Shown one piece after another: positions 1 to 9,362 of a DNA stretch of 9,362 nt. The translations under genes were made by a program, and so were the position numbers. The stretch is from IMG/VR virus record IMGVR_UViG_2541047897_000003. One strand, written 5' to 3'. Positions within the stretch are counted from its first letter, which is position 1; every line of letters starts with the position of its first letter. Under the pieces are notes generated by a model, which did no database searches, was not told where the DNA came from, and worked only from the letters and a program-made list of their open reading frames with translations. This stretch comes from a virus. Lineage: Duplodnaviria > Heunggongvirae > Uroviricota > Caudoviricetes.

Positions 1-1056
1 TTAAAACTGATAGGTCATGCCAACCGCGACAATATCATCATTATTAATATTCAATTTGTTATCGCTATCCAGTTGGTTGATTTTATAATCAACAAACGCT
101 GACATATTTTTGTTGAAATAATACGTAGCACCAACATCGACATAATTGACCAGATCTTCATCACCGATGCCCTCAATATCTTTCCCTTTCGATAAGACAT
201 AACCCAGCGATGGACGCAGACCAAAGTCAAACTGGTATTGAGCGACCGCTTCAAAGTTCTGCGTCTTATTGGCAAAGCCGCCAGAGATTGGCATCATTTT
301 ACGTGTTTCAGAATAGAAAGTTGCCAGATAAATATTATTGGCATCGTATTTCAGACCTGTTGCCCATGCTTCTGCACGCTTGCCTGTGCCACGGCTTTGC
401 AGGTTCTGCTCGTTGGTACGATCAGAGTTGGTATAGGCTCCACTGATGGCGAAATCGCTGCCACCAAAGTCATATGTCAATGACGTGCCGAAGCCATCGC
501 CGTTTTGCTTTTTAACGTCGCGGTTTTCGTTTTTCCCTTGATATTGCAGGGTTAAGTTCAGGCCATCGATAACGCCGAAGAAGTCGGTGTTCCGATACGT
601 CGCCAGACCGCTGGCGCGTTTGGTCATAAAGTTGTCGGTCTGCGCCGAGGAGTCGCCACCAAATTCCGGGAACATATCGGTCCAGGCTTCCACGTCATAC
701 AACGCGCCCAGGTTACGACCATAATCGAAAGAACCCAAATCTTTATATTTCAACCCGGCAAAAGCGAGACGCGTTTTTTGCTGTGCAGTATCACTCTCCG
801 CTTTATTACCGGCAAACTCAGCTTCCCAACGACCATAACCAGTCAGTTGATCGTTAATTTGTGTTTCGCCTTTAAAACCAAAACGGATATAACTCTGGTC
901 GCCATCTTTACTGTCATTATCACTCATATAATGCATGGCTTTAACTTTGCCATAGACATCCAGTTTATTACCGTCTTTGTTATATATTTCTGCGGCCTGT
1001 ACGGATACAGATGCCACAATGCCCATCACCACTAATGCCAGAGTGCTCTTTTTCAT
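1..1056 (-). CDS. phoE: Outer-membrane phosphoporin PhoE (phosphate-starvation-inducible anion porin), complete
   Basis: ORF track 1..1062 (-) translates to [18 protein letters not shown]...[18 protein letters not shown]... ending ...VGMTYQF (signal peptide, C-terminal Phe typical of general porins). Recognised from memory as E. coli PhoE. The second ATG (1056-1054) is preceded by AGGA at ~6 nt and gives the known MKKSTL N-terminus; stop codon at 1-3. Confidence 0.9.
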
Positions 1057-1128
1057 TTTCATTCCTGATTTTAATTAACGCGCGAATATTCAGCGGGAGA
1101 GTCCCGTTGAAAACAGGAAAGTTTTTAA

Positions 1129-1155
1129 CCTGAGATTGTTAAAGATATATTACAG
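1129..1155 (-). promoter_or_regulatory. Pho box (PhoB-binding site) of the phoE promoter
   Basis: Reverse complement of 1129-1155 reads CTGTAATATATCTTTAACAATCTCAGG, which matches my recollection of the phoE Pho box and the CTGT-N7-CTGT-like PhoB half-site spacing. It lies ~75-100 bp upstream of the phoE start. Confidence 0.6.
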
Positions 1156-1180
1156 ATTAATAATATTCTTAAAATGTGGT

Positions 1181-1352
1181 TGTATTGATTCACTTGAAGT
1201 ACGAAAAAAACCGGGAGGACATTGGATTATTCGGGATCTGATGGGATTAGATTTGGTGGGGCTTGCAAGCCTGTAGCGCAAATTTTAGTCGTTAATCAAT
1301 GAAACGCGAAAGATAGTAAAAAATTGCTTTTGTTTCATTGAAAATACGAAAA
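1181..1352 (+). repeat. Prophage left attachment end (attL) with three MuA-binding sites: L1 ~1186-1207, L2 ~1291-1312, L3 ~1331-1352
   Basis: The 5' TG terminus is at 1181. L1 (TGATTCACTTGAAGTACGAAAA) and L3 (TGTTTCATTGAAAATACGAAAA) fit the MuA end-site consensus YGTTTCAYTNNAARYRCGAAAR; L2 (..ATGAAACGCGAAAG) is a weaker match. Spacing of L1/L2/L3 from the terminus (~6, ~111, ~151) is as in Mu. Confidence 0.8.
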
Positions 1353-1518
1353 ACAAAAACACAGCAAATCATTTCAATAACAGCTTCAAAAAACGTTCAA
1401 AACCGATAACAACCAGGCTGTAACCAAATGACTCATATCACAAATCAGCTCATGCCGTTTAGGTATGTTACATGTGTGATTATGTGAGGTGAAGTATGTT
1501 TTAGCTGGTTCATGGTTG

Positions 1519-2034
1519 TTATACGGCTTTTTTTACATCTTGTGGTTCTTGTGAAGGAGCTACAAAACCTTCCTGTTCATGAATACCATACTCTGACAAA
1601 ATCTCTTTGCGCGCATCTGCTGGTAAAGTTTCTAGCATTTGGGCTAGTTGTATGCACTCACGCGATACGCCGTGCAGAGATTGGATTTGAGTCTGATCAA
1701 AGATACTTGGCATTAGTGCTCCAAGTCCGCCTTTACTAAGTAGCTTTAATGCCCTCTGGATTTCCTCTGGTTCTAACTCTGCGACCAAAGCCATTAACAC
1801 AGAAGCTAACTTATAAGCTGGCTTATCGCTATCTAATAACTGCGCCCCTCCTAATTCTGCCTGAGTGGCATCAGGTAATGAGCTGATATGGTATTCATAA
1901 GCAACTCCCTTTACTCCTTTGATCTGTCTCTTTTTCCATCCCTCATTAGTTGCTTTGCGGCTAATACTACTTGCTGAAGACGGAAGACCAGCAACCCCTT
2001 GTAGCTCTTTAGCTGAAAACCATTCTTGTGTCAT
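1519..2034 (-). CDS. c: Prophage repressor c (immunity repressor), D108-like rather than Mu-like; N-terminal winged-helix DNA-binding domain shared with the transposase
   Basis: ORF track 1519..2037 (-). The likely start is the ATG at 2034-2032, preceded by GAGG ~7 nt upstream on the minus strand (the track starts at an upstream GTG). Position and orientation match Mu c. The N-terminus ([24 protein letters not shown]...[15 protein letters not shown]) parallels the N-terminus of the adjacent transposase. Confidence 0.8.
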
Positions 2035-2233
2035 CACAAACCTCGCTTTAAATACACTGTGTATTCAAAGAAACAAAAATATATTCATTTTAAAATCATC
2101 AAGATAGATGAAATTCAAACGAAATATTTGAATACATCATTGCATTGACAATGTATTCACACTAACATTGCTGCATACCTTGTCAGCTACCTTGCGGCGT
2201 AGCTGATGGCGTAGCTTGTGAGGATTGCATTTT
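2035..2233. promoter_or_regulatory. Divergent early/repressor promoter-operator region, overlapping the expected transposition enhancer; repeated TGTATTCA motifs
   Basis: 200-bp AT-rich interval between divergent c and ner. TGTATTCA at 2060-2067 and 2152-2159, its complement TGAATACA at 2129-2136, and a one-mismatch copy at 2080-2087. Perfect 15-bp palindrome AATACACTGTGTATT at 2051-2065. TTGACA at 2145-2150 is a candidate -35 for the rightward early promoter, but no good -10 was found. Confidence 0.55.
2182..2218. promoter_or_regulatory. Putative Ner operator: inverted repeat plus direct repeat just upstream of ner
   Basis: Inverted repeat TCAGCTAC (2183-2190) / GTAGCTGA (2199-2206) with an 8-bp spacer. 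Direct repeat GGCGTAGCT at 2197-2205 and 2208-2216, 11 bp apart (one helical turn). This is where Ner-type repressors are known to bind in Mu and D108. Confidence 0.4.
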
Positions 2234-2452
2234 ATGGCGATAAAGAAAAGTAAATGTGAAGACAAAAGCAGATACGACATTGTTGCTGATCTGCGCAAAA
2301 GAGGAAAAAGCCTAGCAGCTCTTGGTCGTGAGAACGGTCTCTCTATCTCTACGGTAAAAAATGCCTTGGATAAACCTTACCCTCGGGGTGAAAGAATTAT
2401 TGCCGATGCATTGGGAGTTGAGCCACGAGACCTCTGGCCTTCGAGGTATTGA
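2234..2452 (+). CDS. ner: Ner-like DNA-binding protein (negative regulator of early and repressor transcription; Ner/Nlp family)
   Basis: ORF track 2225..2452 starts at TTG. The likely start is the ATG at 2234, with GAGG at 2219-2222. The product (MAIKKSK...[58 protein letters not shown]) has the Ner/Nlp HTH signature and C-terminal WPSRY. Its stop overlaps the transposase start region. Confidence 0.8.
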
Positions 2453-2454
2453 AA

Positions 2455-4455
2455 ATGCAACCACAATGTAATGATTGGTTTTCTGCAAAGAAATTAGAAG
2501 GGCTGATAGGTCTTCCAAAATCCTCTAGCGCGATCTCTCGTAAAGCAAGGTTAGAACAGTGGGTGTTTCGACAGATACACGGGGTAAGAGGAGTAGCCTA
2601 TGAGTTTCATATCTCATCTTTACCAAAGGAAACGCAAGCTGCGTTATTGCTTAGACAAGGAGAGATTGAAACAAGCATGGGCCGTTTTGAAATCGCCCGC
2701 CCCACGCTGGAAGCCCACGATTATGATCGCGAGGCGCTGTGGAGCAAATGGGATAACGCCAGCGATTCCCAGCGCAGACTTGCTGAAAAATGGTTGCCTG
2801 CGGTTCAGGCCGCAGACGAAATGCTGAACCAGGGGATTTCAACAAAAACGGCTTTTGCGACCGTTGCAGGACATTACCAGGTCAGCGCATCCACTTTGCG
2901 TGACAAGTATTACCAGGTACAGAAGTTTGCGAAGCCTGACTGGGCGGCTGCTCTTGTTGATGGACGTGGTGCATCCCGTCGCAATGTTCACAAAAGTGAA
3001 TTTGACGAGGATGCCTGGCAGTTTCTGATTGCAGATTATCTGCGACCGGAAAAACCCGCCTTCCGCAAATGTTATGAGCGTCTGGAACTGGCAGCCCGCG
3101 AGCATGGCTGGAGTATTCCCTCCCGTGCCACGGCCTTTCGCCGGATTCAGCAACTGAACGAGGCAATGGTTGTTGCCTGCCGTGAAGGTGAACATGCACT
3201 GATGCATCTGATACCGGCACAACAACGAACTGTGGAACACCTGGACGCCATGCAGTGGATCAACGGCGACGGTTATCTGCATAACGTCTTTGTACGCTGG
3301 TTTAACGGTGATGTGATCCGCCCGAAAACATGGTTCTGGCAGGATGTGAAAACCCGAAAAATTCTGGGCTGGCGCTGCGATGTGAGCGAGAACATTGATT
3401 CAATTCGCCTCTCGTTCATGGATGTTGTGACTCGCTACGGTATCCCGGAGGATTTTCACATCACCATTGATAACACCCGTGGTGCTGCGAATAAATGGCT
3501 GACGGGAGGCGCGCCCAATCGCTACCGCTTTAAGGTAAAAGAGGACGATCCAAAAGGACTGTTTTTACTGATGGGGGCGAAAATGCACTGGACAAGCGTT
3601 GTTGCCGGTAAAGGCTGGGGCCAGGCAAAACCTGTTGAACGTGCTTTCGGTGTTGGTGGGCTTGAGGAATACGTTGATAAGCATCCGGCACTGGCTGGCG
3701 CATATACGGGGCCTAATCCGCAGGCAAAACCTGATAACTATGGCGACCGCGCTGTTGATGCAGAGCTGTTTCTGAAAACCCTTGCCGAAGGTGTGGCGAT
3801 GTTCAATGCCAGAACAGGCCGTGAAACAGAAATGTGCGGAGGCAAACTTTCGTTTGATGACGTTTTTGAGCGTGAATACGCCAGAACGATTGTGCGTAAG
3901 CCTACCGAAGAGCAAAAACGGATGCTGTTACTGCCTGCCGAGGCGGTGAACGTTTCACGTAAAGGCGAGTTCGCGCTTAAAGTTGGCGGCTCCCTTAAAG
4001 GTGCGAAAAACGTTTATTACAACATGGCGTTAATGAATGCCGGAGTGAAAAAAGTTGTGGTCAGATTTGATCCACAGCAGTTACACAGCACGGTTTATTG
4101 CTACACCCTGGACGGTCGGTTTATCTGTGAAGCGGAATGTCTGTCACCTGTTGCGTTTAATGATGCTGCGGCAGGCCGTGAATATCGCCGCCGCCAGAAA
4201 CAACTGAAATCTGCGACGAAAGCAGCGATTAAGGCACAGAAACAAATGGATGCACTGGAAGTGGCAGAGCTGCTGCCGCAGATAGCCGAACCTGAAGCAC
4301 CAGAATCACGAATTGTCGGCATTTTCCGGCCTTCCGGTAATATGGAACGGGTGAAGAATCAGGAGCGTGATGATGAATACGAAACTGAGCGTGATGAATA
4401 TCTGAATCATTCGCTGGATATTCTGGAACAGAACAGACGTAAAAAAGCCATTTAA
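2455..4455 (+). CDS. A: Mu-type DDE transposase A (MuA) with a D108-like N-terminal enhancer/operator-binding domain
   Basis: ORF track 2449..4455 (668 aa from TTG). The likely start is the ATG at 2455, with GAGG at 2443-2446. From about residue 65 onward ([12 protein letters not shown]...[38 protein letters not shown]...) it matches Mu transposase as I recall it. DDE catalytic contexts are visible ([31 protein letters not shown]). Confidence 0.95.
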
Positions 4456-4493
4456 TTAACGTTTAAACAAAATTTAATTACGAGGTTATTCAG

Positions 4494-5432
4494 ATGAATA
4501 TTTCCGATATTCGCGCAGGACTGCGCACGCTTGTAGAAAATGAAGAAACCACCTTTAAACAAATTGCTCTTGAGAGCGGACTTTCTACCGGAACTATCAG
4601 TAGTTTTATCAATGATAAGTACAACGGGGATAACGAGCGTATTTCACAAATTCTGCAACGCTGGCTGGAAAAATATCATGCAGTTGCAGAACTACCTGAA
4701 CCGCCCCGCTTTGTGGAAACGCAGACGGTAAAACAAATCTGGACAAGTATGCGTTTTGCCAGCCTGACTGAAAGTATTGCTGTTGTATGTGGCAATCCTG
4801 GTGTGGGCAAAACCGAAGCGGCCCGTGAATATCGCCGCACCAATAACAATGTCTGGATGATCACCATTACGCCATCCTGTGCCAGCGTTCTGGAATGTCT
4901 TACTGAACTGGCGTTTGAGCTGGGAATGAATGACGCACCACGCCGTAAAGGGCCGCTCTCCCGCGCCCTGCGACGTCGCCTTGAAGGTACACAGGGGCTG
5001 GTTATCATCGACGAAGCTGATCATCTTGGTGCCGAAGTTCTGGAAGAACTCCGCCTGTTACAGGAATCAACCCGTATTGGCCTTGTGCTGATGGGAAATC
5101 ACCGGGTTTATTCAAATATGACGGGGGGTAACAGAACGGTTGAATTTGCCCGTCTGTTTTCCCGTATTGCAAAGCGCACTGCAATTAATAAAACAAAAAA
5201 AGCCGATGTAAAAGCTATTGCGGATGCCTGGCAGATTAACGGCGAAAAAGAACTGGAGTTATTACAGCAGATTGCGCAGAAACCAGGTGCGCTTCGCATT
5301 CTGAATCATTCACTTCGCCTTGCCGCCATGACGGCTCACGGTAAAGGTGAGCGTGTTAACGAAGATTATCTGCGTCAGGCTTTCCGTGAATTAGACCTGG
5401 ACGTTGATATTTCAACGCTGCTGCGTAATTAA
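4494..5432 (+). CDS. B: Mu B protein (AAA+ ATPase, target-DNA capture and transposition activator)
   Basis: 312-aa ORF with GAGG 7 nt upstream. N-terminus MNISDIRAGLRTLVENEETTFKQIALESGLSTGTISSFIND (HTH). Walker A GNPGVGKTEA and Walker B LVIIDEADHL. Length and sequence match MuB from memory. Confidence 0.95.
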   Translation: MNISDIRAGLRTLVENEETTFKQIALESGLSTGTISSFINDKYNGDNERISQILQRWLEKYHAVAELPEPPRFVETQTVKQIWTSMRFASLTESIAVVCGNPGVGKTEAAREYRRTNNNVWMITITPSCASVLECLTELAFELGMNDAPRRKGPLSRALRRRLEGTQGLVIIDEADHLGAEVLEELRLLQESTRIGLVLMGNHRVYSNMTGGNRTVEFARLFSRIAKRTAINKTKKADVKAIADAWQINGEKELELLQQIAQKPGALRILNHSLRLAAMTAHGKGERVNEDYLRQAFRELDLDVDISTLLRN

Positions 5433-5447
5433 GAAGGAGAAGAAATT

Positions 5448-5675
5448 ATGATGGCCCGAAATATAAAAATGGCAACGGATGCGCAGAACTGGTTACAGGC
5501 GCGCGGGAGTCATGTAAATGAATCATATCTCGGCGTGGCGCGTCCGATTCTTGAAATCACTTACCCACCGGTGGAACTGGTAAAAAGCGCGGTCAGAATT
5601 ATGGAGCATAAGTCCGGGGTGGCCCGTTCTGTATGGACGGCCCGTCTTAATGGTTGCCAGATTATCTGGAGATAA
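5448..5675 (+). CDS. kil: Kil-like small early protein (assigned by position immediately downstream of B, as in Mu)
   Basis: 75-aa ORF (74 aa if started at the ATG at 5451). GGAG at 5436-5439. Tightly packed after B in the same operon. Functional assignment is by synteny only. Confidence 0.55.
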
Positions 5676-5677
5676 CG

Positions 5678-5908
5678 ATGTGTATTAAAGCTGAAAAATA
5701 TATTGAATGGGTTAAACACTGTCAGTGCCACGGGGTGCCGCTGACGACATATAAATGCCCCGGATGTGGTGAACAGATTATGACGCAATGCTCACCCGAA
5801 AAGGAAATTCGGGATTCCCTGACATGTTGTCCGTGGTGCAGCGCGGTTTTCTTTAAGCAGGTAAAAGGCGCGAAGGTAAAAGCCAGCGCAGTTATTCAGA
5901 ATCAATAA
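5678..5908 (+). CDS. Hypothetical small Cys-rich (putative zinc-binding) early protein
   Basis: The ATG at 5678 follows the kil stop (5673-5675) by 2 nt, with GGAG at 5667-5670; the track ORF 5654..5908 starts further upstream. The 76-aa product has 9 Cys: C15-x-C17, C27-x2-C30, C38, C50-C51-x2-C54. Confidence 0.55.
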   Translation: MCIKAEKYIEWVKHCQCHGVPLTTYKCPGCGEQIMTQCSPEKEIRDSLTCCPWCSAVFFKQVKGAKVKASAVIQNQ

Positions 5909-5919
5909 GGAGAAACAAA

Positions 5920-6189
5920 ATGGCAAAGGTTATCTTTGAGTTTACATGGCTGGAAAGTAGTGACGGTTGCAATGGGCGCAGAGAAGTTCTGGATGCAAAA
6001 GCATGTCTTGCAGATATCTCGCCAACGGAAAATACCGGGCCTCATGATTTACTGGCAAATATCGTCCTGACTATGGCTCCTGAAATTATTAAAAAGGCCA
6101 AAGATGAGATGCTGACCACTATGAAGAAAGTGGGTATGGAAGCTGAATGTGATTTAGTACCACATCCGGTGAATGCGGTTAAACATTAA
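5920..6189 (+). CDS. Hypothetical early protein (89 aa)
   Basis: ORF with a strong RBS (AAGGAGA ~8 nt upstream of the ATG), co-directional and tightly spaced within the early operon. No recognisable motif. Confidence 0.55.
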   Translation: MAKVIFEFTWLESSDGCNGRREVLDAKACLADISPTENTGPHDLLANIVLTMAPEIIKKAKDEMLTTMKKVGMEAECDLVPHPVNAVKH

Positions 6190-6209
6190 TTCGCAAAGGA
6201 ACGCTGACA

Positions 6210-6629
6210 ATGAACGTCAAAATCCGAAATGAAATTCAGGCATTAATCCGAATTCAGGAACGCAATAACAACGGTGGTGAATTACGCGAGTTTATTTGCG
6301 CCCGAAAAGTTGATGATTGTGGTGAAAAGACTTACCTGATTGCTTTCGACCATTACAGCATCTGTGCGCGTTATTGCGGCGAAAGCATATCCCGCGCCAT
6401 TGCGTCTGGCGATGCGTTTAACGTGGATTTATGGGAGTACGTCATGGACCGGGAATACATCTGCGCATCAGACCCCGAAGCCCGTGAAATGTGGCAGCGT
6501 ATCTGGCGCGATTACCGGTTAATGGCAAAAGGCTGGGCGCGCTGCTGTTATTCCTCGCTTGCCCTGAAAGCGGTTCAGTTATCGCTGCGGCATATTCCGG
6601 CATCACTGCGCGAGCCTCTGCTGTACTGA
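6210..6629 (+). CDS. Hypothetical early protein (139 aa)
   Basis: ORF with AAGGA upstream. Stop TGA at 6627-6629 abuts the next ATG (TGAATG). Several Cys and Trp residues; no recognisable catalytic motif. Confidence 0.55.
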   Translation: MNVKIRNEIQALIRIQERNNNGGELREFICARKVDDCGEKTYLIAFDHYSICARYCGESISRAIASGDAFNVDLWEYVMDREYICASDPEAREMWQRIWRDYRLMAKGWARCCYSSLALKAVQLSLRHIPASLREPLLY

Positions 6630-6929
6630 ATGGTGGCTGACATGAAGTGTAATCGTAAGCGCTGGTCACGCGAAGACCGGGAATTTATCGAAGCCAGTGT
6701 CGGGAAAATGACCGTTGAAGAAATGGCGGAAAAACTGAAAGTCGCCACAACCGCCCTCCGGGCACATGCCAGAAGGCACGGAATATCATTGTGTGTATAC
6801 CGAATCAGTGAACACGACAAATATTTATGTCGTGAACTTTATAAAGAAGGGCTGGCTATTCATGTCATTGCCCGAAAGATGGAATTAAGCAATCGAGCTG
6901 TATCCAGCATTGTATACAGCGGATATTAA
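6630..6929 (+). CDS. Hypothetical small DNA-binding protein with two helix-turn-helix-like segments
   Basis: 99-aa ORF; alternative start ATG at 6642, preceded by GGTGG. First segment RKRWSREDREFIEASVGKMTVEEMAEKLKVATTALRAHARRHGIS resembles the HTH of IS3-family OrfA and terminase small subunits. A second HTH-like stretch is GLAIHVIARKMELSNRAVSSIVYSG. Confidence 0.5.
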   Translation: MVADMKCNRKRWSREDREFIEASVGKMTVEEMAEKLKVATTALRAHARRHGISLCVYRISEHDKYLCRELYKEGLAIHVIARKMELSNRAVSSIVYSGY

Positions 6930-6948
6930 TTAACAGGAGCTTTAATTT

Positions 6949-7473
6949 ATGGCTAAACCAGCAAAACGCATCAAAAGTGCCGCAGCGGCTTATGTGCCAC
7001 AAAACCGCGATGCGGTGATTACCGATATTAAACGCATCGGGGATTTACAGCGCGAAGCATCACGTCTGGAAACGGAAATGAATGATGCCATCGCGGAAAT
7101 TACGGAGAAATTTGCAGCCCGGATTGCACCGATTAAAACCGATATTGAAACCCTTTCAAAAGGCGTTCAGGGATGGTGTGAAGCGAACCGCGACGAACTG
7201 ACGAACGGCGGCAAAGTGAAGACGGCGAATCTTGTCACCGGTGATGTATCGTGGCGGGTCCGTCCACCATCAGTAAGTATTCGTGGTATGGATGCAGTGA
7301 TGGAAACGCTGGAGCGCCTTGGCCTGCAACGCTTTATTCGCACGAAGCAGGAAATCAACAAGGAGGCGATTTTACTGGAACCAAAAGCCGTCGCAGGTGT
7401 TGCCGGAATTACGGTTAAATCGGGAATTGAAGATTTTTCCATTATTCCATTTGAACAGGAAGCCGGTATTTAA
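6949..7473 (+). CDS. gam: Gam (Ku-like double-strand DNA-end-binding protein; host exonuclease inhibitor)
   Basis: 174-aa ORF with AGGAG ~10 nt upstream. Sequence MAKPAKRIKSAAAAYVPQNRDAVITDIKRIGDLQREASRLETEMNDAIAEI... matches Mu Gam from memory in length and sequence. Confidence 0.9.
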   Translation: MAKPAKRIKSAAAAYVPQNRDAVITDIKRIGDLQREASRLETEMNDAIAEITEKFAARIAPIKTDIETLSKGVQGWCEANRDELTNGGKVKTANLVTGDVSWRVRPPSVSIRGMDAVMETLERLGLQRFIRTKQEINKEAILLEPKAVAGVAGITVKSGIEDFSIIPFEQEAGI

Positions 7474-7515
7474 TACCACCATTAATATTTAATTAATTCA
7501 CATTCTTTTAATTAT

Positions 7516-7545
7516 GGCGCGATGCGTCAGGGGATTGCTCGCGCC
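7516..7545 (+). other. GC-rich inverted repeat (7-bp stem GGCGCGA/TCGCGCC, 16-nt loop) in the gam-downstream intergenic gap; not a canonical intrinsic terminator
   Basis: GGCGCGA at 7516-7522 pairs with TCGCGCC at 7539-7545. It sits in the only sizeable gap (7474-7571) of the early operon and is preceded by a very AT-rich stretch (7471-7515). No U-tract follows the stem. Confidence 0.3.
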
Positions 7546-7571
7546 TGAAACAGATTACTGAGGAATAAAAC

Positions 7572-8102
7572 ATGGTTGATGCAAAAATTCTGAATGGTGT
7601 CAGCACATTATTACGGGCTTACGGACGCCTGACCTGCGGGGTTCTGGCTGAAAAAATGCAGATGCCATCCTCCGCGATGGTGTACTTCCTGCGTGATGCG
7701 GTTGATGCCGGAATGCTGACTGAACTTAATGGTTTTTACGACGTACCGCGTCCCCGTACAGAGCAGCCTGTAAGACGAAACACAACTGAGCAGCCTGCTG
7801 TTGATGATGCGGTGTGGTGCAACTGGCGTCGCTCATTACCCTGGGTGGAAGGTAATACTATCCCCGCGCTGGCAAAAGAGTTTGCAACAGGCGTGCTGAC
7901 CTGTGAGTCCGTTCACATCGTTGCAGAAGTGGATGACGAGATGTGCAAACAGGGAATGCCCCGTTTTGTGATGGCTTATATCGATATCCGGCTGGGGCGG
8001 TTTATTTGCAGTTCAAGCGCCTGGAATATCACCGACCATGTACTGCGTTATCTCATTCTTGATTGTTCTCCGGCTCCCGCAGCGGTGCAGGAGGTGGCGT
8101 GA
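7572..8102 (+). CDS. Hypothetical early protein (176 aa) with an N-terminal winged-helix-like segment
   Basis: GAGG 9 nt upstream of the ATG. N-terminus GVSTLLRAYGRLTCGVLAEKMQMPSSAMVYFLRDAVDAGMLTE looks like an HTH or winged helix. Stop TGA at 8100-8102 overlaps the next start. Confidence 0.6.
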   Translation: MVDAKILNGVSTLLRAYGRLTCGVLAEKMQMPSSAMVYFLRDAVDAGMLTELNGFYDVPRPRTEQPVRRNTTEQPAVDDAVWCNWRRSLPWVEGNTIPALAKEFATGVLTCESVHIVAEVDDEMCKQGMPRFVMAYIDIRLGRFICSSSAWNITDHVLRYLILDCSPAPAAVQEVA

Positions 8103-8632
8103 TGTTTTTTAAAACGTCAAATCCCGCAGCACTGCTGGCATGGGACCAGTTTATGGCGGACTGCCTGAAACTACGCGAAGAAGCCCGCCATCTTGATAAG
8201 GTTCTGGGCTGTGGTTGCCGGTCAGTATTCAGCACAGGTATTGGTGGGCGTCATTTTCATGGCGTGAATTTTCCGGGGAATGAGCGCCCCTTCTCGCGGG
8301 AGCTGTGGACCGTACAACGGCCCGCATCAGGTAACAGTTGCAGGCCCAGAACTTCGCGGATACCTGCTCATCTCAGGGAGCAGGCAAGAGAGCTGGCGAA
8401 AATATGGCAGGAGAATATTCCGGTCACTTACGCCCGCACAGATGCTCTCTTACCCGCACTGGGACTGGATTTCAGCGCAACAATATTCGGACCTCTCCAG
8501 TGGTTCCGTGTTGGTGATGTGATTTACGTCATGACGGGGATGACACCCGCACAAGGCCGCATGACTGAAATCCTTTCGGACGAATTTATCCGGGCGCAAA
8601 AACAGGCAGAGGTAAACAATGGAAAACAGTGA
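8102..8632 (+). CDS. Hypothetical early protein (176 aa)
   Basis: ATG at 8102 is preceded by a perfect AGGAGG (8089-8094) at 7 nt and overlaps the upstream stop (GTGATG). The track ORF 8063..8632 starts at an upstream TTG that lacks an RBS. Confidence 0.6.
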   Translation: MFFKTSNPAALLAWDQFMADCLKLREEARHLDKVLGCGCRSVFSTGIGGRHFHGVNFPGNERPFSRELWTVQRPASGNSCRPRTSRIPAHLREQARELAKIWQENIPVTYARTDALLPALGLDFSATIFGPLQWFRVGDVIYVMTGMTPAQGRMTEILSDEFIRAQKQAEVNNGKQ

Positions 8633-8810
8633 AACATCGTATTCGTGGCTGGGGAAATTTACCACGGTGAAACAGGAATGCCCGACCTGCGGTAATGAAT
8701 CCCCTGAATATCTGAAAGAGTGCCCTCATTGTGGCAGGCAGAAATGCAACCACTGCGATATGGGCGATGACACGGCGTGCATGAATTGTGAAGGTGAACA
8801 GAATGAATAA
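8619..8810 (+). CDS. Hypothetical small double zinc-ribbon protein (63 aa, four CxxC pairs)
   Basis: GAGG 7 nt upstream. Product contains CPTC...CPHC...CNHC...CMNC (four C-x2-C pairs) and an acidic C-terminus. Overlaps the upstream ORF by 14 nt. Confidence 0.55.
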   Translation: MENSETSYSWLGKFTTVKQECPTCGNESPEYLKECPHCGRQKCNHCDMGDDTACMNCEGEQNE

Positions 8811-9111
8811 TGGCGTATTTACAAAATCCGAGGAGCTGACAGCGTTGTTGACGGCGGCTGGTTTTCCTGAAGATGTGATCGGTAACTTTGTGGCGGCGGT
8901 ATATGCCCCGTCTTATAACCGTGCAATTGATGAGGTCATGGCGTACCGACTCGGCATTGTTGCTGAGTCACTGAGTCCTCACTGGATTATTGAAAATCTC
9001 CGCGCTATTGCTGATGGCAACGATAAATCAGCAGCCGTTGCTGCACTGGATGTGTTACGGCAAATGAGTCTGAAATTTTATCCTGAATTTATTCTGAGGA
9101 CCGCAAAATGA
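8803..9111 (+). CDS. Hypothetical early protein (~102 aa)
   Basis: ATG at 8803 overlaps the previous stop (8808-8810), with AAGGTG upstream; the track starts at GTG 8788. No recognisable motif. Confidence 0.5.
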   Translation: MNNGVFTKSEELTALLTAAGFPEDVIGNFVAAVYAPSYNRAIDEVMAYRLGIVAESLSPHWIIENLRAIADGNDKSAAVAALDVLRQMSLKFYPEFILRTAK

Positions 9112-9362
9112 ACAATGAAGATAAATTTACACCCCTTAATATTGATAACGTCATGGCTGAAAAAAGGATGCTGGAACGTGTTCGCGCTATCGTTGAATAT
9201 GGTATTAAGCACGCTCTCACTGCCAGAGAAGTTCGTGACATTATCAACCGCGAAATGAATCGTCTGGAAACAGTAGTGGCACTGCAAAATGAAACAGCCC
9301 GCGAGGAGTACATCCGCCGCAGGCTGGGGTTATCAGACCAGGATATTGTTACTGACGCTCAT
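9108..9362 (+). CDS. Hypothetical early protein, 5' part only (runs off the window end)
   Basis: ATG at 9108 overlaps the upstream stop (ATGA), with GAGG at 9096-9099. My own translation of the open frame to the window edge is MNNEDKFTPLNIDNVMAEKRMLERVRAIVEYGIKHALTAREVRDIINREMNRLETVVALQNETAREEYIRRRLGLSDQDIVTDAH.... It is absent from the ORF track because it has no stop within the window. Confidence 0.5.
   Translation, partial: MNNEDKFTPLNIDNVMAEKRMLERVRAIVEYGIKHALTAREVRDIINREMNRLETVVALQNETAREEYIRRRLGLSDQDIVTDAH

Follow-up and report, generated by a model that had tools for sequence, protein, structure and literature searches.

What becomes of the phosphate regulation of phoE when a transposable phage comes to lie directly upstream of its promoter? 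PhoE is an anion-selective porin that is induced by phosphate starvation, and it also serves as a phage receptor and as an entry route for some antibiotics. The question is raised by a 9,362-nucleotide stretch of DNA from an IMG/VR virus record (IMGVR_UViG_2541047897_000003), called the window in what follows, in which the intergenic region between phoE and proB of a B2-type Escherichia coli runs into a Mu-family prophage with Mu-like ends, MuA, MuB and PhiR68_1-type immunity. The reading that we favour, at a probability of about 0.8, is that a random Mu-type insertion kept the core promoter, removed an upstream PhoB site in cis and lowered the ceiling of phoE induction. The host side of the window carries the following features:

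1–1056, minus strand: phoE coding sequence, a phosphoporin of 351 aa, 100% identical to LF82 and other phoE annotations (Pfam Porin_1, E = 3e-151)
1057–1137, minus strand: phoE leader and core promoter, same sequence in K-12 and LF82
1127–1122, minus strand: putative -10 element TAAAAA, 10 bp downstream of the Pho box, in a block conserved across genera
1138–1155, minus strand: core (promoter-proximal) Pho box CTGTAATATATCTTTAAC, 18 bp, located as an exact string
1156–1175, minus strand: kept portion of the spacer between two Pho boxes, A/T-rich and partly conserved
1176–1180: last five host bases, GTGGT, presumably the left-hand copy of the 5-bp target duplication, directly abutting Mu base 1

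Positions 1–1180 are 100% identical to many E. coli chromosomes (LF82, NRG857C, M-17), the flank matching phylogroup-B2 E. coli as far as a final host base at 1180, and bases 1036–1180 (including 1057–1180) are also free of differences from K-12 and LF82. LF82 annotates the locus as crl-phoE-proB-proA. Window position 1181 aligns with base 1 of phage Mu (AF083977), the left end opens with TGTATTGATTCAC, and the equivalent of the break in K-12 falls between 260224 and 260225. The original prediction, made from the letters of this DNA alone, had proposed a Mu-type left end with its 5' TG at 1181, some 125 bp upstream of the phoE start and some 25 bp distal to the Pho box; Mu base 1 indeed aligns there, with 345 of 350 bases identical, 124 host bases are counted between the phoE ATG (1056) and the Mu end, and 25 bp between the Pho box and the phage. 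Its further statements, that the insertion junction is exact and that all DNA farther upstream is phage, likewise held, the host being 100% identical up to 1180 and Mu-like sequence running from 1181 onward. The alignment check that it had suggested was also run, and 1063–1180 is continuous with proB-side sequence in the empty-site references LF82 and K-12.

A search with positions 1063–1360 against 5,426 complete E. coli genomes returned Mu-like prophages by the dozen at unrelated loci (mhpC, frdA, malG, arcC and others), the match starting in each case at query base 118–119, which corresponds to window 1180–1181. Since Mu base 1 aligns at 1181 and prophages at unrelated loci match only from there, the phage terminus can be placed exactly at that base. 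The junction is therefore exact and is no chance resemblance. None of the 5,426 genomes searched in this way spans the junction.

The repressor (left) end of the prophage is the end that abuts the phoE side, and from there the window contains:

1181–1518, plus strand: non-coding Mu-like left end (attL), with terminal 5'-TG at 1181–1182, aligned to Mu 1–350
1186–1207: MuA site L1, 0 mismatches to the consensus
about 1292–1313: MuA site L2, presumably, as positioned by identity to Mu
1331–1352: MuA site L3, 0 mismatches to the consensus
1519–2034, minus strand: immunity repressor of 171 aa, transcribed toward phoE (Pfam HTH_Tnp_Mu_1; annotated 'repressor' in PhiR68_1)
2035–2233: operator/promoter region between repressor and ner, from a consensus scan and its position by analogy with Mu
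2151 to 2123, minus strand: promoter-like site from a consensus scan, candidate repressor promoter
2234–2452, plus strand: ner-type early regulator of 72 aa (Pfam HTH_35; annotated 'Ner' in PhiR68_1)
2455–4455, plus strand: MuA-type DDE transposase of 666 aa (Pfam HTH_Tnp_Mu_1, HTH_Tnp_Mu_2, DDE_2 with E = 2e-136, Mu-transpos_C)
4494–5432, plus strand: MuB-type AAA+ target-capture ATPase of 312 aa (Pfam Phage-MuB_C, AAA_22)
5448–9362, plus strand: semi-essential early region with kil, gp6, small ORFs, gam, gp11, gp12 and more small ORFs
6949–7473, plus strand: gam (Pfam)
7572–8102, plus strand: gp11 (Pfam)
8102–8632, plus strand: gp12

The MuA and MuB genes follow a divergent repressor/ner switch, as in Mu-like transposable phages (Muvirus), whose genomes run from 5'-TG to CA-3' with MuA sites at the left end, and the order of the early genes is the same as in related prophages; the final ORF continues beyond the window end at 9362. 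Consensus MuA sites would be expected by chance 0.09 times. Against phage records (megablast, 1181–9362), Mu itself (AF083977 / NC_000929) is about 97% identical over 81% of the phage part, and shares the order repressor, ner, A, B, kil ... gam, gp11, gp12 as well as perfect L1 and L3 sites. It differs in its immunity region, which is another allele: the Mu repressor has 196 aa against 171 aa here and an N-terminal part that is not the same, the Mu ner has 75 aa against 72 aa, and the semi-essential region of Mu is partly non-aligning. The best match is Escherichia phage PhiR68_1 (PV340575), with 98.3% identity over window 1181–8586 (the first 7.4 kb), and it agrees with the window in the 171-aa repressor, in ner and in the layout with a 666-aa transposase; unlike the present prophage it is a virion genome, its host flanks are unrelated and it has no phoE insertion. 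The repressor allele is thus neither that of Mu nor that of D108 and is identical in type to that of PhiR68_1. As an observation on the right part of the window, the match to PhiR68_1 stops at about 8586, and Mu and Yersinia Mu-like phages align on to 9362; judged from these alignments, the semi-essential early region is mosaic.

How this prophage came to phoE can be approached through its relatives. The lineage is very common: 4,520 collection blocks list the exact repressor, and at least 1,000 contigs from E. coli and Salmonella carry the exact transposase; ner, kil and gp6 are too common for tracing insertion sites, and the rarest protein of the window, a 99-aa ORF, is on 43 contigs. Two exact-protein look-ups, one with the repressor and one with the 99-aa ORF, gave 20 places, each with a different host neighbourhood beside the repressor end, which fits near-random Mu-type targeting. 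In the 24 of 44 blocks covered, phoE was not among these 20 insertion places, and the junction was in no locus that was fetched. The 200 bp around the insertion site are uninterrupted in 5,369 of 5,404 complete E. coli genomes, and phoE-proB is accordingly ruled out as a recurrent insertion hotspot; the one partial match listed for the site comes from a laboratory strain, and we suspect that the other exceptions to an intact site include lac-proAB deletion strains. Most likely, then, the choice of site reflects random Mu-type transposition and phoE was not targeted.

The five bases at the junction can be compared with the target preference of Mu. Its target consensus is the degenerate pentamer CYSRG (PMC7350765), with which GTGGT/ACCAC at phoE shares the central YSR but neither the C nor the G at the ends. 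In strain 20AH011, a sister prophage whose left end is identical has ACCAC on both flanks, so this lineage makes the expected 5-bp duplication. The sister lies between tonB and yciA (locus L106, 1966–1975 and 38462–38472), where the last codons of tonB are altered. The same pentamer (ACCAC/GTGGT) is common to the sister and to the window, which is probably a coincidence within the target preference of Mu.

If the junction arose by simple transposition, the proB-side sequence should lie beyond the right end of the prophage. The assumed right end would read GTGGT-AATTTATTAAATCTGTAAT; a simple insertion predicts ...CGCCGCTTCA-GTGGT-AATTTATTAAATCTG there, and the expected right flank can also be written ...TTCGTGCGCCGCTTCA-GTGGT-AATTTATTAAATCTGTAATAAAAGCGTAAAC..., with proB expected about 164 bp farther along. 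The 29-mer of the left junction was absent from viral, genome and metagenome contigs, the predicted right junction was absent from viral contigs, and a version of it that is agnostic to the pentamer was absent from metagenome contigs. The break might instead mark one side of a deletion or inversion brought about by Mu, or come from a chimeric assembly, and the right flank would then not be the proB side. Replicative transposition of Mu does generate adjacent rearrangements, the window shows the left end alone, and the junction was found in none of the searched contig collections or complete E. coli genomes. Against such an origin, the host sequence is flawless right up to a break that falls precisely at Mu base 1, the pentamer beside it carries the central YSR of the target consensus, the sister prophage with the identical left end carries a clean 5-bp duplication, and the visible phage genes are all intact and identical to widespread alleles. 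We consider a rearrangement or a chimera very improbable and continue with a simple insertion.

What the insertion left to phoE is a complete core promoter. An 18-bp Pho box takes the place of the -35 element about 10 bp upstream of the -10. The phoE promoter has this layout of a PhoB-activated promoter, a Pho box, then 10 bp, then the putative -10, and it is identical in K-12. The original prediction had given the Pho box as 1129–1155: the box is present, and its extent is corrected to the 18 bp at 1138–1155, which share 15 of 18 positions with the consensus CTGTCATAWAWCTGTCAY, lie at 260182–260199 in K-12 and are conserved in 41 enterobacterial phoE loci. From the usual spacing between Pho box and -10, which was also used to place the -10 itself, transcription would start near 1115, which would put the end of the phage near -65. 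The claim that the core PhoB site and the promoter are intact agrees with these data, as box, putative -10 and leader are unchanged relative to K-12 and LF82. As a minor point on the gene itself, a second in-frame ATG at 1062 adds Met-Lys to the reading frame (MKMKKSTL against the annotated MKKSTL from 1056), and phoE has 353 aa by mechanical ORF call and 351 aa as annotated.

What the insertion took away is seen at the empty site. The bases after GTGGT in LF82 and K-12 are AATTTATTAAAT, and next comes an inverted Pho box, CTGTAATAAAAGCGTAAAC (as written on the proB strand), which lies at K-12 260237–260255 in the orientation opposite to phoE and starts 12 bp past the insertion point. The prophage is located within the 37-bp spacer that separates the core and the upstream Pho boxes. 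The host sequence of the window stops 12 bp before the upstream box, which is absent from the window. With the prophage in that spacer, the upstream PhoB site is presumably about 37 kb away in this strain.

That the upstream box is a site of PhoB binding is supported by a genome-wide study of K-12 (Fitzgerald et al., 2023; PMC10294691), in which a PhoB ChIP-seq peak at 260277 was attributed to phoE/proB and assigned the motif TGTAATAAAAGCGTAAAC. An upstream inverted Pho box, tentatively mentioned in the original prediction, thus exists in both LF82 and K-12 and coincides with a PhoB ChIP-seq motif (PMC10294691). In the same study phoE RNA fell from 68,155 to 69 in a phoB deletion and the change of proB was not significant (PMC10294691); as proB shows no significant PhoB dependence, the upstream box has no other obvious client. 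Of the two boxes, the upstream one lies nearer to the peak centre at 260277. Motifs were searched with MEME within 50 bp on each side of the peak centre, 100 bp in total (PMC10294691), and since the core box lies outside that range, the ChIP-seq study gives no ranking of the two Pho boxes.

The phage end does not supply a substitute. No match of at least 12 of 18 positions to a Pho box occurs in 1181–1600, and replacement of the lost element by a PhoB site from the Mu left end is ruled out on this count.

The two boxes were then compared across phoE loci taken from one genome per species, which gave 41 loci whose PhoE is at least 79% identical (L026–L066); an upstream box was called where an inverted sequence matched the Pho consensus at 13 or more of 18 positions, and distances were measured from left edge to left edge. 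In 35 of the 41 enterobacterial species (about 12 genera), an inverted Pho box precedes the core box at a distance of exactly 55 bp; the genera include Escherichia, Citrobacter, Enterobacter, Lelliottia, Leclercia and Raoultella, and further Silvania, Huaxiibacter, Buttiauxella, Dryocola and Superficieibacter. When offsets from 25 to 120 bp were tested, 55 was the single best offset in 32 of the 41 loci, and the background of matches at 13 or more of 18 is 0.32 per kb (in the window, both strands combined). Column conservation is 0.87 for the core box and 0.82 for the upstream box, with 0.63–0.77 in the adjoining stretches. In some genera the upstream box is the closer of the two to the consensus, as in Raoultella terrigena (CTGTCATAAAATTGTCAT, 17/18). 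The boxes lie about 96–172 bp upstream of each phoE ATG, and the distance from box to ATG varies between -96 and -117; in LF82 the pair occupies 2638–2711 of locus L001. Part of this conservation reflects shared ancestry, as the sampled species are related. The 55 bp correspond to five helical turns, and the strictly conserved spacing is the most interesting by-product of the analysis.

Two side observations belong to this comparison. On the proB side, the blocks GTTGCCAAC and GGATCAGCAAGCGTAGCGGCA (LF82 L001, about 2712–2800) show strong conservation between genera; they may serve as promoter or regulatory elements of proB, and in the strain of the window they would lie past the right end of the prophage. 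A locus labelled Enterobacter hormaechei strain B56 (CP170191.1, L026) has a PhoE 99% identical to the E. coli PhoE of the window, compared with about 85–87% in other Enterobacter species, and its upstream Pho-box matches agree with those of LF82 in both sequence and position. Mislabelling of the record, or the presence of E. coli DNA in it, may be the reason.

From these elements the consequence for phoE can be predicted. The upstream box, bound by PhoB in vivo, would be parted from its promoter by the whole prophage of about 37 kb. As PhoB is still able to activate from the core box, phoE should stay phosphate-regulated, and as a conserved upstream PhoB site has been lost in cis, the maximal induction is predicted to be reduced. 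As far as the sequence allows a judgement, phoE induction is probably weakened in this one strain. The effect could be mild, since many Pho promoters work with a single promoter-proximal Pho box.

It is possible, though we find it doubtful, that the insertion is neutral for regulation, the core box and the retained 25 bp of spacer being sufficient and the upstream box being dispensable or otherwise used. The core box, the retained spacer, the -10 and the leader are 100% intact, a single Pho box suffices at other Pho promoters, and the motif assignment in the ChIP-seq work was made without comparing the two boxes. A dispensable element is, however, hard to reconcile with a 55-bp offset that is fixed in 35 of 41 species, with an upstream box that beats the core box in some genera (17/18 in Raoultella), and with a proB gene that has no significant PhoB dependence. 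Also on this side of the argument stands deletion work by Tommassen et al. from 1987 (in J Mol Biol), said to have found that efficient PhoE expression needs an element located upstream of the phoE promoter. To our knowledge this is the sole experimental test of what the upstream box contributes. Its deletions reportedly kept the core Pho box and the -10 and removed the upstream inverted box, as is the case here, which would make them, in overall design, the closest experimental analogue of the predicted phenotype. In contrast to those deletions, the DNA that replaces the upstream region here is not vector, it is a 37-kb prophage with a repressor gene pointing at phoE.

The orientation of that gene suggests another way in which the prophage might act. 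Transcription from the repressor promoter could read out of the left end and give low, PhoB-independent expression of phoE in the lysogen. The repressor (1519–2034) shares the minus strand with phoE, a promoter-like site precedes the repressor on that strand (2151–2123), and a strict scan of the minus strand from 2500 to 1000 found no strong intrinsic terminator. A lenient scan, on the other hand, finds two weak hairpins inside attL, 3' of the repressor stop on the minus strand (window 1318–1400), both A/U-rich and followed by U tracts: one of -9.7 kcal/mol before a U6 at 1323–1318, which overlaps L3, and a second of -6.2 kcal/mol before 1393. To judge from their sequence, they might be leaky terminators of the repressor transcript. 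Rho could also terminate transcription in the 338-nt untranslated stretch past the repressor stop, strong polarity is a classical property of Mu insertions, and transcript data were looked for and none were found. We regard read-out into phoE as unlikely; where it did occur, phage-derived transcription toward phoE could offset the loss of the upstream box.

A different contribution of the prophage may be imagined from the way in which Mu is held in the chromosome. The ends of a Mu prophage are kept together in vivo, such that two loxP sites, each placed about 70 bp beyond a prophage end, recombine as though only 190 bp separated them (PMC3820752), and the displaced PhoB site could therefore stay spatially near the phoE promoter and contribute by looping. 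The idea that the prophage is more than passive in either manner, with looping that keeps the displaced site working or read-out that ties phoE to lysogeny, is to our mind highly unlikely. If it were true, a porin that is a phage receptor and an antibiotic route would come under the influence of a prophage.

Under the favoured reading, simple insertion with loss of the upstream site, the event itself is of a well-known kind, a Mu-like prophage of a widespread lineage placed by random insertion in an intergenic control region, and knowledge of Mu and of the Pho regulon is unchanged by it. It resembles the classical regulatory mutations induced by Mu or IS elements, in which a transposable element in an intergenic control region likewise parts a promoter from its upstream activator site; those mutants were selected, whereas the strain of the window is a natural isolate. 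The strain can be regarded as a natural cis mutant that has kept the core Pho box and has its PhoB-bound upstream box presumably some 37 kb off. Comparison with a prophage-free relative would directly test the contribution of the inverted Pho box at its 55-bp spacing.

Two further observations concern the wider prophage lineage. Prophages that carry the rare 99-aa early protein have at least three immunity modules (compared over window 1519–2452 and loci L013–L022), with repressors of 171 aa, 174 aa or a 188-aa HTH_3 type, ner proteins of 72 or 75 aa and transposases of 663–666 aa; from these sequences the immunity region has evidently been swapped as a cassette in the lineage. One related Mu-like prophage is nested in another prophage (L004, 10759–20516), where a P22-type portal gene adjoins the Mu left end.

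Follow-up and report, generated by a model that had tools for sequence, protein, structure and literature searches.

Organization of the prophage left end

The window analyzed here, that is, the entire 9,362-bp stretch of DNA, starts within the bacterial chromosome. Positions 1-1180, which include phoE on the minus strand (stop codon at position 1, annotated start at 1056) and 124 bp of the phoE-proB spacer, are collinear with E. coli K-12 (259045-260224, 97.7% identity), and the match to the host terminates exactly at 1180, where the prophage is inserted. The host DNA is adjoined by the left end of the element (attL; 1181-1518, plus strand), which is 98.5% identical to Mu positions 1-338 compared to 79.8% identity to D108 and, as in the Mu family, contains three transposase end-binding sites (cores at 1196-1207, 1301-1312 and 1341-1352, identified as matches to RAARYRCGAAAR). 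The prophage portion of the window (approximately 9.4 kb altogether) comprises 8.2 kb from the left side of the element, and all early open reading frames, from c through B (4494-5432, following A) and gam, are intact. The insertion junction between phoE and proB is absent from all other complete E. coli genomes searched, which suggests that the insertion is a recent event.

The early region shows the arrangement characteristic of the Mu family, with a leftward gene for a winged-helix repressor, the divergent genes ner, A and B, and homologous N-terminal domains in the repressor and the transposase. The repressor gene c (1519-2034, minus strand) is an open reading frame that encodes a 171-aa protein with a significant match to the Pfam domain PF02316 (E = 2e-22); the protein is annotated as 'repressor' in Escherichia phage PhiR68_1, and the RefSeq entry WP_019841371.1 has an identical length and start. 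Translation probably begins at the ATG at 2034 rather than at the GTG at 2037 because a GAGG motif lies 6 nt upstream of the former whereas its spacing from the latter is only 3 nt. The winged-helix DNA-binding domain of c maps to residues 4-62 (1849-2025, minus strand), and the last 40 codons (1519-1638, minus strand) comprise a Mu-like tail that, judging by sequence identity, lies outside the exchanged block. On the plus strand, ner (2234-2452) encodes a 72-aa protein (PF13693, E = 4e-25) and is followed by A (2455-4455), which encodes a 666-aa DDE transposase with the I-alpha, I-beta/gamma, core and C-terminal domains (PF02316, PF09039, PF02914 and PF09299); the I-alpha-like N-terminal domain (residues 7-65; 2473-2649, plus strand) is homologous to the DNA-binding domain of c.

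This homology, which had been proposed in the original prediction, is readily detectable: the N-termini of c and A align without gaps with 39 of 60 residues identical (BLASTP, E = 8e-28), both score with PF02316, that is, HTH_Tnp_Mu_1 (E = 1e-44 for A), and both match the solved structures of the MuA I-alpha domain (1TNS) and the Mu repressor DNA-binding domain (1G4D). Knowledge of a common N-terminal domain in the repressor and the transposase dates back to 1985 for Mu and to 1986 for D108, according to the references cited in PMC3820752 (refs 51, 52). The identity between the two domains within the same phage is 65% here, the highest of the three phages, compared to 42% in Mu and 55% in D108. 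As a caveat, the c domain of the window is about as similar to the c domain of D108 (33/58) as the latter is to the A domain of D108 (32/58), and these two D108 proteins recognize the same region, so identity alone does not exclude cross-recognition with D108.

Comparison with Mu and D108

The immunity and enhancer module (1639-2616) shows no nucleotide similarity to Mu that would be detectable with blastn or breakpoint alignments. In the blastn search against Mu, region 1181-1638 matches with 95% identity and the similarity reappears at 2617 with 97.8% identity (97.3% from 2655 in the segment alignment), with no match between 1639 and 2616. Segment alignments from c through the intergenic region and ner to the 5' part of A give 46-51% identity, which means that these sequences are effectively unalignable. 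The divergence from Mu anticipated in this region is thus evident, and between 1519 and 2650 high identity to Mu appears only in the last 40 codons of c (85%), the one portion of c that has to be exempted from the claim that c, ner and the N-terminus of A are not of the Mu type. The Mu protein starts on which this claim relied agree with the Mu sequence AF083977, in which c is 196 aa long, with KSNF following the first codon, and A starts with MELWVSPKE. The window encodes neither a 196-aa Mu-like repressor (c is 25 residues shorter than in Mu) nor the Ner of Mu (45% identity), although the PF02316 and PF13693 families and a DNA-binding domain common to the repressor and the transposase are features held in common with Mu. 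The DNA-binding domain of c is 29-37% identical to that of Mu c.

Outside of the module, similarity within A resumes at about 2617 for Mu and at about 2655 for D108, and beyond residue 75 the transposase is 99% identical to those of Mu, D108 and SfMu. The expectation of identity to both phages at the ends and in A holds for Mu but not for the left end of D108, to which identity is only 80%. Similarly, the view that the remainder of the sequence is essentially that of Mu is upheld for the left end and for A beyond approximately codon 55 (97-98%) but not for the entire backbone, which is a mosaic: in blastn searches, segment 5940-6194 matches D108 rather than Mu, and segment 8813-9104 matches SfMu only. 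Within c, the tail is much closer to Mu (85% nucleotide and 72% amino acid identity) than to D108 (60% and 50%), as is the middle region (45% versus 23%). The Mu-like C-terminal tail suggests that the stability of the repressor might be controlled as it is in Mu.

The general conclusion that a module extending from c through the operators and ner into the first 55-65 codons of A was exchanged on a Mu-family backbone, in the manner of Mu and D108, stands, but the specific label 'D108-type' does not. Among characterized phages, D108 comes closest in the binding domains and in the arrangement of the spacer, with 55% identity in the DNA-binding domain of c (43% over the entire c), 62.5% in Ner and 51% in the first 75 residues of A. 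The likeness to D108 and SfMu also includes the gene order, a colinear spacer, the domain common to c and A, the length class of c (171 versus 174 aa), a wing one residue shorter than that of Mu and a nearly identical palindrome at the putative Ner site. Nevertheless, the window lacks the near-identity to D108 in c, ner and 5' A that characterizes phages of the D108 immunity type, the nucleotide match being limited to 68% over 247 nt, and it does not share the repeated operator motif of D108; moreover, attL as well as the middle and tail portions of c resemble Mu. SfMu, by comparison, carries a genuine D108-type module (90% identity to D108 in c, 99% in Ner and 93% in the N-terminus of A). Only four positions that are fixed within the c/A pair of each phage differ between the window and D108; two of these are conservative Ser/Thr replacements, and the Asn in the recognition helix of D108 (TNITRKA in both c and A) corresponds to Ser/Ala in the window.

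The c-ner spacer

The 199-bp spacer between c and ner contains repeats that resemble operators. Adjoining c is an O1-like cluster (2046-2087), recognizable as matches to TRTATTYA (2049-2056 on the minus strand, 2060-2067 and 2080-2087 on the plus strand) and as a near-palindrome; it is followed by an O2-like cluster (2129-2159) built as an inverted pair, TGAATACAT-N13-ATGTATTCA, that is kept in five variant prophages. All five copies of TRTATTYA and all three exact copies of TGTATTCA in the 9,362-bp window fall within this spacer, and on this basis we predict that these repeats are operators. The spacers of the window and D108 are colinear, with TGTATTCA in the former at the positions that correspond to TGATTTCA in the latter: three motif positions that read TGTATTCA in the window read TGATTT/C-C/G-A in D108 and SfMu. 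There are three copies of TGTATTCA in this spacer compared to none in D108 and SfMu; conversely, TGATTYMA is missing in the spacer of the window but is present in four copies in that of D108, and the Mu operator consensus CTTTTYNR is missing as well, compared to three copies in Mu. Relative to D108, the motif shows two fixed differences in all copies and in all six sequences of the PhiR68_1 type. Given the absence of CTTTTYNR and the low identity of the c domains, the Mu repressor is unlikely to act on this prophage, in agreement with the original prediction.

Closer to ner, the spacer contains an inverted repeat, TCAGCTAC-N8-GTAGCTGA (2183-2206), that resembles a Ner site and has invariant arms in the five variant prophages; D108 and SfMu have GAGCTAC-N8-GTAGCTC at the corresponding position, a difference of one base per half-site. 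Among these five variants, no segment varies more than the spacer (16.6%), and yet it retains the motif blocks and the Ner-like repeat; the DNA-binding domain of c is invariant (62/62) in two variants and differs at a single position (61/62) in a third one. Promoters could be assigned tentatively only. A candidate leftward repressor promoter (TTGTCA-17-AATATT; 2123-2151, minus strand) is the sole match of the consensus scan in the region (9/12) but is no better than chance, shuffled sequences yielding 2.4 matches on average, whereas the scan yielded no rightward early promoter, for which the candidate (TTGCAT-17-TAACAT; 2140-2168, plus strand) was placed by its position relative to TTGATT-17-TACATT of D108. 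The IHF consensus (WATCAANNNNTTR or WATCARNNNNTTR) was not found in the spacer by a scan that recovers the site of Mu itself.

A probable third immunity module

Over 1500-2700 (1201 nt), a span that includes the module, the window is 99.8% identical to Escherichia phage PhiR68_1 (GenBank PV340575), the complete genome of which has been deposited with E. coli C given as the host, and the c, Ner and A proteins of the two are identical (annotated in PhiR68_1 as 'repressor', 'Ner' and 'DNA transposition protein'). Colinearity extends over 1181-8589 with 98.3% identity and stops at 8589; the SfMu-like segment 8813-9104 is a further difference from PhiR68_1. Our literature search retrieved no paper on PhiR68_1; a paper published in 2026 that deals with urinary coliphages mentions a D108-like Muvirus but is silent on the present module. 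The module belongs to neither Mu nor D108 but represents a third version that, although sequenced previously, has apparently not been characterized.

We consider it highly probable that the window contains the left end of a Mu-family prophage that is inserted between phoE and proB and carries this third allele of the module, that of PhiR68_1, which is predicted to confer heteroimmunity to both Mu and D108; how the module might work we infer by analogy with these phages. In the Mu operator region, repressor binding sites double as the transposition enhancer. By this analogy, the 171-aa repressor would bind the repeats resembling TGTATTCA in the two operator-like clusters via its N-terminal winged helix and so silence the rightward early promoter of ner-A-B, and, during lytic growth, Ner bound to the inverted repeat would damp both promoters. 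Given its similarity to the repressor domain, the N-terminal domain of A may bind the same clusters in competition with the repressor; these clusters would act as the transposition enhancer, in which case the repressor would also block the transposase directly. As a match among three proteins and their sites would be required, the exchanged unit is proposed to extend from the DNA-binding and middle regions of c to the end of the N-terminal domain of A, with attL and the end-binding domains of A remaining Mu-like and matched to each other. The population pattern resembles that of the lambdoid phages, in which the immunity alleles of lambda, 434, 21 and P22 are interchangeable repressor-operator cassettes on a homologous backbone that permit polylysogeny. 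The lambdoid proteins are unrelated to those of the Mu family, and, since its operators also serve as the enhancer, the Mu-family cassette, unlike the lambdoid one, has to extend into the N-terminal part of the transposase.

Alternative explanations

Could the module be functionally of the D108 type, that is, homoimmune with D108 and merely diverged in sequence? Literal identity with D108 is ruled out by blastn and the protein identities, but the functional version of the idea draws on the closest characterized relatives of all three proteins being those of D108, on the colinear spacer, on the Ner-like palindrome that is one base off per half-site, on the common shorter wing and on the partly conservative character of the recognition-helix differences. 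We nevertheless consider it unlikely given the limited nucleotide similarity, the much greater identity between SfMu, a real D108-type relative, and D108, the two fixed differences in the operator-like motif, and the replacement of the helix Asn. Additionally, in E. coli strain 22KM0354 each of the three types is represented by a Mu-family prophage of its own in which c, ner, A and B are intact, so that D108-type and PhiR68_1-type prophages reside together. The A-B backbones of these three prophages differ by 1.4-1.8%, so that they were acquired separately, and strain MIN10 combines a PhiR68_1-type with a Mu-type prophage. Such co-residence provides natural support for three-way heteroimmunity, although it falls short of strict proof, considering that genome cS51a contains the PhiR68_1-type module in two places.

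The other alternatives concern the history of the locus. The similarity between the domains of c and A could stem from a recent copying or gene conversion event within the phage, as the high within-phage identity (39/58) might suggest, but at the nucleotide level the two domains are only 59.8% identical, the third codon positions match in 19 of 58 cases, which is close to chance, and the same codon is used for 16 of the 39 identical residues. The similarity is therefore old and maintained at the protein level; the codon-position analysis rules out a recent conversion, and we regard this explanation as exceedingly improbable. Finally, immunity would be irrelevant if the prophage were a decayed, non-functional remnant. 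The window covers only the left part of the element, and genome N61 does contain a copy with a deletion, where the module lies directly next to a tail-fibre assembly gene; with c through B and gam intact in the window, colinearity with a complete phage genome and an apparently recent insertion, this possibility is very unlikely. We find it fairly likely that the Mu-family phages of E. coli employ at least three mutually heteroimmune modules, those of Mu, D108/SfMu and PhiR68_1, in which the DNA-binding domain of the repressor, that of the transposase and the operators changed together.

The principle of swappable modules has been textbook knowledge since the 1980s, and the gain from the present analysis is modest: the label is corrected, and natural E. 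coli Mu-family prophages appear to fall into three immunity classes, which, as the natural triple lysogen testifies, can co-exist. If the interpretation is correct, the third type adds a natural orthogonal set of repressor, enhancer and transposase and enables a three-way comparison of the winged-helix recognition code (TGTATTCA versus TGATTTCA, Ser/Ser versus Thr/Asn in the helix). The matched set of repressor, enhancer and A N-terminus could then be used for specificity swaps of the kind performed with Mu/D108 hybrids.

Distribution of the module

Among 5426 complete E. coli genomes, the PhiR68_1-type module is present in 15 (95-100% identity), compared to 27 with Mu-type and 45 with D108-type modules; the A core was detected in 87 genomes, and the type counts overlap: at least two genomes carry modules of different types, and a copy with a deletion appears to lack the A core. 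The PhiR68_1-type prophages occupy different chromosomal sites and interrupt different genes, as expected of active transposition. A wider protein search with c as the query did not recover D108 c, which reflects the sensitivity limit of the tool; beyond its own type, the search retrieved Mu-type repressors, truncated forms and a single Sodalis relative (P0013, 37% identity), the DNA-binding domain of which resembles the PhiR68_1 type. The PhiR68_1-type protein cluster includes 109 member sequences from 844 contigs and is named by its sources as coming from Salmonella enterica, and the related clusters as coming from E. coli.

Layout of the prophage left end

The window starts in host DNA (1-1180; phoE on the minus strand and 124 bp of the phoE-proB spacer), which is colinear with E. 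coli K-12 positions 259045-260224 at 97.7% identity, and passes at 1181 into the left end of a Mu-family prophage that opens with TGTATTGATTCACTTGAAGTACGAAAAAAA. Three transposase end-binding sites lie downstream of this terminus, before the gene for repressor c (1519-2034, minus strand, 171 aa); a c-ner spacer of 199 bp, ner (2234-2452, 72 aa), the transposase gene A (2455-4455, 666 aa), B (4494-5432) and semi-essential early genes including gam (6949-7473) follow. The terminus is located 124 bp upstream of the annotated phoE start (window 1056-1181) and ~163 bp from proB; phoE may be cut off from its upstream regulatory DNA by the insertion.

An early-control module distinct from those of Mu and D108

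Comparison with Mu and D108 by blastn and segment-by-segment alignment delimits a block, 1639-2616, that covers most of c, the spacer, ner and the 5' part of A. The left end (1181-1518) is 98.5% identical to Mu and ~80% to D108, and the last 40 codons of c (1519-1638) 85% and 60%, respectively. Within the block there is no blastn match to Mu (46-51% in forced alignment), and D108 yields 54-62% in forced alignment and a single weak blastn match, 68% over 247 nt at 1987-2230. From 2617 identity to Mu is again 97-98%; the D108 match resumes at 2655 and extends to 8812 at 96.6% (blastn). At the protein level, the first 80 residues of c are 29% identical to Mu and 55% to D108, Ner 45% and 62.5%, and the first 75 residues of A 48% and 51%, with the remainder of A at 99% to both.

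The original prediction of a heteroimmune module swap, with a domain shared by repressor and transposase, was right in kind, and the alignment agrees with it for Mu, with high identity at the left end and in A beyond 2617 and no blastn match over 1639-2616; for D108, only the short 68% match is found there, and the label "D108-type" has to be abandoned. SfMu, which is treated in the literature as a carrier of D108-like regulators (PMC4406740), provides the yardstick: its identity to D108 is 90% for c, 99% for Ner and 93% for the A N-terminus, compared to 55%, 62.5% and 51% for the window, which by sequence places the window module far outside the D108-type scale. Furthermore, the affinities of c are mixed: in its DNA-binding domain it is nearest to D108/SfMu (55-58%), and in its middle and tail it is closer to Mu (45% and 72%) than to D108 (23% and 50%). 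Judged by these comparisons, the module is therefore neither Mu's nor D108's. Given its Mu-like tail, c may be turned over under the same kind of control as the Mu repressor.

The domain shared by repressor and transposase

The homology of the c and A N-termini, both of whose quoted peptides are found in the window, is confirmed by an ungapped alignment with 39/60 identities (E 8e-28). Both score the Pfam profile PF02316 (Mu DNA-binding domain) and match the solved structures of the MuA I-alpha domain (1TNS) and the Mu repressor DNA-binding domain (1G4D); Ner matches PF13693, and A additionally contains the I-gamma, DDE core and C-terminal Mu transposase domains. Within one phage, c and A share 39/58 residues in the window, 32-33 of ~60 in D108 and 25/60 in Mu. 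Could this similarity stem from recent gene conversion between c and A? The DNA of the two domains is only 59.8% identical, third codon positions agree in 19/58 cases and the same codon is used in just 16 of the 39 identical residues; we therefore reject this possibility, and the similarity is old and kept up at the protein level. Neither the shared domain nor the module-swap pattern is new, knowledge of both going back to 1985-86 (references 51 and 52 in PMC3820752).

Established knowledge of Mu and D108 suggests how such a module would work. Repressor c would bind operator clusters and turn off the early promoter; the A N-terminal domain would bind the same DNA, in its capacity as transposition enhancer, and therefore the repressor would also compete with the transposase, with Ner restraining both promoters during lytic growth. 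This arrangement would explain why the swapped block starts inside c and stops where the A N-terminal domain ends (breakpoints relative to Mu at ~1638 and ~2617), leaving outside attL and the A end-binding domains, a presumed matched pair.

Operator-like repeats and a Ner-like site in the spacer

All three copies of the 8-mer TGTATTCA in the 9362-bp window (both strands) fall within the 199-bp spacer, as do all five copies of TRTATTYA, at 2049(-), 2060(+), 2080(+), 2129(-) and 2152(+). The latter form two clusters: one adjoining c, made up of a near-palindrome and one further copy, and an inverted pair with arms 13 bp apart. In a colinear alignment with the D108 and SfMu spacers, three of the motif positions read TGATTTCA, TGATTTGA or TGATTCCA in D108, with the two central bases swapped; neither motif occurs in the spacer of the other phage. 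The Mu operator consensus CTTTTYNR has three copies in the Mu spacer and none in that of the window. Downstream of the clusters lies a Ner-like inverted repeat, TCAGCTAC-N8-GTAGCTGA (2183-2206), where D108 has its Ner operator, GAGCTAC-N8-GTAGCTC. Five variant prophages of the window type differ most in the spacer (16.6% variable columns vs 2.5-9.5% in coding segments), yet they keep the motif blocks and Ner-like arms; three variants were compared in the c DNA-binding domain, which is unchanged in two and has one residue changed in the third. Promoter assignments in this region are tentative, and no IHF consensus was found in the spacer.

Predicted heteroimmunity to Mu and D108

Would such a prophage be heteroimmune to both of its relatives? 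Heteroimmunity to Mu is very probable, and that to D108 is probable, with some doubt when judged from sequence alone. The c domains of the window and D108 share 33/58 residues, as many as c and A have in common within D108 (32/58), and just four positions are constant in the c/A pair of each phage yet differ between the window and D108. The fixed change in the operator-like motif argues for a specificity other than D108's. A natural experiment points the same way: E. coli 22KM0354 (NZ_CP151071.1; dog blood, Switzerland) is a triple lysogen with one prophage each of the window, D108 and Mu types at separate sites, c, ner, A and B being intact in all three. These prophages have one B protein in common (WP_001026710.1), but a pairwise divergence of 1.4-1.8% in their A-B DNA marks them as independent acquisitions. 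Strain MIN10 carries a window-type together with a Mu-type prophage. A caveat to the co-residence argument comes from strain cS51a (NZ_CM176585.1), in which two places in one chromosome match the window-type module, which bears on whether prophages of the same type can co-reside.

Occurrence of the module elsewhere

The exact module sequence is already in GenBank and RefSeq, and we found no paper that treats it as a separate immunity class. Escherichia phage PhiR68_1 (PV340575, host E. coli C) agrees with positions 1500-2700 at 99.8% identity, and its record annotates the same genes as repressor, Ner and DNA transposition protein; colinearity with this phage spans 1181-8589, at 98.3%, and ends there. 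A search of 5426 complete E. coli genomes places the block 1639-2616 in 15 (95-100% identity), the equivalent Mu block in 27, the D108 block in 45 and the A core common to all types in 87; the sum of the type counts is only approximate because at least two genomes hold more than one type and a deleted copy apparently lacks the A core. In strain N61 (NZ_AP028880.1) the module is 100% identical but ends at base 949 of 978, the next annotated gene encoding a tail fibre assembly protein; this prophage seems to have lost a large internal stretch between 5' A and the tail-fibre region. Window-type prophages occupy varied chromosomal sites and interrupt different genes, and the phoE-proB junction of the window has no match among the complete E. 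coli genomes; both observations fit active, near-random transposition.

The 90% cluster that includes the window c comprises 109 member sequences, found on 844 contigs, with sources naming Salmonella enterica; for related clusters at 85-88% the source named is E. coli. In a wider protein search, a 193-aa repressor homologue from Sodalis sp. (P0013) resembles the window type in its DNA-binding domain (including GLPSSPNSVSRKA), which suggests that this domain lineage reaches beyond E. coli and Salmonella. Another match, a 134-aa predicted protein (P0012), has the C-terminal 100 residues of a Mu-type c fused behind an integrase-like N-terminus (PF00589), probably through a Mu insertion or an engineered junction in an integrase gene; the MFDpir and HB101 plasmid matches are similar, laboratory Mu fragments. 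In the Mu-like Yersinia phages vB_YpM_5 and vB_YpM_6, the match to the window begins only at ~4363 (end of A, B and beyond), c, ner and most of A being a different, more distant replacement. The backbone itself is mosaic: 5940-6194 (89-aa ORF, 5920-6189) matches D108 and not Mu, and 8813-9104 (107-aa ORF, 8788-9111) matches SfMu and neither Mu nor D108.

Follow-up and report, generated by a model that had tools for sequence, protein, structure and literature searches.

The stretch of DNA analyzed, hereafter referred to as the window (9,362 bp), opened with a porin gene on the minus strand (positions 1 to 1062), which is phoE-like (Escherichia coli) as judged from a reading of its translation. 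Prophage DNA began at position 1181 with TGTATTGATTCACTTGAAGTACG, and from there to approximately position 1611 the sequence shared 96.8% identity with the Mu left end. The c repressor gene (171 amino acids; 1519 to 2034, minus strand), which matches Pfam family PF02316 and is annotated as a repressor in phage PhiR68_1, was separated by a 199-bp intergenic region (2035 to 2233) from the divergent ner gene (72 amino acids; 2234 to 2452, plus strand), whose product matched Pfam HTH_35 (E value of 4e-25) and is annotated as Ner in the same phage. The gene for transposase A followed on the plus strand (2455 to 4455; PF02316, PF09039, PF02914, and PF09299), with B and the Mu early genes downstream of it. 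According to the open reading frames, the Pfam matches, and the annotation of PhiR68_1, the control region sits between leftward c and rightward ner-A-B, near a Mu-type left end; its GC content was 34%. By its sequence, the window is the left end of a Mu-type prophage.

The prophage insertion lay upstream of the porin gene, some 120 bp from its start, and other copies of the phage adjoined cyaY, fic, glnS, yehP, and further genes. Such varied chromosomal insertion sites are consistent with the near-random transposition of Mu. At the left end of the prophage, the terminal octamer TGTATTGA (1181 to 1188) was one mismatch away from the operator word described below, a likeness that is probably a coincidence, since Mu has the identical end and other operators.

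The stretch from approximately 1612 to 2617, comprising the part of c that encodes its N terminus, the intergenic region with ner, and some 55 codons at the start of A, was not closely matched by either Mu or D108. No DNA similarity to Mu was found across it, and D108 aligned with it across the intergenic region only, at 68% identity. By contrast with these two phages, the recently deposited phage PhiR68_1 was 99.8% identical to it. Of 5426 complete E. coli genomes, 15 had the module, at differing chromosomal positions, and it was also found in Salmonella. A literature search on the PhiR68 phages returned a single mention (PhiR68.2), in a work whose subject was not regulation. Judged from these alignments, the module formed by c, operator, ner, and the N terminus of A is unlike that of Mu, and D108 shows a distant likeness only.

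The initial annotation had described an octamer, TGTATTCA, repeated in both orientations in the intergenic region. A count on both strands bore out three exact copies, at 2060 to 2067 (plus strand), 2129 to 2136 (minus strand), and 2152 to 2159 (plus strand), and returned none anywhere else in the window, so the word does not occur at a similar density outside the region. In a word search made without any prior, the same octamer came out as the top word of the intergenic region. The repeat unit extended to a 10- to 12-mer, (A/G)TGTATTCA(A/C)A. A further copy with one mismatch, TGTATTTA at 2049 to 2056 (minus strand), which forms the left arm of a palindrome, had been missed. The list of sites was consequently revised, and four well-supported sites, named a, b, d, and e, now replace the earlier one.

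The conservation of these sites was followed in an alignment of ten copies of the window's immunity type, two of which had repressors only 85 to 88% identical to that of the window. One diverged copy (L090/L091; repressor 88% identical) had c and ner, and host-like genes (DUF350 and DUF1190) lay immediately beyond its c, approximately 490 bp away, as expected at a prophage end. Site a (TGTATTTAAA; 2047 to 2056, minus strand), which contains the one-mismatch octamer, was invariant in all ten copies and scored 15.3 bits with a position weight matrix (PWM). Site b (TGTATTCAAA; 2060 to 2069, plus strand), with an exact octamer, was the top PWM match (18.3 bits); it was kept in seven of the ten copies, the other three showing single transitions. 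Site d (TGTATTCAAA; 2127 to 2136, minus strand; 15.3 bits) contains an exact octamer as well and was kept in 8 of 10 copies, and site e (TGTATTCACA; 2152 to 2161, plus strand; 15.7 bits), also with an exact octamer, was identical in nine, reading GGTATTCACA in L090. The four sites thus scored between 15 and 18 bits and the next best match in the window 10.6 bits, a ranking that is partly circular because the PWM was built from the very sites that it ranks highest.

The fifth copy, site c (TATATTCATT; 2080 to 2089, plus strand), fared differently. The one-mismatch octamer that the initial annotation had placed at 2080 to 2087 was indeed present (TATATTCA), but the two relatives that had diverged most (L090 and L092) lacked it, reading ACTTTTAT instead, and it was changed in bR120. 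Site c also fell outside the top 20 matches of the PWM, which had been built without it. The copy at 2080 to 2087 is therefore doubtful as a real site.

The sites were arranged in two inverted pairs separated by approximately 57 bp of AT-rich DNA. Pair a/b (2047 to 2069) lay next to the start of c, with the heads of the two words 3 bp apart, and pair d/e (2127 to 2161) lay at the candidate divergent promoters (see below), with the heads 15 bp apart. Sites b and d together made up a perfect inverted repeat of 10 nucleotides. No cluster resembling O3 was detectable, and the clear sites numbered only four (four to five in all); Mu has more sites per operator.

To place this arrangement among its relatives, a scan with a four-sequence domain alignment, using one genome per species, was carried out, and it returned 80 loci. 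Only five of them were true c-ner-A prophages (from Volucribacter, Bisgaard taxon 45, Gallibacterium, Mannheimia, and an uncultured member of the Enterobacteriaceae). Most of the 80 had ner plus a c-like gene without the transposase and, not being prophages, were left out of the footprinting. Among loci L014 to L085 (e.g., L030, 1685 to 2683), a ner-like gene was found in divergent orientation to a single gene, or to two genes in tandem, for N domains of the Mu repressor type, and every locus returned from the many species of Photorhabdus, Xenorhabdus, Proteus, Morganella, and Arsenophonus carried a ner/c-like pair with no transposase core within 5 kb. Loci of this kind could represent a domesticated c/ner regulatory module.

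The most repeated word of each c-ner intergenic region was then determined, again with no prior. Mu, which served as the positive control, yielded CTTTT(C/T)AG, the published consensus of its repressor. The top word of D108 was TGATTTCA, with the variants TGATTTGA, TGATTCCA, and TGATTTAA; that of L011 (uncultured Enterobacteriaceae) was of the TGATTTGA type, and those of L010, L023, and L086 (Pasteurellaceae) were of the TGATTTAA type. No clear repeated word was found in the region of L009 (Volucribacter). In none of the other operator regions did the window's word occur, even when a mismatch was tolerated. The words of those regions were essentially absent from the window, those of Mu and D108 having no exact copy each in the window's region and one each when a mismatch was allowed. 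The view of the initial annotation that the motif is unlike the Mu operators was thus confirmed, with no exact CTTTTYAG in the window's region and none of the window's words in that of Mu.

The layout, for its part, was shared. In D108, L010, L011, L023, and L086, an inverted pair of words was found approximately 12 to 25 bp from the start of c, followed by an AT-rich spacer, by a second cluster some 75 to 117 bp in, and by a GCTAC/GTAGC inverted repeat before ner; Mu and L009 were the exceptions. D108, L010, L011, and L023 each had their own word at the offset that site b has from the start of c. L010, L023, L086, and L011 also resembled the window in the order c, operator, ner, and A, in the two clusters, and in the inverted pair beside the c start, but they differed from it in having their own words, more copies per cluster, and good matches to the integration host factor (IHF) consensus in the spacer.

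Mu resembled the window in the position of the repeats between divergent c and ner-A-B, in the two clusters of words with an AT-rich spacer, and in having a repressor and a transposase with homologous PF02316 winged-helix N domains. It differed in the word (CTTTT(C/T)AG(TAA) instead of TGTATTCA), in the DNA-binding domains, which were only 34 to 38% identical to those of the window (34% for c), and in the match to the IHF consensus, which was perfect in Mu and poor in the window. The likeness to D108 was closer, with the intergenic regions alignable base for base, the words at equal positions, a common core of the Ner repeat and common spacing to the ner start, and identities of 59% for the DNA-binding domain of c and 65% for Ner. 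However, c was only 40% identical overall to that of D108, and the helix motif was T-N-I-T-R in D108 compared with S-(S/A)-I-S-R in the window. The features of the Mu immunity group and those of the D108/SfMu group, whose word TGATTTCA had no exact copy here, were thus both missing. The immunity of SfMu is of the D108 type, with c 89% and Ner 98% identical to those of D108 (PMC4406740). Since SfMu, the other described relative, is D108-type, what the window carries on its Mu backbone is a third immunity module.

The proteins expected to recognize the words were compared next. The N-terminal 60 or so amino acids of c corresponded to a Mu-type winged-helix DNA-binding domain (PF02316, HTH_Tnp_Mu_1; E value of 2e-22), and the C terminus was Mu-like. 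This domain matched the structures 1TNS (MuA I-alpha) and 1QPM/1G4D (Mu repressor domain and its DNA complex) with E values of approximately 1e-7. An AF2 model of c gave a strand at residues 5 to 7, helices at 8 to 11 and 21 to 31, a beta-hairpin at 35 to 49, and a helix from residue 55 onward, which in the model is the element order of a winged helix. The pLDDT was 79 to 91 over the DNA-binding domain, with a mean of 62 for the full-length protein; given the poor quality of the model outside the N-terminal domain, its interpretation was confined to residues 1 to 60. A 134-amino-acid relative, P0012, showed an additional match to the phage integrase family PF00589, an unusual finding in a repressor of the Mu type.

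Transposase A, in turn, retained a full PF02316 match (E value of 1e-44), and its first 65 or so residues (2455 to 2650) formed an I-alpha-type domain. The remainder of A was nearly identical to A of Mu and D108, and the transposase core was 100% identical (tblastn). The N termini of c and A were 65% identical to each other over 60 amino acids (E value of 7e-26). In Mu, the I-alpha subdomain is a winged helix-turn-helix that binds the enhancer (PMC3362531). The words and the proteins varied together. Phages with the TGATTTnA word (D108, L010, L011, L023, and L086) had a helix before the wing that starts with (A/P)-(T/S)-N-(I/V)-(T/N)-R, whereas in the window this helix read A-S-S-I-S-R in c and S-S-A-I-S-R in A, and the window's word differed from the TGATTTnA family at positions 3 and 4, with TA in place of AT. 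Thus, the one type whose word has changed at positions 3 and 4 is also the one in which both proteins have changed at matching positions of the helix. That helix is the one said to read the major groove in the Mu repressor-DNA complex, reportedly from work by Wojciak and coworkers in 2001.

From the whole of these data we consider it quite probable that a Mu-type prophage with a third immunity specificity has its early control region at 2035 to 2233, where the four words, in two inverted pairs, would serve as sites for repressor and transposase. The proposal of the initial annotation that the repeats are operator sites common to the repressor and the N domain of the transposase, with a specificity other than that of Mu, is supported in that the in silico evidence agrees with it.

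It may be asked whether the transposase uses the words at all, as they could bind the repressor only and so constitute an operator without an enhancer. The identity of the c and A domains is 65%, well short of complete, and several helix positions differ between them. Nevertheless, A keeps the complete PF02316 domain and has in common with c the type-specific S-x-I-S-R, and its domain is nearer to that of its own c (66%) than to that of any other phage, a shared pattern that is hard to explain unless both proteins are held to a common DNA target. Moreover, the N domains of the Mu repressor and transposase share their sites (PMC3145075); these two domains were 43% identical in our comparison. 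A function restricted to the repressor is therefore unlikely.

The repeats might also have arisen by chance or from base composition, the promoter region being AT-rich, or they might be sites for host factors such as IHF, Fis, or H-NS. The rarity that the initial annotation had claimed for the octamer (about one occurrence per 65 kb per strand) held on the scale of the window, where 0.32 copies were expected and none of 200 dinucleotide shuffles reached three, but it weakened on the local scale. Thus, when the AT-rich intergenic region alone (196 bp) was shuffled in the same way, some 8-mer reached three exact copies in 89 of 5000 shuffles (1.8%; P of approximately 0.018), so composition explains the enrichment in part, although not wholly. 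Similarly, the five copies counted with one mismatch allowed were within the range of the shuffles (mean of the best null word, 3.3; maximum, 6). Against this stands the distribution of the word in the full PhiR68_1 genome (37,128 bp), with three copies, every one in the control region, and above all its conservation. Compared pairwise with the window, the sites of the other copies diverged by 0 to 5%, while the AT-rich DNA between them diverged by 12 to 28%; the third codon positions of c, ner, and A diverged by 4 to 6% in the close copies and by 14 to 25% in the distant ones. Variable columns made up 6 of 40 in sites a, b, d, and e and 45 of 88 elsewhere in 2038 to 2165 (Fisher's P of 7e-5), a choice of sites that was partly post hoc, having been made once site c had been seen to be unconserved; with all five sites included, P was 0.0027. 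When four blocks of 10 bp were placed at random 20,000 times, only 8 placements were as conserved as a, b, d, and e. As for host factors, Mu and D108 have the same host, E. coli, and different words, those of D108 at aligned positions, and the covariation of the word with the helix of a phage protein contradicts such an origin, since the site of a host factor would stay the same from one immunity type to another. Both chance and host factors are thus very unlikely sources of the repeats.

The same alignment revealed that the DNA between the sites (2038 to 2165) had diverged by 12.5 to 21.6% in copies whose third codon positions were 4 to 6% apart, that is, two to four times more than these near-neutral positions. 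The half on the ner side (2166 to 2233) had diverged by only 1.5 to 4.4% in the close copies. The fast spacers hint at selection or recombination acting on an operator scaffold, and mutational bias is also a possible cause.

The inverted arrangement of the words raised a further alternative, in which the pairs would act as RNA or DNA hairpins, for instance in the leader transcript of c. The perfect 15-bp palindrome AATACACTGTGTATT reported by the initial annotation at 2051 to 2065 was found in the window, with perfect arms of 7 nucleotides around a central T, and it extended to 12-nucleotide arms that were 92% complementary (2046 to 2057 and 2059 to 2070). As a functional unit, however, it was rejected. 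Its center (2057 to 2059) was hypervariable among the copies, reading CTG, CCA, CGA, TCA, TGG, TAG, TTA, or TGC, while the 10-nucleotide arms were conserved, so the perfection of the palindrome is particular to the window copy and what is conserved is a pair of inverted words whose 3-bp spacer is free to vary. Conserved arms around a variable 3-nucleotide center are also what a stem-loop would present; besides, the natural variants of the arms are transitions that still allow G-U pairs on the minus-strand RNA, and the fold z-scores ranged from -1.5 to -2.6. Yet the predicted hairpins were weak (-5 to -10 kcal/mol), being matched or beaten by 5 to 17 of 200 shuffles, and no double-sided compensatory changes were observed among the aligned copies. 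The d/e arms, moreover, flank 15 bp that hold conserved promoter-like hexamers, one and the same word serves both pairs, and the relatives also have single or tandem copies. A role as hairpins is accordingly highly improbable. A search for known RNA families gave no Rfam match, only subthreshold snoRNA noise.

Regarding the promoters, the sigma-70 scan predicted no strong rightward promoter. The alignment with D108 pointed, with low confidence, to a candidate early promoter, Pe, with the structure TTGCAT-17 bp-TAACAT (2140 to 2168, plus strand), which aligned with TTGATT-17-TACATT of D108. It had 7 of 12 consensus matches, below the threshold of the scan; its hexamers were found in all ten copies, with TTGCAT invariant and the key positions of TA[A/G]CAT kept. 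A leftward candidate for the c promoter, TTGTCA-17 bp-AATATT (2123 to 2151, minus strand), also of low confidence, was the sole match of the scan (9 of 12), and its hexamers were kept only in part among the copies. The two candidates would stand back to back, with the -35 hexamers between sites d and e. The TTGACA at 2145 to 2150, which on the opposite strand is the TTGTCA of the leftward match, was discarded as a rightward -35 box, as no acceptable -10 box was found at 16 to 18 bp and the hexamer varied in three of the ten copies.

A weak IHF-like element, AATCATCAAGATA (2094 to 2106, plus strand), was located in the spacer between the clusters, with two mismatches to WATCAANNNNTTR. At the equivalent spacer, L090 and L092 showed one mismatch, as did D108, and Mu, L023, and L086 showed none.

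Just upstream of ner, an inverted repeat, TCAGCTAC-N8-GTAGCTGA (2183 to 2206), was found with the features of a Ner operator, together with a third copy of GGCGTAGCT at 2208 to 2216. The whole of 2183 to 2216 was nearly invariant in the ten copies. The inverted repeat aligned with CCGTGAGCTAC-N8-GTAGCTCACGG of D108, with the same GCTAC...GTAGC core and 8-bp spacer; this D108 repeat is reported to be the mapped D108 Ner site in work by Tolias and DuBow. The direct repetition of GGCGTAGCT (2196 to 2204 and 2208 to 2216), with a spacing of 12 bp, was invariant in the ten copies, so that the window has a third half-site in comparison with the D108 Ner operator, which consists of two inverted arms only. 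Ner most likely acts at the repeat at 2183 to 2206 and the third GTAGCT copy. That the octamer words themselves are Ner sites instead of c/A sites deserves hardly any credence, for although Ner is likewise a small DNA-binding repressor acting in this intergenic region, the separate GCTAC-N8-GTAGC repeat is what aligns with D108, and Ner, 65% identical in the two phages, goes with a repeat core that is common to both and an octamer word that is not.

Taking the words as sites for both c and A, the following model can be proposed. By homology with Mu, pairs a/b and d/e would most likely be O1-like and O2-like clusters, in which each word would dock one winged-helix domain, with helix 21-31 of c, or its counterpart in A, reading the major groove and the beta-hairpin wing contacting the minor groove next to it. 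In a lysogen, repressor oligomers would fill the two clusters and probably loop or bend the DNA between them. They would shut the rightward early promoter of ner-A-B, given that site e falls within the spacer of Pe and site d abuts its -35 box, and they would autoregulate the leftward promoter of c. If both promoters are real, each site would lie in the spacer of one of them, and a single repressor assembly could block both. During lytic growth, these words would serve the transposase, through its homologous I-alpha domain, as a transposition enhancer, in competition with the repressor, and Ner would act separately, at the GCTAC-N8-GTAGC repeat (2183 to 2216). Binding, looping, promoter occlusion, enhancer activity, and the involvement of IHF are all inferred from Mu.

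The relationship between the two proteins suggests how this specificity may have arisen. The domains of c (1843 to 2034, minus strand) and A (2455 to 2650, plus strand) were 66% identical to each other and at most 64% identical to any orthologue, while c and A of D108 paired with c and A of L011, respectively (75 to 76%). That c and A are mutually closest points to gene conversion, or else to a recent duplication, inside this immunity type. We tentatively put forward, as a possibility rather than as the expected outcome, that the window represents a third heteroimmune class in Muvirus, in which the word swap TG-AT-TTCA/TG-TA-TTCA was matched by a change from T-N-I-T to S-S/A-I-S in the helices of both proteins, with concerted evolution, whether through gene conversion or through a recent duplication, moving the specificities of operator, repressor, and transposase together.

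The view of how Mu-type control regions work is unchanged by these results, which are an expected addition to the well-known operator-enhancer system of Mu and D108. They provide a testable operator/enhancer map for an uncharacterized Mu-type immunity class that includes the isolated phage PhiR68_1. Because the module sits on a Mu backbone, it constitutes a natural specificity swap, and Mu, D108, and the window type would offer three pairs of word and recognition helix on one winged-helix fold. Such a set may be useful for dissecting how the domain reads DNA, for predicting cross-immunity among Mu-like prophages, and for the design of orthogonal mini-Mu tools for transposition and repression.

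Follow-up and report, generated by a model that had tools for sequence, protein, structure and literature searches.

The five small open reading frames (ORFs) that lie between B and gam in the window, by which we mean the whole 9,362-nucleotide stretch of DNA that was analyzed, are kil, gp6/E5, gp7/E6, gp8/E7 and gp9/E8, canonical genes of Mu's semi-essential early (SEE) region, carried by a Mu-type E. coli prophage that is visible over these 9.4 kb only. The sole real difference between this five-gene block and that of Mu is gp7, of which the window carries the other, equally common version. Both the identity of the block and the exchange of its gp7 cassette relative to Mu follow directly from sequence comparison. 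The explanation that best fits all of the observations, and in which we have considerable confidence, is that this is a standard Mu early block with a swapped gp7, and that the gp6 and gp7 positions form a hot-spot of gene exchange.

The ORFs occupy positions 5448-5675, 5678-5908, 5920-6189, 6210-6629 and 6630-6929, all on the same strand, with only 2, 11, 20 and 0 nt separating successive genes from kil through gp9. The block is anchored on its left by the gene for the MuB transposition ATPase (4494-5432, plus strand; 312 aa, 99.4% identical to Mu B) and on its right by the host-nuclease inhibitor gene gam (Mup10; 6949-7473, plus strand), whose product matches PF07352 with an E value of 4e-42. 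All seven genes run on one strand as B - kil - gp6 - gp7 - gp8 - gp9 - gam, the arrangement seen in Mu and D108. The five products are 75, 76, 89, 139 and 99 aa long, compared with 74, 76, 87, 139 and 99 aa in Mu and 75, 73, 89, 139 and 99 aa in D108, and all five are soluble, with zero transmembrane segments. Protein identity to Mu is 97% for Kil, 100% for gp6, 25% for gp7, 97% for gp8, 97% for gp9 and 100% for Gam. An earlier note on this DNA had described the interval as five small ORFs in the non-essential early region of a Mu-like prophage, the region to which kil maps and in which most ORFs have no assigned biochemical function, and that description holds: the ORFs are real, and the interval matches the Mu semi-essential block.

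The first gene, kil (Mup05; 5448-5675, plus strand), begins 15 nt past the B stop codon, with the sequence AAGGAG 8 nt upstream of its start; the second ATG, at 5451, is an alternative start and is the one annotated in the Mu RefSeq record. Its product is 97-99% identical to the Kil proteins of Mu and D108 and belongs to phrog_2743 (E value of 4e-43). Homologs that are approximately 50% identical occur in divergent Mu-like elements, where they lie directly after B or one gene after it, and these carry the precomputed Pfam label PF26843 Kil_protein. Expression of Mu kil leads to spherical cells (Waggoner 1989, as cited in PMC3961180). By analogy, kil of the window would be the Mu host-killing gene, the killing and rounding phenotype being known for Mu kil only.

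The gp7 cassette and candidate functions of its product

In a comparison with Mu over 50-nt segments, the identity of 96-100% is interrupted only from about 5940 to 6195, where it drops to 40-64%, and it is back at 98% at the gp8 ribosome-binding site. This trough marks a swapped DNA cassette of approximately 250 bp, at 5942-6193, that is exactly one ORF long, and it breaks the megablast match to Mu in two pieces. The ORF within it (gp7/E6 slot; 5920-6189, plus strand) encodes an 89-aa acidic protein with a pI of 5.25 that belongs to a D108-like family (F2, phrog_2230, E value of 6e-36), of which the window carries the allele that we designate a3. Mu gp7 falls in phrog_10252, and a BLASTP comparison of the window and Mu gp7 proteins gives no match. 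The window protein is 40% identical to D108 gp7 (E value of 2e-24). Its allele is found in 19 E. coli genomes, compared with 20 for the Mu allele, and also in sequenced phages. The early region as such occurs in approximately 90 complete E. coli genomes. Every gp7 allele is acidic.

The pace of change differs along the length of gp7. The dN/dS ratio is approximately 1.0 for residues 9-33 and 0.26 for residues 34-89, and near-neutral change within the five-gene block is confined to residues 9-33. An AF2 model of moderate confidence (pLDDT of 62) places a beta-hairpin at residues 3-31 and a helix at residues 41-70. Searches with this model returned an uninformative best match to an unnamed 82-aa protein in BFVD (E value of 4e-3) and, in the PDB, nothing below an E value of 0.29.

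The slots were surveyed in 48 loci: 43 from IMG/VR, one from an E. coli genome, Mu (counted twice), D108 and the window itself. All 48 have an occupied gp7 slot, with F2 in 27 and the Mu-type family, F3, in 21. The gp6 slot holds a member of the predicted zinc-ribbon family in 29 loci, an unrelated 70-aa ORF in 5 and a frameshifted gene in 1, and it is empty in 13; the latter three states all occur among the IMG/VR loci (5/43, 1/43 and 13/43, respectively), with absence or replacement accounting for 18 of the 43, and gp6 is dispensable in many relatives. Alleles of gp6 and gp7 assort independently across the survey. In Klebsiella and Pluralibacter Mu-like prophages the order is B, kil, a gp9-like gene and a DUF3164 gene, with gp6, gp7, gp8 and Gam absent, and two other divergent Mu-like elements carry B, a gp8-like gene, kil and a variable ORF. 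We propose that the position just after kil, occupied by gp6 and gp7, would be a hot-spot of recombination for accessory proteins that are small, soluble and directed at the host, in which gp6 appears to be kept, replaced or lost among relatives and gp7 seems always to be present as one of two unrelated-looking one-ORF cassettes. If so, the genes that different lineages plug into this position would include gp6, the 70-aa ORF (F5), both gp7 families and the unrelated ORFs of two further loci (85 aa in L054 and 117 aa in L050).

Mu gp7 (NP_050611.1) has been identified as Gnarl2, an O-antigen modifier that causes a downshift of O-antigen bands in ECOR1 and ECOR22 and sensitizes cells to T5 by 10^5-6-fold (Silas et al. 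2025, PMC12373910); the preprint also places gnarl2 among the accessory genes that are lethal in some hosts, though not in all. Among its genes, gp7 alone sets this prophage apart from Mu, and the slot, in the form of the Mu allele, was recently found to alter host O-antigen. Apart from kil, it is on gp7 (Mu allele) that experimental evidence of a host interaction falls, a gene that the earlier note had not singled out. Within the slot, the Mu version is the one that shifts the O-antigen ladder, and the window version is a sub-allele of its own within the D108-like family.

The window protein and Gnarl2 have the slot between gp6 and gp8 in common. Both are soluble and acidic, they are of similar length (89 and 87 aa, respectively), their first eight residues are shared apart from I/F substitutions at positions 6 and 8, and both end in His. 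The slot is also polymorphic, as would be expected of an accessory gene. However, the two proteins belong to different PHROGs, sequence homology is undetectable beyond the octapeptide, and the O-antigen phenotype is reported for the Mu allele alone. An apparent distant homology between F2 and F3 (hhalign probability of 46%, E value of 2e-4) was dropped after truncation and column-shuffle controls: once the N-terminal octapeptide is removed, the hhalign score of 11.1 is at the background level of shuffled columns (9.7 ± 1.9).

Drawing on position, size, charge and evolutionary behavior, which are the sole grounds for the analogy, we tentatively suggest that the window gp7 could be a functional analog of Gnarl2, that is, a small acidic protein that may bind a host envelope or O-antigen-pathway factor with a specificity that would be set by the fast-evolving hairpin at residues 9-33. 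The alternative that survives best, and which we regard as a serious contender although it falls somewhat short of an even chance, is that F2 proteins are unrelated to O-antigen and serve in counter-defense, in superinfection exclusion or as a trigger or decoy in abortive infection, from within the same swappable slot. Functionally different genes are common in accessory hot-spots, homology to Gnarl2 is undetectable, a fast-evolving hairpin suits any arms-race interface, and the lethality of gnarl2 in some hosts only implies that the products of the slot need not share one mode of action. Against this, the window protein matches no defense or anti-defense family in PADLOC and has no structural analog, and the length, acidity, N-terminal octapeptide and C-terminal His that F2 and F3 share weakly suggest a common origin or role. 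Extended to its family, the Gnarl2 analogy leads to a possible, and still speculative, picture in which the D108-like gp7 proteins constitute a second, non-homologous family of Gnarl-type surface modifiers, or else of counter-defense proteins, with residues 9-33 governing host-strain specificity and with the post-kil hot-spot operating across Mu-like phages. Three gp7 cassettes circulate in E. coli at similar frequency.

The conserved and accessory neighbors of gp7

The gp6/E5 gene (Mup06; 5678-5908, plus strand) encodes a 76-aa protein that is assigned to phrog_3786, a family of unknown function. The earlier note had pointed to nine Cys residues in CxC, CxxC and CCxxC arrangements in this product. 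The count and the arrangements are correct (positions 2, 15, 17, 27, 30, 38, 50, 51 and 54), but conservation among gp6 alleles extends to no more than five of these residues. In a comparison of four alleles, which share 76-100% identity with the window protein, C27, C30, C50, C51 and C54 never vary, whereas C2, C15, C17 and C38 are each replaced in one or more. The conserved residues include two CxxC knuckles approximately 20 residues apart, C27-P-G-C30 and C51-P-W-C54 (CPxC…CCPWC), and gp6 is probably a C4 zinc ribbon, a prediction that draws on this pattern of conservation. Scores against zinc-ribbon models are below cut-off (18.0 bits versus 31.3 for the FmdB zinc ribbon and 15 versus 24.5 for Zn_ribbon_ACC), and the zinc-ribbon-type matches in the PDB all have E values of at least 0.07.

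The gp9/E8 gene (Mup09; 6630-6929, plus strand) encodes a 99-aa basic protein with a pI of 9.4 that matches phrog_323, "transcriptional regulator, D5-like" (E value of 7e-28). An alternative start at Met5 (6642) gives a 95-aa form, which is the form that PGAP calls and that most homologs have. Two helix-turn-helix (HTH)-like segments, the first of IS3-OrfA type, had been proposed for this protein, and profile searches recover both, albeit below Pfam cut-offs: residues 9-45 match HTH_Tnp_1 (IS3 OrfA family) with an E value of 6e-4, and in the same whole-protein scan residues 69-94 match GerE and HTH_23 with E values of 0.03-0.1. No Pfam HTH gathering threshold is passed by gp9, the best score being 20.4 bits versus 24.1 for HTH_Tnp_1. 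When the sequences were split, the N-terminal half of the window protein by itself matched RWP-RK and HTH_Tnp_1 (E values of 3e-4 to 5e-3), and for two homologs the N-terminal halves matched HTH_11, HTH_23 and MarR_2 and the C-terminal halves HTH_23 and HTH_28 (E values of 7e-3 to 8e-5). Matches in the split scan are exclusively of DNA-binding or HTH type; two of the seven fragments had no match at E ≤ 0.01, namely the window protein's C-terminal half and, from a three-module homolog (P0055), the first module. Unsplit members of the family reach 2e-11 for HTH_11 and 1e-10 for HTH_23. The two modules of gp9 are therefore supported at the level of profiles.

A related architecture is seen in 2LVS, which we take to be the archaeal homeodomain-like repeat-binding protein Cbp2. 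Its chain 2lvs_A matches gp9 through two separate stretches (E value of 0.008), and the NCBIfam model HTH_Cbp1 (CRISPR DNA repeat-binding protein Cbp1) does so with an E value of 0.001. What gp9 appears to have in common with these proteins is that a single small basic protein combines two short HTH modules of three helices each; the scores lie far under the family cut-offs (18.9 bits versus 140 for HTH_Cbp1) and gp9 has no CRISPR context, so the likeness is one of architecture only. We consider gp9 to be a conserved module that would comprise two three-helix HTH units and that most likely binds DNA.

Mu genetics has established that the SEE region is dispensable for laboratory growth, and small metal-binding and DNA-binding proteins encoded there might be imagined to inhibit host processes or host defense systems, as the earlier note had proposed for gp6 and gp9. 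Both are small early proteins, and the presence, absence and replacement of gp6, together with its relatively relaxed dN/dS, are typical of accessory genes. Even so, we consider inhibition by either protein to be improbable. Neither has a link to such a role through PADLOC, Pfam or the PDB, neither matches defense-related models in PADLOC, and a search of the accessible literature found no publication on either; searches by RefSeq accession returned nothing for Kil, gp6, gp8, gp9 or D108 gp7. Apart from its HTH modules, gp9 contains no recognizable domain, which points to DNA binding or regulation. Its retention beside kil in Mu-like prophages where gp6, gp7, gp8 and Gam are all missing is more in keeping with a DNA-binding regulator than with a fast-evolving inhibitor.

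The remaining gene, gp8/E7 (Mup08; 6210-6629, plus strand), encodes a 139-aa protein of phrog_3690, a family of unknown function, and gives no match in Pfam, NCBIfam or the PDB. An exhaustive profile search of 1.84 billion representatives yielded 11 matches. They comprise a single full-length cluster, fragments, a call with a frameshift (P0031) and two remote relatives, both of which sit between B and kil in other Mu-like elements. A scan of genome contigs gave 132 pattern matches, 0 of which were confirmed by tblastn. The AF2 model of gp8 was unusable (pLDDT of 47). Like gp9, gp8 is a conserved module of the block, in its case an orphan family limited to Mu-like early operons.

Coding status and gene number of the block

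All five genes are under purifying selection, with pairwise dN/dS values across related loci of 0.09 for kil, 0.27 for gp6, 0.33 for the gp7 family, 0.18 for gp8 and 0.28 for gp9. Good Shine-Dalgarno sequences precede kil, gp6, gp7 and gp8, and gp9 starts at a TGAATG stop/start junction with gp8. A search of the block for internal promoter and terminator signals found none in excess of chance. Given that the five cistrons are situated downstream of A and B, share their strand, are tightly packed, lack an excess of internal signals and are served either by ribosome-binding sites of their own or by stop/start coupling, we consider them most likely to be translated from a long early transcript, as in Mu, from whose biology we infer this.

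ORFs that are antisense to or overlap the block, such as 5561-5788 (minus strand), 6442-6669 (minus strand) and 5972-6070 (plus strand), were taken to be shadows, given that selective constraint falls on the annotated frame.

That some of the five ORFs are chance open frames is a notion to which we give virtually no credence: in NZ_CP098195, whose prophage is identical, PGAP does not call gp6, and the old M64097 record has several antisense "putative" ORFs across the region, but the frames are kept in dozens of loci under the constraint given above, every ORF has a ribosome-binding site or translational coupling, and every one has a match to a PHROG family that spans all or nearly all of its length. 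The same negligible weight falls on the reading that this prophage gained one of its ORFs between kil and gam as an additional gene, which had been raised on the premise that canonical Mu has three ORFs there and for which the gp7 DNA, unalignable with Mu, could be mistaken as an insertion; it is refuted by annotation and protein comparison, since Mu (NC_000929, M64097; Mup06-09, formerly E5-E8) and D108 carry four each, at matching positions and sizes, gene-for-gene comparison shows the same block, and the non-aligning segment swaps the 87-aa gp7 of Mu for an 89-aa ORF and adds nothing.

As a discovery, this analysis carries little weight. Its value is corrective and practical, in that it settles the number of ORFs between kil and gam in Mu at four and replaces the nine-Cys description of gp6 with that of a probable, conserved C4 ribbon.

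Relation to Mu, D108 and other phages

Mu Mup05-Mup09 (NC_000929, M64097) share order, strand, spacing and sizes with the window block, and identity is 97-100% for the products of kil, gp6, gp8 and gp9; the difference lies in the coding DNA of gp7, whose 25% identity is a global value with no local BLASTP alignment. These near-identical orthologs in Mu and D108 are for the most part without a characterized function. D108 gp05-gp09 (NC_013594) comprise the same five genes and include a gp7 of the same family as that of the window, but the N-terminal third of this D108 protein is practically unalignable with the window allele and D108 gp6 is three residues shorter.

Further close relatives are Escherichia virus Mu_3F6 (LR595867), Escherichia phage PhiR68_1 (PV340575) and the Yersinia phages vB_YpM_5 and vB_YpM_6, each of which matches the entire 1.6-kb interval at full length with 96-99% identity. 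An 89-aa ORF is annotated at the gp7 slot in both Mu_3F6 and PhiR68_1, and PhiR68_1 also has its immunity region in common with the window. A "dTDP-glucose pyrophosphorylase" label in LR595867, considered as a link to O-antigen, proved to be spurious: it is attached to gp9, the 95-aa HTH protein, in which a domain of this kind is lacking. These four phages show no substantive difference from the window, and their products are labeled hypothetical. The block is thus the textbook Mu early region, and its exact sequence, including the gp7 allele, is already present in public phage and E. coli records.

Layout of the prophage left end and its early genes

The window covers the host junction and the leftmost part of an E. 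coli prophage of the Mu type. Host sequence occupies bases 1-1180 and includes phoE on the minus strand (1-1062; NCBIfam PhoE, 782 bits); of 5426 complete E. coli genomes, 5407 match this flank. Since the Mu left end (TGTATTGATTCAC…) begins, by sequence, at position 1181, the prophage is inserted in the regulatory region of phoE, approximately 125 bp before the start of that gene. A prophage in NZ_CP098195 is otherwise identical to this one, but is inserted at yqeB/arcC. The left end is followed by the c repressor gene (1519-2037, minus strand), ner, A, B (4494-5432), five small ORFs (5448-6929), gam (6949-7473) and more early genes. Within the immunity region (1181-2700; c, ner and the A N-terminus), Mu DNA matched only 1181-1611 and D108 DNA gave no match; among phages, PhiR68_1 (PV340575) alone matches over the full length (99.8%). 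The region is thus neither of Mu type nor of D108 type, and looks like a third type of immunity within the Muviruses of E. coli.

The five ORFs are located where the earlier note had placed them, all on the plus strand: kil (5448-5675), gp6/E5 (5678-5908), gp7/E6 (5920-6189), gp8/E7 (6210-6629) and gp9/E8 (6630-6929). They are separated by 2, 11, 20 and 0 nt. Shine-Dalgarno sequences of the AAGGAG, GGAG or AAGGAA type lie 6-9 nt 5' of kil, gp6, gp7 and gp8, and gp9 starts at a TGAATG stop/start junction; an alternative gp9 start at Met5 (6642), which yields 95 aa, is the one chosen by PGAP and in most homologues. Promoter-like and terminator-like sites within the block do not exceed their frequency in shuffled sequence, which fits a polycistronic early message. 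Mu, D108, one E. coli genome and the 45 IMG/VR loci that gp8 had retrieved were compared pairwise for dN/dS. The values are kil 0.09, gp6 0.27, gp8 0.18, gp9 0.28, and 0.33 and 0.24 for the D108-like and Mu-like families of gp7, respectively; the reference genes B and gam give 0.08 and 0.09. By this measure, all five ORFs are real genes.

The products of kil, gp6, gp8 and gp9

Homologues of Kil with approximately 50% identity (precomputed label PF26843) are encoded downstream of B in all divergent Mu-like elements examined. Prophages of Klebsiella, Raoultella and Pluralibacter have the order B-kil-gp9-like-DUF3164 and are missing gp6, gp7, gp8 and Gam. In two other elements (L050, L054) the order is B-gp8-like-kil, an unrelated ORF (117 aa in one, 85 aa in the other) and DUF3164. 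DUF3164 stands at the place of gam in these divergent prophages, and their early operons are shorter. Given that Kil follows B throughout and that gp8 and gp9 occur in only some elements, kil is the constant member, and gp8 and gp9 are lineage-specific modules. The site directly after kil is repeatedly occupied by variable small ORFs. PHROGs and RefSeq label Kil with septation inhibition ("Kil protein for bacterial septation inhibition"), which is questionable because it conflicts with the spherical cells that Mu kil produces according to Waggoner 1989, as that work is cited in PMC3961180.

The gp6 product has nine Cys residues in the CxC/CxxC/CCxxC spacing described in the earlier note. Across four alleles that are 76-100% identical to the window protein, C2, C15, C17 and C38 are each substituted at least once. 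Only C27, C30, C50, C51 and C54 are invariant; the conserved core is therefore CPxC-(20)-CCPWC, and thus would be a classical two-knuckle zinc ribbon. Matches to curated models are sub-threshold only (FmdB zinc ribbon, 18 bits, cut-off 31; an ECs_2282-type model, E 0.005), and the best PDB sequence match has an E value of 0.07. Of 43 IMG/VR loci that contain kil as well as gp8, the gp6 slot holds gp6 in 24, a frameshifted copy in 1, an unrelated 70-aa ORF in 5 and nothing in 13, and gp6 is dispensable to the lineage. The 70-aa replacement is an acidic ORF (MMVINIHDSLGIGRLINLDN…HHHAENVFCEL…) found in L013 (986-1198), L020 (2485-2697), L028, L029 and L032. The identical prophage of NZ_CP098195 has no PGAP call for gp6 (L004, 6276-6521). 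Farther along the early region of the window, a second small Cys-rich ORF (8619-8810, plus strand) encodes a 63-aa protein in which CxxC occurs four times (CPTCG…CPHCG…CNHC…CMNC) and which has no match in NCBIfam.

No match to gp8 was found in Pfam, NCBIfam, PADLOC or the PDB. When 1.84 billion cluster representatives were searched exhaustively with a profile, 11 proteins were found, namely one full-length cluster, fragments, one frameshifted call and two remote relatives (P0068 and P0069). The frameshifted call, P0031 (149 aa, 43% identity), is a gp8 gene called with a shift of frame; its middle part corresponds to the alternative frame of the window at 6491-6640. In other Mu-like elements, the genes of both remote relatives have MuB on one side and a Kil-family gene on the other; gp8 is thus an orphan family limited to Mu-type early operons. 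An AF2 model of gp8 was discarded (pLDDT 47).

The earlier note proposed two HTH-like segments in gp9, the first resembling IS3 OrfA. Both are seen at the profile level, but below curated thresholds: residues 9-45 match HTH_Tnp_1 (E 6e-4; 20.4 bits, cut-off 24.1), and residues 69-94 match GerE and HTH_23 (E 0.03-0.1). When the sequence was split, the N-terminal half matched RWP-RK and HTH_Tnp_1, and the C-terminal half alone matched nothing at E<=0.01; the C-terminal halves of two homologues, P0057 and P0055, match HTH_23. Family members reach 2e-11 with HTH_11 and 1e-10 with HTH_23, and P0055, from Pluralibacter, has an extra copy of the first module. The best PDB sequence match is 2lvs_A (E 0.008, via two separate stretches), and the Cbp1 repeat-binding HTH family of NCBIfam is matched weakly. 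The protein is basic (pI 9.4), and a DNA-binding regulator is the most defensible guess as to its role.

The gp7 cassette and its relation to Gnarl2

DNA identity to Mu falls to 40-64% at approximately 5940-6195 and is 96-100% elsewhere. The similarity has ended by roughly codon 9 of gp7 and resumes at the ribosome-binding site of gp8, and the swapped unit is exactly one ORF. The gp7 of the window belongs with that of D108 to phrog_2230, and Mu gp7 belongs to phrog_10252. Across a survey of 48 loci the gp7 slot is never empty (D108-like in 27, Mu-like in 21), and both families combine freely with different gp6 states. Of the 5426 complete E. coli genomes, 19 have the window-type cassette, 20 the Mu-type and 13 the D108-type. 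The window allele forms a branch of its own within the D108-like family; its close relatives, 76-94% identical, come from E. coli, Yersinia enterocolitica and Cronobacter. In this gp7, dN/dS is approximately 1 at residues 9-33 and 0.26 at the constrained residues 34-89; a modest AF2 model (pLDDT 62) predicts a beta-hairpin for the variable part and a long helix for the conserved part.

In a screen of 200 phage accessory genes, Silas et al. (Nat Commun 2025, PMC12373910; preprint 10.1101/2023.04.06.535777) gave Mu E6/Mup07 (NP_050611.1) the name gnarl2. When it is expressed, the O-antigen ladder of ECOR1 and ECOR22 shifts downward and T5 plates 10^5-6-fold better (PMC12373910), and it is among the genes lethal in some hosts, not all (preprint). 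In the supplements consulted for PMC12373910, the Mu allele is the only gp7 present, and our search found no follow-up literature on gnarl2.

The window gp7 family and Gnarl2 have in common their length, acidity, first eight residues (MAKVI[FI]E[FI]) and terminal His, and comparison of the full profiles gives E 2e-4. The common octapeptide falls in the conserved recombination flank, and without it the score of 11.1 does not stand out from column-shuffled controls (9.7 ± 1.9). Fold searches with the model returned nothing usable. Therefore, membership of the window gp7 in the Gnarl2 family is not established, and the likeness is a positional and physicochemical analogy only. For gp6 and gp7 together, the most defensible guess is a role as host-directed accessory proteins that can be swapped.

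Comparison with Mu and D108

Relative to the B of the window, the MuB sequences of L005-L047 (B at ~1285-2230, locus coordinates) form four classes of divergence (approximately 99%, 90%, 75% and 41-44% identity). Since these loci are otherwise 80-100% identical across the kil-gam genes, this points to mosaic exchange that extends to the transposition ATPase. The gp11 start lies approximately 550 bp farther downstream than in the window (~4914 vs 4363, locus coordinates) in L005, L010, L016, L027, L031, L033 and L036, with the same shift in the truncated L013 (start at ~3415), which implies an extra insert between gam and gp11, probably an additional ORF.

What the earlier note read from the sequence itself is right, but its comparison with Mu is not: it put only three ORFs between kil and gam in canonical Mu and suggested that one here may be extra. 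The records of Mu (NC_000929, M64097) and D108 (NC_013594) annotate the same five genes, kil (Mup05) and the four from gp6 to gp9, with gam (Mup10) next; the count of three was therefore mistaken, and no ORF is extra. The window proteins are identical to those of Mu at 97% (kil), 100% (gp6), 25% (gp7), 97% (gp8), 97% (gp9) and 100% (gam); relative to D108, gp7 is 40% identical and the others are 93-100% identical. Phages Mu_3F6, PhiR68_1, vB_YpM_5 and vB_YpM_6 contain the full interval at 96-99% identity, and the same five ORFs are annotated in the first two. The gp9 of Mu_3F6 (L056, LR595867, 1543-1830) is labelled "COG1209: dTDP-glucose pyrophosphorylase" and is actually a 95-aa HTH protein. 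A specialist would find nothing surprising in the block or in the proposed roles: it is the canonical Mu early region, already sequenced and annotated, and its sole distinguishing feature relative to Mu is a common alternative gp7 cassette.

Follow-up and report, generated by a model that had tools for sequence, protein, structure and literature searches.

Five tightly packed early genes of a Mu-type prophage are long-catalogued, uncharacterised Mu genes joined by one gene known from SfMu

Do five tightly packed small ORFs downstream of gam in a Mu-like element make up an undescribed early phage system, or do they belong to a region already on record? The question was raised by a 9,362-nt stretch of viral DNA (the window hereafter), in which the original prediction saw a block of translationally coupled early genes that might interfere with host defence or modulate replication. 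The surroundings of the block identify the element. A porin gene is followed by genes in the Mu order: repressor (c), ner, transposase A, B, kil, four small ORFs and gam. From about position 1181, where the Mu left-end sequence starts, to its end, the window matches prophages of several E. coli genomes at 99.8% identity; these sit elsewhere in the chromosome, as expected because the phage is transposable. A megablast search with positions 7400-9362 returned Muvirus records only (Mu, D108, SfMu, the Yersinia vB_YpM phages, PhiR68_1 and Mu_3F6). The element is a Mu-type (Muvirus) prophage of E. coli, of which the window shows the left end, and the five-ORF block is a portion of the semi-essential early region between gam and gemA; the repressor, Ner and the N-terminus of A are of a non-Mu type, unlike those of phage Mu. 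The published literature describes the semi-essential early region of Mu as largely uncharacterised and transcribed from Pe.

All five ORFs are present in the ORF list at the positions originally predicted (Table 1), and we assigned their identities from a tblastn table against seven related loci. Four are Mu gp11-gp14, annotated in the Mu GenBank record (AF083977) as hypothetical proteins, with the old names E10-E15 (also Mup11-Mup14). Phage Mu has these genes in the same order and position after gam and with the same gp11/gp12 and gp12/gp13 overlaps, but it lacks the extra 102-aa gene (ORF4) that the window carries between gp13 and gp14. An assignment of ORF4 to Mu gp14, with ORF5 as the novel gene, was rejected, as the tblastn table shows the reverse: ORF5 is 97% identical to Mu gp14, measured on the full 100-aa protein of an identical E. 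coli prophage, and ORF4 matches ORF14 of SfMu, one of two SfMu genes (ORF11 and ORF14) that the SfMu paper reports as having no homologues in Mu or D108. The genes are consequently not undescribed, as had been proposed; Pfam families exist for two of them (PF25754 and PF26885). The block consists of long-catalogued uncharacterised Mu genes and one gene known from SfMu; genes and families alike are on record, the region was recognised decades ago, and the window adds no new gene class.

Table 1. Features of the window that bear on the five-gene block.
Feature	Coordinates	Strand	Description
Porin gene	1-1062	minus	ORF list
Mu left-end sequence TGTATTGATTCACTTGAAGTACG	starts at 1181		
gnarl2 (Mu E6/Mup07) counterpart	5920-6189		upstream of gam
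gam	6949-7473		ORF list
gam-gp11 spacer	7474-7571	plus	98 nt; AT-rich stretch, then GC hairpin, then gp11 Shine-Dalgarno (SD)
Spacer hairpin	about 7516-7545		GGCGCGA..TCGCGCC
gp11 (ORF1)	7572-8102	plus	176 aa; 92% identity over 176 aa to Mu gp11, same position; N-terminal winged helix 1-58, disordered linker 62-88, C-terminal Gp11_C alpha/beta domain 90-167
gp11/gp12 coupling junction	8090-8104	plus	SD GGAGGTGG within last gp11 codons; TGA stop overlaps gp12 ATG by 1 nt (TGATG at 8100-8104)
gp12 (ORF2)	8102-8632	plus	176 aa; pI 9.3; 99% identity to Mu gp12
gp12/gp13 overlap	8619-8632		14 nt
gp13 (ORF3)	8619-8810	plus	63 aa; pI 4.6; 93% identity to Mu gp13 over 60 aa; phrog_5584
gp13/ORF4 overlap	8803-8810		8 nt
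ORF4	8803-9111	plus	102 aa; helical, acidic; homologue of SfMu ORF14; phrog_1988
ORF4/gp14 overlap	9108-9111		4 nt; ATGA
gp14 (ORF5)	9108-9362	plus	first 85 of 100 codons, window ends inside gene; Mu gp14, formerly E15; phrog_6075

The layout of the block is as first described. At all four internal junctions the stop and start overlap and an SD falls within the preceding ORF, and SD-like motifs lie 5-7 nt upstream of every start (AGGA, AGGAGGT, GAGGT, AGGTGA and AGGA for ORFs 1 to 5). From ner to gp11, within the same operon, overlaps occur at only 1 of 9 junctions, so the gp11-gp14 block is packed more tightly than its surroundings. Because the genes are so tightly packed, their translation is likely to be coupled by re-initiation at the overlapping junctions with internal SDs, a mechanism read from these sequence features. 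A consensus scan of positions 6900-9362 revealed no sigma-70-like promoter and no convincing plus-strand terminator, and Rfam matched no RNA family anywhere in the window. The block is a single transcription unit, part of the long early transcript from Pe, from which the five genes would be transcribed together; this agrees with the early, co-transcribed block of the original prediction. The hairpin in the spacer between gam and gp11 has a fold z of -1.65, which is not significant. SfMu, vB_YpM_3 and Salmonella prophages carry a DUF5420 gene inserted at the position of this spacer, before gp11, which the window lacks.

Purifying selection acts on all five ORFs. Compared with orthologues, Nei-Gojobori dN/dS ranges from 0.04 to 0.46 (gp11, about 0.2; gp12, 0.04-0.05; gp13, 0.2-0.45; ORF4, 0.42-0.46; gp14, 0.2-0.3); all five are therefore real protein genes, and chance ORFs are ruled out by these values together with conservation. 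Hydrophobic segments long enough to cross a membrane are absent from all five proteins, and none of the five matches an enzymatic family in Pfam, NCBIfam or PADLOC, in line with the expectation that recognisable enzymatic motifs would be absent. Their PHROGs (1949, 2314, 5584, 1988 and 6075 for ORFs 1 to 5) are all labelled 'unknown function', and NCBIfam and PADLOC gave nothing meaningful for the five; the combined Pfam, NCBIfam, PHROGs and PADLOC output amounts to 'unknown function' families and sub-threshold zinc-ribbon and Lar-like matches. PDB sequence searches with gp11, gp12, gp13, ORF4, gp14 and a 40-member gp12 profile returned nothing significant, and Foldseek against BFVD found unnamed family members only.

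Gene content across relatives separates the five genes. We scored 80 IMG/VR loci encoding gp11 by tblastn for all cassette genes and based our counts on the 65 viral contigs with both gp11 and gemA; these contigs are mutually related, so the counts are not independent events, and the number of distinct arrangements stands by itself. The gp11-gemA interval occurs in 25 gene arrangements among the 65 loci and spans 78 to 3391 nt. gp12 is found in 42 loci (and so missing from 23), ORF4 in 34, gp13 in 28 and gp14 in 25, and all five genes are together in just 8. By hand tally, 22 loci have both gp12 and gp13, 20 have gp12 only, 6 have gp13 only and 17 have neither. The flanking anchors are steady: gam is present in 58 of the 65 loci and gemA, by locus selection, in all 65. 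The gam-gemA interval is a phage accessory region, with variable genes between conserved anchors; gp11 is its near-constant member, and gp13, ORF4 and gp14 assort freely within it. The claim of one stoichiometric five-protein system does not survive these data, as the genes are present or absent independently.

Individual genomes illustrate this variability. D108 has a gp14 of the same phrog (phrog_6075) that is only 36% identical, and no ORF4. PhiR68_1 has two unrelated genes in place of gp13, ORF4 and gp14. In a Salmonella Mu-like prophage, DUF5420, gp11 and gp12 are retained, other genes follow them, and gam is missing. In SfMu, gp12 is frameshifted and split into two frames; in vB_YpM_3 and vB_YpM_23 it is deleted; and two E. 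coli prophages (E300082 and VL40) have gp11 without gp12. ORF4 is absent from Mu, D108 and PhiR68_1 by tblastn, and the search for it matched only SfMu (81% identity) and Yersinia Mu-like phages (80% in vB_YpM_5/6 and 98% in vB_YpM_3/23). In all of these Muvirus phages (SfMu and vB_YpM_3/5/6/23) the ORF4 homologue is followed by gp14 with the same ATGA junction as in the window. ORF4 and gp14 share an ATGAA(T/C)AATG start, which is plausible as the recombination joint at which ORF4 was inserted. More broadly, the small genes between gam and gemA come and go, and replace one another, at gene boundaries.

gp11 is a two-domain protein. Its C-terminal domain matches Pfam PF25754 (Gp11_C) over residues 90-167 with 137.2 bits (cut-off 27; E 2.4e-40). 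For the N-terminus, where the original prediction had suspected a winged helix, structure prediction supports such a fold, with three helices and a beta-hairpin wing; the Pfam scan gave no sequence family for this domain, and its closest known fold group comprises the MarR/ArsR, Z-alpha and SelB WH winged helices. Detection of gp11 was confined to enterobacterial Mu-type elements (E. coli, Shigella, Yersinia, Salmonella and Citrobacter), and a scan of genome contigs yielded a single locus, in Citrobacter braakii. Most likely, gp11 would act as a winged-helix adaptor or nucleic-acid binder.

gp12 presents a different picture. It matches phrog_2314 over its full length (E 3.6e-80), and a RefSeq protein identical to it is named 'Mu-Gp12 family protein'. 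PF26885 (Phage_Mu_Gp12) is a precomputed annotation of P0121, which is 99% identical, and of all 55 homologues; it went unmatched in our Pfam scan of gp12 from the window, presumably as the Pfam copy used did not include that model. Modelling gives gp12 a confident alpha/beta fold without a solved relative, and comparison of the predicted structure with the PDB produced no fold match. An exhaustive HMMER search recovered 92 representative clusters at 50% identity, most of them 165-190 aa long and matching end to end at 25-35% identity, with named members from Serratia, Klebsiella/Raoultella and Pseudomonas aeruginosa. Across the family alignment W69, G121, E156 and I157 do not vary, and the start of a C-terminal helix, EILGSEF..A, is conserved. 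By tblastn, gp12 also occurs, standing alone, in non-transposable phages, namely Klebsiella Lastavirus (about 62 kb), several groups of Vibrio phages (46-85 kb) and a Stenotrophomonas phage. The distant gp12 alignments contained no stretch conserved enough for a locus search by pattern. The idea that a gp13-like zinc ribbon always follows gp12 was rejected: unrelated ORFs lie downstream in LASTA, a Vibrio phage and the Klebsiella Mu-like phage.

Where gp12 is present, it lies directly 3' of gp11 in 42 of 42 loci. The junction between them, GGAGGTGG..T(G/A)ATGTT(T/C)TTTAA, is kept in Mu, D108, PhiR68_1, a Salmonella prophage and two metagenomic Mu-like lineages. As the lineages that share it have protein identities down to 55-61% and saturated dS, the junction must itself be under selection. 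No other junction of the block is conserved beyond what the coding sequence requires, and gp11-gp12 is the only conserved coupled pair.

The 63-aa gp13, whose start sits 14 nt inside gp12, is acidic, with a net charge of -7, and exceeds Mu gp13 by 3 codons, so that it overlaps the next gene. The original prediction gave it two zinc ribbons. Its four CxxC pairs bear this out in part: none of the eight cysteines (C21, C24, C35, C38, C43, C46, C54 and C57) varies among 7 homologues, the most distant of them 52% identical, and the pairs probably form two Zn sites. Assignment to a zinc-ribbon family did not follow, with best scores of 16-17 bits against PF12773, PF13240, PF18073 and PF14445, below the cut-offs of 25-27. 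Like the C4-C4 double zinc modules (PF12773, Prok-RING_2 and the TFIIH p44 RING-like domain), gp13 places four CxxC within about 37 residues, but its matches to them are weak and all sub-threshold, and its strong acidity sets it apart. A gp12-gp13 fusion, suggested by a match of gp13 to phrog_6418, was rejected, since gp12 does not match phrog_6418. The gp13 family is rare (13 clusters). One homologue, in a 60-kb Klebsiella lytic phage, lies directly upstream of a DUF2800/PD-(D/E)XK exonuclease, a Gp2.5-like SSB and a DNA polymerase; this single Klebsiella phage instance is a weak hint of a link to DNA metabolism. We picture gp13 as an acidic two-zinc module that may bind other proteins.

Taken as a whole, the block is probably a part of the semi-essential early accessory-gene region of Mu whose products act separately as small host-modulating binding proteins. 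Each product would be small and soluble, would bind rather than catalyse, would be made early in the lytic cycle, and would on its own modulate a host process or barrier and so raise phage yield; gp12 would be a basic, new-fold effector whose target is conserved across Gammaproteobacteria. Calling the products host-modulating accessory proteins is an argument solely from where the genes lie, how patchily they are distributed, how small they are and the absence of enzymatic motifs, and two features, the gp12 dN/dS of 0.04 and the near-universal presence of gp11, are also compatible with a part in replicating or regulating the phage itself. The conserved gp11-to-gp12 coupling means that these two genes are not fully independent. 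Within this accessory-region reading, host takeover or counter-defence is a reasonable candidate for the dominant role, though we stop short of calling it likely.

A precedent comes from the same region of Mu. Silas et al. reported that Mu E6/Mup07 is gnarl2, an accessory gene acting on the O-antigen barrier, and its counterpart in the window lies upstream of gam. The accessory regions of enterobacterial phages screened by Silas et al. likewise hold small, fast-shuffling, uncharacterised early genes between conserved anchors. There the phenotype is proven for gnarl2, a member of the same Mu region, whereas gp11-gp14 go unmentioned in those portions of the text and supplements to which our comparison refers. 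For the general idea of host-interference genes in the region, outside support exists for gnarl2 and for no other gene. Literature searches on arm, Mup11-14 and Mu anti-defence yielded nothing on gp11-gp14.

For gp12 in particular we tentatively entertain a narrower proposal, which we rate as possible and well short of likely: that it is a stand-alone, horizontally mobile early effector with an unsolved fold, held under very strong constraint by transposable as well as virulent phages of Escherichia, Salmonella, Serratia, Klebsiella, Pseudomonas, Vibrio and Stenotrophomonas and directed at a host target or defence conserved in Gammaproteobacteria, and that gp11 is its Mu-lineage-specific, winged-helix coupled partner. 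A related reading makes the two genes a module resembling the layout of type II toxin-antitoxin pairs, with gp12 as a possibly harmful effector and gp11 as a Mu-lineage neutraliser or regulator made just before it. The 1-nt overlap and embedded SD kept across four diverged lineages, the invariable adjacency of gp12 to gp11, the pairing of an acidic winged-helix protein (gp11) with a basic one (gp12), and the persistence of gp11 when gp12 is lost, as in vB_YpM_3/23, SfMu, E300082 and VL40, are what such a module would look like. However, no gp11-like ORF lies near the gp12 homologues of virulent Klebsiella and Vibrio phages or of a Klebsiella Mu-like phage, gp11 and gp12 match no toxin-antitoxin or defence family in Pfam, NCBIfam or PADLOC, and the gp12 fold has no PDB match; we regard a module of this kind as unlikely.

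A function named arm, which enhances replication, lies by classical genetics somewhere within the semi-essential early region of Mu. At least one of gp11-gp14 could be this function, amplifying Mu replication by acting directly on replicative transposition. gp12 and gp13 also occur in virulent phages that do not transpose, the winged helix of gp11 is about neutral (pI 6.0), and our literature search found no paper mapping arm, all of which makes this identification distinctly doubtful. Weakest is the reading of the five genes as one stoichiometric, co-regulated early system, whether a defence-interference or a replication-modulating complex: the four overlapping junctions, each with its own SD, the single transcription unit and purifying selection on every gene fit it, but it is largely refuted by gene content, with all five genes in so few of the related loci and so many architectures, ORF4 absent from Mu and D108, gp12 lost by deletion from Y. 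pestis phages that have been isolated and characterised, unrelated genes replacing gp13 and gp14 in PhiR68_1 and Salmonella prophages, and gp12 and gp13 each occurring singly in unrelated phages, and we consider it very improbable.

Under the accessory-region reading, the five genes are better studied singly than as a complex, gp11-gp12 being the only conserved pair. Mu is a founding model phage, yet most of its semi-essential early genes have no assigned function, and among those in the window gp12 is the best single target: widespread, strongly constrained and with a confidently predicted new fold. Its natural deletion in viable phages offers ready-made, isogenic-like comparisons. In vB_YpM_3, isolated and characterised as a Y. 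pestis phage, an in-frame deletion fuses gp11 to the last few codons of gp12 and keeps the SD and start of gp13.

The five overlapping early genes downstream of gam are gp11, gp12, gp13, ORF4 (a 102-aa gene, homologous to SfMu ORF14) and gp14. ORF4 (8803) and gp14 (9108) both open with ATGAA(T/C)AATG, encoding Met-Asn-Asn, and the gp14 start of Mu corresponds in position to the ORF4 start of the window. This comparison suggests that recombination at the short sequence common to both starts brought in ORF4. The Yersinia Mu-like phage vB_YpM_3 carries a natural in-frame deletion (L008, the comparison locus from this phage, 1184-1735) that removes nearly all of gp12, leaving gp11 fused to a few codons from the gp12 3' end; the Shine-Dalgarno site and start codon of gp13 are kept. 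A gp13-type mini-protein with eight cysteines is also found in Klebsiella phage Kpn BU9 (L013, its comparison locus, 3031-4329), a 60-kb lytic phage unrelated to the Mu-type prophage of the window; there it lies directly 5' of a DUF2800/PD-(D/E)XK exonuclease, with a Gp2.5-like SSB and a DNA polymerase also downstream.

Upstream of the block, the gam-gp11 spacer is by far the widest gap of the early operon. Its GC hairpin has no T-run, and the z-score for the fold of the spacer was not significant. This spacer is the exact site at which SfMu, vB_YpM_3 and Salmonella prophages carry an inserted DUF5420 gene. At the other end of the block, the predicted minus-strand ORF over the gp14 3' end is conserved: its Mu counterpart shares 99% identity with it, and vB_YpM_3 has a truncated version; the stretch has competing annotations, as RefSeq gives the 88-aa ORF and the Mu GenBank record a 55-aa plus-strand ORF (Mu_54).

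Features of the prophage left end and its flanks (window positions unless stated)
Feature	Position	Strand	Remark
Porin gene	1-1062	-	host flank of prophage
Mu left end	starts 1181		
Repressor (172 aa)	1519-2037	-	
ner	2225-2452		
Transposase A N-terminus	2449-2700		
gnarl2 (Mu E6/Mup07)	5920-6189	+	name from Silas et al.
gam-gp11 spacer	7474-7571		98 nt; AT-rich part, then GC hairpin at about 7516-7545
Predicted 88-aa ORF	11174-11440 of comparison locus L003 (about window 9349-9615, mostly past window end)	-	overlaps gp14 3' end

The accessory gene gnarl2, upstream of gam, reportedly alters the O-antigen barrier (Silas et al.). Besides kil, gam, gemA and mor, it was the only gene of the semi-essential region for which our literature search found a published phenotype.

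Further upstream, the repressor and the transposase A N-terminus have a similar opening motif in common, WFSAKEL/WFSAKKL ... GVAYE(Y/F)HISSLP, which is what binding of both to one operator/enhancer would predict. Both, like ner, differ from their counterparts in Mu itself. The prophage is inserted ~118 bp upstream of the start codon of the porin gene, which we take to be PhoE-like, and the insertion may disturb the porin promoter. In other E. coli genomes, a 99.8% identical prophage is integrated at different sites.

Follow-up and report, generated by a model that had tools for sequence, protein, structure and literature searches.

The gp13 ortholog of a Mu-like prophage in Escherichia coli represents an unnamed family of acidic, eight-cysteine phage proteins

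An open reading frame (ORF) in the left-end segment of a Mu-like prophage carried on an E. coli chromosome was found to encode the ortholog of bacteriophage Mu gp13 (Mup13, NP_050617; formerly E14). The gene occupies positions 8619 to 8810 of the plus strand of the window (i.e., the whole 9,362-nt stretch of DNA that was analyzed), from the ATG at 8619 to the TAA at 8808 to 8810, and its 63-aa translation is MENSETSYSWLGKFTTVKQECPTCGNESPEYLKECPHCGRQKCNHCDMGDDTACMNCEGEQNE. This protein is not a Mu oddity but stands for a sharply defined, unnamed family comprising hundreds of sequence clusters. The reading that we tentatively prefer, though we would put it at somewhat below even chances, is that gp13 is a two-metal, eight-cysteine scaffold that presents an invariant acidic loop and that, early in infection, attaches to a conserved host protein or blocks it.

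The initial annotation had taken this ORF for a phage gene, and the identification of the window as a Mu-like prophage bears this out. The gene order of the window (c, ner, A, B, ..., gam, gp11, gp12, gp13) is the same as that of Mu, and the identical E. coli prophage runs on into a gp16 (GemA) family protein and then Mor; gp13 thus lies between gam and gemA/mor of a Mu-type early operon. At the protein level, the product shares 93% identity with Mu gp13 and 95 to 97% identity with the D108 and SfMu orthologs over 60 residues, and residues 1 to 60 match the 60-position profile of phrog_5584 (E-value 1.1e-43), which PHROG labels as being of unknown function. The gp13 proteins of Mu, D108, SfMu, and the Yersinia Muvirus have in common with that of the window their place in the early operon and all eight cysteines, whereas the window protein is three residues (QNE) longer than Mu gp13. 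In Mu, gp13 is a small gene of the semi-essential early operon, which is driven by the promoter Pe and in which it is cotranscribed with A, B, kil, gam, and gemA. Identical DNA was detected in five complete E. coli chromosomes, where the protein is named hypothetical protein in RefSeq (WP_019841380), and gp13 homologs were present in 35 of 5,426 E. coli genomes. The gene is already catalogued, so its presence here is not new. E14/gp13 has been part of the Mu sequence since the early 1990s and has been carried as hypothetical in annotations throughout. The semi-essential (SE) region of Mu has been described as 'semi-essential' and largely uncharacterized (PMC3820752; PMC4553209). A search of the literature on Mu gp13, Mup13, E14, the semi-essential region, and the CDMGDD motif found no paper on gp13; the 'gp13' named in a Gabija preprint is the Gam protein of JBD30 and is unrelated to Mu gp13.

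The ORF was confirmed to be a genuine protein-coding gene, as had been assumed at the outset. A Shine-Dalgarno sequence (AGAGGT, 8608 to 8613, plus strand) is positioned 6 bases 5′ of the ATG, within the 3′ end of gp12; it is conserved in Mu, SfMu, D108, and APEC, and its equivalent is annotated as a ribosome_binding_site in the Mu record AF083977. The gp13 gene is under purifying selection, with a pN/pS ratio between 0.1 and 0.35, and comparison with the Salmonella homolog gave a pS of 0.58 and a pN of 0.10. The gene was also found to overlap both neighbors, in agreement with the initial annotation: by 14 nt with the upstream gene of the Mu gp12 family (176 aa, 8102 to 8632, plus strand; PF26885 on its Salmonella homolog), and by 8 nt (ATGAATAA) with the start of the downstream gene (102 aa, phrog_1988, 8803 to 9111, plus strand) if the latter begins at the ATG at 8803 as in the RefSeq annotation. 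The GTG at 8788 in the ORF list is probably not the real start of this downstream gene. These overlaps, together with an antisense ORF of 55 aa (8586 to 8753, minus strand) and the dispensability of the region, could suggest that gp13 is functionless or decaying, or that it is conserved only through overlapping genes or the opposite strand. This explanation is effectively refuted, as (i) the overlaps are confined to the two ends, leaving the conserved core free; (ii) synonymous change far exceeds nonsynonymous change in the gp13 frame; and (iii) the family signature described below is retained at 30 to 50% identity across hundreds of unrelated genomes, with varied neighbors.

The predicted metal-binding core spans residues 21 to 57 (8679 to 8789, plus strand) and has the arrangement CPTC-x10-CPHC-x4-CNHC-x7-CMNC, with the CxxC pairs starting at residues 21, 35, 43, and 54 and separated by 10, 4, and 7 residues. 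The four CxxC pairs originally noticed within 40 residues were thus verified, and all eight cysteines fall within 37 residues. The core also includes a near-invariant lysine (K42) and the loop D47-M48-G49-D50-D51, and it is preceded by a variable N-terminal segment (residues 1 to 19, 8619 to 8675, plus strand), the first 14 nt of which are shared with gp12. When the 177 open segments of at least 30 aa in the six frames of the window were compared, gp13 was the sole segment with four CxxC motifs (the runner-up had two), and its cysteine content was 12.7% versus a six-frame background of 3.3%. Shuffling of the gp13 residues generated four or more CxxC motifs in only 601 of 200,000 trials. The pattern thus exceeds what chance would produce. 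Alignment of 75 diverse homologs revealed that all eight cysteines are invariant.

The core is followed by a short acidic tail, EGEQNE (residues 58 to 63, 8790 to 8807, plus strand), which was delineated by comparison of the stop-codon junction and by the tail statistics of the family; with 12 Asp/Glu versus 5 Lys/Arg, the window protein is acidic overall. The gp13 proteins of Mu, D108, SfMu, and others terminate directly after NCEGE, while that of the window ends in NCEGEQNE. A TAAT to CAGA change in the window lineage removed the gp13 stop codon, such that the frame enters the start of the next gene, and the extra QNE is due to this loss at the junction with the inserted downstream gene. The QNE is a lineage-specific read-through and not an ancestral tail. 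The acidic C-terminus highlighted by the initial annotation holds for the family as a whole, in which 96% of the tails are net negative and Asp or Glu make up 47% of the tail residues, but not for the QNE end as such.

The wider family is defined by the signature C-x2-C-G-x(9-35)-C-P-x-C-G-x2-K-C-x2-C-D-M-G-D-D-[VT]-x-C-x2-C-[ED] followed by an acidic tail, and its members are phage-borne proteins of roughly 45 to 70 aa. Profile searching of 1.84 billion cluster representatives returned 250 matches at an E-value ≤ 1e-3 and 192 clusters at an E-value ≤ 1e-5. Membership was counted by strict cysteine spacing, x(6-40)/4/7, to which at least 183 of the fetched proteins conform. Among these 183 members, K42 was conserved in 99%, D47 in 98%, G49 in 99.5%, D50 in 91%, and D51 in 89%; the median net charge was −8 and the median pI about 4.2, with 99% of the proteins net negative. 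The window protein fits the signature in its 10/4/7 spacing, K42, D47-M48-G49-D50-D51 loop, and EGEQNE tail. The N-terminal segment is missing or exchanged in many homologs; those of 46 to 47 aa (P0008 to P0010) were without it, and the E. coli SE11 homolog had a different N-terminus. Large proteins with multiple matching stretches, which were also returned by the profile search, proved to be tandem generic zinc ribbons and were excluded from the family because their matches were limited to profile positions 12 to 37. Scans of gp13, its neighbors, and 75 family members against Pfam, NCBIfam, and PADLOC revealed no dedicated family, and no solved structure was found for the family. The PADLOC scan gave no match to a known defence or anti-defence system, a result that is little informative because the PADLOC models cover defence and not anti-defence.

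In a few members a gp13-like domain is fused to another domain, always at the C-terminal end. The partners were a Phage_ProQ_C-like domain in five proteins (with a match just below the cutoff, 26.6 versus 27 bits, and PF24203 on record for P0219) and a domain resembling a MarR-like winged helix-turn-helix (wHTH) in six proteins, although an E-value of 0.19 makes the wHTH reading of this N-terminal domain only suggestive. Such fusions to ProQ-C/Tudor-like or wHTH-looking domains lend some weight to the idea that gp13 itself binds nucleic acid as a zinc-finger regulator of transcription or translation, in the manner of Mu Com or the late activators P2 Ogr/P4 Delta, as do its nature as a small phage zinc-finger protein encoded in a regulatory early operon and the resemblance of its first two CxxC pairs to the zinc-ribbon knuckles common in nucleic-acid-binding proteins. 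We consider this idea quite improbable. The domain is strongly acidic and K42 is its sole conserved basic residue, no meaningful similarity to Com was detected, and in the fusions it is the separate domain that would supply the nucleic-acid binding. Given the strongly anionic character of the family, nucleic-acid binding by the module itself is unlikely. The fusions would fit equally well if the domain acted in a complex bound to nucleic acid, e.g., as the dimerization or recruitment module of a regulator.

The eight invariant cysteines in four CxxC pairs fit two tetra-cysteine metal sites, as far as the alignment can indicate. An AlphaFold2 (AF2) model of gp13 had a mean pLDDT of 74, with a core of about 87 and block means of 54 and 58 for residues 1 to 10 and 11 to 20, respectively; an earlier run with 12 close homologs was poor (pLDDT 57). 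The modeled core has one hairpin (residues 32 to 34 and 41 to 43) and a short helix (residues 55 to 59). Foldseek identified no significant structural neighbor of this model, so the fold offers no functional lead; PHD, RING, FYVE, and GATA domains were at the top of the nonsignificant list. Searching the PDB by sequence profile retrieved generic CxxC matches only, the best of which was to the RPA12 zinc ribbon (E-value 1.9e-4) and covered the first two knuckles only. The conserved Asp/Gly loop, rather than being an epitope, may simply cap the metal knuckles as a structural element, or it may provide a third metal site. The knuckles themselves are of a type (CPxCG) typical of rubredoxins, and weak matches were obtained to the rubredoxin-type domain of LapB (E-value 0.005) and to rubredoxin-like domains of rubrerythrin, with rubrerythrin-like NCBIfam models matching 3 of the 75 members. 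A function as a rubredoxin-like iron/redox or metal-buffering protein, with a role for the cysteines beyond that of structural zinc ligands, is nonetheless highly improbable: the scores are all below the curated cutoffs and reflect generic knuckles only, no redox partner genes recur nearby, and the invariant acidic loop and tail are foreign to rubredoxins.

The initial annotation had taken the overlaps to mean that gp13 functions with its neighbors. The comparison of genomic contexts does not support this claim. The gene immediately 5′ of gp13 is gp12 in Mu, D108, and the window, a frameshifted gp12 in SfMu, gp11 in the Yersinia phage YpM_3, and an unrelated small ORF in both E. coli SE11 and a Salmonella prophage. 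In the Salmonella prophage, two other genes separate gp12 from the gp13 homolog, and some Muvirus genomes have an intact gp13 with gp12 missing or frameshifted. The downstream phrog_1988 gene is present in SfMu, YpM_3, and SE11 but not in Mu or D108. At ten loci outside the enterobacterial Mu-like prophages, the window neighbors were all absent over a distance of about 7 kb, and recurrence of any other neighbor family was not seen within 3 kb of the gp13 homolog. The proposed cooperation is thus unsupported because the contexts differ and gp12 is lost or frameshifted where gp13 is intact; gp12 is no conserved partner of gp13. Two candidate gp12-gp13 fusion links were also rejected: phrog_6418 (231 positions) has a gp13-like C-terminus, yet the window gp12 matches only phrog_2314, not phrog_6418, and the 316-aa fusion protein P0044 does not resemble gp12. 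The short overlaps are normal packing of the Mu early operon.

Beyond the Mu-like prophages of E. coli, Salmonella, and Accumulibacter, homologs were located in (i) linear phage-plasmids of Klebsiella (N15/phiKO2-like), downstream of genes for an antiterminator and a 3′-5′ exonuclease; (ii) Klebsiella phage Kpn BU9, adjoining genes for an exonuclease, a gp2.5-like SSB, and a DNA polymerase; (iii) a phage contig, flanked by a PurZ-like gene and a dATP/dGTP pyrophosphohydrolase gene; and (iv) a plasmid/ICE-like element with kleA-like, HipA, and polyvalent-protein LPD1 genes. Some homologs lie in arrays of codirectional small ORFs. From this distribution, which spans Mu-like, N15/phiKO2-like, and lytic-type phages, we infer that gp13 is an accessory, noncore gene and a single-gene cassette that moves between unrelated phage types. 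The non-Mu homologs lie within replication, recombination, or nucleotide modules (Kpn BU9, the PurZ contig, and the phiKO2-like elements), and Mu gp13 shares its operon with Gam and the transposition proteins A (transposase) and B. These locations speak for an alternative in which gp13 is not a host inhibitor but serves the DNA transactions of the phage itself (replication, recombination, or nucleotide metabolism), as a component or an adaptor. It could, for instance, be a zinc-knot cofactor by which replication and recombination proteins of the phage or the host are bridged or regulated. This alternative deserves consideration but is unlikely. No neighbor family is common to the contexts, so a dedicated partner encoded by the phage would need to be a different one each time, and the transposing, protelomerase-type, and polymerase-encoding phages that carry the gene replicate by unrelated mechanisms.

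In the host-directed model that we prefer, the eight invariant cysteines would bind two metal ions, to judge from the sequence most likely Zn2+, and thereby hold some 40 residues together as a rigid knot from which the invariant acidic loop Asp-Met-Gly-Asp-Asp and the acidic C-terminus are exposed. Acting alone and early after infection or induction, gp13 would serve as a protein-binding decoy, inhibitor, or adaptor on a basic, probably nucleic-acid-binding, surface of a widely conserved bacterial protein (e.g., a DNA-transaction or defence enzyme), by analogy with other small acidic phage inhibitors. The earlier suggestion that gp13 is a protein-protein inhibitor or regulator is plausible. 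A bolder version, which we regard as decidedly unlikely, is that gp13 is the founding member, and one amenable to experiment, of an unrecognized two-zinc finger fold, possibly a miniature cross-brace or RING-like knot, that works as a stand-alone early neutralizer of a conserved host protein (possibly a defence nuclease or an enzyme of DNA repair or DNA topology) in many phages and perhaps in conjugative elements. On that version Mu gp13 could account for arm or cim, which have been defined genetically as functions of the semi-essential region and for which no gene assignment was found. Should gp13 prove to inhibit a defence or DNA-transaction enzyme of the host, a new scaffold for small inhibitors would be added; otherwise it is one of many conserved small zinc proteins of phages. 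As Mu is a classic genetic system, deletion and pull-down would provide an inexpensive route to the function of the whole family, which would also assign one more gene of the long-neglected semi-essential region of Mu.

When compared with known zinc proteins, gp13 was found to resemble zinc-ribbon and rubredoxin knuckles (PF13240, PF12773, and PF18073) over residues 17 to 40 only (CPTCG...CPHCG). The matches were below the gathering thresholds, at 16.5 bits versus a cutoff of 25 for Zn_Ribbon_1 (PF13240) and 16.1 bits versus 27.3 for DZR (PF12773), and Zn_Ribbon_1 was matched by 11 of the 75 family members. The second half of the protein, KCxxCDMGDDVxCxxC, and the acidic tail were not covered by any model. 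The term 'double zinc ribbon' used in the initial annotation is only partly supported, by the sub-threshold resemblance of residues 17 to 40, and does not extend to the second half. In cross-brace fingers with eight cysteines (RING, PHD, FYVE, B-box, and Prok-RING_2), pairs 2 and 3 are typically close together and the first loop varies in length, and the cysteine spacing of the family is similar in both respects. The gp13 spacing of 2-10-2-4-2-7-2 fits the cross-brace consensus in its first three intervals, but its last loop is short, and such spacing is not decisive for ligand topology (sequential or cross-brace). The EEA1 FYVE and MID1 B-box domains were among the weak PDB sequence matches; a significant similarity of gp13 in sequence or fold to a RING, PHD, or FYVE cross-brace finger was not detected.

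Other small CxxC proteins were likewise distinct from gp13. Mu itself encodes Com, a 62-aa translational activator of mom that is a small CxxC zinc protein like gp13; however, Com has one Cys4 site and binds RNA, and kinship was rejected on the basis of a pairwise BLASTP E-value of 0.012 with the cysteines out of register. The Lar restriction-alleviation proteins (TIGR03655/PF14354) are also small CxxC zinc proteins of phages and prophages, but gp13 does not qualify as a member (14.2 bits versus a cutoff of 39.6, E-value 0.04), and PF14354 was matched by 1 of the 75 family members (E-value 0.0043). The DnaJ cysteine-rich domain was similarly dismissed, as none of the gp13 repeats (CPTCGNES, CPHCGRQK, CNHCDMGD, and CMNCEGEQ) is a full CxxCxGxG; PF00684 (DnaJ) weakly matched 2 of the 75 members. 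The window encodes one further small CxxC protein, the gp6 homolog, which showed no similarity to gp13. With regard to mechanism, E. coli YacG is a zinc-finger gyrase inhibitor in which a Cys4 zinc site is followed by an acidic C-terminal segment, and Gp2 and Gp5.9 of T7 are small acidic phage inhibitors. No sequence relationship of gp13 to these three proteins was found, with the NCBIfam model of YacG matching 1 of the 75 members (E-value 0.0066). Their likeness to gp13 in size (about 50 to 65 aa) and acidic character is an analogy of mechanism only, and as such YacG, Gp2, and Gp5.9 illustrate how a gp13-like module could plug a basic DNA-binding surface.

The ORF at 8619-8810 (+) was confirmed from the window sequence to encode a 63-aa protein with four CxxC pairs, beginning at residues 21, 35, 43, and 54, and an NCEGEQNE end, as the initial annotation had described. 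Among 177 open six-frame segments of the window, this ORF was the only one with four CxxC pairs, and shuffling of its own residues reproduced at least four in 0.3% of trials; the Cys pattern is not due to chance. An AGAGGT sequence lies six bases 5′ of the ATG, and the equivalent site in Mu is annotated as an RBS. The protein shares 93% identity with Mu Mup13/gp13 (‘previously called E14’) and 95-97% with its counterparts in D108, SfMu, and Yersinia Muvirus phages, and phrog_5584 (unknown function) matched it end to end (E 1e-43). Its identity as Mu gp13/E14, a member of the phrog_5584 family, is thus near-certain; the gene is already catalogued and is annotated as a hypothetical protein in every record. 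When nine genomes were compared codon by codon over the 41-codon core, pN/pS was ~0.1-0.35 (e.g., pS 0.58 and pN 0.10 against a Salmonella prophage copy), which indicates a translated gene under purifying selection, and the substitution pattern supports the + frame. A 55-aa antisense ORF at 8586-8753 (minus) overlaps gp13 and is similar to a ‘putative E-82’ in an old Mu record.

The two ends of the frame were compared among Mu-like relatives. Overlaps with both neighbors, as initially noted, were observed: 14 nt with gp12, and 8 nt with the downstream gene provided that the latter starts at ATG 8803 (RefSeq annotation). The stop codon directly follows NCEGE in Mu, D108, SfMu, and an APEC prophage. 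In the window, Yersinia phage vB_YpM_3, and E. coli SE11, four junction bases are changed from TAAT to CAGA; this change removes the stop, such that the frame reads on for three codons, into the beginning of the gene that follows, and the ‘QNE’ end of gp13 is therefore a recent by-product. The downstream gene (8803-9111, +; 102 aa; phrog_1988, unknown function) is an extra gene positioned between gp13 and a gp14-like gene; it is present in the window, SfMu, vB_YpM_3, and SE11 and absent in Mu and D108, where gp13 is followed by gp14. The 3-residue extension occurs where the start of this gene overlaps the gp13 stop, with SfMu and the APEC prophage keeping the EGE end.

The prophage setting of gp13 was resolved from the window. 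The gene at 1-1062 (minus) was recognized by eye from its translation and is presumably a PhoE-type porin gene. A Mu-type left end was found at 1181, where TGTATTGATTCACTTGAAG... aligns with base 1 of the Mu genome; the host-prophage junction is at 1180/1181, with intergenic DNA between the porin gene and the left end. This placement indicates prophage insertion immediately 5′ of the porin gene. When the gene calls were compared with Mu, the prophage genes were found in Mu order: the repressor (1519-2037, minus), ner (2225-2452), transposase A (2449-4455), B (4494-5432), a run of small early genes between B and gam, gam (6949-7473; Pfam Phage_Mu_Gam, E 4e-42), gp11 (7572-8102; Pfam Gp11_C, E 2e-40), gp12 (8102-8632), and gp13. 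Thus, the ORF was rightly called a phage gene, being the Mu gp13 ortholog in a Mu-type prophage. The immunity region (1519-2750: repressor, ner, and the 5′ end of the transposase gene) differs from that of Mu. Only 34% of 1100-2750 aligns to Mu, while the same stretch matches Escherichia phage PhiR68_1 at 99.8% identity; by this sequence comparison, a different immunity type is joined to an otherwise Mu-like early operon. The operon also encodes a second small Cys-motif protein, the Mu gp6 homolog (5678-5908, +; ~76 aa; CPGC...CPWC), which matches phrog_3786 (unknown function). Five complete E. coli chromosomes carry the 311 bases around gp13 at 100% identity, and, when 5,426 complete E. coli genomes were covered, 35 contained homologous DNA, chromosomal every time.

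We also examined the genomic contexts of gp13 and its homologs. Upstream of gp13 are: (i) gp12 in Mu, D108, and the window; (ii) a gp12 remnant in SfMu (L003, 1602-2131), unannotated and broken by a frameshift after ~20 codons, with gp13 intact; (iii) a gp11 homolog without gp12 in vB_YpM_3 (L014, 1963-2692), again with gp13 intact; (iv) unrelated small ORFs in SE11 and a 52-kb E. coli record; and (v) a 110-aa ORF in a Salmonella Mu-like prophage, where this and a 183-aa ORF stand between gp12 and the gp13 homolog. Farther afield, an Accumulibacter Mu-like prophage has a 139-aa form after GemA, where its early operon ends; a homolog whose core is 80% identical to that of the window lies downstream of an antiterminator and a 3′-5′ exonuclease in Klebsiella phiKO2-like linear phage-plasmids; and in Klebsiella phage Kpn BU9 (60 kb) the homolog adjoins exonuclease, SSB, and DNA polymerase genes. 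On one phage contig (L008, 5851-7707), the homolog sits between genes for a PurZ-like adenylosuccinate synthetase and a dATP/dGTP pyrophosphohydrolase. This locus also adjoins a family-A DNA polymerase, a combination of genes that phages with 2-aminoadenine (Z) genomes typically carry. At several loci the homolog is part of long arrays of co-directional small unannotated ORFs, while at another (L021, 1-14204) it accompanies kleA/kleC-like, HU, HipA/HipB, DUF87/TrwB-like ATPase, and LPD1 polyvalent-protein genes. The latter element looks plasmid- or ICE-like, and the family may extend beyond phages to such elements. In the phiKO2-like linear phage-plasmids (K. oxytoca linear plasmid CP026270; 4971-5129), PLSDB/RGI labels the homolog ‘chrB, non-erm 23S rRNA methyltransferase (G748), identity 100%’; a 52-residue mini-protein of this type cannot be that methyltransferase, so the label looks like a false resistance-gene call. 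At ten loci outside enterobacterial Mu-like prophages, none of the window neighbors was found within ~7 kb of the gene, and when ORFs within 3 kb were compared all against all, no other family was seen to travel with the homologs. The replication-module contexts would suit a role of gp13 as a cofactor for the DNA-transaction machinery of phage or host, a reading that we consider unlikely, as no partner gene is common to the contexts. Likewise, the proposal that gp13 functions with its neighbors did not hold, as these vary without a shared family and the overlaps are ordinary operon packing. Instead, gp13 behaves as an autonomous single-gene cassette.

A single-sequence word-indexed search with gp13 returned only 13 clusters; a profile built from these recovered 250 proteins (E ≤ 1e-3) from 1.84 billion cluster representatives, and a second profile search yielded 192 clusters (E ≤ 1e-5). 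The strict pattern C-x2-C-x(6-40)-C-x2-C-x4-C-x2-C-x7-C-x2-C was kept by 183 of the 247 proteins fetched, all ≤200 aa (median 63 aa), and these are here termed the Cys8 family. Larger many-stretch matches were rejected as tandem generic zinc ribbons matched by the first two knuckles only. Across the 183 members, the inner gaps of 4 and 7 residues were essentially invariant, P followed the third Cys in 92%, K preceded the fifth Cys in 99%, and the loop after the sixth Cys was conserved as D (98%), M (89%), G (99.5%), D (91%), and D (89%), then V/T. These statistics, together with the pN/pS values, effectively exclude the alternative that gp13 is a functionless ORF. Net negative charge was found in 99% of the family (median charge -8, pI 4.2), and this charge speaks against gp13 being a Com/Ogr-like nucleic-acid-binding regulator, which we regard as distinctly improbable. 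The C-terminal tail was net-acidic in 96% of members, with D/E accounting for 47% of tail residues, although Mu-group members have only a short one. The acidic tail initially ascribed to gp13 is therefore a true family trait, except for its QNE part, which is recent read-through. No Pfam or NCBIfam model reached cutoff on gp13 or on 75 diverse members, precomputed Pfam fields were empty for almost all members, and the motif string was not found in the searchable literature.

Of the 183 members, 28 exceed 100 aa. Among the fusion proteins that we inspected, the Cys8 module is almost always C-terminal, and two partners recur. Five proteins (P0037, P0058, P0095, P0109, and P0219) carry a domain that matches Pfam Phage_ProQ_C_like (26.6 bits against a cutoff of 27 for P0037; PF24203 on record for P0219), and six (P0082, P0084, P0171, P0177, P0189, and P0205) carry a ~100-aa domain whose top PDB hits, which are below significance, are MarR-type winged helices. 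In addition, phrog_6418 (231 positions) ends in a gp13-like segment. These recurrent C-terminal fusions suggest that Cys8 is a portable module, with an effector or interaction role, that can be joined to domains that bind nucleic acids.

An AlphaFold2 model of gp13, built on a 75-sequence alignment, had a mean pLDDT of 74 (~87 for residues 21-50), with low confidence for the N-terminal 19 residues and the tail. It predicts a β-hairpin (32-34/41-43) with the CPHC knuckle at the turn and a short helix (55-59) that begins at the last CxxC. Foldseek searches of the PDB and BFVD with this model returned nothing significant; the top of the non-significant list was mostly PHD, RING, FYVE, and GATA fingers. 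Residues 17-40 resemble the CPxCG knuckle pair of zinc ribbons or rubredoxins at a score below threshold, and the overall Cys spacing fits a cross-brace finger too. We infer two tetra-Cys metal sites, paired either 1+2/3+4 or 1+3/2+4. That gp13 is a rubredoxin-like iron or redox protein, as the knuckle pair might recall, is highly improbable.

The Mu region holding gp13 has been described as semi-essential and largely uncharacterized (PMC3820752; PMC4553209). Overall, gp13 is a real early-operon gene whose eight Cys and one acidic loop are invariant, whose product is strongly anionic, and which moves autonomously between unrelated mobile elements. Two structural Zn ions may knot the 40-residue core, which would present the D-M-G-D-D loop and acidic tail; early in infection, this module could then dock on a conserved bacterial protein at a basic surface and act as a decoy, inhibitor, or adaptor. 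We give this class of mechanism somewhat less than an even chance. As a by-product, the analysis delineates a sharply conserved, unnamed, and widespread family (K-C-x2-C-D-M-G-D-D), to which Mu offers a convenient experimental entry point.

When gp13 was compared with known families, its scores against the zinc-ribbon, DZR, Prok-RING_2, Lar, DnaJ-CR, and YacG models all fell below the curated thresholds. Thus, of the double zinc ribbon first proposed, knuckle-like residues and plausible metal binding stand, but assignment to the zinc-ribbon or DZR families is not supported. Sequence comparison revealed no real similarity of gp13 to Mu Com or to the gp6 homolog of the window. YacG and the small acidic inhibitors of T7, though not relatives of gp13, provide analogies for its possible action.
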